DNA of 64,000 bases, taken from positions 8,742,001 through 8,806,000 of the forward strand of contig NC_135261.1 in the NCBI RefSeq assembly GCF_964204865.1, written 5' to 3'. The position numbers and the translations under genes are program-made. The notes under the pieces were generated by a model. That model was not told where the DNA came from. It was given only the letters and a program-made list of their open reading frames with translations, and ran no database searches. The stretch is from Styela clava (lineage: Eukaryota). Below are positions 1 to 64,000 of the stretch, in pieces (position 1 is the first letter of the stretch; every line of letters starts with the position of its first letter).

Positions 1-3000
1 CCTGCTAAAAGTATTCATAAAAGTAGCAAATTTTTTGTGTTTTTGTGCTTATTTGAGATGTGATCTTCTGAACTTTCAGAAATTGGTCCTAAATGTTTTT
101 AGTCATCAAACTTCATTAGCTTTCAGTTGTAACCCAAAGTCTATTAGCGTACATGCCAGACCAAAAAGTTGACAATTTTGCAGAGAATTTTCAAGTTATG
201 TGAAGTCACTTTGTCATAGCTGTTTTCTAACTGTATTGTCATGAAGTATATAAACTTTTCAGAGATTAATTCTCTTTGTTTTTGAGTGAGTGCATGTGAC
301 TCTCCTTTGAGTAAATTTGAACTGAAAAACTGTTGAGTTTAGGTTCATAAATACCACTCATCTAAAAACGTTGAAGAATTGCTAGTACTTGTAGTTAGGA
401 ACAAAGGGGTGTTAAAATAATATTCACAGCTAGATATGCTTCTAGTATTGATTCAGTGTACCATTATAATTGAAAGTGTTGCATCAGATGAGCTATTCAA
501 CAGTTGAATAATTTATAAATTCATCAGAAATCTTTGCACTTTGATAGCTACTTACGACATTACTATTTTGTGGCTTTTGAATCTTGTCAACTTTGAAGAA
601 AGCATTAATCATGGAAAGAACGAGAGACTAGATAGATTTTTTATTGCAATTATTACCGTTAATAAATAGATTCCGAAACATTTTCAAGGCTTATGACATA
701 TATGCAAAATTTTACTTTGCATTGTTGTTGTTGCATTGTTGCATAGTTGATTTTTAAATAAATTTTTTTGAATATTGTCTGAAATAAATTCTTTTCACAT
801 CCACAATTTTTATTGATGAATTAACAGGCAAATATATTGCAAACATTGCTGATTATATAAGTTGATGTAGTAGATAAATACATGATAGACATAATTATAT
901 CTGCAATTTTCATAGAATTTTCATCTATTAAAACCCATGAAATTCTCTGGATGTTTAACTGATTCTGAAAGGTAAAGTTGTACATTGATTTGTTTTTCCA
1001 TGAGTTTGTTCCACATCAGAGTGAGTTGCTGAATTGTTGGATTCATAGATGGGAAAGCCACCCACACAACCCATTCATCTGAAATACATTGGTACAGGTT
1101 ACAATTAAGACTGCAGTGGGAAAATTTTACATGTCATATTTTGGTGAAAATGCTGGCAACATTACTATAATAAATTTATAGACCATATCATCAGTAGCCA
1201 TAAAAGGTTGAAAACCACTGATTTATTAGAATTGCCGATTGAGGAAGATCCAAAATAATGTGGTGTGAAATTATATCACACAAAGATATTTCTTCTTTGA
1301 CTGACAAAAACCTCAATAACGATTGTGGAATCACAATCAATATTAGGAATCACATGAAAATTTGTTCTAGACATGTATCGATAAAAGAAGGCGTATTCAC
1401 TTTTCTCACTTTGAAGCAATCATAAAGCAAAATTATCACTGTTGTGAGATGATATACAAGCCACAATGCAATTTATTAAACAACATTTTGCTGTTAACGA
1501 CACATAATTTTTGGTTCTTCAAATGCCTTACGATGTTGCGCATTGCACAATTGAATCGACGTTTTAATTCCAGCATATCACATCACACCTCAAAAGATAC
1601 TACCTGCACTCTTGATCACAGTTGCTTTAGTTTAGAACAATGCTCATTACTATTGCTCTTACCATAGTTTCGTTGCATAAGATGGTGATACAGTATTTAT
1701 TTATATACCTGCATAGCTGCAGAATGCATTAATCATATAATTCTCCTCATCACTTAAAATCAGAAAATCACCACTGAACAGAGCATCATCTGAATATCAA
1801 GAAATAAAAATATAGAATGAAGATCAAATAACATTCTACTTTTAATAACAATTTTACCTATTTTCGCTGCATCTTCACTTCTTCCACCCTCCGGAGTTAA
1901 AGATTGTGATGCTTTGATAGCTGGTTCTGTTTTCAAAAAAAAAATTCATTTTTCTGACTAGAATATTATGCCAATTTTGATAAAAAAGTTTATTCAAAAT
2001 ATATACCATCATTCTTTGCCGCTCTGTAGATACCTGCTTTCTTTCGTGTATGATGAACTGCATAAGTTTGTGAAGGAAAACTAAAATATAAAGTTAGCAT
2101 TATATCATCATTGGTTACAGTTTGTCAATTTATTAATATAAGACCTAATTTGACTAATGAAGCATTGTGTTAAGCATTTCTCAATTGAAAAATATCCTAC
2201 TTCTTGTGTAGTTCTGTGACAATCAAGTTCATTCCTGTGCTTGTTTTAGTAAAATTGTGTAGTTTTGCTCCAAATACATCTTTATCCATTACTGGGTCAA
2301 ATGTGTGGAGAACTTCATACCAGGCTTCAGAAAACTAATTTTAGAAGCATAGTAAATGTACATAAATATAAGTGATCTGGTAATATTCTTTAGTATGGTG
2401 AGCTTTCAAAGATTGGGAAATACTTTGAGTCAAAACAAAGAAAACAATTCTGCTTGATAAGCAAATGTATATATGCTTATGCTTAACACACTGATGTATA
2501 TAATACTGATGTTTTGTTACAGAGAGATAATGAATGATCAATCTGCATTTACAAAAAGTCTTGTAATTTAAAGCATGTACTCACATTATCCCAGTCAATA
2601 TCTTCATTATCTTCTGGAATGTTGCATTGTTTAGTCTGAATGAATTCAAAACTTTGAACCAACATCAATAGCAAAATGTACCTGCCCTTTTTTAAGATAA
2701 ACATCTTCATTTTATTCAATTTGGATATTTAAATCCTATATGAATAATGAAATGAAGGAATTGTTTTTTTTAATTATCATCACAGTTTTCAGTATTTTAT
2801 TGTTTTAAATATTAATTTGAGGATTGTAATGTAATTCTATCATCATTCAAACTAATAGATTTGGAAAGTTACTGTACTCTGTTGTAATCACAGCTAGCTC
2901 TCTGAGTGTGAAAATTTTTTGTTTTAGTGTATATAATACACAAACAAATATAAGTCTGTTACTTCGTCTTAAGACATAAAACCATCAGTCTGAATGAATC

Positions 3001-3053
3001 CCTGTCATGACTCTGTCTGGAACTTTATGTGACAAGCTTTTTTTCCGGCAGTA

Positions 3054-3697
3054 CAGTTTTATAGGCCTATATGAGCAATGTCTGAAAAAATGTGATCATG
3101 ACGTCAATTTGTTTATTTAAATTCAATATGCAGGAAAACATTAAGATAGCTTTGCAAAGTGCAAGAAGCGTTTCATATTGAAAACCTCTGAGAGAAAGTT
3201 GAACCCCTTTATGCAACACGAGATTTTACATTCACTTGTCATATTCTTTCCAAAAAATTAATAGCAATCATCACTAATGCGATAAGGCACTCCCTATTTA
3301 TATCCGAATCGGTGCTTCAAAAAGAAAACGGCTATCACAAGATGAAGTGAATTATGTCTATTCGGTAAGCCATGGATGTACAATGAAGTACTTATTTCAC
3401 CATATCCACAGGTTATTTTAACTTTCCAGTTAATAGGTCCATTCAAAATGATTGCTGGTATCTTTGTATCGATTAATTACTGCTTTATTATTAGGAATAG
3501 CTAATTCTGTGAGTATTATTCTACTGCAACAGCAATGACCTGGTTCTAACCACATAAATTATGAGCGCATATTGGTGCTCAGCAGAACATCTCGTTCTAC
3601 TGTCTTTATTTACCTTTAGATAGAAAAAAACATTTCGGTGCTAAAAATAAACATAGTCTCATTCGCCGGGTAGACTTATCTTAGTCGGAAAATACTG
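3054..3697. mobile_element. Degenerate pogo/Tigger-like element
   Basis: Right end GACTTATCTTAGTCGGAAAATACTG|TA; 3430-3697 is homologous to 58390-58633 (ATAGxTAATTCTGTGAGTAT...GTGCTAAAAATA..CAT). Confidence 0.55.
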
Positions 3698-5322
3698 TAT
3701 TTAATATCAAATTTATTCTGTCAATGAATTGATGTTATTTTGGAAGTAATTAAATGTTGAAGGATGGCCTGGCGTTATTATCTTGCTTAATCATGAAAAT
3801 CGATATATGCTTGAACTTTGCCATTTGTCTGCTAATGAAGATGTTTGTGATTTTTTGCAGCATTGGTCCTGCTTTCCACCAAAATTGGTATTTGCCAACT
3901 CACAACAACATTAGATATGGCCATTCATAAAATGAAGTCGTTGACCTGTCGCCTGTGTCCTAAAAATTTTATGCCCAACATCAGTTTTTATGGAAGAATC
4001 ATTGTCAAAATGAATTTTAACTTGAAAAACTTAATCCTTGTCCGCATGCACTCGGGGTTGACTAGAACCAGGTCATGTCTGATTCCATATAAAATGAAAT
4101 TATGAGCGAGCTTTGGTGCTTCAACTGGTGAACAAGAATTGATTTTTTTGCTTGACCAATTTGGTAGTAGTATGGAAAATCCTGATATTCAATGCTAAAA
4201 ATCGCCTTATCTTATTTGTGGTCCAAACTCATTAGCTGGGAAATATTGTATTTTTGTTAAGGTTATTCTACTGCATGTGAGTGAAAGAATCCACCATCAT
4301 ATATCTTCTTATACTGGCTATTTAGAAATAATGAGTTATTAATATGATTCATATACATTTTAGGCTACTCGGTGTAAGTCGATGTTTAAATGGGAAGCAA
4401 TGTGAAGAATTATCCTTAACATCTAATCTTTTAATAAACATTGCACAGTTACCATCCTTACTTAACCAAGTCATAATACATCCTATTCATTGCAAGCCTT
4501 GCATTCTGCATGTGTTTGTGACTTGTATGATGATTCTATATTTTATAAACAAGACGTAAATTACGTGACTTTTTTGTTTATACTGTCAGGCTTTCAGGAA
4601 CATGCATGTCACAGTCATGACAGAGGAGGTTGAAAAAGGATCAATAGATTCACAAAATATATGAATTGCTTTACTAGGTGGCTTTTAATAATACACACAG
4701 CATAGAGGATTTAACATACAACCATAAATGGGCTTGTGGCATAGAAGATGATAAGTGAAATAAAAAAAGCATTTGTTAACCTAGATTTGTGTTTCCTCGT
4801 TCCATATATCCTCATTCCTGTTCTTATGGATCACACAAAACTTGTAACTATAAAAGTTCTGCTCCAATGCCAAAGCTCAATAAACAATATTGGCAGGGTA
4901 CTTCTAGTTGTACTTATTATAATACGTTACATTGTTCTAGCTATCTATATCAATTTTGCTGGAAAGGTTTTGCTTTGTTTAGAATAAATTATTATCATGA
5001 GGTTATACTATGCCAATGATAAGATGCTATTAATATGTGTCACTCAGCAAACATGGCTTAACTATGCTTGCATTGTAGGTAATTGCTTTAGACTGAACAG
5101 CTGCACTCATCCCCACACCCAGAGTTTATTAAATTGAAAAAAAAAATTGGGGTTTGTAAAATGTAGTAGTTTATTTAGTACAGTGGCTTTATTACAGTGG
5201 AGTAAAGATGTAATAAACTTAATTAAAACAGTTATTCAGATATTATTACCTTAAAATTTCCTGTTATTTCGAATTTCTTTGTGGGCTATTGTATATACAT
5301 ATTCTGCTATGCTATTTTTCAG

Positions 5323-8300
5323 GGTCCATCAGATTATGAATATCCTATCTTTGTCTCAGATAACATTGGAAATTATGAGAAAGAATTGCCTGAGCAAAAG
5401 TAGGTTCCTTAATTATATATCTGTTTTTTACAACTTACATGTTGTAGCTATTAACAATATTAGTCAAACATAACTTTTCAAGGATTTGTTTACTTCAAAT
5501 GTTGTATATGCAACAACAAGGAATTGTGTGGGCTACTTGGTCATACAAAATATCTGACAAAATTTTCTTTTTGTCATCGTTTTCTTAATTTTAATATAGC
5601 GACAGATCGCAACAATAAAACGCTTCAAACTTTCAAGTAATAGAGTATTCGTAACTTGGTTAACTATGTCTAACGGGAAAGCCTTTTATTTATTCTTTTT
5701 ATACAAATCATTATTTAAAGAAAAAGGATTATAATTATGAAACATATTTATTGTTATGAATTATTCTCTGTAGGAATAAATCATCAAATGTTGATGATGC
5801 CTACAGTAATTTAAAAATATTTATATGACTATACTTTTTCAGGAGAGCCGGTGCAGGTGAATATGGTGAAGCTGTGGAGTTAGACAAAAGTTTAGATTCC
5901 AGTGTTAAAGAAGCAATTGGAGAATTTGGATTCAACTTAGTTGCAAGTGATCGAATTTCACTTGATAGAGCACCGAAAGACTTACGACACCCTCAGTATG
6001 TTGTTTATGATTTTAGACAAACTTGTCTCTTTCATCAGTTACCTTGGCCGATCTTGAACTGTATAATATAATTGTGCAGCATGGTTGGCCAATTCTAATC
6101 ATGTAATAATAAATGCATGAAAAAACTTAAAATGTATTCAAATGTTAAATTATGCATATGAATATTGATTAAATTATGGCAGACAATTTTTTGTGAAATT
6201 TAAAATTTTTTATCGATTATATGATGTCTAAAGATAACTAATATTTATAGATGATATTTCAAATATGAGTCATATTGCGTCATTACTGGCATTTGTTATT
6301 TTATTAAAAGTTTAAATAAAAAATTGATAATATTTTGACGCATTGATAAACGAATTTTGAATATTACTTTAATATTAGTACCGGTAATTTACAAAAAAAA
6401 CTTTTTATTACTGTTTTTATCTGGTCCAAAAATACTTATCGATTAATATTTGAAAAAACAGTGTATATTACCATAATTTTCACTGTGAGGAACCCAACTC
6501 AGTAATAAGGAAGTGGTGTCTTAAACTTTATTTACTTAAACATTTACTAAGTGTCTTAAAAGCAGCAAAAATCTAAAAATCAGAACACCATACTGCATAT
6601 GATCAGTAGATGTCAGCAGGCCATGTTTATGTAGTGCATTACTTGAATTATCACACACATAAAAACATGACAGCAATGCTCAAATATATGGACAAGAAGG
6701 CCAAAGCGATGTGGTACGGGTATGCAATCTGTAACAGTGGACTACACGTACCAGCCATGACGATGTCATAAAACATGTTCCCATGAATAAAAATAAAACA
6801 GCTAAATATTTGGTGAAATATCAGATTGCATAGCAAAAAAAAGAATAGGCCTTCTAAAGAAAGATACAATCTTTAATCACTGAAAATTTCGAAGCTATTG
6901 GTCCAGTGATTAATGAGAAAAGCGATTTTTTCATACGGTAACAACACGAACAAGAATGAGAAAAAGAATTTTAACTAGAAAAACATAATAACAAAATGAT
7001 CCATATGTACACTTCTGGTCCCATAAATGGGGTCATTTTCACTTCACTCTGTTTTTAAATTTATGTGATCCAATTATATTTTGTTTTTAGATGTAAACAT
7101 TGGGATTATCCAGCTCATCTACCCTCGGTCAGTGTTGTTCTTGTCTTCCATAATGAAGGTTGGTCTCCTCTCGTCAGAACTGTTCACAGCGTCATCAATG
7201 GAACTCCAAGAAAACTTCTTCACGAGGTTGTTATGATTGATGATGGCAGTAAAAAACGTAAGTGGTACAGTCTATATTTTCAAGTAAGGTGAAATAAATA
7301 CAGATTACTGGAATTGCCTCTCAAAATTGTTTGTTTCACAAATTAAAACAAATAAATGTAGTACCTGAAATATATAGTACTTTTCAATGTTTACATATAT
7401 TATCTCTATTATGTAGTATAGATTTAATTAGAGTTCTTGAAATTGACATTCATTTTGTCTAATCTTTTCATACTCTTATTTCCTTGGCAAAAGTCTGCCT
7501 ACGTCCAAAATCATTTCAAAAAATTATTATTTCTAAATGGTCAGACAATTCTGTAAATTGAATATTTGAATTTCAAGGTATCCCAATTTTTAATAAAGCA
7601 GTTTTATGTATGACTAAATAATAACTTTTCAGCAAACTGTTTCATTTCTGGATTCAAATTAAACTTGAACTTATGTCATTTTTTAATAGAATTGTCATCA
7701 GTTGTGGATCATATCAATATTATCAAATTAACCAAAATTATTTTAGTAGCTTTTCATTTGGGACATAACGAGTGTCATGTGTTGTTGCGTTTTACATTAA
7801 ATTTCTCATTTTTATACCTCCAGCACATTTGGGCAAACAACTTTCAGATTATTTGGAAAGATTCAATGGATTGGTGAAATTGTACAGAAATTCAAGGAGA
7901 GAAGGACTTATTAGAGCCCGGAGTATTGGTGGCAAGAAAGCTACAGGAGATGTAGGATTTTATAATATCTTGTACTATTCCCACAAGTGTACTCACTTTG
8001 TCACTCTTTTTTGGTATCTTATATAAAAATTCACTTCAATAATATTCCTAGTAATGATTGTTTTTTCAAACTATACATAGTAGGCTATAATATTCAATAT
8101 CCATACCTCGGTAGGGTTTTTGAAATTAAATTTCATCTGATAATTTAAAGGTTTGGTTATAATTACCATGAAATGCCTGTGATTTTACTGTATTTTTATA
8201 CTTTTAATTTCTGTATCTCTACAAGTTAAAATATTGAAATGAATTAAAACTGAAATGAAATCATAGAACAATTTCAGTGGAGCCTGTAACTTTGTTCTGA

Positions 8301-11300
8301 AATGAGTCTCCTCCACTTCTGATTGAGTATCTGTGAGCAAATTCTTTCAGCAAAATTTCATTTTTATTCAAATTTCAGATTCTTGTGTATCTTGATGCTC
8401 ACTGTGAAGTAGGACCAAACTGGTTGCCTCCATTAATTACTCCAATTATGAATGATAGACGAGCATGCACTGTACCATTGGTTGATGTGATTGATGGAAA
8501 CAAGTAAGTAGTTTTCTTTTGCTGTACCGGAAAAAATTGAATTTTTTAATCAATTTTTTGCTATGAACAAGACGTCATTCATGTGTAGGAATCCACACTA
8601 TTTTTGAAACAACTAAAATCTTTTTATATCAACATTGCAAATGCAAATGTTACACCCTAGTTGAGGTGATGGACAAGGGGAGATGGACCAGAGAACCCTA
8701 ACTTGTGGTCTAACATAATTAGGTAAATTCCTCATGCTCTGGTGTTCTTGGTCTGTTTATTCAATATAAGAGTGTTGTAAACTGCTTGTCTGGGCAAGTC
8801 TGACTTTGTTCAGATGAAACGTTACAGAAATACATTTGTGTTAGTGTGCAGCAGGACTCATGAATGGCATAGTATAGTCGTATTTATTGCTGCTACGGCA
8901 TTATATGCATATGGATCCACTACCATAAAAGCATAGAAGAAAGATAGGGAGTTAGTCACACGCAACCCAACTCATTATTAAGATAGATACGACTGTCTGC
9001 ATTTTTTATGGATCTTCGTGTTCAATTTCATGATGGTTTTCTTGTTTGCCTCCCAGATATACTTTCACGGAACAAGCTGGTGGAGACCATGATGGTTTTG
9101 CTAGAGGTGCTTGGGATTGGACTTTTCAGTGGAAGAGAATTCCATTGACACAGAGAGAAAAAGCCAGAAGAAAACATCTGACAGAACCATATAGGTAATT
9201 TTTAACTTGAATTGTTCATGATATATTATTATTTATTCTGTAATTTATTTTGATTATAACATGTAAGTTAACAAATACATAAATCCTCATCATTCACATA
9301 TTGAAAACTTGAAGACAGCTTGAACATGTTAGTACCAAATTATTCAAATTTCTTGAAAATTATCTAAATTTACGGTTCTTGCTAAGATATCGATAATGTA
9401 TATTGTAGATCAGGGGTGTGCAACCTGCGTCCCGCGGAAAAGTGCCAATTTCGAATGGTGTGCGGCTCGCGGAATATATTTTTTTTCCAACTTCTGGAAA
9501 GCCCATGTTAAATAAAGGTGCGGCCCACCCAGTTCTTTGTATCCGGCCTTCCTGTAGTAAAGGTTGCACACTCCTGTTGTAGATGACAAGTGTCTAATTC
9601 TGTATTTTTTTACAATTATTGTTCAGGTCACCCGCAATGGCTGGAGGATTATTTGCGATAGATAGAAAATATTTTTATGAGATTGGAATGTATGACAATG
9701 GTCTTGAAGTGTGGGGAGGTGAAAACTTTGAAATTTCATACAAGGTATTTACTTACAAATAGATTTCTAATTTAATATTTAATGATACGGTCGGGTAAAT
9801 GTCTGTGGTCTGATTATGTTACATAGAAAATTATTTAAAAATCTGAGAATAAAAATCATCCAATCAGGAAATAGATAGTAAATGACGGATTTATCTGAAA
9901 TATATTTGTTTTGAATTTGTTATTCTGTGGCATATATGAGTCGTCAGTTGCCTATTATTCTTGAATATCCAATTTCCTCGCATGGTGAGATTAAATCCAT
10001 AGAAGGTGATCACATGGCCGCTGATCAGTCACGATTTCTCATTCAATCAGTGATGATTTCTAACTTTCAAGTCCATTCATCTAGAGAAGCATTTCTCAAA
10101 CTGTGGTCCACGGAACTTCGGCGGCTCTTGGTCGTAAATTTGTCTCCCAACTGACAACAAACAGGTGGACAGGCCTTGCAATCTAAATAGGCGGATAGGC
10201 CTTGTGTCAGCCATACATATTTGTAAAACCAATCACCTTCTGATTTCCTGTTGTTCTGCAAGGCGACTTAAAAGCCTGGGTGTTCCGAACTAAAAAGTTT
10301 GAGAAGCACTGGTCTAGAGGGATTAATTCTCCAACAATTTCCATCCTTCAATCTGAATTAATAACTAAACAGGCATCTATGGTCCTTTCTCAGGATAAAT
10401 AATAAATACGAATATCTTTTTATTCTCTGCCTATTTCCAGTGTAGTTAATAGTGATAGATTTTGTCTTAAATCCAACTTTAAAAAGACATTATGCATCAA
10501 CAATTAGATAGATTACATAACTTTCTTCAATTCAAAATTTTCAGTTGTGGATGTGTGGTGGTCAACTTTTATTTGTGCCATGTTCAAGAGTTGGACACAT
10601 ATATAGACTACCAGGGTGGCGTGGAAATCCGCCACCTTCATATGTACCTAGGGATGCGGTATCGAGGGTGAGGACCATTTATTTTATTGTTTTTGTGTTT
10701 GGAAGTCATGTGTAATGGGTAAACATCAAAAAATTTATTGCTTTTTGGTTGGATAACTAGAATAATTATACTAGTATTAGAGCAAGCGCTTTGATAGGTT
10801 ATAGATGGCGTCAGACGAAATATAAAGAGAATAAAAATTATTGATGTGTAATATTTGAGCGACCGAAGCGAGTGAATTTTGGAAGCTGTCAATTTTTATG
10901 TGCTCTATGCTCTATGTATGTGAAACTCTATTTAATGTACTTGGGTTTGAAAACAATAGAAAATGATGGTTTTGGCAAATAACATTCTTTATTAATCATA
11001 TGACTTGAAACATTGGAAAGTTTCTGATGAGGCTGCATTGTTTGATATTACACATAAATTTTTCTTCAATAGCTATGATATCTTTCATGAATTCTTTTAC
11101 AGCGAACATGTTAAACTGCACCTAGGTATCAAAACACTCATAACCTGTTGGTTTTTCACAGGATGATCTGCAAAAAAGAACCTGGGTTATTTGGCACATA
11201 TTTTAAGGAGAACATAACTTGTGCGAAGTGTCCTGGATTACTGAAATTATACACAAACAATATTCAATTGTTTACAAATTAAATTTTCTCCATTTCTTGA

Positions 11301-14300
11301 AAATAATCAAGACATATTTGGCTTCTGTTTTTTGGGGAATCACCATGTACGAGCTACATCGATAAAGTAACCAATCTATTGTTTTTATCAGAACTACAAA
11401 AGAGTCATTGACACATGGTGGGATGAATATGCAGAATATTACTATAAGTAAGTTGCTGACTTACATCTTTGGCTTATTAGCAGTGATGTATGAAACATAC
11501 TAAACTTTAAAACTTGATTGTATAAATAATTTGGAATAGCTTCATTACAAGTACAAATTTGGAGTATAACAATTTTACTGAAAAGGATTCTTCAATTTCT
11601 AAAATTATTGAGAAACAAGAACCAATCAAACATTCTTCAACTCTGTTCAGCAGTGTGAAGCATGATGCAAAGCGTTAGGAATACGCTCGCCAACGCACCT
11701 CTGATCACTCTGTGTGGGTTCGAATCCTACACAGAATTAATTATGTGCGGGTAGGGTTGTTCGCGTAACTGTTGGTCGCTTACAGCTTCCACCACCATCA
11801 AGTCCATGCATCTGAAAACGAGTAATTGTCTAACTAACTTGGACTGGTAACGGCCGTGGTTCGCCATATGATTAAGCCGTCTAATCAGCTTTCTTCTCCT
11901 CTGGGATAAATACGTGAATTCTATCTTAACTTTTTTCTATTTTCAACTTCAAACTCTTTCAAAATGCATTCAGAATAATATATTATCCAAGTTTGGCCAT
12001 CCCTGCTTCACAGCCAATTTTTTTTTATCTTTTGCTCCTCTCAGCTCATACATAATGATGATTGTTTACTTTATTCTGGAATACTGTTGTTTCGTAACTA
12101 TTGCTACTTTATTATGCTCAATATGGAAGTTATCATTTTTATGTTTGTTCACTTCAGAAAATTTAATTTTGAAACCAAATCTTTAGAGTGTAATTATTTA
12201 GTATCTTGGATACTCTCTTTGAAAATAATATCGGAGCTCCATAAGTTTATTCCAAATAAAGTATCTATTCACGCCTTATTGATGTTTCACTATTGAAAAA
12301 AATCATAGTATGTCTATCATTTGAGTGTTATTGATAATTGCAAGAGTAGTAGGTCCAATTATGAATGCTTTACATTGTTATGAATTATTTCTGTTCTTCT
12401 CAGACGTAAACCGGAAGTAAGAGGAATAGATGCTGGAGATTTAACGGAGCAAAAAGCTTTAAGAAAGCAATTGCAATGTCGATCATTTAAATGGTTCATG
12501 GAAACCATTGCATATGATATTCCAAGGTAACAATTGAGTAATTTTGTTGTATTTAGTCTAAAATCATTGTGCTCACTCAAGTCAATTTTTCCATCTATTT
12601 TCTCAACTGAACCTTTCAGCACACTTTTGAAATTTTTTGTCTGCCAAAGTCAGACTCCCCCCCAAAAAATAGTCTATAACAGGGGTGTGCTACATTTTTT
12701 GTTGTTGGTGGTGGGCAATGTAACAAACTTCAGACATCTAGCTGGGCCACATAAAAAAATAATTATCTATAAATGGAACGAAATAAAAAATTAGCAACAA
12801 CCCGAGAGCCACGAGAAAGGCAAAAGAAGAAAATGTGGCTTTCGCTCAGCCTTTCATTCATTCAGTAATAAAGGCATTGGGCAAAACGATGAAAGATTTA
12901 ACGCAAAAATCATTATGTATTTTCACTCATGTGAGAGCCCTTTTAAACCTTAAATTTTCAGATTGGGATTTTATGCTTGATGGGGAAAAATTTAGGTGTT
13001 GAAACAGGCCACACTAAATGACTTTGCGGACCAGTTTGTGGCCCGATAGCACCCATTTGCACACCCCTGGTCTACAACAAAAATCACATGCATTTTAGAT
13101 CCATTGGTATATGTGTACATGGAAAGGAGCAGTAGTTAGTAACATGCTACTATATTCTAACACACAGGCCTAAACCTTCCGTTGCACATTTCAATTATTT
13201 GTTTTACATTTTTTTTTTTACAATTTTAGCACTAATATGTGAAATAATAGCAAAAATTGGGAATATTCATATTGAAATTATTCTGTTTCTTAGGCATTAT
13301 CCAATGGTGGAACCACCAGCAGGAGCGTCAGGAAAATTGACAAACATTGGTACACAACTATGTTTAGATGGAAAACATGGTGGATCAGGAGCACCATTAT
13401 ATTTAAGTGACTGTGAATCTAATAGGGGTGAATTGGTAAGTTAGTAAGATTAGGATTAAAGCTAGTGAGGTACAAAGAATTCATCTTGAAAAAAATTGAA
13501 AAATAATAACAGCATTCATTGTATTGTATGGTGCTGAACAATAAGGAACCTGCTTCTATCGCATTGCTTATTATGCTTCTGAATTGACACTACTTATTCT
13601 TTATATATTCCCTGAAGTTCTTGTACTGGATGTACAAGTTCTTGTAACTTGTTGTCGATTGTAATTTTCTACACCAACTTTACAACCTGACCTCGACTGG
13701 TACAGTTGAATATGAAAAAATATTAACAACTAAGCAAATGCCTATCTTCATATTTAGATACTAAACTTTATTCAGATTATGATATCAATTAATCATTTCT
13801 TTTGGGATTTTAATGGACAGTCATAAAATCTACTAGAGGATGGGAGTTTTACATTTTTTTCTGGGAAATAAAACTGATAACTAGAGCTGGGAATAGCTAA
13901 CCTGTTAATCCGTTAACCGCTAACCAATTTTAGATGGTTAACGATCAAGATTTTTTTGATGCAGCAATCCTAAATTTTACCTCATTACGCAAACATCACT
14001 CCTGCAGTTAACCAGGCAATTTTACCCGGTTAACAGTTAAAGTGTTCTCACTAGAATTCCCAGCCCTACTGAACTTATTATTATATGGCAGGCAACATCT
14101 TATCATCCAGTTGCCAGTACAGGTCTTGCCGACCCAAGGACATGTACAAATACTGAACGGTGGTGTAATGTTTCAAATAACTAATATAAAGCAATTAATT
14201 TCACATAACATTTGTTTTAGCAGAAAGTAAGAAAGCGGCGCTATTAAAAAATAGACGCGGCCAAGTTTTTTTTGCTGTGATACTTCCCACATATACAGTT

Positions 14301-15230
14301 ACTATTGGGCAATACTTCTATAAAATATAAAATAAACAAGGTTTACTGAAAAACAAAATCAATATCTTTTTAGTTTTCGTTGAAAAACAAAGCGATCCAA
14401 CAAGTTTTTCAGGTTACCCAGTTTTGGGTTGTGAGTGTGAGTTGTGACCCATAAGTTGGGAAACACTGTTCTAACATTCCCTAAACCAAAAAACTGAATT
14501 TAACTTTAAATATATTCGTTTCAGCAATGGTGGTTAACTTGGAGAGAGGACATTAGGCCAGGAGGTTCAACATCAGATAAAGCTCGGAAAGTTTGTTTGG
14601 ATTGTGTTGGTCGAAATAACGTTGCTTCATTCTGGGAATGTCATCAAATGCAAGGAAATCAGTTGTGGAAATATGTTGTAAGTATTACAGAATAAATTTG
14701 TTCAATACATGGTCATGAACAATGCTTAAGAACTTTCAGTTAACTTCAGGCTTTTTGAGTTTGTCAAAAATTTAACTTCAAATATCATGATTAAAATCTT
14801 GAAATACCGCTTCTGTCTCAAGCTCCCAAGAATTCGATATTTTGACTTCAACCGCGAACAATGAGACTTTCGAAAATATAAGTTCGTCTCCACTTTCAGT
14901 AAGAATCTGTCGAACTACGACCCCACAGCCCAGCCAGAAACTGTAGTTTCCTGATAGTTGAGCTGTATTGTCTATGATTCCTATCTAATTAGTTGAAATT
15001 TTAGTTTAATTTACTGCAATTTTCCCATTTTCCAGTTTGATCAAAAACTACTGATGCATGCAGTCTCATCTTCTTGTCTTGAAGCCGATCCAAAAGACAA
15101 AAAAGTTTATGCGAGAGAATGTGATCAAAGCAATTCTAATCAATACTGGATTTTTGCTGACTTGAATGTCACACAACTATCTATTTTCAATAGCGATATG
15201 AACCACGCAGTTTTAATGGACGATTTGTAA
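5323..15230 (+). CDS. GALNT7: Polypeptide N-acetylgalactosaminyltransferase, GALNT7-like (5'-partial, 13 exons in window)
   Basis: Exons 5323-5399, 5843-5995, 7091-7257, 7824-7951, 8379-8503, 9057-9194, 9627-9744, 10545-10667, 11392-11447, 12404-12526, 13294-13435, 14525-14677, 15036-15230. All are GT-AG and in phase (1698 nt, TAA at 15228-15230). Motifs: [34 protein letters not shown], DxH (LDAHCE), [43 protein letters not shown], and a C-terminal ricin-type lectin with QxW repeats. RGAWDW and [10 protein letters not shown] are GALNT7-subfamily-like. The N-terminal TM exon was not found in 1-5300. Confidence 0.93.
6663..7025. mobile_element. Dispersed copy of the same HINE-like family
   Basis: ATGCTCAAATATATGGAC, GTTCCCATG.ATAAAAA and ATCTTTAA.CACTGAAAATTTC.AAGC.ATTGGTCCAGT....GAGAAAAGCGATTTTT match 56107-56531. 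Confidence 0.75.
9411..9576. mobile_element. hAT (Charlie/Buster-type) MITE
   Basis: TIR CAGGGGTGTGCAACCT / AGGTTGCACACTCCTG with perfect 8-bp TSD TTGTAGAT (9403-9410, 9577-9584). Confidence 0.88.
10087..10311. mobile_element. hAT MITE (degenerate left end)
   Basis: Ends (A)AGCATTTCTCAAACT / AGTTTGAGAAGCACTG; TSD ATCTAGAG / GTCTAGAG. Confidence 0.75.
11648..11928 (+). mobile_element. tRNA-derived SINE (same family as 48109)
   Basis: CGCACCTCTGAT, B-box GGTTCGAATCC and shared body/tail. Other fragments lie at ~19965-20047 (-), ~21912-22050 (-), ~51195-51345 and ~63345-63435. Confidence 0.72.
12680..13069. mobile_element. hAT MITE
   Basis: TIR CAGGGGTGTGC / GCACACCCCTG; TSD GTCTATAA / GTCTACAA. 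Confidence 0.85.
13882..14068. mobile_element. hAT-like MITE with TAGxGCTGGG termini
   Basis: TAGAGCTGGGAAT ... ATTCCCAGCCCTA; subterminal GTTAAC/CGGTTAAC repeats; TSD only partly preserved (CTGA). Confidence 0.65.
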
Positions 15231-18200
15231 TAAAATTGAAATCACGCAAAGTTTAAAAATATGTTACCAAATCATACTCTATCAAACAGATATGGATATT
15301 AAAATTATTTTAAATATTATTGCCTTGTCCACCGAATGAATTTGTCTATCTAATGTTTGCTTTGTATGATTTGTGATATATTGAAAGCTTAATAACTGAA
15401 AGTTTAAGGATTGAACCCATGTAAAGCTTATTTGATGGTAGAAGCTAGATAGATAGCAATGTATGCCGGCTAGAGGTAGTATAGCCATAAAACTACGGCA
15501 ATGTTGGAAAATGAAATATGCAAGAGTGATCATATATTGGCAAAGAATTTTGCCCTATGTACGAGTATTGTAATAGCAATATTCTGTATAAAAATTGAAA
15601 TAATTTGATTGGTGACAATAGACAACTATTCCAAGCCCTGTTCATATAGGCTGAGCTATCCCAATAATTTCCCCGTTGGACAAAATTGTGTTTTGAATAG
15701 CAGTAAGTCTAATTTTAAATGCTGAGTTAGGTTAATGAAATAAATAAGATCAAAGAGCATTCAGCAAGGCTGAACTTGCTATCATGAAAATGTCAAAAAT
15801 AGGTTTCATTAAGGGTATAATTGCCTCGCTTTGAAGACCATGTGTACATGCATCTGGTTTACTTCACTATACTGGTATTCATTTTCCACATTGGTACTGT
15901 TTCTCATAATCCTTTTTTTGCATTGGTCTAGTTTATTTGATGTAGAAATTTATTATTATGCAGGATAGATTTTTCATGACAAATAGTTATTGAAGCCTAT
16001 TATTGCTTATTATTAAATTAGAATTTTCCTGTGTACTTTGAAATAGGCTAGTAATATTTGATTCAAAAATTAGTGTTATGTAGTGGAATTTTGACATTTC
16101 CCTTTGCAGCATGACTTTTTTTAGATTTATTGGTAGTTTAAATGGAAGCTTTTTTTCAGAATAAAGTGTTTTGTTTTATTTATAGGGGGAAATAGCAGTT
16201 CAAAGTACTTGGATGGGATTGATTACTCAAATAATCAGGGATGTCCATAAATGTTGAATTTTACAATTCAAAAATCACTAATTTGCAGTGAAATTTAGTT
16301 TTGTTGTAAAAAATTGTGATTTGCATCAAATTTTGCAATGCAAAATGTGCTACGTTTTGGGATCCTGTGAAATAATGAACAAAACGAAATGTCCTAACTA
16401 TAGACACCAAACTATCTAAACATCGATATCCCTATCAATAAATGAATGTTTTAATCAAACTGTATTATAATGAATATTCTAAAACAGCTATTTTGTAGCA
16501 AAGTTCAACAACCATCACCCACACCCACCTATACTGACTAGATGTGCTTTTCTGCTACAAGTGAAATTGGTATAATTATAGTCAAAAATAATGAACAAGC
16601 ATCTATTTCTTTATATTTTTATTGCAGTTTCAAAAATTTTGCAGTTGTGTTTTCTTTGTACGGTATTTTTCCTATTTTTATTTAAATCTTCAAGTGGAAG
16701 CCTTTTCAAGAATGTAATCTCTTTGTTAAGTATCACCCAGGGACAGGATGATACTTCTTTTCTACATGTCCAAAAGCAAAAAGGATCTATGCCAAGTATA
16801 TATTAAATATTTTTAAGACTACATATTCAGAATAGTTGTCAGTTGTATTCAGAGTAGTTGACACTTTCATTCTTAACTACTAAAAATTGGGAAGCCATTA
16901 CCTTAGTAATTGAAAAAAAAAACTCCTGTAAAAATTCCAGAAACTATTTTTAGTTTGGATTAATAAGGTGGTTTTATAAGGCATAAATCGAAAATCATTT
17001 GCAGTACTTATTTTAAGTATTTTACAATAAGCTTAAGTTCATTGGATTTGTTCATGCATACAACTGTGAGGGTGTTATGACGAAAAAAATAACTGCAGTA
17101 CTTACCATAGTAGGACCATTTTATATGACCTAAATGGGGAACTTCCAAACATGCTGAAAGACCTTACTATTTATTTTTTTTTAAATCAAAAGCTATTTCT
17201 CATCTACATAACACAATCAAACAATTTAACATGGTAATTATTATTCCAATTCAAAATGGTTATGTCGCTTTTGAAAATATGCCCTGTAGATTGACCAAAT
17301 ACCAGATGATAGCGTACCATTATAATTGTATTTTCCATAAATAACTTATAAATAATTTGAACAATACAATATCACTAAAATTATTTTCATTGAAGGAAAA
17401 AAAACACTGTATTTAATTATTTTATACTATTTCTGATATTTTTATTCTGTACAAAACTATGTTTTATGTCCGTGCAAATCAAATGTTTGGTGTTTGGTTA
17501 AATATTTTTGTGAATTATTTGGTGGCTTGAATGAATAAATAGAGAACTTGATCTCGTCTATTTAAACTAGGTTGGCTAATGCATGAATTACCTCACGTTC
17601 TTGTATTGTTCAATTTTTGACCATCTTTCAATGTTCAAATGTCAGTTATTAATTTTACATTCGTCATTTTACAGTTTTCGTTGTATTTTATGAGATAGGG
17701 AAATGTTGATTGGATGAACACTTATCGTAAAGCGAATGAAATAATGTGTTTTGACTAATGTGTATTTTTCATTTTACCTCAATTTGATCAGGATATCTTT
17801 ATTCGACGATATTTTTTTGTTCTTGATTCTTAACCCAATTCGAACAACAATTGTTTCTTTGATGTTGATAGAAGCATTTGTTTTTCATTGAGCTAACTCT
17901 TTGTTGATGATTTAATAAATTTCTTACTAAAGGATTTTTTGAATATCAACAAAGAAGCGTTTCTGCGAAAAATATTGACCATATTAAAAATTTGCACTGA
18001 TTTTATCAAGGCCACTTCAAAATTCCGTAACTGATGTGATTGGGGCTGTAATTCTTTATACTTATATCAAAACGCTGCTTAGCGGCGGGTACTATCAAAC
18101 CCAACTTCTGTAGTAATATGATTTACCCTATTTTAACACAAATTCTGCAAATTTTTTTTCAATTTGAATATTTCCACTGGTTTTGAAACTGCTTTTCTGT

Positions 18201-19401
18201 ATTCCCCATTGTAGGCTACCCTTTTAGATTAGCTTTATTTAATCATTTGGTTGGCTTTGCTATAACCATGAGAATACAATATTGCAATGCTTTTACAAGA
18301 AAAACTTTTAAAATACTCTCACTACATTGGTTATCATATGCTTGAGATTGCAGGCCTATTCCCTGGGCTAACCAGATCCAAGAATACCATAACATTCTTG
18401 CTTTATAGGTCCTTTTTCCAGTCAATTTAATTTGGAAGCCACACTGGAGGATTTAAAGTTACAATCTAAGTCTTCTAATTTGATAATAGATGCTTGTGTC
18501 TGCTTTTTACTTTATTCACCTGCTAGTTATTTGATATATATTATTACTATTATGCTATTATTGAATTGAAATCGTGTAATTTAGATGAATGAGGTATATT
18601 TTTTGTGCAGTGCAATAAACTATATTGCTTACAATATGGATTTATTATGTTTGGGTTTGGTCAAGACTGTTGTTCATTGAGGACATTTAGATCAAATTTT
18701 ATAAAGTGATTGTGATTATGTGAAATCAGGACTTTTCTAAAGATCTTGCAAGAATTGAATTTGCTGTATGTAGTTTTGTTTGTTGCCGCGGAATCGCAAA
18801 TACCAGGTTGGTGTCTGGCGCGGGATAATTCACCGCTTCAATTATAGAATATAAAATCTGTTGATAAATTATACAAAATAATATGAGGAGTCGGAGGTTT
18901 TCAAATCGCTATTGCCCACAGTCATGGGCGAGCCAAACTTTTCTCCTGCCCGGAGCGAGTTTTTGATAATGATGCCCCTTATACTTCACTTCAAAAATAA
19001 TTCGGAGGATAAACAAATTATAGTTGTTGTTATATATGAAAGCAAATAAATTGAGGGTCAAGTGAAATGTTTGTATTACTATTATTTAAATCATCAAACT
19101 CGCCCCGACAACGGGCTTCCCCTATGCCCCCTCCCAAGCACTGCCTCTATTTTGTCCAGAACTTTTGTACTATTGAGCTCTGCCAACTTCAGGTACGTTG
19201 AGAATAGGTTTAGTTGACACCAGTTTCATGACAATGATAACTCTACCTTGTTTTGCTGTATTCAGAAAAAACTAGTCTCGTTAATTTGGTTAGGACTTGA
19301 AATCATGAATTCTTAGTTTCCGAGCATTCACAAACTTTTTCTTTCTTATTAATTACCATAATATTTCATCTTTTTTCCTTTTAGTGCAGATGTGATGAAC
19401 C

Positions 19402-22400
19402 ATGCTTAATATAGTTATTATTGTTACGTTTATTCTGGCTGCAGTATTATCTATAGGTCTTGGAGCTTTGCATCGTTATGTTTCACCACAAACTCCGAAC
19501 ACAAATCCTCAATTTTTAGAGGTGTGTTTCTATCTATGTATTTTGTTGTTATATATAATTATATTGCTTAAAAAAAGTAATGAGGTAAATGTTACAAAAT
19601 GGTATTTTTGTATGATGTGACACAGTATGTTGTCCGATTACCTAATTTTGTATTTGATAGTTAGTCGTTATGCTAGAGGTGTGAAGGCTGATTTTGTCAT
19701 GTTTTCATTAGAGCCGAAGTTGTGTTTTCAATTCTCCAGAGGCAAAATGTCGAATTTATCAAAATTTCAGATTTTCAATAATGATAAAAAAAAGTCAAAA
19801 TTTTCTACAGAAATCTCAAAAAAAAGTTTAACTAGGTTTACAGTTTAATAAGAAAGGTTGTGCTAAAGTTTTTGTTGTCAAAATTTTCCTCAACCAGGAG
19901 GTGGGCCATTTTTTTCAATCAGGAGTCAAACTTGATCTTAGATTTCCCCGGTTTTATACATGTGTGGACGTCAATGGTGGAAAAACTCATGACTGGCCAC
20001 CGATTACATGAACCACCCTGTGGTAGTGAGTCTTGCAATCCTCTCTGCTGAAGGTTCATCTATTATGTATATTATACAACTGTGTTAGGTACTTAACTTT
20101 AAAAATTCTTTTTTTTGTAGTTTCAAAGTTTGTACTTCCTGGCATTCTTTCCGGCTTTATTTGCTGACTGGTTAAATGCACCTTACCTCTATAAACTGTA
20201 CTCACACTATGGATTTTTGGAAGAACAAATTGCCATTATTTATGTCTGTGGGTTGGGATCAGCCCTTGTTTTTGGTACAACTGCAGCGTATTTGGTTGAG
20301 CGATACGGTTTTAAAAAAATAAGTCTCGGTGCTGCCGTCACATATTCACTTTCGTGTTTCTTGAAGTTATCTTCAGATTACAGGTGAGAATCTCAATCAA
20401 ATTAGCTTGAAATATTTATGTATTGATAATGCATTTAAGTTAAAATAAGACCTACCGTGAATATTAAAATTGATTTTAATATAAGCCCTCCTCTTAAAAT
20501 AAGACGTAGTTGATGGCAAGAAATCTCTCCTACACGTTTTAAATGATTAATATTCTATGTTTAGCAGTTATTTTGAAATAAAAATGTGTTTCTTATAAGT
20601 AAATGGAAATCGGTTTTCATATTTGTTTATATTCGAAAATCTTGTAATTCTTTACTCCGTAATTTTGTTTTGATAAATGAAAATAAAAGACATCTCCCCA
20701 AAATAAGCCTTAGTGTTGTTTTTTAAAAGAAAATTGAAATAAGACCCAGTCTTATATTCAGGGAAACACTGTAGCTCAGAGAATAAAGCGATTAGTGAAT
20801 TTTTAAAATTGTCACTGACTTTTGTTATTATTGCTGTTATTGACTTTTCAGTTATCATTAAAAAAATACCTATGGTAAACTCATTTAAGAGAATTATTAC
20901 GATAAAATTAGGTAGCATTATGTTAAATAGATACCGTAATTCGTAATAAGTGTGTTTATTTTTTCAGCACTCTGGTAATAAGTCGTATATTATCTGGTGC
21001 GTCTACAACACTGTTATTTTCTGCACATGAAGGATGGTATGCCAAATCTCATATCAATGTTCACGACTTCCCAAAGGAATGGATTGAAATCACTTCTATG
21101 AAATCAGCCTTTGCTAGTTCTCTTATGGCTGCCATCGCAGGGGTTTTTGCATATTTTATGACCGAGGTACATTTTGGTAATTTTTTCTGTTTTGTTGATG
21201 AATTGAGTTATAAATACACTTTTGTAAAAGTTTCTATTGTATGAGAATGTGATTTGCAATACTGCTTGAATTATTTGTTATTGAGTATGGTCAAATATTG
21301 AAAAGAGTCATCTGACAGAGTTCAAAGAGCGAGATCGAAATAATGATAAGAATAAATATTTAAGAAATATGCTCAAAATAGGGTAATTCGTAGTAAACTA
21401 GAAGTTTGAATAGCTACTATCAGTAAATTAAAAGATAATTTAATTCGGAAAAATAATGATACAAATTACACTCTGTCACTGATAAATATGTATTAAAGAT
21501 GTCTAAATTTTTCTGAAATGATTGGATAAAGCAAATTACTGGCTTGTATATTAATTCATTTCATGATTGTGGTAATTGTTTTCATTTATTGTATAGGATT
21601 GAGAATATTTCTTGTGTGTTTCAGTGGTATGGTTTCGGCCCCGTTGCTCCATCTTTACTTGCTGTACCATTTCTTGGTATAAGTGCGTTTATTACGTTTT
21701 CAAAATGGAAGACGCCGGATCGGTCATCACAATCAACTGAAGGTCTCATAGAGCCTTCATTACCTGTTAAACCATCAGGAAAGAATACGAAATTCGTAAA
21801 AGCTTGTTGTGAGGGATTACAGAATATTGTGCGAGTAAGTGCTCGATTAACATGACATGAGTTGCCCATGATGATTATTTGCAATTACCAAGTACATTTT
21901 ATGGTTTGAACCACTCTACAACTGTGAGAAGTCCAGCTATCCTCTTACACATTATTATCTCCCACAGGATTCAAGCCCATGCAGGTTAATTAGAGATGCG
22001 ATGGCAAGTGTATTCTTGGCACTTTTTACGATGTGCCATTCAACTGAGCCATAAAAATAACTGGTTTTAAAAGACTCCATTCCGTAAATTGTCAAATTGT
22101 GTACCTGTGGAGTGTACACCCGCATTTATCAAAGTATTGATAGCTGTGAATTCTGGTATAACTTTCTGGAAACAAATGATTCCAACACACCACTGATTTG
22201 ATCTAATTTGATTTGAAGCTCAATTAAATCATTTAGTCATGACTATTTCTAATTAATATCAAAACATGCTGCAGGATGATGTTACCTATTTCTGCATATG
22301 AAAAGTATTTTATTTGCACCACTCAAATAACTAAATAAAAATTTTAAATTTAATACATTCTGTCCTCTTACAGCAAAACCCTTTGATTATTGTGAATTGT

Positions 22401-24326
22401 CCTTATTTTCTATTTCTCTAGAATCCAGATCTGTTGGTGCTTGGTTGTGTTCAGTCTTTATTCGAAAGCGTTCTCTGTTTGTTTGTATTCTTATGGACAC
22501 CAGTACTCGATCATCACCATCCACCACTTGGAATCGTATTTGCAACATTTATGTGTGCGACTCTTTGTGGAGGAGTAGCTCACAAGTATGTCTCACATTA
22601 ATTTGATGTTAGTGTAGATTTGAGTGTTGCTGAAATAAGTTTTCATTTATTATTTCAGTTCTTTACTTGTTATTTGGTTTGGTTAGTTGGTGGTGTTTCC
22701 AGGTGTTGAACAATATTTAATTTCAAGATTGTTCTTCTGCATGTCAGCCGACAAATTTTATTGACCATTTCTAAATCAGATAAGTGAAGGAACTTGAAAA
22801 TCTCTTTGGTGTTGCACATTCCGAATGCATGGTGACCATAGACCATGCTGTCGTAACCTTGTCTGCTAGTAGTCTTCATTTAATCTGTACTTCCTCCTAA
22901 CCATCAGTTGGATAGTCAGTGGTGTCAAGGCAGGGATATTACTAACGCCCAACCTAACTGCTAAATCGAGACACCAATTTTGAACATAATTAAAATTAGA
23001 GTTAATAACACACTATTCATGGATTGCAATAATTACTTCTCATTTATTTTATGTTTGTTTTGACAGAATTCTGGTGACTGCAGTGAAATTGTCTTCAGCT
23101 GTCACTCTCACTGGTGCAATGTCAGTTGCTTGTATTGCCACTCTTGGATGTGTACTATCAACTAGTCCAACAAATGAATTCCCAATAATATCCTACATAT
23201 GCTTTTTATTATTTGAATTGTCAGTTGGTGTATATTTTCCATCAATGTCAGAATTGAAAAGATTGGTAAGTATAGCTTAATAATATCGAATCTCTTAGCC
23301 AAGTATTTTGCTCTTAGAGACTAGAGAGTATCACTTAGTTCATGAGTCATATTTGAATATTCATTTAACTTTTAGGTACATTAGAATTTTCTTTTATCAA
23401 CCCGTCTTCTGGCTAAGAACACAGTACTGCTTGGTTAATCACACAGGTCTATTCGTGACAATGTTTTTATTTACTGTTTACCCATTCATAACTGGCTCCA
23501 AATACTCATCCATGTGAATAATCACTGCTTATTATCAGAATACCGGTCAGGTTTTTAAGTACAATAATTTGGCGTTATGTAATGTTGCAGAAACATGGAT
23601 GTGATCAGTGTCGGAGCCAGTTAATCTTCTTTCTGCAATGATCTCTTAATCATATCAATTTTTTAGCATCAGGCATTGTTATTTTATTTCTATGTGCCTA
23701 GGTGAAACCTGAATTACAAAATTTCGCTGTGACTGCTTGGTTCCGGGTTCCTTTGAATTTGTTTGCTTGTTTTGGTCTCATTATGTTACACCATAGCACC
23801 AATGCCAGTGGAACAAGAAAATTATTCTTGGCTTGTTTTTTCATGGTTGCAATAGCAGCAGTATTTTCTTTGCGATTGTTAAGGTAAGTTATTGCATAAT
23901 TATTGGTTATGGTTGAATTTCAATATATATTATAGGTTGTATATTCGCTTTTCGGACATTGTATTTCTGGCTAGTGAATGCAGGAACTTATGGGAGGAAG
24001 TTATATTGTAACTGTCGTTGCATGGATCCTGATGACTCAATGACTGTGGAAACGAAGGCATGCTTTTTAACGGTATTGGTGTCGAAATCGGGGAGCTATT
24101 TCATGATCTCTCTAGTTGGGGAGTCTGAAGGCCCAGTAGAATTTAAAATCCTTGTTAGTCAGAATTCAGAATTTGATTCCAGACGAATTAAAAAAGGAAT
24201 TAATTTTACTATACGATAGACAACCAAAGGTCCTAGTTGTTAAAATATTGTTTTCTTTAAGTTTAGACCAGGAGTCTAAAATTCCATCAACCTGAAGTGT
24301 CTGAGCTGGAATTTAATTCAATGTAA
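19402..24326 (+). CDS. MFSD5: Molybdate-anion transporter MFSD5/MOT2-like MFS protein (8 exons, ~463 aa)
   Basis: Exons 19402-19521, 20121-20383, 20968-21166, 21625-21834, 22422-22585, 23067-23265, 23702-23883, 24272-24326 (last acceptor uncertain). Motifs ADWLNAPYLYKLYSHYGF..QIAIIYVCG, STTLLFSAHEGWY, HDFPKEWI, QSLFES...FVFLWTPVL, PLGIVFATFM, FELSVGVYFPSM and WFRVPLN match the MFSD5 family. Confidence 0.92.
20440..20771. mobile_element. Second, 5'-degenerate copy of the 29302 pogo-type MITE
   Basis: Shared body (AAGAAATCT...TCTATGTTTAGCAGTTATTTT...AAAGAAAATTGAAATAA) and right end GGGAAACACTG|TA. Confidence 0.75.
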
Positions 24327-25272
24327 ATATTTCTTTTGGCCACCGCATGCTTTATACTTGCATTTACATTGCTCATTTTATAACTTCATTTGCATTGCTA
24401 GGACGTCTAAATCGAAGAATATGAAGGATTCTGTAGATTTAGTAATGGAAGCAACATGAATATAATATAAATACGTACCTGCGCTACAGACGATTCGAAG
24501 GCAATGCTTGTTGAGGCAAGGGAATGCAGAAAATTGAATCTATGTCGATTGTTACTGAAGAAAAAAGTCTATAATGTGGATTATTTTATATATACCGTAT
24601 GTTATACACTATGTCCATTCTGATGCAATAAATTCTTATTACTTTTATTCAAATTACAACATGGAGTATTGGCTGAATTGCAACCTTTTCTTTTTTGTAA
24701 GAAAGTAAATCGGATAGACAGATTAACGAATAGAGCAAGCATTAGGAGTTCAAAGCAAACTGCCCGCGCGTCGCCCCGTCTGTCATGGGATACGAATCCA
24801 CTCGAGAGCAGGGGTGCACGCATGCCCAAGGTGGCATGCCATAAGACTTAGCGTGACACGCGGTCCGTTTGGTGAAAATTGCATTTATTTCTACTAAATC
24901 ACGTTTATATCGAAAGAAGCTAAATCGCCATGTTTATTCACACAAACGTGAATATACCTTCACGAAAACTATTCAAAACGCTTTCAAGTTCTGAAGACGC
25001 AAATGAAATTGTTTCAAAGAAAAATCCTATTTATGATAAATTCTAAGGAGGACCTAAACTAAAGTATGCGCACCAAGATGGCGCACAACCTGAACTCCGG
25101 TTGTGTACCAGGTTAGGGTTCAGGTTATGCGACATCTTGGTGCGCATACTTCAGGAGTACCAATTTTTAATAACTCGCGTTTATGTCGAAATAAACGAAA
25201 TCCCCGTGTATACTCACACAAATGCGTTGGGACTTTAGTGAATACTTTTCGAAACGCTTTCAAGGGCTTAAA

Positions 25273-25679
25273 CAGGGGTCGGCAACTTTTTGTCGCTCGC
25301 GGGCCAAAATTAAGGGTTGCAAGTCATTGGCGGGCCGCACATATTTGTGAAAGTTTAAAACCGAACGGATGATACTTCTTATTATAAAAATCAAGCAGTG
25401 ATACATCTCTAGAATAGAATATAGATTTATTGCATTTAGCATCAACTTTTATTCGTTTAGTTGCCATTTGTCTAATTATATTATAGGCTCATTAAGCGAG
25501 TATTTGTCAATTTTATACTTGTGAGATTATAATATAATTTATTCTACACGTGTCTCGCACAATAAATTCTGTTACACAGAGAATATAATCGTCAAAAACG
25601 GCTGTTTTGTTAACATAATTCAGTGAAACGTCGCGGGCCGGATTATATTACTCCGCGGGCCGTAGGTTGCCGACCCCTG
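25273..25679. mobile_element. hAT MITE inserted into a local tandem duplication
   Basis: TIR CAGGGGTCGGCAAC / GTTGCCGACCCCTG; subterminal GCGGGCC repeats; flanks GCTTAAA / GCTTAGA. Confidence 0.85.
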
Positions 25680-25956
25680 GCTTAGATGGTCGGAGGACGC
25701 AAATTCGTTTCAAAGAACATTCAGTGTGGATGTTGAATATATTAACGACGCTGACACTCGACTGGCTGGAACTTATGAGTTAGGGTTTAGTTCAAACGAA
25801 ATTTTACACGACTGTTTTTCAGCAAAATTCATTACTTGAGTTTGACTTTCGCCTTGAAGAAGTATCCAGTTTTGTTGAGAAATGAAAAAATATGAATTTG
25901 TCAACCAGGCATTTTTAATCGTGAAAAAAGCAAAGCTTAGCTGCAGACTCTGTTAA

Positions 25957-26862
25957 CCCTTCTACAGCCGGAACGCCCATATGGGTGTACTTTTAAAAAA
26001 ATTGTAAAATTTATGTACTTATAGAGTATATCGCTCTTAGCTGTTTATCGACGTAATGAGAGAAGCGATAAAACCTTCCAGCCGTGACGCAAAGTGCGAA
26101 TCCTATAAATATCCTGGATTTCAAAATCACCTGTCAGACGTCTGAAAAATGTGACTCCCTTCAGACAGGAAATACTCCTTTATAACGACTTATTATTGTT
26201 TTAGCATGTATTTTCAGTCATACTAACTATCCCTGACCATCCCTGGCGCTGTGTTGTTTTGATAAATATGATTTCGAATGCTCCATAGTTGGCAGAGGTA
26301 TGGAGATTTTTTGTATGTAAAAAAAACGTAAAATTAATGGTAATTTTAACGCGTAAATGCGCGTATGAGATTGGTTACGCCGTTCTACGCGCATTTCCGT
26401 CGAAAAAATTTAATTTTTTTGCATTGGGGGTGGTCTGTGCAGTAATAATAAGAGCTGTGACGTCATCAGTATCGGTAATTTGACCTTGAACTTGACAATA
26501 CTGTAAATACAATTGTGAATTTCAGAGTGATAACCATTTATGCTATAATAGTCGTTTTGGTATTGTTATGTTAGGAAAAACTTGACGAAAACGTTGAAGA
26601 AAAAATTAATTAATTAGGAATTAATTATTAACCCTCTACTGTACACAGAATATCTCAAAGTCCAATTTTTTTTTTAGAAATTTTTGAAATTTTTTTGCAA
26701 AAATTTTTTTCGAGGGGTGTGTTTTAAAGATATATTGCTGAATAGAACTCTAGCAGACGCTTTTAAAAACCCATGAATAAAGCTTTAGGGATTAATGGTT
26801 GACATAAAAAAATAAGTTTAAAAATACCCATAAAATGGGCAGGGCTTGAGGCTTAAAAAGGG
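25957..26862. mobile_element. piggyBac-type non-autonomous element
   Basis: TTAA|CCCTTCTACAGCC ... GGCTTAAAAAGGG|TTAA: TTAA TSD (25953-25956, 26863-26866) and CCC/GGG termini. No transposase. Confidence 0.75.
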
Positions 26863-27017
26863 TTAACTGATTAAGATTCGGTGATGCGCATCACTATTTC
26901 TCGTTTGAAGACCAACATTTCAAATTTGGTCCACCAAAAACGTTTTCGAAAAAGTAGTTTTTTTCAGGGCGTTGAACGGTTTCAGTAAATAATTATTTGT
27001 TTGCGTTTTACAGAAGT

Positions 27018-27175
27018 GCATTTCACCGTAACTTCAATAATGTTAAAAAGCGTCAGTTCCTAAATGTTTCAAGTAGCATTTCATCAAAACTTCAATACTG
27101 TTAAAAAGCGTCAGTCGTTAAATATTTAAATTGCATTTCACCGTAACTTCAATATTGCTAAAACAAGTCAGTCGG
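27018..27175. repeat. Tandem repeat, ~57 bp x 3
   Basis: Unit GCATTTCA(C/T)C..AACTTCAATA.TG.TAAAA...GTCAGT at ~27018, ~27077 and ~27133. Confidence 0.85.
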
Positions 27176-27429
27176 TATATACTGTCAGATTTAGGTACAC
27201 GAATGTTCCATGCTATATGTTAATTACGTAAAACGGTTGACTGTGAATATAATGAAATAATTACCAGCAATCCATAAAGAAGGAGGGCGGGATGGAAATG
27301 CCTTCCCGGTGGTTGTCCACCATTAAATCAAATCATCTAACAGAAGTAATTTTGTTTATTTATTTTTTTATTGCAAAATAATTTTAAATCTTCTAACCGA
27401 TAGGTGGTGGTGGTTTTATTGCGCTAGAC

Positions 27430-27890
27430 CAGTGGTTCCCAAACTGGGGTCCGTAAAGCACTTTCGGAGGGTCCGCGAAACAAATCCATAATATGGCTAA
27501 TAGGCTGATAATACAAAAATTAAGTGTCTAAATTTGCAAATACACATTTGTCGCCTTTTGCTGTTTTGCAATCACCGCTGGAGACACTGATTCCTCACCT
27601 TTTGTTTCGATCACGCTGCCCCATTTTGATATCACAGCGAGAGTTCGGTTCATGCCCCCACAAGCTTACTGACTGCATGGCTGTAGCTGACGCCGCCCTT
27701 TTGCTGGACTGGATGTCACACATGTCATTGGAGTTGTGCTTTATATAATTTTATTCGTTTCACTATACGGCGCATTGATTTTCTGTTGTGATCTTTTAAT
27801 GTTTTATTTTAGCGCACAAGGCCGGATATCATTAAAAAAAATTCAAGGGGTCAGTCATGGAATTTTTTTCAAAAAGTTCGGGAACCACTG
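27430..27890. mobile_element. hAT MITE
   Basis: TIR CAGTGGTTCCC / GGGAACCACTG; perfect 8-bp TSD CGCTAGAC. Confidence 0.9.
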
Positions 27891-28127
27891 CGCTAGACTT
27901 ACCAGCTTTGATGGCATCGCAATTCGCAAGTTACACATCTCGGGTTAGAATCCTATCGCTCATCGTAGGCAATGACAATGGAAAGTTCCAGTCCTCCCAA
28001 ATTGAAGTGTTTATTTATCAATCATCATTTTTTTGTCAAGACAATATAAATATATCCCGGTAACGAACTCTTGCGCAACCCGGTGTCCGTTTACTACTGC
28101 GTTCCACTCCACTATAAGCAACCATAT

Positions 28128-28290
28128 TTATTGGACACGAAATGTACATAAATATATATATGAACCATTTGGTTATTATGTTGTTGTTCTTGTTGGTATT
28201 TTTCTTATTGTTTTTATGGAAAACCCGCTTTTCTCATCAACTATTGGACCAATTGCTTTGAAATTTTCAGTGATTAAAGATTGTATTTCG
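28128..28290. mobile_element. Truncated inverted copy of the same HINE-like family
   Basis: TTATTGGACACGAAATG ... CGCTTTTCTC ... TTGGACCAATTGCTTTGAAATTTTCAGTGATTAAAGAT is the reverse complement of the array unit's 3' half. Confidence 0.7.
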
Positions 28291-29301
28291 AAGACCCCTT
28301 TCCTTTGATGCCCTTAGCACGTGCCTATTTCGATTAATGGTTAATCTAGCCTTGAGTGTAGCTGTGTGACTCCCAGCATAAAGAAACAAAAAAGTATAGG
28401 ACTCGGTGACAAATTAAGATGTTTGGGAAGTACTCCTTACTATTGGCATATTTTTAAATCTAAAATAACCATCAATGTAAACCACCTGCTAGAGGCGCTG
28501 TGTAATGTTAAGAAACATGTTATATATATATTGAAGAGTGGAATAAAAAATACTACATCCATAAAATACTCAAATATTATTTATGATAAAAATGTTATCA
28601 ATTGGGAACTTATTTAAAGAACTTATTTAAATTCATTTTTTCAAGTGTAATATTATTTATGCGATAAAACGTAGAATGTTATAAAAAATCAATCAATCAT
28701 CATTTATTTATCAACACACTATAAGCATAAACATTACAAATATCAAAAGAGAAATAACTTAAATTGTGCGACAGCAGTCGTGCAAAATCTGAAAAGTGAA
28801 TAAAACATAAATATCACACACGTTCACCTACCAAAAACAAAACAAGCACAAAACCTAAGGAAATCTATATACTGTATACATATTTGAGATCGAAATCAGA
28901 TACCCCCGAAAATAAAATAGCTGACAGATGGTACCGAACCGCAAAGTGGCGTTAGATACTCAAAATTTTCGGGATTATGGTTTTGGGAGAAAATACTTTC
29001 CCTGGGCGAGGTTTATCTGTATTTGGTATCGACTGTGGTTGGAAAAAGTGAGTAATGTCTGCTTGTAATTCACCAGTCAGTCAGTATATGTTTTGTTGAT
29101 TTTCTCCTTTGCGTTTGTCGATTCAGAGTCGGCTGATACTAAGTACAAGTTATGGTGAAGCGAAGGGTTCAATAACTGAAAAGAACCCTTGTTTCAATAG
29201 CCGAAAAGCAAAGTCAATGTCAGCTTGTCTGTTTGTCGTAACGGTATCTCATACATTCAGACATTGGAATGCAGATTTCTGATATTTTTAGGTTGGAGCT
29301 A

Positions 29302-29642
29302 CCGTGTTTCCCCGAAAATAATACTTACGGTACCCTGGAAATAAGACCTAGTTAGCATGAATTTTTAAAATGATTTTAATAGTCAATAAAGCAAAATTAT
29401 TTTTAACCAGCAAGAAATCTTTCATACTCGTTTTAAAGGATTAATAATCTATGTTTAGCAGTTATTTTAAATAAAAACTTGTTATTTATTTGTAAATGGA
29501 TATCGTTTTTCATATTTTGTATATTTGAAAATTTAGTAATTCTCTAAATGAAAATAGGAGACATTCCCCCAAAGTAAGCCCTAGTGTTATTTTTCGAAAG
29601 AAAATTGAAATAATAAACTGTCTTATTTTCGGGGAAAGACTG
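29302..29642. mobile_element. Tc1/mariner (pogo-type) MITE
   Basis: TA|CCGTGTTTCCCCGAAAATAA ... TTATTTTCGGGGAAAGACTG|TA; body shared with 20440-20771. Confidence 0.85.
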
Positions 29643-30034
29643 TAAAATAACTGTTTTAGCCTAGATGTTAATGATTATATTAATCAGTTTCTAAGATCTG
29701 TAGTTACTAAGTTAAGAACTCTTGTGAAAGTCATTTTTGACTTTGGTGTCCAAAGTAGTCTGGTAGTCTAAAAAAGCACCCACATCTTCAGATTTTAGTT
29801 TAACTATTTAAGCAAGCAGTCTGTTTTGATCATATTGATGTTTGAATTCTGTAATGTGGTGAACATAATGGTTAACGTTAACATTTTTTATATTTATACA
29901 TACTGTTTTTTATTTTGAGTTTAGATTTTGCATATAATTTCATTCTATATTCAAATTTTGACAGATTTCTACATACTGTGTTTTTTTATATTATTTTATA
30001 AATAGAAAATCATAAAAATTCATTACTAGCGAAG

Positions 30035-33000
30035 ATGCGTCTTCTCTTTTCTTTTTGTCTTCTGCTTGTTTTATTATTTGAGTATGGAAATGGTAAGTGT
30101 TTAAATTAGCATATTACTGTTTTAGCGCCTAGTTTATACAGTTGTTATGTGAGTGGAGGTCATATGAATGCTTACTATATATTTTATCATTCTGTCAATC
30201 AAGATATTTATAGTATTAATGACCACAATCAATAAACAGACATCTAAATATATTTGTTTAGGGAAACTGGACTTTATTTTTGACTCAGATGCTTGTTAAT
30301 GATATTTGCATTTCTCACTTTACATTATTTTTTATCCAAATAGTATTTAAAATAGTATGACTTTTATTTTGCATATCTGAGTTTTAATTACATTCATTCA
30401 GTACATTCATTTAAAAATAATACAGTTCTTCTATATTTCAAGGTGACAACCCATGTGTAGATAAGAATGCAAAATCATGCAGTGAGTGCATGCAAGTTGC
30501 TGGATGTGGATGGTGTGAACAACCTGTAAGTCTTGAATAATAACAATTAAAAAACTTCCATTCAATAAGTATGTAGATTTTGAGTCAAACAATAACTTTG
30601 ATGATAATGTTACCTAATTTCCAATTTCATCTTTCATCGAAATTGTCTCGTAGATATTGAATAAAAAAGAACAGTTCAATTCAGGAAGTAGCCTACAGAA
30701 GTACTTGAAATGGAAATTACTTCCTGGATTATCTAATGTGACTCAGTATTGTATTGATGGAACTAAAATGTTTGTAAACAATATCATAAAACGTTGAGAA
30801 TGAAATATGGTAGAACATAGCTCATAATATGATCATATCATATGGAAAACCCCAACCTGTTCATTTAATTACCAGTTTTCAGTTTGGTAATGGTATGCTA
30901 GTGCTAGTCTGATATATTAGTTTGTGACCTATCCTACACATAAAGCATAGATTTAAACCAGGGGTTCCCAAACTTTATTAGTCGCGGGCCAAAGTTAGAA
31001 TCGGAGGGATGTTCGCGGGCCGGAAGAGTGTGGCGCCCAGAAGTGCGCGACGGTTTAGCTGGGGTTCACCACGGCTGTTATGTATCCAAAAATGTCTGTT
31101 TTCGGAGTCTAGTTTTCCTTTGTGTCTTGACATCTCTTTCTTATATGGTTCGTAACTAAATTACTGCCCTATGTAATCCCAATACGAATAATTGAGCTAC
31201 CGCTATAATGTAATTGTTACGATAATCAGGTGCCTCAACTGTGATAATGGTGTAACACTTGGCGCTATCTGGAACGCAAAATAGCAGAAACAAAATCTTT
31301 TGCACACTATTTCACTTGAGCTCGGCGGGCCTTTTTTGATCGTTAAGCGGGCCGGTTTTGGCCCCCGGGCCGCGGTTTGGGAACCCCTGATTTAAACTTA
31401 TAACGATTCTTTGGATTTTCTATTTATTTTTTGTTATATTCCAGGAATATGCAAACAACCCCAATCTTGTTATATCGAGATGCGATTTACCAAAAAATTT
31501 AAAGGCTGGAAAATGTCCTGATGAATTCATATTGAATCCACCATCGTCTGTGAACAATACAGGTGGGTTATTTATTATATTAAATCTAGTAAAACCACAC
31601 TTAGATTATTCTGTCATTCTTTTTATAAGCGATTTAGTTTGTGGATCATTTTCGAAGCTTCAAGGCCGCGGATGTACAAAATTGGTCGAGTATGTTCGAA
31701 ATTCATTATTCTGCTCCCCAGTGATTTGGTCATCATGGCCTAAAAGACCTTCATTTGTTTTTTGTAAACTCTCAAAAAAAGCTTATCGATCAAATTACAG
31801 GTGCAACAACACAAATTATCAAATTTTATCTTAATTAAATTCCATGCTTTTCCAAAAAAAACTAATTGAATATACATGACCTCTATATGTTCTTTGTTGA
31901 GGATGGCCCAATTTAGAATAGATTCAATATTCTTCGATGGTTGAAAAGAATATTTTAGTATCGAGATGTATTTTTTGATGTAGCCAACCTTGCTGAAAAG
32001 GTTATAGAATTTTAATATGTGAGACACCACCTAAATGCGAGTTATGTCAGAGTGCCAAGCGATGAAGCATGTATAAAGAAGAGTATTCGAATAAAAAAGA
32101 TTATTGCTACGTCATGATAGCTTTTTTGTTCTGGGAGGACGTGCAGATGTCTTTGTTTGCCTTGTTTTTGTAAATATTTTTCTCAACATATTTTCATTTT
32201 ACATTAAAGTTGATGACCCACATTCATCAGTTGGAAGCTCAGATGTTGGGAAGGCAACACAACTCAAACCACAAAAGATTGATGCCAAATTGAGGCCAGG
32301 TAGTTATTTTGACAATTCTTCAATTTTTTCAGCATTTTTACGAGTTTATATGTTCCAAAGCTCTGCGATACAAGTTGTTATTTTCCTTGCAGAGTCTAGC
32401 TGATGCATGCATATAATGAATTTTTGTATCATTATGACCATAAAATTCACAGTTACCACTATATTATTTATCAAATGTTGCCTGCAAAGCTACAATATAT
32501 TATTATACTCATGTATTTATGAAAGTTATTTGTATGGTGATTATATATCCCATACAAACATATCTCAATAGTTTACTACAGAATTTTTATGGCCAAATAT
32601 TTTTATGTATGCCTTCATATATTTCCACCTCTCATTCAAGTCTCATTCAATATTTTGTTACATTGTTTTGCCGTAAACTGCGCGTCTTCGAAAGTCTGAC
32701 TTTGATAAGATGAAATGTTACAGAATAACTTTATTAAAATGTAATACAAGGCATTGCACCACTAATATATAAACATTAGATGATTTTCAATTCTCCTGAC
32801 ATTTTGGACATTCAAACTGAATCATGAACTGAAGTTTAGATATCATTAACGGACTAGCAGGCACTATTAGTGAAAGCAAATGTATATAAATTGTGTTTTA
32901 TATTCTGGTACCTTCTGGAAGAAAAACCCTTAACTGTTCGAAATTTTTCACCAAAAATGCAATTTTTCCAACAGGATCTCCTGCTCAAATCCAAATATCT

Positions 33001-36000
33001 TACAAACAAGCTGAAGATTATCCAGTGGATTTGTATTATCTTCTCGATTTATCAAACTCCATGAAAGATGATTTAGATTCACTCAGAGAACTTGGAAAAG
33101 AATTGGGAGATAGAATGTCTTCTATTACAAGGGATTTCAGACTCGGTTTTGGATCGTTTGTCGATAAGACAGTAATGCCTTATATTTCCATGGTGCCAAA
33201 AAGGTTATTTTTTTTTAATAAACTTCACTTAGAATGTATCTTTTTGCATAAATAGACTAATTTTCTCAAATATTTGTCGGAATTTCATGTTGATTATCCG
33301 GTATTACATATTGTACAATATACAGCCCTACAAATCGTAACACGCCATACGAGTTGTCTCTGTTGGAATCAAGTTAGCATAATGACATTTCGTTTGAGTA
33401 CGATCAGAGTTATTTTTAATATACCGGTAATATAAATTTTTAGTGTGATCAGATATTTTCAAATTGAAGAAAATCAAATTTTGACAACGAAAACTTTTAT
33501 ATATGCGTGAATAATTTTATTTATCATCTTAAAAGTCCGATTTTCCTACTCCTGTCTCTAAATATAGCGAAGTATGGAATGGCCGCACCGGCTCCGTTTA
33601 CAAAATTAATGGAAACGAGCCATACCCCAAAGCTCTGGTTGATATGCAACTTTAATACATAATTAAAAGACAGAATAAAATGTTCCCATTCTTCAAAAAT
33701 CAAAACAAGGCTGAAATTTATTGTTTTATTCATACCAGAAAGAAATCTATAGCACCTGGGCTTGGCTAAGTGCTAAGGCATATTATTATTACTGCTGGTG
33801 TAACGGTTTCCTTTTTGTAATATGTGGTTAGAGTTGTCTAGAGTTACTTTCTGTAAAAAAGGAGTCGAAGAATAAACAGTCAATTTATTATACTGTTGTT
33901 GATTAAAGAACTGTATTAATTCTCTCTAGTGCCGCAAATACTTTCATTAATATTATCCTGTAACATTTTGTCTGACCAAAGTCAAAATTCCACAGACAAA
34001 AAGTTTTGTTACTGTTTATTACTTAATTGTAGTCCAGAGCTCTGTTAGGAGTGAAAAACATTTCACAAAAAGAATTATAGTAATCGTTCTTTAGCACTAA
34101 CTAATTATTGGATCTCCGCTCCAGGAGACCTTTTATTCTCAGTCGTTCTGTCTGTCTGTTTGTTTAGCTGTAGCGGCTGAACTGCTTGGCCGATCTAGTG
34201 AAATTTTTCATGTGGGGTATACTGTCACCCTAGTAATGTGTGTTTCACCTAAAGTCCGAATTGGTGTTTCGTTTCCATGGCATCAGCAACAAAACGCGAT
34301 CGCTGAGAAATTTATAGTTATTTCACAATTTGTTCCCATTATTTTGTAAATTACCTCAAACTAAAATTCTGAAATTGTTATCTTCATGCTGAAGTAAATA
34401 CACAAGCCGATTTCCATCTTGGTAATCCATAAACTCAAGGAGTTTTACGAAAGTTAGTGAACATGATCAAATATAAGCCGCAGTATACCACTCACACAAG
34501 GATACCAAAGAGATGCGCAGCGCTCGCAGTTTTGATATTCTGGTCACTGCAGTACGCTGTCATTTTAGGTGCAATATTGCGGGGATGATAATAGTTCAGT
34601 GAACTGCGGGCCGCCTCATGTATCAGTGGACATCCTGGGCGCCTACCGGCTTGTATTAGATAAAAAATTGATGAAATATTTTTCTTCACAGACGTCTTAA
34701 TCCATGTACTGATAATAAACCTTGCCAACCTACATACACGTTCAGCAATGAATTACCACTCACTAAGGATATTGATGAATTCGTGAGATCTGTCAAATCT
34801 GTCAATCATTCCTCTAATCTGGATTCTCCAGAAGGAGGCTTTGATGCTATGATGCAAGCTATTGTTTGTGAGGTGAGATGATTTAATATTGTATTGGAAT
34901 TCAGGGTGTAAGGAGAATTTAGTTTTGATAATTGTGTGATACATTTATACGAATGTGTTTCAATCTCGAATTTGTGTGAATTAAATTTTCAAGTGTCTCT
35001 GTTTTATATATCAAGGGACTATTCATAATTTGCTCTTTAATAATATTATTTGAAATGCTTTTATTCACAGACGTGCAAAATGAATCAAATTCTGTGCCCA
35101 CTGCCTTACCCAGAGTGTCTTGCATTTTACTAGATATATTGATGGAAATTATAGTGAATAAACTTGAAAAGAATTCAAAAATGCCCTTTTGGGAATTGAT
35201 ACATCATCTGAGTTGTTACTCTTGTGGTTTATAATTGATTTATAGATCGCCATGAAGTCATATGTTATTTTGTAATTGACTGTGGTTGATTTCCTGTTGG
35301 CAGATATCATACAGTTTTCTAATTTGGCTTGGTGTCGTGTTAAACATTGGAAATTTACATGGTATTATACCAGTGTTTCCCAACCCGAGTCCGCGGTCTC
35401 AAATGAGTCCGCGAAACATTTGAATGAGTCCGCAACCAGAAATTCACTGCGAGCCGCAAGCGTTTTTGCAAAAGTTAACTATCAGCCAAGTTACGATTTA
35501 CGTTAAAATTCACATAAAACATAAAAAGCAAGTTTATTCACATAACATTAATCAAGTCATTTAGTACTAGTTACTGAGTATGACTGGGCATATATTCGAA
35601 TATTCAACTATTAGAAATAGCAATTCACTATTCAAAAATTTGGTAACAGGTGACGCGACAGGTCAAAACGATTGGATTTCACAACTCACTTGCGAATTTC
35701 CGACAAAAACCCGAGCACACGCGTGGTGTTTCTCGCGAGTTCGAACAACGAGAAATAATTTTTTTAGTAGGCGTCAAGGGTGGCAACCCAAATTTTCTAA
35801 ATTAAAAAGCGGCAATACAAAAAACTGAAAATAAAACGGAGAACACCATAACTTTTGTTTTATGATTGTACGCGACCGATTAAAAACACTTCTTTAGACA
35901 TTGCAAATCGCAAAATTTCGGTGGATACTGTAGTATATGTACCAGGGCATTTTCCCTTAGACCTCCACATTGGTACGTACAGTACTGGAGCGCCGTAAGT

Positions 36001-39000
36001 ATTGTACGAACAGCTCAGATTTGTTGAATTCACAAAAATACGAATCAAAACAAAATATAATTGGGCACATTACCACGCTTTTTTGTGTCCACGGATTGTC
36101 ATGATATTTTTTTTTGATCAGTATTGCTTTTATTTCGTCCACACAACCGCAGATTAAAATGATCACCATTAAATTAATAATAAAGCAAGGTTGTATTTTT
36201 GATTTACAAATATACTTCAAATATATTTTTAATAAGTACTAAATCAAGTTGTACTTTCTGGAAATTATAGCAGATAGTAGGATTTTTCTAACGACGATAA
36301 CAAATTTGCAAGATCTCTAAGAATATGTATCAAAACTAAATACGAGAATATCGATCGAAACTGCGGTTTCGATTCATGACTCTATAGTGACACCGCGTGT
36401 CCCATCACTAATTAATTAATAACTCGCTAATTATACGACATAATTCATCCAAAATCAATAGGCTTTTGGTCCGAGATATGATGAATGCACATGCAATTTG
36501 GAGCAGATTCAACCTCGCCTTCGTGAGATACAGAGTACGGTTGCAATAAACGCACCTTGAGTCCGCGAAGGTTTTCGCCGGTGAGAAATTAGTCCGCGAC
36601 CAAAAAAGGTTGGGAAACGCTGTATTATACCATTGAAAATATATTCAAGAAGTGTGTTGATCATATCTCAAACAACAAATTAAAAGTCGTTGTTTTCTCT
36701 GTGTTGATTGAACTCTAGCAGTTAAGATATCATGCGTTTTAATCTGACCTACTTAAAATCCCTAATATACAAACAAAGATATTCTGAATTCTTATAATTT
36801 AAATCATTCCCGAATTCTAAAATTTACCATACCGAATATAATGAATTTCGAATTTGAATATTAGATTCGTTTCGGACTGATTAGAACTGAACTACTATTC
36901 AAATTTATTTGATCCAATTATCAGGTTTTTTGTATCAAATATTTATATTACAGGATTTTATCAAATGGAGGAAAGAGGCAACCCATCTGCTCGTTTACGT
37001 CACTGATGCTGGATTCCATTATGCTGGGGATGGAAAACTTGGTGGCATTGTCGCTCCAAATGATGGGCATTGTTATCTCGATGGCAGAGGCCAATATTAC
37101 AAAGCTAACGAAATGGTAAGTTATAGATTATTTGGGGAATTTGGAAAATCTTTAAAATTATATTAAACCAGTTTTATATGATATTGTTTTGTGGTATAGC
37201 GGAATTCTTGGAAATATTGTTAGAGATTAATGCATAATTTGTGTGACTGTTTTGGTTACCTCTCCAGATCGTAGTAACCTCTGTGTTAAATGTTATGGTC
37301 AAAAGACGTTGGAGTTAATTTACCTCTGACGGGGCTCCCGAAGTATGCGAACCAAGATGGCGGACATCGGAATGTAATATGTGTATTATGTTAGGGTTAG
37401 GCCATAATTTTAGGTATAAATACTACGGGAGGCTCTTGGCTAGTCTTCGAACTGATAATAGGACTAAAATAAGGAAAATTGGAAAAAAATTATCGCCTAA
37501 CCTGTTAACCTTGGTTCGCATACTTCGGGAGCACCCATCTGACTCTGAACTCTCAACCTATTAAAAACAAATCCGACTCCCAACTGAAAAAACTTTTGAC
37601 TCCGATTCTAACTCCGTTCCTCAATAAAACCAAATTTTGATGACATAAGCATTGGCATACAAATGCCATCTTAAATTTTTTATCGATAATGCCTTTTACA
37701 CATATTCTTATGAATTTTTACTCCGATTATCATGATTAAAAATTAAAAAAATTTTGAATTTCATCCTAGAAAATTGAAAATTTTACTCTTGCCTCAATTT
37801 CCGACTCGGATATCAATAATGACATGCCAAACTCAACATGTCAGTAGTAGCATGCCTCCTGAAACTTGGAGTTTTGTTCTCTGCGGTAATTGATATGATT
37901 ATTTTCAGGATTATCCCTCAGTTGGACACTTGGTACAGAAAATAAATGATTTTAATATTCAACCAATTTTTGCCGTCACAAAGGAAGTTATTACTACATA
38001 CAAGGTAATTTAGGAATGTTTTATTAAATATACAATTTAAGTGCTGTATAATTTTTTTTGCTTAAATGCAAAAATATTGATACCTGTATATAATAATGAA
38101 ACAAACAAATACTATTTGTACATGAAACAAATAAATGTCACTGGTTTCAATTGAAAATTTTTATACGACTGACTGTGAAAACCTAATTTCAGCAAAACCT
38201 ATCAAAATATGTCTTTATTTGTTTAAGTTATTAGCATGTACATGTTAACACCGTGGTGTGAATTCTAGCTAGAGGAAACCAATGAGTATACTGCTGTTAA
38301 TAAATTATGTCAAAAGCTTTTAACTTTACATGAAACAAGACTAAGAGAACAAATCATAAATGAAAAAGTTTCAATTTATTAATTGATCCGTTATCCATAA
38401 ATATGACATTTCTCGTACAAGTACAAATACCAACATTTTCACGCTTTACCACTGATCTATTTCTATATATGTATTTCCTTGCACTTCATAAACTCTTACT
38501 ATCAACTACCTAAATTTTAATATTCTGTTTTAAGAAACTTCAAGATTTAATTCCGAAATCTGCAGTCGGCGAACTGACAGCTGATTCATCTAATATTATT
38601 GACTTGATACAAGATGCCTATAATGCTCTTAAAGATACGGTAAGAACCAATTTTACACAGGCATACTTATCTAAATTTGTAAATTTGATATCACAATCAA
38701 TTATTTTAATGAAGTATATATTATATTGAGTGTTTCAAAGGTATTGCATCACACTTTCATGATTTTCATTTTGTTACATTTTGTCTGAGATGTCTGATTG
38801 TTATCAGGAGAAACATTACAGAATAAAATTTGTGAAATTGTAAAGCAAAGACATCAAACCGCTCAAATAGCAGTATAAATCATTCTATAGTCTCGCCACT
38901 AGTACGGTGGTTTTGGTGCCCCACAAGGGGGGGGGGGGGGCATTTGTGGACAATTTTTTAAGGGGTCGTGCAGCGGATTAAAGATAAAAAATATTAGTTA

Positions 39001-42000
39001 TATTTGATCTTTCCTGCTTTATTTTGGATATTCACATTTCTTTATTGTTTAAAGATTGCGATTCCATCCATGTCTATTACTTTGTTATTTAGTGGCATTA
39101 CTTTTGTATTTCGCTTAAATACTGTGAGCATATCAATAATTGAGATATTTTTTTTTACACTTTTCCAAGGTTGTTTTGGGTGTTGAATTACCAGAAGGAG
39201 TTGAAGTCATGGACAAGAAAAGTCATTGTTTAACTGGCACCAGGGAAGGATTGGAATGTGATGGTGTGAAAATTGGGGATGTTGTGAGTTTCAATATGTT
39301 GTTTTTTATATGGTATTAATGATTTTCATATGATTCACGGTGCTCCAGAAGTGTGTGTACCAATATGGGGGTAACTAATTTTGTTTGTCCATTTTACATC
39401 AAGTTCTTTGAAGGGACTGAAACCTATGGGCAGGGGGTATATTCACTTGGCTAACAAGTAACACAGACAGTTCCAGAACTCGTAATAGAACTAAAATAAG
39501 GAAAATCGAAATAAAATTATGGCCTAACTAACCCTAACCTGGTACACATACAAGTACAGGATTTACAGTATGTTATTAAACCTATTAAATATAAATCATC
39601 TCTATTAGTATTATATGAAAATAATAGTTTGATAATCTGAATTTGTTTATTACCTGTTACCACTCTGAACAAGGCTCTGTTTAAGTAGCCAGCTAATATC
39701 TTTAGGTCTGGAATCTTTCTGATTTTGCATTGCCCAGCCGATTTAATACACACTGGGTGATTTGGTAGGTTTGTGGTTTGAAACCTATATTGGAATTGAA
39801 AACCAATAAACGAAAGCAGAAGAATAGCTGCATTACAGTCGAAAATTTGAACAAATCGAAGTCAATCTGTTTTAGACTAATATACTCATGGCAAATAGTA
39901 CCCACCATCTTGCTTGTGTCCTCTTAGGGGGTGGGACCAGTTCAAAAGACCCAGTGCTTGATCATCATATCCACAAATTCTTTGTTTTAGGATTAAATAT
40001 TTTGAATATTAAATTTAATTTAAGCAATTTTTGTGGAAAATATTAAAATTTCAATCAAAAAAACAGCAATTCTGAATTTAACAATACAAAATTTTTAGGA
40101 ATGTCTATTTTATTATTCAAATCAACAATTACCTCAGTTTCAATTTGATTATTCCTATTTTTCATTTATTCACTTTATTTCTCACAAACTTGACTGGATA
40201 ATCATCTTTGTAAACAAAATGAATTATGTATGAAGTTTACTGGTTGGATATTTGCTCAAAACATTTCCTTAATAATACTTCTTTATCTAATTCCGAAACT
40301 TGCGTTTGTAAATTTCAACATAATTCGTAATACGCTATTTTGAATGATGGATTGTATGGGTCATAAATGGGTACTCCCATTGTATGTGTACCAGGTTAGG
40401 GTTAGGCCATAATTTTATTCCGATTTTCTTTATTTTTATTCTATTAAGAGTTCGGGACTGTCTGTGTTAGCCAAGTAAATATACCCCCTGCCCATAGGCT
40501 TCCGTCCCTCTACACAACTTGATGTAAAGTAAGCGAAAAAAAAAGTTACTTCCATATTGATAGACATGTGATATCTATCTATATAATGAGCCTTTTAAAG
40601 AACGACTCCCACTCTGAATTTTCGACTCAAAACTCCAGCTTATAAAGTAAACCAAATTTATATAACAAAAGCATTTTATTTTCAGTCAAGATTATGTGTT
40701 AAATGATTGTTTCATATTTGTGATTTGATTCTGTTGCAATAAGTTGCAGTTTAGTATTTGAGTCAGTCAAGTATTCTTGGGTTGCACAAGATTTCGCAAT
40801 GTTCATCTTATCAAAAATTAGGTGACTTGATTATGAAACTGGGGTACATATTGCTTACTTAGTTCCTGTCAAAGAAGTGGACTTTGATTATCAGTATCAC
40901 CATGGCAAGTTTAAAATTCTGACTCTGAAGAATTCAAGTTTTGATTATCCATTATTCATTATCATTTAAAACATACCAACACCAGACTCTGACTCACACT
41001 GTCATTAAAAAAGTTAATAAAATAACTGTTATTAACAGGTCAATTTCACAATGAGCATCAAAACAAATGAATGTTTTACCGGCACGAAGAAAATGAAAAT
41101 CAATATATTTGGTTACAATGAAGAGGTTGAGGTTGACATCAGTACATTATGTGAATGTCAATGCTCAGAAGATTTTACACCATTGAATAACTGTTCTGGT
41201 AAGTTTTAGTTTCTTGTAAATAAGGCTTTGAACGAGTTGCAACATGAAAATTTTTCATTTTATTGTTTTCACCATCAAAGTAATACATAGGAAAAGATTT
41301 TGTCCTTCAAATAAAATTGAAATTTAGCAGTTTTTGAAAATTATTTTTTGTTCATAGCTGTTTTTCAAACATGTCTGGTGATCTATTAAATACTTTGTTT
41401 TGATGTGATGAAATGTGTAAATCAAATGATAAATTATATTGAAATATATGGAAAGAATTGTGATTTAAAAGTAATTTTTTTAATACGAATGGAAATGACA
41501 ACCTTACTGAGAGCAGTCGATTCAAATATCCAAATTTCTGGAAACATTTTTGGGCATAAAGTGAATATATTATTTGAATTATTATATGAATTATTTTCCT
41601 AAATCTTTATTGTTGGGATTGTAAAATAAATTTGCCTTCAATTTCAAATTTTTAATACTCAGATATGTAAGAACAATATTACTTTTGTTTTTTACTGTTT
41701 TTTTTCATGATTTTTAACATTTTGCTCGAATTTTGCAGGCATTGCGGTGGACATATTAGTCATTTTTGCTAAATCGTTATTATTGGGATTGTAAAAAAAA
41801 TTGCCTTCAATTTTAAATTATTAATACTTGAATATGGAAGAAGACTATTAATTTTGTTTTACTGTTTCTTTATTCTTGTTTTGCTGGAATTTCTCGCTCA
41901 TTGCAGTGGCCATATCAATCATTTGACTGCCATGTATTTTGAGCATTGCTCTCTTGCTTTTAAATACCAGTCGAACTAATTTGGAATCCCAGTTATTAAA

Positions 42001-45000
42001 CTGAACTTTACCTCATTTTGAATAGAGAATGGCAACAAAAATCTCATTTAAATTCCAGGTAATGGTGCATATGAATGTGGTGCCTGTGTCTGCAAGCCTG
42101 ATTACTTGGGTTTGGATTGTTCATGTGACAAGAAAGATTTAACCAGCACAGAATCTTATCTGGATAATTGTACACAACCTGATTCGAAAGTCGTTTGCAG
42201 TGGAAGAGGAGAATGCATTTGTGGACAATGTATTTGCAAGTATGTAACATTGGTGACCTCATTTTTCCAATATAAAACACTTCCAGTATATACAAGCGGT
42301 ACCCAACCAGGGCCCAGTGGCTCCTCAAGGGGACCATAATGCTAATTGCTAGACGTAAAACTGATATTACCTTTTTCCTGACAAAAAACCTCTTTCTTTC
42401 TAGTTTCATTAGCTAAATAAGGTACAGGGTGTCCTCGGGTTACGACGGTCGCGACTTACAATGTTTCGAGGTTACAAACGCGCACTCCATAACGCTGTTT
42501 CGAGGTTACGAACGCGCTTTACGAACATATACAGATATGAAAGATAATACTGTACTGTAATATCTAAGCCTATAAACTGGATCATTGTGATCAAGAAAAT
42601 CAGTGCTCTGGGCTCATTGGTTTACGTTATATACATCGTAAATGAGGTGACCAATTGCGAACTATTCCGATTTTAAACGAATAATCACTAAGCTTCAGTC
42701 ACATGGTACAGTACAGTAGCCTACTGTACACAGTTCCAGTGATACTGTATGTCGTTTTGGTTGTTTAAGCCGTTTTTTTCGTAACTTGTTTGATCGTTTT
42801 TTTTACTTTTGCCCTTTGTTATGGACTCAAAGCAAAAAAAAGATGTTAAGATACTGTACAGTGTTTGCTTTTATTCACGTGATGTGGAATTGTTTTCTGT
42901 TTTTCTAATAAAGTTCTTATTTGCATTATTTGTACATTTTATTAGTGTACAGTACCTTACTTTACAATACAGTACGATGTGTATAGAGTAATTCATGCAC
43001 TGTACCACTGTACAGTATAATGTTCCGACTTACACTGAAATTCGGGTTACACTGAGTCTCAGGAACGGAACTGCGTCGTAAGTCGAGGACTCCCTGTAAT
43101 TTCACAGGTTGTTTTCACTTTGTTGAGCATGAATTGTTTGAACATGATTCAATCTGAAATCTAATCAATCAAAATAAATACCACTGGAAATATAAACAGG
43201 GGAGGGGGCCCAAGAGTGCTAAAAGCATCAGGAAGGGGCACACGGGCCATAAATGGTTGGGAACCACTGATATATATATAGTACAACATAGAGTTTGCCA
43301 CATATTGCAATTCTACATTTTATATACTTCATCTATTGGAAGTATTGGGTCTGACTCTATCCTCTGTTTTTCTGAGTTAAAATACAACTGGAAAGATTGC
43401 TGGCGACTCATATTATATGTGTACTAAGAGTTTCACTCAGAACAAGGCTATAGACAAGTCAATAGCCATGTGAAGATATTAGATTTGAAAGACAAATATT
43501 TTTTTCTTAACAATAAGTAATAACGAACTTATTTCGTTTTTTGTGATGTGATGGGCACAGGATAGTAACTGTACTTGTCTCGAAACTTTTGATGAGAACA
43601 TAATTTATCAAACATTTTTGCTATGAAATGACTTCTGAATTGGAATTTTGTATTTGTTACATTTAATTGAAAATTTGGATTTGAATTGATTATAATTAGG
43701 TAAGGAAATTAATTTCTCCAGTAAATTGGAAACCTGACTTCAAAAGGTATTTTATCTGGTTTGTTGAATTTTTCCACTGTTTGTTATCTTCATTTTTTTT
43801 TCTTATCAGGCAATCTCCTGAAAGAAAGATTGATGGTCAATACTGTCAGTGCGATAATACTTCATGTGATAGAATTGATGGAAAAGTTTGCAACGGTAAG
43901 GATATACATATACAGTTTTCAAGCATAAAATTTTTTTTATTATCTTGGACTGCAGTTTACCTGAACTTGGAAATGGTCATAATATTTTTAAGTCATGAAA
44001 AAAATTATATTGAAATCATATTGAAAAAAAAAGGAAAATCAATCGTATCAACGTAAAGAACTATTGTAAAAGTGTGTAGAGCTTATTTTGTTTACTGATT
44101 TCCCATTTTAAGAGTGCTTGGAATCTTTATTTATTCATCTTATCTTAACCAATACAGATTTAGTTGCTTAAAATGACGTGTTATTTTTATGTGAAATTCG
44201 CCATATATAACTAACTTAAAATCTGAACTCTTTCTGGACAAGTATATATAGTTTATATCTATAATTTCAAATAAAAATGTTTGTTTTCTTTTTCTAGGTC
44301 ATGGCACATGCGATTGTCGGGCTTGTGTCTGTGATGAGGGTTGGAGTGGCAAGGCATGTGAATGCACAGCTGATAAAAGTGGTTGTATTGATCAAAATTC
44401 ACCAGATAGTGGGTATTGTCACGGTGCTGGGAAATGTGAATGCGGAAAATGTACTTGCAATGTAACAAAATCTGGTTTCGAAGTGAGTTTAAGATTTAGG
44501 GGTATTTTTATAATCGGTATCAATAAAGCAAACCTATTTACACCTAAATTGCGTGCAACTCACTCAATGTGAAGCTAGTAAGATACTATTTATATTAGTT
44601 CCAAATCTATACTGTATTTGTCGATTTAGCATCAGTGAGATATTAGAATGGATTTTTTTGGAAAAATATCTGTAAAGAAAATTCAAGAGAAAAGGCAAAT
44701 TGTCAAAAATTTACAAAAACATAAAATATTTTATGTAAGAACTTAACTTATTGTCTCCAGATGTCAAAAATGGAAGAAGTCGCAAGAAGACTGTTATTAA
44801 CATTGTTTTCAAATCGTAGGGACCCAATATTGGAATGAAAAAAAATTTTGCGATTTTATTTTATGTAAAGGAGAACATCTTTTATATTGCATTGCTTGTT
44901 TTTTTTAATATAAAGATTCCCCCTAATATCTAAGATTGCAACAAGTTCGCTTTAATTATAAATAAAATAACTCTGAATTAATTTTTATTTTTCAGTATCG

Positions 45001-48000
45001 TGGGCAGTTTTGTGAGATTTCTCCGCAGCAGCTTTGTACTCTGCATAGGGAATGTGTGCAATGTTTGGCTTATGGAAACAGAAAAGAATTTGAAAAGAAC
45101 GCAACACTTTGCGACCATTGTAAACAATACAATATTACTTATGTAAGTATGGATTATTGGGGTTTACAAAAATATTAGTTTTTTATATGATAATAGAGGT
45201 TTGCATAGAGCCTCGTTACTGATAACACGACGTCATAGTGTGAAAACAGCTGGCAGTTTACTTGCAATTTTTGCTCTGAAGAAGCCTACTTAGAGGAAGC
45301 TGCCTTCATATTGTTAGCTTCCGCATTCCTGGAAGGATATAAATCCAGCATGGGCATTTTATTACATCATGGCTGGAGTAATGGATTTAACGAATTTTAG
45401 TTAAAACTAAAACGTTAATTTATAAAAGGATAAACAGTGGGCACATTTATCCCACAAATTCCCCTTTTAGGTCAACTAGATTCTTAAAATTTAGTCTGAA
45501 TGTCTTTTTCTGCATTTTTATATTCGTAATTATGACTATTGTATCATGAACTATTTTTTTTAAAATGTATCAATTTCTCGAAGGAAAGTTTCACTGCAGC
45601 ACCTCTACCACCTTTCTTTTCGAACAAGGCCCTGTAAAAGCATCTATTGATAGCTAATGATATAAAGAGCTGGTATTTGTGGACAGACCCTAATCTTCCC
45701 AGTTCAGCATAGCTAATCCAATTTATTGTACCTGGGTGAGGGGGGGGGGGGGGGCACGGGATTTGAACATAGTTTTGCCCAACATTTAACTAGGAAAGGA
45801 ACCAGGCTCGCTTACGACACACACTTAGTTTGTATTTTTCGTCCAGCGAAGATATTTTGTTTTACAGCTCAATGGTGGATCGAGTATGCATAGAGGCAGT
45901 TGTCAAGAAGTAGATGAATACAACGATTGTACTTTCTGGTTTTGGTACAACAAAGATGGAGATATAATTCAAATTGATACCGACCCGGATACACAAGGTT
46001 TGTGTCTCAAAATATATCCAAACTCTTTAATCCATATTAAATTTTTTCACTATTGGATTGAAAAGTATTAATTTAGACCAGTGGTTCATAAACTTTTTAA
46101 GCTGCGCCCCCATTTACAATTTATCAAGTCTCGCACCCCACCTAAAAAATAACTAGCTAACAATAAGCTTCAATTAACAGGTATGTTGATTTATTCAAAA
46201 GCTCGTTAAAAATACATGGATGGAACCTAAATAATAATAAAAAAAATTTAAATGTTAATATCAAAAATAAGCGGGCAAGATCAAATCTAACAAATATTTT
46301 TGTTGTTAATAAGCTTCACGCACCCTCAAAAAAGTCTACGCTTCACTTGTGGGGTTCACCCCACCATTTGGGAACCGCTGATTTAGAAAGAGCATTGTAG
46401 ATGACTTCAATGAAGGGCATATGCATAAATGATATGTTCGTACTATCTTAGATTCATCACATCACATTAGTATAAAAAATACACAATTGTTTCAAAAGCT
46501 CCTGTAATATTGTTTTAAACTGTTCTCAGTTATATTGACATGTTAGTGATTGGTACCTTATAAACTTCCTGGTTTAAATTTTCGAAATGATTTTCTTGAT
46601 ACAAAAGTCAAAATCCCCACGGCTTCCATTTGTATCCAGTTTTTGTATCACTGTCTATGAAAATGAATAATCAAGAAAATGAATGAAATAACTACAATAA
46701 TTATTTTTACAGATTCAAAAGAAATCATTTGATATGTAATGACTGATTTATTTTTCATATCGTTTATTTCATTTTTGTATTTTTTTTTTTAGAAAATTAT
46801 TTTATAATTTTAGCAAGTAGACTTTTTTTGTTTTATAATTTTATTCATTCTAGTTTTTGTACCATTATTCTTATTTTATTTTCTATTATAAATTATAATT
46901 TCAAACAGGCATAAAACTGTCATGAAATTTATTCGTTCTCTTATTTCCGTATGTTGGTTTAATAACAGTTTTATTTAATCGTTTTTAAATTTTATTTTTT
47001 ATTATTCGAAAAAACCTATTTATTTTTGGTTTTTAAAAAAAAGTAATGGTTGAGAAAACGGAATTTTATATTTTACGAAAAGTTTTTAACTGTAAATAAA
47101 TTGACAAGAAATTTTTATGCTGAGGGGCATCCTAATTGTATTAATCGTGTTCTTGCAGTTATTTAATTCAAGATCAGTATTCTAGAATTTACCTAATTTG
47201 CTACAGTAACATAACATATATTCTTGGTCCACACTGCATAAATTTGACCTGTATGGACAAACTTCACTTAAGAGGCAATATTTTGGAATTTTCCTTATTT
47301 ATCAGTATCTTATTTTTGAAATAGCAATTTTTTACTACTCTTTAAGCCCAAATATCTATTTAAATTTGACTAGTGTAAAAAACTGCATTCGACCAATTCA
47401 ACGACCAACATAGTTCAGCTGATAAATGATTTAAAATGTTCATTTATTTTATATTCAGTCTGTCCTGTCTATGCCAACCCTATGTACATTATCATTGGTA
47501 TAATAGCAGCCATTGTTGGTATTGGACTCGCTATTCTTCTGATATGGAAACTACTGACTTCTATCAAGGATGCAAGGGAATATAAACAATGGCAAAAGGA
47601 AGTTCAAGGAGCTAAATGGGAATCGGTATGTCATTTATTGCGCAATGCACTTGTCCCTTGTTGCCTATTTGTCCCACTCGTCACATGCGTCCCACTTGTC
47701 TAATGTGTTCCACACTGTCAAAAACTATGCAAAAACAGAGAGAGATTCTCAATTTCCTTCAAATCATTTGAAATTTGTAAATAAGACTTCAACACCAATA
47801 TTGATAAAACCATGATCAAACCAAACCATTTTTTGGCATTTCCACTTCAGTATTGCGGTTTAGGACTTTTCTTATCCCAGCCCCCCCTTTGAGCCAATAT
47901 TTAGAAAAGTAAAAATATGATATTTAAAATTTGTTTTCAGACAGAAATACAATGTCAAAAAATTACCAAACTTGTCATGCGAGTGATTCATGTTGAGCAA

Positions 48001-48578
48001 TTAACATCTTGTCATAGGTGACGCTCACAAACATTGTGATAAATGTCATAGTCATTAACTGTAGTGTAATAAGAACATTTCATATTATTTTTATGTTTGT
48101 GTTTATACGGCTCGGCGGTGTGGCGCATCATGCTAAGCGCTATTAATAAACTCTCTACCGCACCTCTGATTACCCTGCGTGAGTTCGCAGGTTTGAATCT
48201 CATGTGGGGTTAATTATATGCGAGATGAATCCTGGACTCCTCGCTGTCGTAGGGTGCTTTACGTAACTGCTGTTCGGTTACGGATTCCTCCACCATCAAG
48301 TTCATGCATCTGAAACAAGTCCTTGCTCACGAACTAATCCCATACCCGACATGGACTGGTAACCGGACGGAGGCTGTGGTTCGTCATATGATCTAATCGT
48401 TTTATCGCCTTTCCTCTCCCCGGGATGAATATATAAATCTTATCTCATCAAAAATGAATTATTATAGAATAAAACACCATTATTTATTTCTCAGGGCGGA
48501 AATCCCATTTTCCAGAGTGCAACATCCACGTTCCAGAATCCTACTTATAAAGGTGGGAAACCATCTTCACAATTGTGA
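30035..48578 (+). CDS. Integrin beta subunit (beta-1/beta-2-like), complete, 18 coding exons, 791 aa
   Basis: Exons 30035-30092, 30443-30525, 31445-31562, 32210-32299, 32975-33203, 34692-34872, 36954-37115, 37909-38004, 38535-38639, 39170-39283, 41039-41198, 42059-42239, 43810-43895, 44298-44482, 44996-45142, 45868-45997, 47459-47625, 48495-48578 (2376 nt, in phase). Contains a signal peptide, PSI domain ([13 protein letters not shown]), beta-I domain ([74 protein letters not shown]), four I-EGF repeats, TM ([23 protein letters not shown]) and tail NPIF/NPTY. Confidence 0.96.
30959..31389. mobile_element. hAT MITE
   Basis: TIR CAGGGGTTCCCAAAC / GTTTGGGAACCCCTG; perfect TSD ATTTAAAC. Confidence 0.92.
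34105..34655. mobile_element. DINE-1/HINE-like element (second family)
   Basis: 5' hairpin GGATCTCC..GGAGACC, (TCTG)n/(TTTG)n microsatellite, TTGGCCGATCTAGTGAAATTTT core, GC-rich 3' end GGGCGCCTACCGGCTTGT. Confidence 0.6.
35371..36622. mobile_element. hAT non-autonomous element (~1.25 kb)
   Basis: TIR CAGTGTTTCCCAACC / GGTTGGGAAACGCTG; perfect TSD TATTATAC; subterminal GAGTCCGCG repeats at both ends. Confidence 0.9.
37332..37537. mobile_element. Palindromic MITE with TTAGGG and AAGATGGCG motifs
   Basis: TIR GCTCCCGAAGTATGCGAACCAAG / CTTGGTTCGCATACTTCGGGAGC; relatives at 25062-25152, 39339-39553, 40370-40567, 49945-50038 and 51017-51130. Confidence 0.75.
41599..41925. repeat. Tandem duplication, ~170 bp x 2
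   Basis: CTAAATC.TTATT.TTGGGATTGTAAAA...TTGCCTTCAATTT...CATTGC.GTGG.CATAT repeated at ~41599 and ~41769. Confidence 0.85.
42293..43269. mobile_element. hAT MITE interrupted by a nested Tc1/mariner element
   Basis: Ends CAAGCGGTACCCAACC / GGTTGGGAACCACTG in TATATA-type flanks; contains 42425-43096. Confidence 0.7.
42425..43096. mobile_element. Tc1/mariner (pogo/Tigger-type) MITE
   Basis: TA|CAGGGTGTCCTCGGGTTACGAC ... GTCGTAAGTCGAGGACTCCCTG|TA: TA TSD and ~22-bp imperfect TIR. Confidence 0.88.
46079..46380. mobile_element. hAT MITE
   Basis: TIR CAGTGGTTC / GAACCGCTG; TSD ATTTAGAC / ATTTAGAA. Confidence 0.83.
48109..48445 (+). mobile_element. tRNA-derived SINE, near full length
   Basis: Head GGCTCGGCGGTGTGGCGCATCATGCTAAGCG (A-box-like) and GGTTTGAATC (B-box-like); body CCACCATCAAGT.CATGCATCTGAAA ... 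GGACTGGTAAC ... GTGGTTCG.CATATGAT shared with the 11648 copy. Confidence 0.75.
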
Positions 48579-51500
48579 GCATTCAATGATAAAACTATAA
48601 AAAATGAACTGACTTATACTCGATTATGCATGGTCCTTAGCAAATCCAGCTGAAAGGTTAATTTGGCCAAAGTCTTTGCTTTTTCAACGGTACCTGTGGA
48701 TGATTGATTCTCTGTTGGATGTTGATCTGTTGTATTTACGATCTTGCAAATCGAGAGACAACATCGCGAAACGCTTCTTCGGTACGCTTTTATATGTATT
48801 GCACTCTATTTTATTGGATGTTATCATATACTTAGCTTAATCATGTGCTTACCGAGGTTTAAGGTGCTACGTCATCTTGAAATTTTAAGTCTATCTGACC
48901 TACACAAAATTAATAATTTTTCAGTTGCAATTTATTTTTTAACATATTTTCCCCCTAACCTCTGTGTGAAATTTTATCTCGGCAGCTCGAGGTATTTTCT
49001 TGATGCTTCATGGTTGGCCGTACTAATTTGGATTTTCTAGGATGTTTGAAAGATTTATGACTGGCATTTTTTTTATTTTGGTTACATTCACTTAAATCTA
49101 TGTCTGATCATGCTCGATTCATTACAACTTAATATGAAATCCTAGTTGTAAGCTTACATCTTATGTTTTTTTTTTCTTTTTAAATGTTTGCATGTTACCA
49201 TGTTTGTTCTTGTAATACCAGTGGCGATGTATTTAGGGAAATGTAATTAACTACCACACAAAAAACCCATTTTAAATGTCTTGAGTACGAAAGGGCCTGT
49301 TAATTCTGCGTTTTTTCTGTTTAGTCCTTTTATGACATGCTTTTTACTTCGGGCTTCTTGAATAAAATTTGGATCAATATATCTAAATTAGTTTTTTGGT
49401 TCTTACAAATAAATAGCGTTATTTTTTTCATATAAATCTATATCGTACCCAGGGGTTGCCCCCCCCCCTTTTTTTCCTCACAACTCTTGAACGCGGACCC
49501 GCTAGCTCTTACAGTAGCCCCCTCCCTCCTTGAAAATTTCTGGCATCTGTCGCCATTTCCCAAGATTAGACGCTCCGTGCTACACTACAAATACTGCCTT
49601 TCCTTTTATGTATATATGTCTATTCGCTTAATATTTCGTTGCTTTTTGTAACAGGCCCGGCCTTATCCATATTCCAGTAACTCTATATTATATGTATGTC
49701 ACAGTTGTTCATCGTAGTGTTATATACTTTAACTCTTCTTTTTACTCTGCCAACTTTTCAAATAGCGGTGACTTGAATAATTTCTTTTACAGTTTTATTA
49801 TAATATGAACTGGAAATCTAGGGGAAGGGGCGCAGTTATGTCTTTCATCAATGCACATTTTGGATTCGCCACATGCTACTTCTGTATTTTAACTGTCATA
49901 CCAAATCTCCTTTTGATGATGCTAAAAAAATTTCGGTGCTCTAGAAGTATGCGCACCAAGATGTCACACAACCTGAATCCTAACCGGTACACGCATACTA
50001 TGTTCAGGTTATGCGCCATCTTGGTGCGCATACTTCTGGAAGTCCAAAATTTCTTTTTTGTTGCTTTTTATATGAACTAAGCCACATTTACCAATATAAG
50101 CTAATAATGAATGTCATTCCCCGCAAATAACCTTTAGTCTTATCGGCCTGAGCATTGGGATTGCTGTAATATGTGCAGTAGAAACGTAAAAGAATTTTTG
50201 CTAGACAGAGGCATGGAAAAGAATTAGCAAAATGATCAATGGCTTGTGGGCACTAGTTGGAAAAAGACCACAAAACGCCGAGATACCCGCGGGCATAACG
50301 CAGGCTGCACGCAACCAAAAATAGCAATGACCGTTAATTTGATGATAGATGACCTGGGGACAGAGCACGTTATTTTTACCTGACGGTTGAATAGTTATAG
50401 CGCCGTGCTATGCATAACCCTAGTAGGTTCTGTGAATGGAGAAATCGCGCATGAACAATGGGATATCAGTGGAATTGGTAATTTAGGCGTTACTCCGTCA
50501 ACTCGGTCAAGAGGTTTTCTCGAGCCACAATTTCTTTTTTATATACATCAAAAATCTCAATTGATGGTCCTTTTTGTGAAGTTGCCTGATATACTGGGCT
50601 AGCCTAATATTAGCCACCGGTAATAGCGGTTTGTTACGTATTTTGAATCAAAATGATAGTTAAATACTGGGTAAGACAATCGGTGAGCGCCAACTCGCGA
50701 AAACCACAATATTGGGATCGGATGGTCTAGTATAGAAAGAAACTTTCTGAGGTCGATCGTCAAGGGAATACACATTAGAATGATATGTAGGTTCAAGGGC
50801 CAGATTTCACACACCATTTTGGTGCTTGTGTTTCAAACGCCAGAGGAGTAAGCTACAGCGGCGATGGGTCCAGCAGTTCTTTCACACGTAATTATCCAAC
50901 ACTGGTTTAGAAACTTAGCACGATGCGCCGCCACACCGCTGAGTCAATTGATTAGTTTAAAATCGAATTGTAAACTGCCAACATACACACGTCGGTATCT
51001 CACAGGTTGCCGTGAGGGGACTCCCGTAGTGTGTGTACCAGGTTAGGCCATATTTTTATTCCGATTTTCCTCATTTTAGTCCTATTACGAGTTCGGGGAC
51101 TGTCTGTCTGACACTTCTGGGGCGACCCCCGTAGGTCGTTTTTCAAATTGCCAAGCTGTTTTGTGAATTATCGTGCTAAGCGTTCGGAATAAACTTGTCA
51201 TCGCATGGGTTCGTAAAGAATAATTAGGTACTGTACCTCTCTCTCGTCGCAGGGTGATCCGAATGATAACCGGACGAGATGAAATGCCTTGATACAACCC
51301 ACGATTAGGCCGTTTTATCGGCTCTCCACTCTTTCGAGATTTAAATGATATTTTATTATCCTTAGCTCAACCAGGCTTGACACTGCTGGCTTAGACTAGG
51401 TGTTATAGCCTACTAGTCAGCATTTATTATAGCAGTAGCCTAAAACTAAATGATATTTGGTGCGAATTAATCATACATAATCTCATCAGTTTATAATCGA

Positions 51501-52044
51501 ACAGTTTATTCAAACCATTCTTATTAGTTTTCATAAAACAGACGTGACAACTCATAAAACGTTATTAATTAACTGATATCATGCTTCTATTATAAGTAGT
51601 TTGCGAATTAAAATGAACTCGGTCTACTGTTGCGGATAGTAAATATGCTTTATTTCATTATGCCAGAGTAGACTAACACCAATATATGTAACGTTAGTCG
51701 GCAATGGCCATGATAATTGACTAAATCGGTGGAGTCGATTTACCTCAATTGTTTGTTGGAGTAACTCGTGTGATTGCTATTGATTTCACTGATATTTCAG
51801 AAAGATTATAGTCAGAAATAGTACAGAGAGTGGGGGGGGGGGGAGTGTTGTGACACGGTCTTCAATACTGTATCGATTAGTAGAGAGGTAAAGCAATGTT
51901 GCGTTAACAGCCTAAATTTTTCGCTTTCACTCGTATATCATGTTACTAAGATATCTTCTCTCTTTGAAGAAAGTCACGCTAAAATTAATATATATATATA
52001 TGATATAGCCAGAAGAATAATCTTTCGAACTTCTTCCAAAGTAA

Positions 52045-53331
52045 ATGAATATCAACTATAATAGTCAAGCAATGAATGGCACACACTGTAAACAATTGAC
52101 CAACGGTACCTCGTCTACTGCTCGGGATGTTGGATTCAACACTGAGTTGGCTGTAGAGAACCTCCGAAAATACCTTAGAATTAAAACGGATCATCCAGAC
52201 CCAGACTACGATAGTATAATAAATTTTCTGGACCTGTATGGGAAGGAATTACAGCTGGAGGTAAAGCATGTTCAAATAATGGAGAACCGAAAAGTGGTTG
52301 TAATGACACTATTTGGACGAAATCCCGACCTACCATCAGTTCTATTGAATTCCCACGTCGATGTTGGATCTGCAGTTTTGCAAAACTGGGCCCGTGATCC
52401 ATGGTCCGCTTATAAAGATGAAAAGGGCAACATATACGGAATGGGAATTCAAGACATGAAAAGCGTCAGTATCCAATACTTAGAAGCTGTTCGCGTGTTA
52501 AAAATATTACGTAATACCAGCTTCGAGCGGACTGTGCACTTGTCATTTGTACCGGACGAACAAATAAACAATGGGACTCTTGGTATGGCATTGTTCGTGC
52601 ACACTCCAGAATTTAAAGCAATGAATGTCGGTGTAGTAATAGACGAAGGATTAGCATGTCCCGATAATAAATATTATGTTTTCTACGGAGAAAGAAGTCC
52701 GTGGTGGGTTCATGTTAAATGTCGTGGTAATGCCGGGCATGCAGCCATGTTTATTGATGACACAGCTTGCGATAAGGTGCAAAAAGTCATTAAATCTTTC
52801 ACGGATTACCGCAACAAGGAGCAAAAACGGTTCAAAGGTAATCATTGTCAACGTTTGGGTGACTTTACTACTATAAATGTGACTGGCATTCATGGTGGAG
52901 TTCATTCAAACGCTGTACCCGACGAATTCACGGCTGCTTTTGATATTCGAATCCCGCCAACAGTCAATTTACATAAATTTGAAGAAAAAATTAAAACATG
53001 GTGCCACGAGGCGGGAGATGACGTAACATATGAATTTTTGAACAAGAATACAAACCAAAAAACAACCCCTACCGATAGCCTGTGGTGGAAGACGTTTGTA
53101 ACTACTCTTCGACAAAGAAACGTGGAGGTTTTACAAGAAATTTTCTGTGCATTCTCTGATGGGCGTTTTCTACGAGAAGCCGGATATCAAGTGATCGGTT
53201 TTAGTCCAATGCGAAACACAACCATGGTGATGTACGAAAGAGATGAATATCTTAACGAAAAAATATTTCTGGAGGGAATCGATGTTTATTGTGACTTGAT
53301 ACCTGCCTTGGCGAACTTGACATTTCAATAG
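52045..53331 (+). CDS. ACY1: Aminoacylase-1-like M20A metallopeptidase-family protein, intronless, 428 aa, with altered second metal site
   Basis: Single uninterrupted ORF. Motifs YLRIKTDHPDPDY, PSVLLNSHVDV, GNIYGMGIQDMKSVSIQYLEA, RTVHLSFVPDEQ, DEGLACP, VFYGERSPWW, GNAGHA, TTINVT..GGV..NAVP, FDIRIPP and GFSPMRNT are diagnostic of eukaryotic ACY1. Confidence 0.9.
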   Translation: MNINYNSQAMNGTHCKQLTNGTSSTARDVGFNTELAVENLRKYLRIKTDHPDPDYDSIINFLDLYGKELQLEVKHVQIMENRKVVVMTLFGRNPDLPSVLLNSHVDVGSAVLQNWARDPWSAYKDEKGNIYGMGIQDMKSVSIQYLEAVRVLKILRNTSFERTVHLSFVPDEQINNGTLGMALFVHTPEFKAMNVGVVIDEGLACPDNKYYVFYGERSPWWVHVKCRGNAGHAAMFIDDTACDKVQKVIKSFTDYRNKEQKRFKGNHCQRLGDFTTINVTGIHGGVHSNAVPDEFTAAFDIRIPPTVNLHKFEEKIKTWCHEAGDDVTYEFLNKNTNQKTTPTDSLWWKTFVTTLRQRNVEVLQEIFCAFSDGRFLREAGYQVIGFSPMRNTTMVMYERDEYLNEKIFLEGIDVYCDLIPALANLTFQ

Positions 53332-53552
53332 AATATGGAAATTTGATTACGCTTATATTTTAGATTGGAGGAAATTTTGCGAATTGCACCAACCCATAAT
53401 TGTCGCCATCTTATGTTGAATATTACTGTATATTGTTAATTATGATTAAATGTCGCCGTTACTGTAAACAATATTTTATAAAAAGTCAATATCAACAATA
53501 TATTATTATCATTTTCTGCTATTGTAATATATGTACATTCTATTACGCAATG

Positions 53553-54142
53553 CAGGGGTGTAAGGGAAAATTATGCGGCAAGCGGAGAAGTGCCAATTTT
53601 GAATGGTGCGCGGCCATCTAAACTAGTTTTGAAATTTAGTTGAATCTGGTTCCCTTTGCGTTGCAAAGCTTATATCCGAGTTCAATTAAAATATCTATGC
53701 CTGCGACTGACAGCGAGGCGAACAACGCGATTCACAAAGCTGTCCCTTGCTGAGCAGTAAACAATTCAAGAAAAATACGGAGAATACGCTAATGAATTTG
53801 TAAGAACGGGCAATTGAAGATTAGGCAACTGGAAAGCAGTTTGAAAAAATTTAATATTATATAGATACAAAAGCTAAATGAGCTTTGGTTCCAGCCTATC
53901 AATTGATTTGGTCTAAATCTAATCTAGAATAAGATTTGACAGAAGATTATTTGGAAATGAATCTTACCGAAAACACTAAGATAACTTTCCACATGTTAAA
54001 AAAGCACTTTCCGGTAACATATTTATTTCTAAAATGAGCTATTTTGTGCCTGCAACTAATAGAAAGCTTATGTTAAATGACGGTGCGGTTTCACTCAGGT
54101 ATTGATATTTGGCCCGCCCGCGAAAAAGGTTGCACACCCCTG
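53553..54142. mobile_element. hAT MITE (same family as 9411-9576)
   Basis: CAGGGGTG ... AAGGTTGCACACCCCTG; TSD ACGCAATG / ACGTAGTG; shares AAGTGCCAATTT.GAATGGTG.GCGGC with the 9411 copy. Confidence 0.8.
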
Positions 54143-54420
54143 ACGTAGTGGATTAATTATAAAAATTCTAAAGCATTATATTCTTGAGAAGGCTGATTAT
54201 GAAAATGCGTATTTCGTTACCCACAAAAAGCCTACATTTTGGCTAATTGATCGCGACCACTTTTTTTCTATTTTTAATTTGATTTAGGCTTCGTCCTGAG
54301 TAACAGCAATAAATAGGTTGACACTGAACATAAAGCTCTGTCTGACATTGTCTTCAAACCGTTATTTTCACTCCGAAATTTTCGCTTTGTTTCCGCACGA
54401 AGGCGTTCTTAATCCACGGT

Positions 54421-54710
54421 CCAGGTGGAGGCGATTTTTGGACCAAAGGCCGAAATTTTTCCCCACCTAGACTGGCGGACCATGTAAGTGTGACGTAAAA
54501 ATATTCACAGTGTTACAAAAGCAAAAGTGGAAAACAATAAACCTCGTTCTAAAACTAAATTTAAATCCTAATCCTAACAAATTAATTCGGCTACTTTTAG
54601 CTGGAACATCAAAATTTTGTTTTAGTCTGGTTGTGGCAGCATCACGCGGGCCAGCATGAATTACTCAACGGGCCAGATTTGGCCCGCGGGCCGTAGTTTG
54701 CCCATTTCAG
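54421..54710. mobile_element. Degenerate hAT MITE
   Basis: Characteristic right end GGGCCAGATTTGGCCCGCGGGCCGTAGTTTGCCCA followed by GTCTACAC; left end degenerate. Confidence 0.55.
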
Positions 54711-55438
54711 GTCTACACTCTACAACAGGGACATTTCTGACGGTTGGTTCTAACCCTGCCTCTCTCTTCATTCCATTTTTTTTAACTGAATTTAAATTGA
54801 ATTTAAATTGAAAGTTCATCTGAATTATGTCTTAACATCTGCCGTAGGAAAAGCATTAATTTTGGTAATTGATCGTTTAAAATTTTTTAAACTTTTATGT
54901 TAGGTCGTAATGTCATTTTGCATCATCAAAAATATACAATAGCTAGGGTCAACCTTGCATGTAAACTTGAGATATGAACTGAAGTGAACGGTTATTCAAA
55001 TGACACTATTTAATGACGATCAGGAATCATAATCATCACTATCCCCCTTTTCTATCGACAGCAGTCAGCGTTCATGAAGTGGAATATATTACATAGTTGC
55101 TGTTTTAAGAAGCTGCAGTAATGATACAAACTTTGAAAATTTACAAACGTACAGAGTTTATTGCTAATAGTAAACGTAAAAACTTTCCAATATATTGATT
55201 GCAAACTACCCGAATTAAAAAATCAACCAAGATGATTGGCAGGCAGCAAAATGGTAGAGTGGACTGCTGAGATGTCACACAAACTCAACCTTTACACACA
55301 CTAAAAAATAACATTTGAAAACACCTGTACGCATTCATATAATTTTCTGCTATATATTGTGGAGAATTTATTTTAAGTTGATTCTTTGTCATAAAAGTTT
55401 AAGTCACTTTCTCATTTCAAAGAGCAACCATGGTTTTA

Positions 55439-58400
55439 TCAAGCTCCGTTCTCAGCTAAGTAAGAACAAACAGGATGCCAAATCTGTAATTTTGATCCCG
55501 CTCTGCAACCATACACCGACCCATGCACGATTTCGCAATTCCCTTTTCTTTCTTTTCTAACTTGTTGTCTGACGGTACATCTTGCTAATGTCAATTGATT
55601 TCCACGGGAATCAACGTTTGCAGGCATGGCTCCTGAAACCAAGATACCAAATTCTCAAAAATCAACTTAATCGAGTGGCTGCCCGTTTGGGGCCGTATTT
55701 TAAGTTATCAAAGTTCCCCATAAAAAATTATAAAATGAAAATACCATTCATTAATATAGAATGTGAGAGCATTGTACTAATATATGCCCTGTAGGCTGGC
55801 TACCTGCGGCCATAGCGGCATGATCTTTGACAATACCAGACTTCAGCATCGTTTAGCGGTAAAACAAAATATCAGAAAACGAAGGAGGTGTATAGTAAAA
55901 AGAACAAGAGAGCTATGCTCAAATATATGGACACGTAGCGCCACCCAATGGCAATAATTTTGATGACGTCATAGCGGGGAAAAAAAATAATAGCCTTCTG
56001 GAGAAAAATTTCATCTTTAACCAGTGACAATTTCAAAGCAATTGGTCCAGTATTCGAAGAGAAAAGCGATTTTTTAAAAATGGAGACGGAGACAAATAAC
56101 AATAACAACAAGAGAGCTACGCACAAATATATGGACACGTTAGACCAGAGCGAATCAGTCTTTACCAGTACCTTTGACGCTACCGGTACCCTCAAAAAAG
56201 TTCTGAATTTCCAGTAGCAAGAATTTTGCAGAATCAAAACGTACAGCCAGTCATGACACTGACTAAAATCCGTGTTCCCATGGATAAAAAATAATACAGC
56301 AAAATTTTGGACGAAATATCAAATTTCATAGAATTCACGCAAAATTTTGAAATAAATAAAAGTAATAGCCTTCTAGCGAAGAAATTAATCTTTAACCACT
56401 GAAAATTTCAAAGCAATTGGTCCAGTATTCGAAGAGAAAAGCGATTTTTTAAAAACGTGTCAAAGAACAAGAACAACAACAACAACAACATAATATTGAA
56501 ACGATCGTTATGGCCACTAAACGTGTCCAATAACAAGAGAGCTATGCTCAAATATGTGGACACGTAGCGCCACCCAGTGGCAATAATTGTAATGACGTCA
56601 TAGCAACAACAAAAAAGTAATAGCCTTCTGGAGAAAAATTTTATCTTTAACCACTGAAAATATCAAAGCAATTGGTCCAGTATTCGAAGAGAAAAGCGAT
56701 TTTTTTAAAATGGAGACGGAGACAAATAACAATAACAACAAGAGAGCTATGCTCAAATATATGGACACGTAGCGCCACCCAGTGGCAATAATTTTGATGA
56801 CGTCATAGCGAAAAAAAAAAATAACAACAAAATTTTGAAACGATCGTTATGGCCACTAAACGTGTCCAATAACAACAAAATTTTGAAACGATCGTTATGG
56901 CCACTAAACGTGTCCAACAACAAAATTTTAAAACGATCGTTATGTCCATTTCGTGTCCAATAACATGAAGTATGGATTTCGGTAGAATATGGGAAGACGC
57001 TCAACGTGGGGATGTACAAAAATCAAAGGTCACTGTACTCACCCATCTTCGCCTTCTTTCTTGCTGCTATTCTATCCAGATAAGTTACGTCTTCATATCG
57101 ATGTAGCTTTAACCTTGAACTAAATATTGTATGCCCACATTCTCGATGTCGTGGCCACATTGTCGTGGATTCGTGGTACCTAGGTTTAACGGAAATTGCC
57201 GATGATATTCAGCATTGTATAAATTCAGAATGAAAGATTTGTATCATTTTCACTGGAATAGAAGTTTTTGATCCCATTATGCGTATTACACAAACAAACA
57301 AATTGCCTAATAATTAGAGCAAGATATTGTGGAAGCTAAACTTACCATTTCATAACCTAGGCGTGTTATCTCAAATTTACTTTATCTAAAAGTGCATAGT
57401 ATACATTGTGTATTCACACAGAATGGAGCAAGTTATACAATATTCACTGTGGGCAACATCGCTACGAGAGCATTGGAAATGATAGAAGGACGCCTAGTAT
57501 ACATAGGAAGTGCAACCCCTCAGGAGTTCTCTGCTTAAGCACGTTACATTAATTGGACACGAAATTGCCAAATGGATCATATTTGCTAAAACTATTGTTG
57601 TTAGTCTCGTTGTTGGGGTTAGGGAAATTTTGTGGTGTTTTTCTCCGTAACCAATCGATTTCAACTTTTGGCTAAAGGGCTCAATATCCCACCCAGAATT
57701 TTGCCAATTTCCAGAAACTGCGCCACCACGTGTCATTCAATAATCCTAGTCCACCGGTACGATGGCAAAATTGATTTATACTCAGGGTTGTCCAAAACGA
57801 ATCGAATATTCGAATGTATTCGAATATCAAGGTATTCGAATACCTTTTCGGCTGATTTTCGAATAATTCCGAATAGTAGCCTTTTTTCGCCGTAAACGTG
57901 GTGTTTCGTTTTTTTTTTTTTTCGGGAAGCTTTAAACGACTTTTTAAATCGGCACTTTGAATGTTTATATTCTGTGCGACCGTACGTCGCATAGTGTTGC
58001 GACACATTTGCACGTTTGCGTGGGTGGACATTGCCGACATTCGTGTACGAGGCTTTTAATTTACAAATTCATTTCCATTACGTCGAAAAATTGAGAAAGT
58101 ATGTTTCTTTTATTTCTATGTGGCCTGCTTATTATTCGCATGAGTCTTCTCAAGCATGATTTGTGTAACCTTATATTTGGGTCTTAGGGTCTGCCAATCA
58201 TAATATTTAATCGCAGGATGGTTATCGTTACTTTAAAGAGGAACACGGCCACCAAGATAAAGTGATTTGTGACCCCTTCGTTTTGCCGATTCAGCAAAAC
58301 ACGACAGGGGTAGGAAAACACAGCTGTGAAATAACCCGTGGACGTACAGTGTAGTACTTATCACATTCCAAAATTATTTCAACATTCGGGTTAATAGGTT

Positions 58401-61400
58401 GTCCAAAATGATTGCCGCTTTACAACTTAAATTTACCGCTCAATTGTTAAAAATAGTTAATTCTGTGAGTATGATTCTACCAAACTAACATGATCTGGTT
58501 CTAAACATATAAAATTATTAGCGAATTTTTCTACCCGTCTTATTGGAGGCCTTTATGGAAAAAAACCTTTTTTGAGTGCTAAAAATAGACATCGTCCTAC
58601 TTGCCATGTGGACTTATTAGCCGGGAAATACGGTATTTATAGCCGTAATTGTTACGATATCCAATAAATTGTCACAAGTTGGAAAAACAAGTCGATTTAT
58701 TAGAAAATAATTTCTGGCAAATAATTCTGATAACGATAGTTAAAAGTATCGATCCTTTCCAGGATGATTTTTTGTTGCGCAAAATAATCCAATCCATGAC
58801 TGGTACCAGCATTTAAAATGTCATGCCGTATTAATTTAATTCTGTTCAACGTAACTCATGGTTGTATCGACAATCTGTGGACATAAAATGTGTAGTAAAC
58901 TGACCGATATTATTAAATATTGATTCTTATTTTTATATTGATAAAATAATGAAAGTATTAATGCCAAATACAACGGGTATTTGTGGACATGAAATACGTG
59001 GTAAACTGCCCAATTATAATTAATTTCGGACTCGTGTTTACAAAATAATAAAACTAATAATTCTAAAATGCAACGGCGATCTGTGGCCTTCAAATGTGTG
59101 GTAAACTGCCCGATTTACCGATTTATCGGTCATGGATTTGAATATTTTGCGCAGCACAAAATCATCCTAGTAAAAAGTCCATACTTTTATATACAAACCA
59201 ATGGCAACCATTATACAAATTAGTTCCCAAGAGCGGGATGAAATATAAATTGTTTTTCCGAATTTTTCGTGAGTACGAAAATAAGAATCAAAACTAATTA
59301 TATTCGGCACAATATCACGGCAATCTGTGGACATAAATAGTGTGGCAAACTCGCGATTAATATTAATTTTTGATTCCTATTTTCGTATTTACAAAATACA
59401 AGGCGATCTGTGGACTTACAATGTGTGGTAAACTACCCGATTATAAATAGTTTTTGATTCCTATTTTCATAATTATGAAATAATAAAAGTATTATTACTC
59501 AAACATACAACGGCGATCTGCGGACTTAAAATGTGTGGTAAAGTTCCCAAATATAATTAATTTTTGATTCGTATTTTTGTACTCACGAAAAAATTGTCAC
59601 AAGTCGGAAAAATACCTCATACTTTATCCCGCTTTTCGACAAATAATTTGGATAATGGTTGGTATTTAAAAGTATGGGCGTTTTACTAGGGTGATTTTGT
59701 GTTGCGCAAATATTCAAATCCATCATCGATACCACTATTGTCGTATTAATTTAATTCTGTTAACATGACTCATGGTATATAAAATATATACTGCAATAAT
59801 CTGCAAATATGAAATGCCTGGTAATATAGCTAGGTTGTAACTTGTAGATAGCAGTTATTCCATTGCTTATTGTATGGAAATTCCTTCATACATTTAGATA
59901 AGCTTCAATTAGTGGATTTTATTTTCGAAGTATTCGAAATTTCATATTCGAAAAAAATTATTTCGAATGTATTCGAAATAGTGAACTATTCGGTATTGGC
60001 CATCCCTGTATACTTTTGATATATATGAGATTTATTCAAAATTTGAATGATCAGATAACGGGTTTCTGTGTATATCGCTACTGTGTTTAGTTGACCTCCA
60101 GGTCAATTTGTGCATTGCTCCCTGCTTTTTATTGTCTTCTTTTCAACTTACCTTTTATCGAATACAGCACACATTGCCGTTTGGTCAACATATCTGCAAT
60201 AACCAGTCAGCGCTACAATTTCTCTTGATAAAATCTGGCATGACATTTCTTTCTGAAAGTATATAAAGTATTATCGGATTGTTAGTATTTGTGAAGTAAA
60301 GTTAACAATGTAGCGAGCCGGACTAATTCTTTTGCAAATGCATAGATCTGATTTTATCGGAGAAATCTAGTTCAGCCAGATACAACGATCGGTAAATCAG
60401 GTATTCTTGAAACGAGTTGTAAGTCCGTCAATGGATCTTTAAACAAATTCTGAATACGTCATTTGAATTTTTTTTCAAGGGGAATCTACGTGTTTAGTAC
60501 AATTTCCTTCCCCATTCTGAGCGCACTTTTATATGGAGAATCGAAAAACCAAATAATATTTACACATTAAAGGCACAATTGCAATATAATCTATTAATTA
60601 ATATTAAAAATAACCAAAAATATTTTTTTTAATTTTCACATCTGAAAGTACTGCTTATATATATTAAAACAATCAGCAATATGATAAATACGTGTCCAAC
60701 GAAGTATTACAAGGATTTATATCTAAATTCGGAAAATGAAATTGTTTATTGGATTAATTTTTAATTAAGCCAACGAAACTTCATGAATCATATATTATCA
60801 ATATAAACAAGTCTTTTTAAGCCTATTGTAGAAGAGATTATTTCTAGAAATACATTTGAGGAAAATCAACTAGCATTTTCTAGAGCGAAACGTATTTCTC
60901 TTAAATTACTATAAACGTAAATATAGTTGTTACAGTTTAAAAAATTTCGAAGAGTAGATTTGATTCTGTATTGGACAGATCTTCTTATCTTACGCTGTGA
61001 TTGACATCATAAAATTTTTGATTTAAACAGGCGTTTTGTATATACATGTTTGTGTATAGTTTGATGTTGTATATAAAATTCTGTGTATGTAATGTTGTAA
61101 TCCGATTTAATTATAGATTAAACACTAAATTTTTTGACATGTTATAGTTTGTATAATGGAACTTATAATGGAAATTATTAAAGCCTTAGCTAATTTTTTT
61201 TCCTGTTTTGTAAATCAATTTTATTCAAAACGTGGATTGCCGATCCGCGGATTACATTTTTTGTATTTTTCATAAAACAATGGTTGTTTGTTACGTATAG
61301 GATTGATATAATCGTTTCTATAATATTGAGCCCATCTGGATTTTTTTATTGAAGTTATTTATTAAGTTCACTGAAGATAGCGCCTGTATACATTATGAGC

Positions 61401-62533
61401 TGTAGGTACACTACTTTGTTGCTCAAATTTCTAGAGTGCGGATTCGAAAAACAATGTTAAGAGAAATTTATGAAAAATATCACTACACACCGCCATTTTG
61501 CGATGAGGTTATTCATAAATGTGAGGCATCGTTTATTTTCTATATAATACCAACCACTGAATGTTGATAACAAACCATCATTACCAATATAATCTTGTAA
61601 TGTGTGACGAATGCGGTGTTCCTAAGAGAATTTATATAGGTAGAAACAACCATTTTACGCGTTTTTGTGACATTGGCGGTTTCACTGGAAATAATAAGTG
61701 GCACAATGTGACTCAGATATTCACAGAATTCAGTGGTTCTTAACCTTTTCCACACACGCCATTGTTCTAAGAACGAAGCCAGATGGACTTTCAAAAACGT
61801 TGCGAATGTGAGTTTGAATCACGAAAATCCACTTAAAATCCGGCGATTAAGGATTATAGAAGTGTTATTTCGAATTTGTTTTTGTGGCTATTGTAAGCGT
61901 TGTTTTCTCTGCTAGAAAGTCATCGAAATATTTGAACAAACGAAACTATATAAACGTTTTTAAAGTCTTAATGCTTGGAATCGTGCATTTTCTTGTGTGT
62001 CAGTCATTCGCTCCAAACTAAAATCTAGAGCCTAGCCGAGTATATTTGAGTACTTTGGACATGGTTTCCTACCATAACAAGGAAATCACCTCAAATTTAG
62101 TATCATTCGGACCCAATATGATTGAAATTCCGATTCCGGAACTTTGTGAATTGTAAAATGCCGTCTCCATAGATGGCATAGACGACACAGTTCAAAATTT
62201 TACAGCTCAAGTCAGTTTAAAAATACGATTCTCAACCCCCGAGTGAACAAAACTTTTTAGCATCACGTTGTGTTGTTTAACCTCGCTCTCTGAAATACAA
62301 ACACTTACCTTGCGTTGCGGGCAACCACCCCTTCTTTCGACTTGGTGCCGTTGACGTTGTCGCAGTGCGTTCCAACTGGTCTGATTATAAAACATGCTCA
62401 AACTTTCGGGTATTTCCTCGGGCATTAAACATTCAATATTAGCTTTAGAAGGTACTCCACCGGTAGTTTTCCCAAGCTTCATAAAACTTAGTATAATCAA
62501 CACAAACGCCGTGTGTAATTTGTGTATAATCAT
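55439..62533 (-). CDS. Orphan secreted cysteine-rich prepro-protein, 4 exons, 218 aa (possible degenerate cystine-knot ligand)
   Basis: Minus-strand exons 62533-62309 (225 nt), 60252-60152 (101), 57179-57043 (137), 55632-55439 (194). Donors GTAAGT/GTAAGT/GTGAGT, AG acceptors, phases 0/2/1 all consistent, giving a 657-nt open frame ending TGA. Hydrophobic N-terminus, basic RQRQR...ERR stretch, then 9 Cys. Confidence 0.78.
55903..56961. mobile_element. Head-to-tail array of Helentron/DINE-1-like (HINE) elements
   Basis: Unit head AACAAGAGAGCTA(T/C)GC.CAAATAT.TGGACACG at 55903, 56107, 56532 and 56737; unit tail GAAACGATCGTTATG.CCA.T..CGTGTCCAA at ~56500-56530 and three times in 56822-56961; subterminal inverted TGGACACG/CGTGTCCA. 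Confidence 0.72.
57783..60008. mobile_element. hAT-like composite non-autonomous element with 6-bp TSD
   Basis: CAGGGTTGTCCAA ... TTGGCCATCCCTG flanked by TATACT on both sides; TATTCGAATA subterminal repeats at both ends; internal nested repeats. Confidence 0.75.
58868..59570. repeat. Minisatellite-like array (~80-110 bp unit, ~6 copies) inside the 57783-60008 element
   Basis: Unit CGGCGATCTGTGGAC.T.AAATGTGTGGTAAACT.CCC.AT.ATAATTAATTTTTGATTC at ~58868, 58972, 59073, 59317, 59400 and 59510. Confidence 0.8.
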
Positions 62534-64000
62534 CGTTTTTCTACCTTGCTATAACAGATAAAATGTAACAGATTTTGATGATGTGATGAAGTCTATAAAT
62601 AGAATAATCAATATCTTTAGCTACTACTTAAATTCAGCCAAAGATTCAGTTGAATTGGCCGCCGTTACTTAGACTCCACAAGAACTCGTAACTGTGCTCA
62701 CTAATGTTGATTTTTATCTTTATTTCAACCATTTAGTTTAGAATGGCGGAAGAACTTTCTATATCACTTTAAGGTAAAATATTAATCTGTTCTGGCTCTG
62801 GCGACCACCATTCATTCAGTGTACACTTCATTCATTTTTATAGGTCCCCCTCGTAGATAGCAAATTATATATGTGCAGTGAGAATTTCGCTCGCTCTACA
62901 GGCAGTTTTATGTCATCGCAGGTCGGTATGAGTCAGTTCAAGTATATGGAACTATAACGAGTTTTATTATAAATCCATTCCATAACCAAGCCTATGGATG
63001 ACCGTGATTCGTGATATCATTAGGCCGCCAAATTAAATTCCTTCTCCTCTTGAATATGCATGAGAATTAAAAAATAAATAAAAATTGAAAATAAGACTGA
63101 ATTTGATTTCTCTGAGCTATAATGTTTTAAATATTTGGGAAGGCTAGCTATACCCTAATATAATAGTCAAGACTAAAAGTTGGTGTGAAAACGAGTATTA
63201 ACTGATAATAGCAAGCCTCAACATACTCAAAAAATACTAGATGTCTAAAATACCATAAAACCACGCTAAAAATATCAATATATTGAAAACGACCGGTTCT
63301 TTGCAGTTGGTTCGCCACGCAGAGCATTTGGAGAACAATTGCCATCACACCATTGATGACCCTGCGCGTGTTCCTAGGTTCCAATCTCTTCGGAAATGAT
63401 TTTAAGCAATGAGAATGCTGGGCTCGTTGCCGTTTCTCGTATGTCTAACACCGCGCTAGCTATAAGATTTGGCTATCAACTAACAGTGTAATGTTGTATA
63501 TGTTATTTGAAGGCATTTACGATTTCACCACATCGAACTACCCGTCTAACATTGCTTTTTGAACTAGATTTTCACTATACATAGCCCTCCTTACCTTATT
63601 GTCAACATCTCCAACCTGAGAAGCATTGACACGAACTTCAAAAAGCTCATGACTTCTATTATAACGGTTCGCGCATGAAGTGACTGTGTATAAGTATGAA
63701 CCTCATTTTTTCTCAAGCGATATCCGTTGTTGTCGTGTACTTCCAGCTACGTCAAACGCTATCTGTGTATATTGATGAACTTAATTTTTTCTCGGACGAT
63801 AGGCTATCCGTTGTTATCGTGTACTTTTGAATACGTCACATGTTACATGCTGTCTTTAGAAGAAGGGACATAATACGTGAATGAACTCCCTATTGAATGT
63901 CGTAGTTTACCTAGTGACTTACGTGCGATTTCTCTCATCGGTATATGTAATATTCAGAATATCTGTGATCCCAAATTGTATTAGTTTTTCATGAAATATA

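What the first reader, a model, noticed from the sequence alone, without database searches (positions are those of the whole stretch)
55439..62533. Hidden four-exon gene for an orphan secreted Cys-rich prepro-protein, possibly a degenerate cystine-knot ligand
Seen: four minus-strand exons, separated by introns largely filled with TEs, splice in perfect phase to 218 aa: MIIHKLHTAFVLIILSFMKLGKTTGGVPSKANIECLMPEEIPESLSMFYNQTSWNALRQRQRHQVERR/GGCPQRKKEMSCQILSREIVALTGYCRYVDQTAMCAVFDKRYHESTTMWPRHRECGHTIFSSRLKLHRYEDVTYLDRIAARKKAKMGAMPANVDSRGNQLTLARCTVRQQVRKERKGNCEIVHGSVYGCRAGSKLQIWHPVCSYLAENGA*. The ORF track shows only exons 1 and 4 as unrelated ORFs. The protein has a signal-peptide-like N-terminus, a short pro-region with an N-glycosylation sequon (NQT), candidate convertase sites (RQRQR, RR) and a very basic ~150-aa mature part with 9 Cys. 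Established: signal + pro-region + basic cleavage site + Cys-rich C-terminus is the architecture of cystine-knot ligands (Spaetzle/neurotrophin, PDGF/VEGF, IL-17, PTTH/Trunk), and IL-17 shows a knot can lack one disulfide. Inference: SC, REC, RC and PVC could be knot cysteines, YC-x8-C and NC-x9-C could staple two hairpin loops, and an odd Cys could dimerise. The canonical terminal CxC is absent and I cannot assign a family, so this may be an undescribed signalling or immune ligand.
Basis: partly seen in the sequence, partly recalled or inferred. Interest (0 to 1): 0.8.

Follow-up and report, generated by a model that had tools for sequence, protein, structure and literature searches.

The report
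Annotated orphan secreted protein of Styela
The four exons form a real, spliced and expressed gene of the sea squirt Styela clava for a small basic cysteine-containing secreted protein with no detectable relatives. The gene is already in RefSeq as "uncharacterized", and nothing tested here supports a cystine-knot ligand.

Summary
The four minus-strand exons (62533-62309, 60252-60152, 57179-57043, 55632-55439) have GT-AG borders.

The 218-aa product is letter for letter RefSeq XP_077974821.1, "uncharacterized protein LOC120330216 [Styela clava]". The gene is therefore hidden only from a bacterial-style ORF track, not from public annotation.

It is single-copy, with no paralogue or retrocopy in the 377-Mb genome. 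It matches nothing in Pfam, NCBIfam, PDB sequences, the 5.8-billion-protein word search, or (exon 4 only) a full HMMER scan of 1.84 billion representatives.

The cystine-knot reading is not supported:
- No two cysteines lie closer than 8 residues apart, so there is no CxC or CxGxC.
- There is no RX[K/R]R convertase site before residue 69.
- Counting Cys35, the secreted chain has 10 cysteines, so no unpaired one is implied.

The fold stays unknown: AlphaFold2 gave pLDDT 32-37 and ESMFold 0.32.

Best reading: a lineage-restricted, cationic, disulfide-bonded secreted glycoprotein of unknown function. Interest is low to moderate.

The parts
62593..62658 (-). Putative core promoter: CCAAT at 62658-62654 and the TATA-like TATTTATAG at 62601-62593. 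This would place the transcription start near 62570.
   Evidence: Read directly. The RNA contig X6 record 30 reaches 62550, 17 nt 5' of the ATG. Promoter function is inferred, not tested.
62309..62550 (-). Exon 1: at least 17 nt of 5' UTR plus codons 1-75. It encodes the signal peptide, Cys35, the NQT sequon at residues 50-52, the basic stretch RQRQRHQVERR at 57-68 and Cys71.
   Evidence: RNA contigs cover 62309-62527, 62309-62514 and 62328-62550. The donor is AAG|GTAAGT.
60253..62308 (-). Intron 1 (2056 nt, phase 0), unique sequence.
   Evidence: depth is zero in X1, X2 and X6 apart from a trace contig of depth 2.5, and single-copy-level depth in DNA run X10.
60152..60252 (-). Exon 2 (101 nt; residues 76-108 plus two bases of codon 109; Cys80, Cys94 and Cys103).
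   Evidence: There are 104 contig letters between the exon 1 and exon 3 pieces, and the bin depth equals contig depth x 104/200. Own-genome match.
57180..60151 (-). Intron 2 (2972 nt, phase 2). It holds a roughly 2.2-kb high-copy element with terminal inverted repeats at 57783-60008 (CAGGGATGGCCAA... / ...TTGGACAACCCTG).
   Evidence: for the terminal repeats. for the internal repeats. X10 depth is 2e5-7e5 against about 400-1000 for unique DNA, and an X10 contig joins 57776 to 60009, which indicates an allele without the insertion.
57043..57179 (-). Exon 3 (137 nt; residues 110-154 plus split codons; Cys123).
   Evidence: RNA contigs of three studies lie on 57042-57176. Own-genome match.
55633..57042 (-). 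Intron 3 (1410 nt, phase 1), filled with dispersed and tandem repeat units.
   Evidence: families D1, D3, D4 and D5; the 56900-57099 bin has depth 1.6e5 in X10.
55439..55632 (-). Exon 4, coding part (residues 156-218 and the TGA stop; Cys173, Cys187, Cys197 and Cys210).
   Evidence: The loose end of X1 at 57042 reverse-complements to the first letters of this exon. It is 100% identical to P0001 residues 156-218.
55045..55438 (-). Probable 3' UTR of about 390 nt, if the contig is colinear with the genome. AATAAA lies at 55162-55157.
   Evidence: Inferred from the 587 letters of X1 record 1 beyond exon 3 and the sequence.

Best explanation
This is the single-copy Styela clava gene LOC120330216. 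It is a transcribed, correctly spliced four-exon gene restricted, as far as public data show, to this tunicate lineage.

Its 218-aa product enters the secretory pathway through a short cleavable signal peptide, with cleavage most likely around residues 25-27.

I infer that the remaining chain of about 190 residues stays in one piece. It has 10 cysteines, enough for five internal disulfides; one N-glycan at Asn50; a net charge of about +15; and several clusters of basic residues (RQRQRHQVERR, QRKKE, ARKKAK, VRKERK).

It most likely works outside the cell as a disulfide-stabilised cationic protein that binds polyanionic partners. These could be sulfated glycans of the matrix or tunic, or microbial surfaces. 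That would make it a lineage-specific matrix-bound effector, defence factor or signal.

It is not a recognisable member of any cystine-knot or other known family.

Shown: the gene, its splicing and expression, the protein sequence, and the absence of detectable relatives and paralogues. Inferred: secretion, disulfide pairing, no propeptide removal, and polyanion binding.
For: - Gene and splicing. Spliced contigs come from three studies, intron 1 is silent in them, and the DNA run is unspliced.
- Identity: exon 4 retrieved P0001, a 218-aa protein, at 100% identity.
- Single copy: searches found only the four exons, with no retrocopy.
- No family: Pfam, NCBIfam and PDB sequences gave nothing at E<=10. 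The word searches returned only the protein itself. The HMMER scan of 1.84e9 representatives with exon 4 also returned only itself. The Atlas best hit scored 0.84, which is chance level.
- Signal peptide: a hydrophobic core at residues 9-18, and a helix at 2-19 that is the only part with pLDDT 72-80.
- Cysteines and charge: 10 Cys downstream of the signal peptide, pI 9.6-9.8, and no furin motif at 57-68.
- Polymorphism: all four amino-acid variants seen between haplotypes (I3T, F17C, Q51R, V65I) lie in residues 1-68. Residues 69-218 are identical in P0001, P0002 and P0003, and exon 3 shows only a synonymous change. This fits a constrained body behind a looser leader.
Against: - No SignalP or ProP run was available, so secretion rests on heuristics.
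- The disulfide pattern, glycosylation and intact-chain idea are untested.
- A dibasic RR68 could still be cut by PC1/2-type enzymes.
- The function is pure inference from charge and cysteine content. The tissue and stage of expression are unknown because the run records are coded.
- Only exon 4 had the exhaustive HMMER search. The rest of the protein had only word-index searches.
- Unannotated genomes of other stolidobranch ascidians could not be searched, so 'lineage-restricted' means 'no relative in the protein collections at hand'.
Confidence: 0.6

Rival explanations
1. One reading: a prepro-ligand. A convertase cuts after RR68 (or RQRQR61) and releases a basic chain of about 150 aa with 9 Cys. 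This chain folds as a degenerate cystine knot and dimerises through the odd cysteine, acting as a signalling or immune ligand on a receptor.
For: - The layout is signal peptide, then an N-terminal segment carrying NQT, then a basic stretch, then a basic Cys-containing body.
- All amino-acid polymorphisms fall before residue 69.
- The low-confidence models place beta-hairpins at 90-107 and 167-214, as elongated knot ligands have.
Against: - There is no RX[K/R]R or RXXR at residues 57-68.
- Cys35 in the supposed pro-region makes the whole chain even in cysteines.
- The smallest spacing between cysteines is 8, so there is no CxC, CxGxC or Cx3-4C ring element.
- No NGF, PDGF, TGF-beta, IL-17, Noggin, Spaetzle or DAN profile matched at E<=10.
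- Models with pLDDT 32-37 cannot support any fold. Foldseek gave nothing better than E 1.5 and TM 0.2.
Confidence: 0.1
2. A young or fast-drifting lineage-specific gene with little or no function. It is transcribed and spliced and perhaps translated, but the protein is not under meaningful constraint, and its 'architecture' is a chance reading.
For: - There is no relative or paralogue anywhere.
- AlphaFold2 and ESMFold find no confident fold.
- Exon 1 differs at 6 of 219 positions in X1, against about 1% in the intron pieces of the same run.
- About 10% of S. clava gene models lack any functional annotation (17,428 genes, 15,734 annotated; PMC7540406).
Against: - Four exons keep an open frame of 218 codons with consensus splice sites.
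- Spliced RNA occurs in three studies, with contig depth up to 178.
- The three public protein records are identical over residues 78-218, in a species with about 1.7% heterozygosity (PMC7540406).
- Ten cysteines and a good signal peptide are not what random sequence usually gives.
Confidence: 0.15
3. A rapidly evolving reproductive protein (gamete recognition, follicle or test cell, or seminal-type). Its divergence beyond recognition would be driven by sexual selection.
For: Only general. The protein is secreted, basic, Cys-containing, single-copy, has no detectable orthologues, and has a variable N-terminal part.
Against: There is no tissue information. The runs holding the transcript are coded and could not be tied to gonad. 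The mature part is invariant in the few haplotypes seen.
Confidence: 0.1

Closest known systems
Growth-factor cystine-knot ligands (NGF/Spaetzle/PTTH-Trunk/Noggin, PDGF/VEGF, TGF-beta, IL-17)
   Same: A signal peptide, an N-terminal segment with an N-glycan sequon, a basic Cys-containing C-terminal body of similar size, and beta-hairpins predicted at low confidence.
   Different: There is no CxC and no short CysII-CysIII spacing: the minimum gap is 8 residues. No profile matched at E<=10. There is no furin-type site, and the chain has 10 rather than 6-7 (+1) cysteines. The gene is split into four exons with no shared exon logic that I could test.
Other uncharacterised orphan secreted Cys-rich proteins of Styela clava (for example the RefSeq 'uncharacterized' ER protein in earlier scan note s1-822887)
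   Same: The same genome, a signal peptide, cysteine-containing, single-copy, no family or relative, and annotated only as uncharacterized.
   Different: There is no sequence similarity and no repeated Cys module (the internal-repeat test was negative). It has no ER-retrieval tail, so it is expected to leave the cell.
Cationic heparin-binding secreted proteins (chemokines, midkine/pleiotrophin, cationic host-defence proteins)
   Same: Works-like resemblance only: small, secreted, disulfide-bonded, pI above 9.5, with clusters of basic residues of BBXB type.
   Different: There is no homology to any of them in Pfam or PDB sequence searches. The cysteine spacings differ, and binding was not tested.

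Membership tests
Growth-factor cystine-knot superfamily | Six knot cysteines, with a ring closed by closely spaced CysII...CysIII (CxGxC, Cx3C or up to about 9 residues) and by CysV-x-CysVI (CxC). This definition is from my own knowledge of the family. | tested here: not met
   Cys lie at 35, 71, 80, 94, 103, 123, 173, 187, 197 and 210, giving gaps of 35, 8, 13, 8, 19, 49, 13, 9 and 12. There is no CxC anywhere.
Growth-factor cystine-knot superfamily | A profile match to any member family (TGF_beta, PDGF, NGF, IL17, Noggin, Spaetzle, DAN, Cys_knot and others). | tested here: not met
   hmmscan of P0001, P0002 and P0003 and of each exon against Pfam-A returned no such family at E<=10. PDB sequence searches were empty.
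Growth-factor cystine-knot superfamily | The fold: two pairs of twisted beta-strands (fingers) held by a threaded disulfide knot. | tested here: inconclusive
   AlphaFold2 without an alignment gave pLDDT 37.2 (full length) and 32.2 (residues 78-218). ESMFold gave pLDDT 0.32. The best Foldseek hit against the PDB had E 1.5 and TM at most 0.2.
Convertase-processed pro-proteins | A furin-type site, RX[K/R]R or at least RXXR, before the mature domain. | tested here: not met
   The only RXXR is RKER at 180-183, inside the Cys-rich body. Residues 57-68 offer only a dibasic RR. No ProP-type predictor was available.
Classical secretory proteins | An N-terminal signal peptide: a basic n-region, a hydrophobic core of 7-15 residues, and small residues at -3/-1. 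| tested here: met
   K5, a core AFVLIILSFM at residues 9-18, and TTGG at 23-26. A helix at 2-19 has pLDDT 72-80. This is a heuristic only; SignalP was not available.
Expressed protein-coding gene | Spliced transcripts joining all predicted exons, absent from DNA. | tested here: met
   three studies show the spliced form, DNA run X10 is unspliced, and there is no retrocopy in the genome. The exon 3-4 joint is seen only as a loose end that matches exon 4.
Taxonomically restricted (orphan) gene | No homologue outside the lineage and no paralogue inside the genome. | tested here: met
   Limits: exhaustive HMMER was run for exon 4 only, and unannotated genomes of other ascidians could not be searched.

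The most novel reading that the evidence does not exclude
The protein founds a previously undescribed disulfide-rich extracellular fold. It could be a styelid-specific ligand, cytokine-like factor or defence factor with its own receptor or target, invisible to all current sequence and structure-prediction methods.
Probability: 0.12. Interest if true: 0.55.

Novelty: already known. Interest (0 to 1): 0.25.

Why it matters
For the scan, this case shows that a reader can reconstruct a correct multi-exon gene from raw tunicate sequence. It also shows that the gene was already in RefSeq.

Biologically, it adds one more documented case of a well-expressed, single-copy secreted orphan in a tunicate. 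Such genes are candidates for lineage-specific extracellular biology (tunic, immunity, reproduction, settlement) in an invasive fouling species. Without orthologues, a fold or an expression pattern, nothing about chordate ligand evolution can be drawn from it.

Tried and rejected
- **Family scans of each exon.** Pfam and NCBIfam found nothing apart from a chance 12-bit hit.
- **PDB sequence search.** Exon 4 and P0001 gave nothing meaningful.
- **Word search with the exon-1 ORF.** It was empty. The length filter could not have reached the 218-aa record.
- **Full-length and region 69-218 word searches with the database record P0001.** Both returned only the protein itself.
- **Protein Atlas.** P0003 gave chance-level feature hits (0.84, viral fusion glycoprotein; 0.78, hemagglutinin) and structure hits with TM at most 0.27. 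I rejected the viral-glycoprotein lead, since Pfam shows no such domain.
- **Two AlphaFold2 runs without an alignment.** Both were unusable. The Foldseek search on the second gave only noise. I did not run the VIA-align searches on such models.
- **Internal-repeat test.** The score was 21, against a shuffle mean of 23.
- **Bacterial promoter/terminator scan.** It is irrelevant for a eukaryote.
- **Literature.** No paper mentions LOC120330216, and no relevant Styela Cys-rich secreted protein turned up.
- **Joined spliced protein.** I never typed or submitted it. All full-length work used the database record that the exon 4 search returned.
Full report
**1. What is in the sequence**

On the minus strand of 55439-62533 there are four open segments with consensus splice signals.
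- Exon 1 runs 62533-62309. It begins with ATG and is followed by the donor AAG|GTAAGT.
- Exon 2 runs 60252-60152. Its acceptor is tttcag|, a TACTAAC motif lies about 30 nt upstream, and its donor is AAG|GTAAGT.
- Exon 3 runs 57179-57043. Its acceptor is cctag| and its donor is TGG|GTGAGT.
- Exon 4 runs 55632-55439. Its acceptor is tttcag| and it ends with TGA.

The lengths 225+101+137+194 add to 657 nt, which is 218 codons plus the stop, with intron phases 0, 2 and 1.

I never typed or submitted a joined sequence.

**2. Is it a gene?**

Yes. One run search gave nine runs guessed to be RNA, from three studies, and four DNA-like runs. I laid X1, X2 and X6 (one per RNA-type study) and X10 (DNA) on window 56900-62899, the 6,000 letters allowed.

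*The spliced form.*
- In each RNA-type run one contig lies on exon 1 (62309-62527 in X1) and on exon 3 (57042-57176).
- Exactly 104 contig letters lie between these two pieces. These are the 101 letters of exon 2 plus a 3-letter GTA that fits either side of the joint.
- The depth of bin 60100-60299 equals contig depth x 104/200: 92.7 for 178.2 in X1, and 12.4 for 23.8 in X2.
- The X1 contig carries 587 further letters beyond 57042. The first 30 of these, reverse-complemented, are the start of exon 4.

*RNA rather than DNA.*
- Unique intron 1 has zero depth in X1, X2 and X6, apart from a trace contig of depth 2.5. That is what a little pre-mRNA would give.
- DNA run X10 covers intron 1 evenly.
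- X10 contigs run unspliced across the exon borders (records 8, 10 and 14).
- The genome holds no retrocopy.

Two are seen as contig joints and the third as a matching loose end.

*The 5' end.* The X6 contig reaches 62550, 17 nt upstream of the ATG. A CCAAT box (62658-62654) and a TATA-like TATTTATAG (62601-62593) sit where a promoter would be.

**3. Identity**

The window is contig C16:8742001-8806000 of a 377-Mb genome.

The exhaustive HMMER scan of 1.84 billion representatives with exon 4 found a single protein. This is P0001, 218 aa, 100% identical over its residues 156-218.
- It is RefSeq XP_077974821.1, 'uncharacterized protein LOC120330216 [Styela clava]'.
- Its cluster also holds XP_039253014.1, which has the same length and differs only by I3T and F17C.
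- It also holds XP_039253016.1, a 141-aa model equal to residues 78-218 and filed as LOC120330217.

The organism is therefore a tunicate. The gene is hidden only from a prokaryote-style ORF list, because public annotation has exactly this model.

**4. Relatives**

I found none.
- Pfam-A and NCBIfam on every exon and on the full-length records gave nothing at E<=10.
- PDB sequence searches gave nothing.
- The word-index search of 5.8 billion proteins returned only the protein itself. This held for the full length, for residues 69-218, and for the exon-1 ORF.
- The own genome, searched in six frames with P0001 at E<=10, returned only the four exons.
- The protein Atlas holds the P0003 sequence with an ESMFold pLDDT of 0.32. 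Its best feature hits (0.84 and 0.78, both viral glycoproteins) are in the range that shuffled proteins reach a third of the time.

There are two limits. Only exon 4 had the exhaustive scan. Genomes of other ascidians that lack protein annotation could not be searched with these tools.

**5. Anatomy of the protein**

- *Leader.* Residues 1-26 look like a cleavable signal peptide. There is K5, a hydrophobic core AFVLIILSFM at 9-18, then KLGKTTGG. The core is too short for a membrane anchor. It is the only element AlphaFold2 models with some confidence (helix 2-19, pLDDT 72-80).
- *Cysteines.* After the leader there are ten: 35, 71, 80, 94, 103, 123, 173, 187, 197 and 210.
- *Other features.* There is one sequon (N50-Q-T). 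The pI is 9.6-9.8, and there are several basic clusters at 57-68, 73-76, 148-152 and 175-184.
- *No internal repeat.* The test scored 21 against a shuffle mean of 23.

- The basic stretch RQRQRHQVERR contains no RX[K/R]R or RXXR. The only RXXR lies inside the body, at 180-183. Processing is therefore possible at a plain dibasic site, but the sequence does not indicate it.
- The 'odd' ninth cysteine exists only if residues 27-68 are removed. With Cys35 the chain has an even ten, which is most simply read as five internal disulfides in an unprocessed chain.
- The closest pair of cysteines is separated by 8 residues. Every growth-factor cystine knot that I know closes its ring with a CxC on the last strand and a short CysII-CysIII spacing. 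This includes IL-17, which lacks one disulfide. This statement rests on my own knowledge of those families.

The defining sequence feature is therefore absent, not merely degenerate.

**6. Fold**

Without homologues no alignment can be built.
- AlphaFold2 on the single sequence gave mean pLDDT 37.2 and pTM 0.20 for the full length.
- For residues 78-218 it gave mean pLDDT 32.2 and pTM 0.20.
- Both models draw beta-hairpins around 90-107 and 167-214, and one adds a helix at about 141-153. At this confidence that is not evidence.
- Foldseek against the PDB gave nothing better than E 1.5 and TM 0.2.

**7. Variation**

S. clava is about 1.7% heterozygous (PMC7540406).

| Type | Changes seen between the window, the RNA contigs and the RefSeq records |
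|---|---|
| Amino-acid | I3T, F17C, Q51R (keeps the sequon) and V65I, all in residues 1-68 |
| Synonymous | T24, E39, L45 and a Tyr codon in exon 3 |

Residues 78-218 are identical in all three public protein records. This fits a constrained body behind a loosely constrained leader and N-terminal segment. The sample is very small, and exon 4 was outside the laid stretch.

**8. What it most likely is**

It is a real, expressed, single-copy, lineage-restricted gene for a cationic, disulfide-bonded secreted glycoprotein of about 22 kDa.

I commit, at modest confidence, to an extracellular binding role toward polyanions, meaning sulfated glycans of the matrix or tunic, or microbial surfaces. This rests only on charge, basic clusters and cysteine content.

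The rivals are:
- a young gene of little function (about 0.15);
- a fast-evolving reproductive protein (about 0.1).

**9. Surroundings**

- *Downstream neighbour.* An intronless ORF for an M20/ACY1-type peptidase lies downstream in convergent orientation (52045-53331, +).
- *Upstream.* No sizeable ORF lies upstream, to the end of the window.
- *Repeats.* Introns 2 and 3 are dominated by high-copy repeats, with X10 depth 100-1000 times the unique level.
- *Intron 2 element.* Intron 2 holds an element of about 2.2 kb with terminal inverted repeats (57783-60008). An empty-site allele of it appears in the DNA run, as a joint from 57776 to 60009.

**10. Novelty and score**

- The gene model is already public, but nothing is known about the protein.
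- Orphan secreted proteins are common in this genome. About 10% of its gene models lack functional annotation (PMC7540406), and the scan has met other Styela orphans.
- The attractive part of the finding, a new cystine-knot-like ligand, fails the sequence tests that could be run and remains structurally untested.
- Interest is 0.25.

**11. Tool notes**

- The Atlas could not read P0001.

Noticed in passing
window 57783-60008 (intron 2): A high-copy element of about 2.2 kb with terminal inverted repeats CAGGGATGGCCAA... / ...TTGGACAACCCTG, flanked by AGTATA on both sides. A contig of DNA run X10 joins 57776 to 60009 (skipping 2232 nt, with 6 shared letters), so an allele without the insertion seems to segregate. 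RNA-type runs also carry many contigs of this repeat family.
   Followed up: partly
window 52045-53331 (+): An intronless 428-aa ORF with Peptidase_M20 and M20_dimer domains (ACY1-like), convergent with the gene studied here. An earlier scan note (s1-815984) says it has lost the ligands of the second zinc site. I confirmed only the family.
   Followed up: partly
window 62534-62560 (-): An acceptor-like ...ctgttatag|caaggtag| lies 15 nt upstream of the ATG. The X6 contig stops matching at 62550 with 3 unaligned letters. This could be a spliced-leader trans-splice acceptor, which is common in tunicates, rather than a plain 5' UTR. Contigs cannot decide.
   Followed up: no
window 62309-62527 (exon 1): The X1 contig differs from the window at 6 of 219 positions in exon 1. 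That compares with 1 of 135 in exon 3 and about 1% in intron pieces of the same run. The leader and N-terminal segment looks unusually polymorphic (I3T, F17C, Q51R, V65I among haplotypes).
   Followed up: partly
RefSeq records (no window coordinates): XP_039253016.1 (141 aa, LOC120330217) equals residues 78-218 of LOC120330216. The present genome holds only one copy, so the second locus id probably reflects a split or duplicated model in an older assembly.
   Followed up: partly
window 55881-56950 (intron 3): Nested direct repeats: 160-nt and 110-nt units in three copies each, and a 33-66-nt unit containing GAAACGATCGTTATGGCCA in four copies. The depth in the DNA run is very high, so this is a dispersed repeat family.
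   Followed up: no
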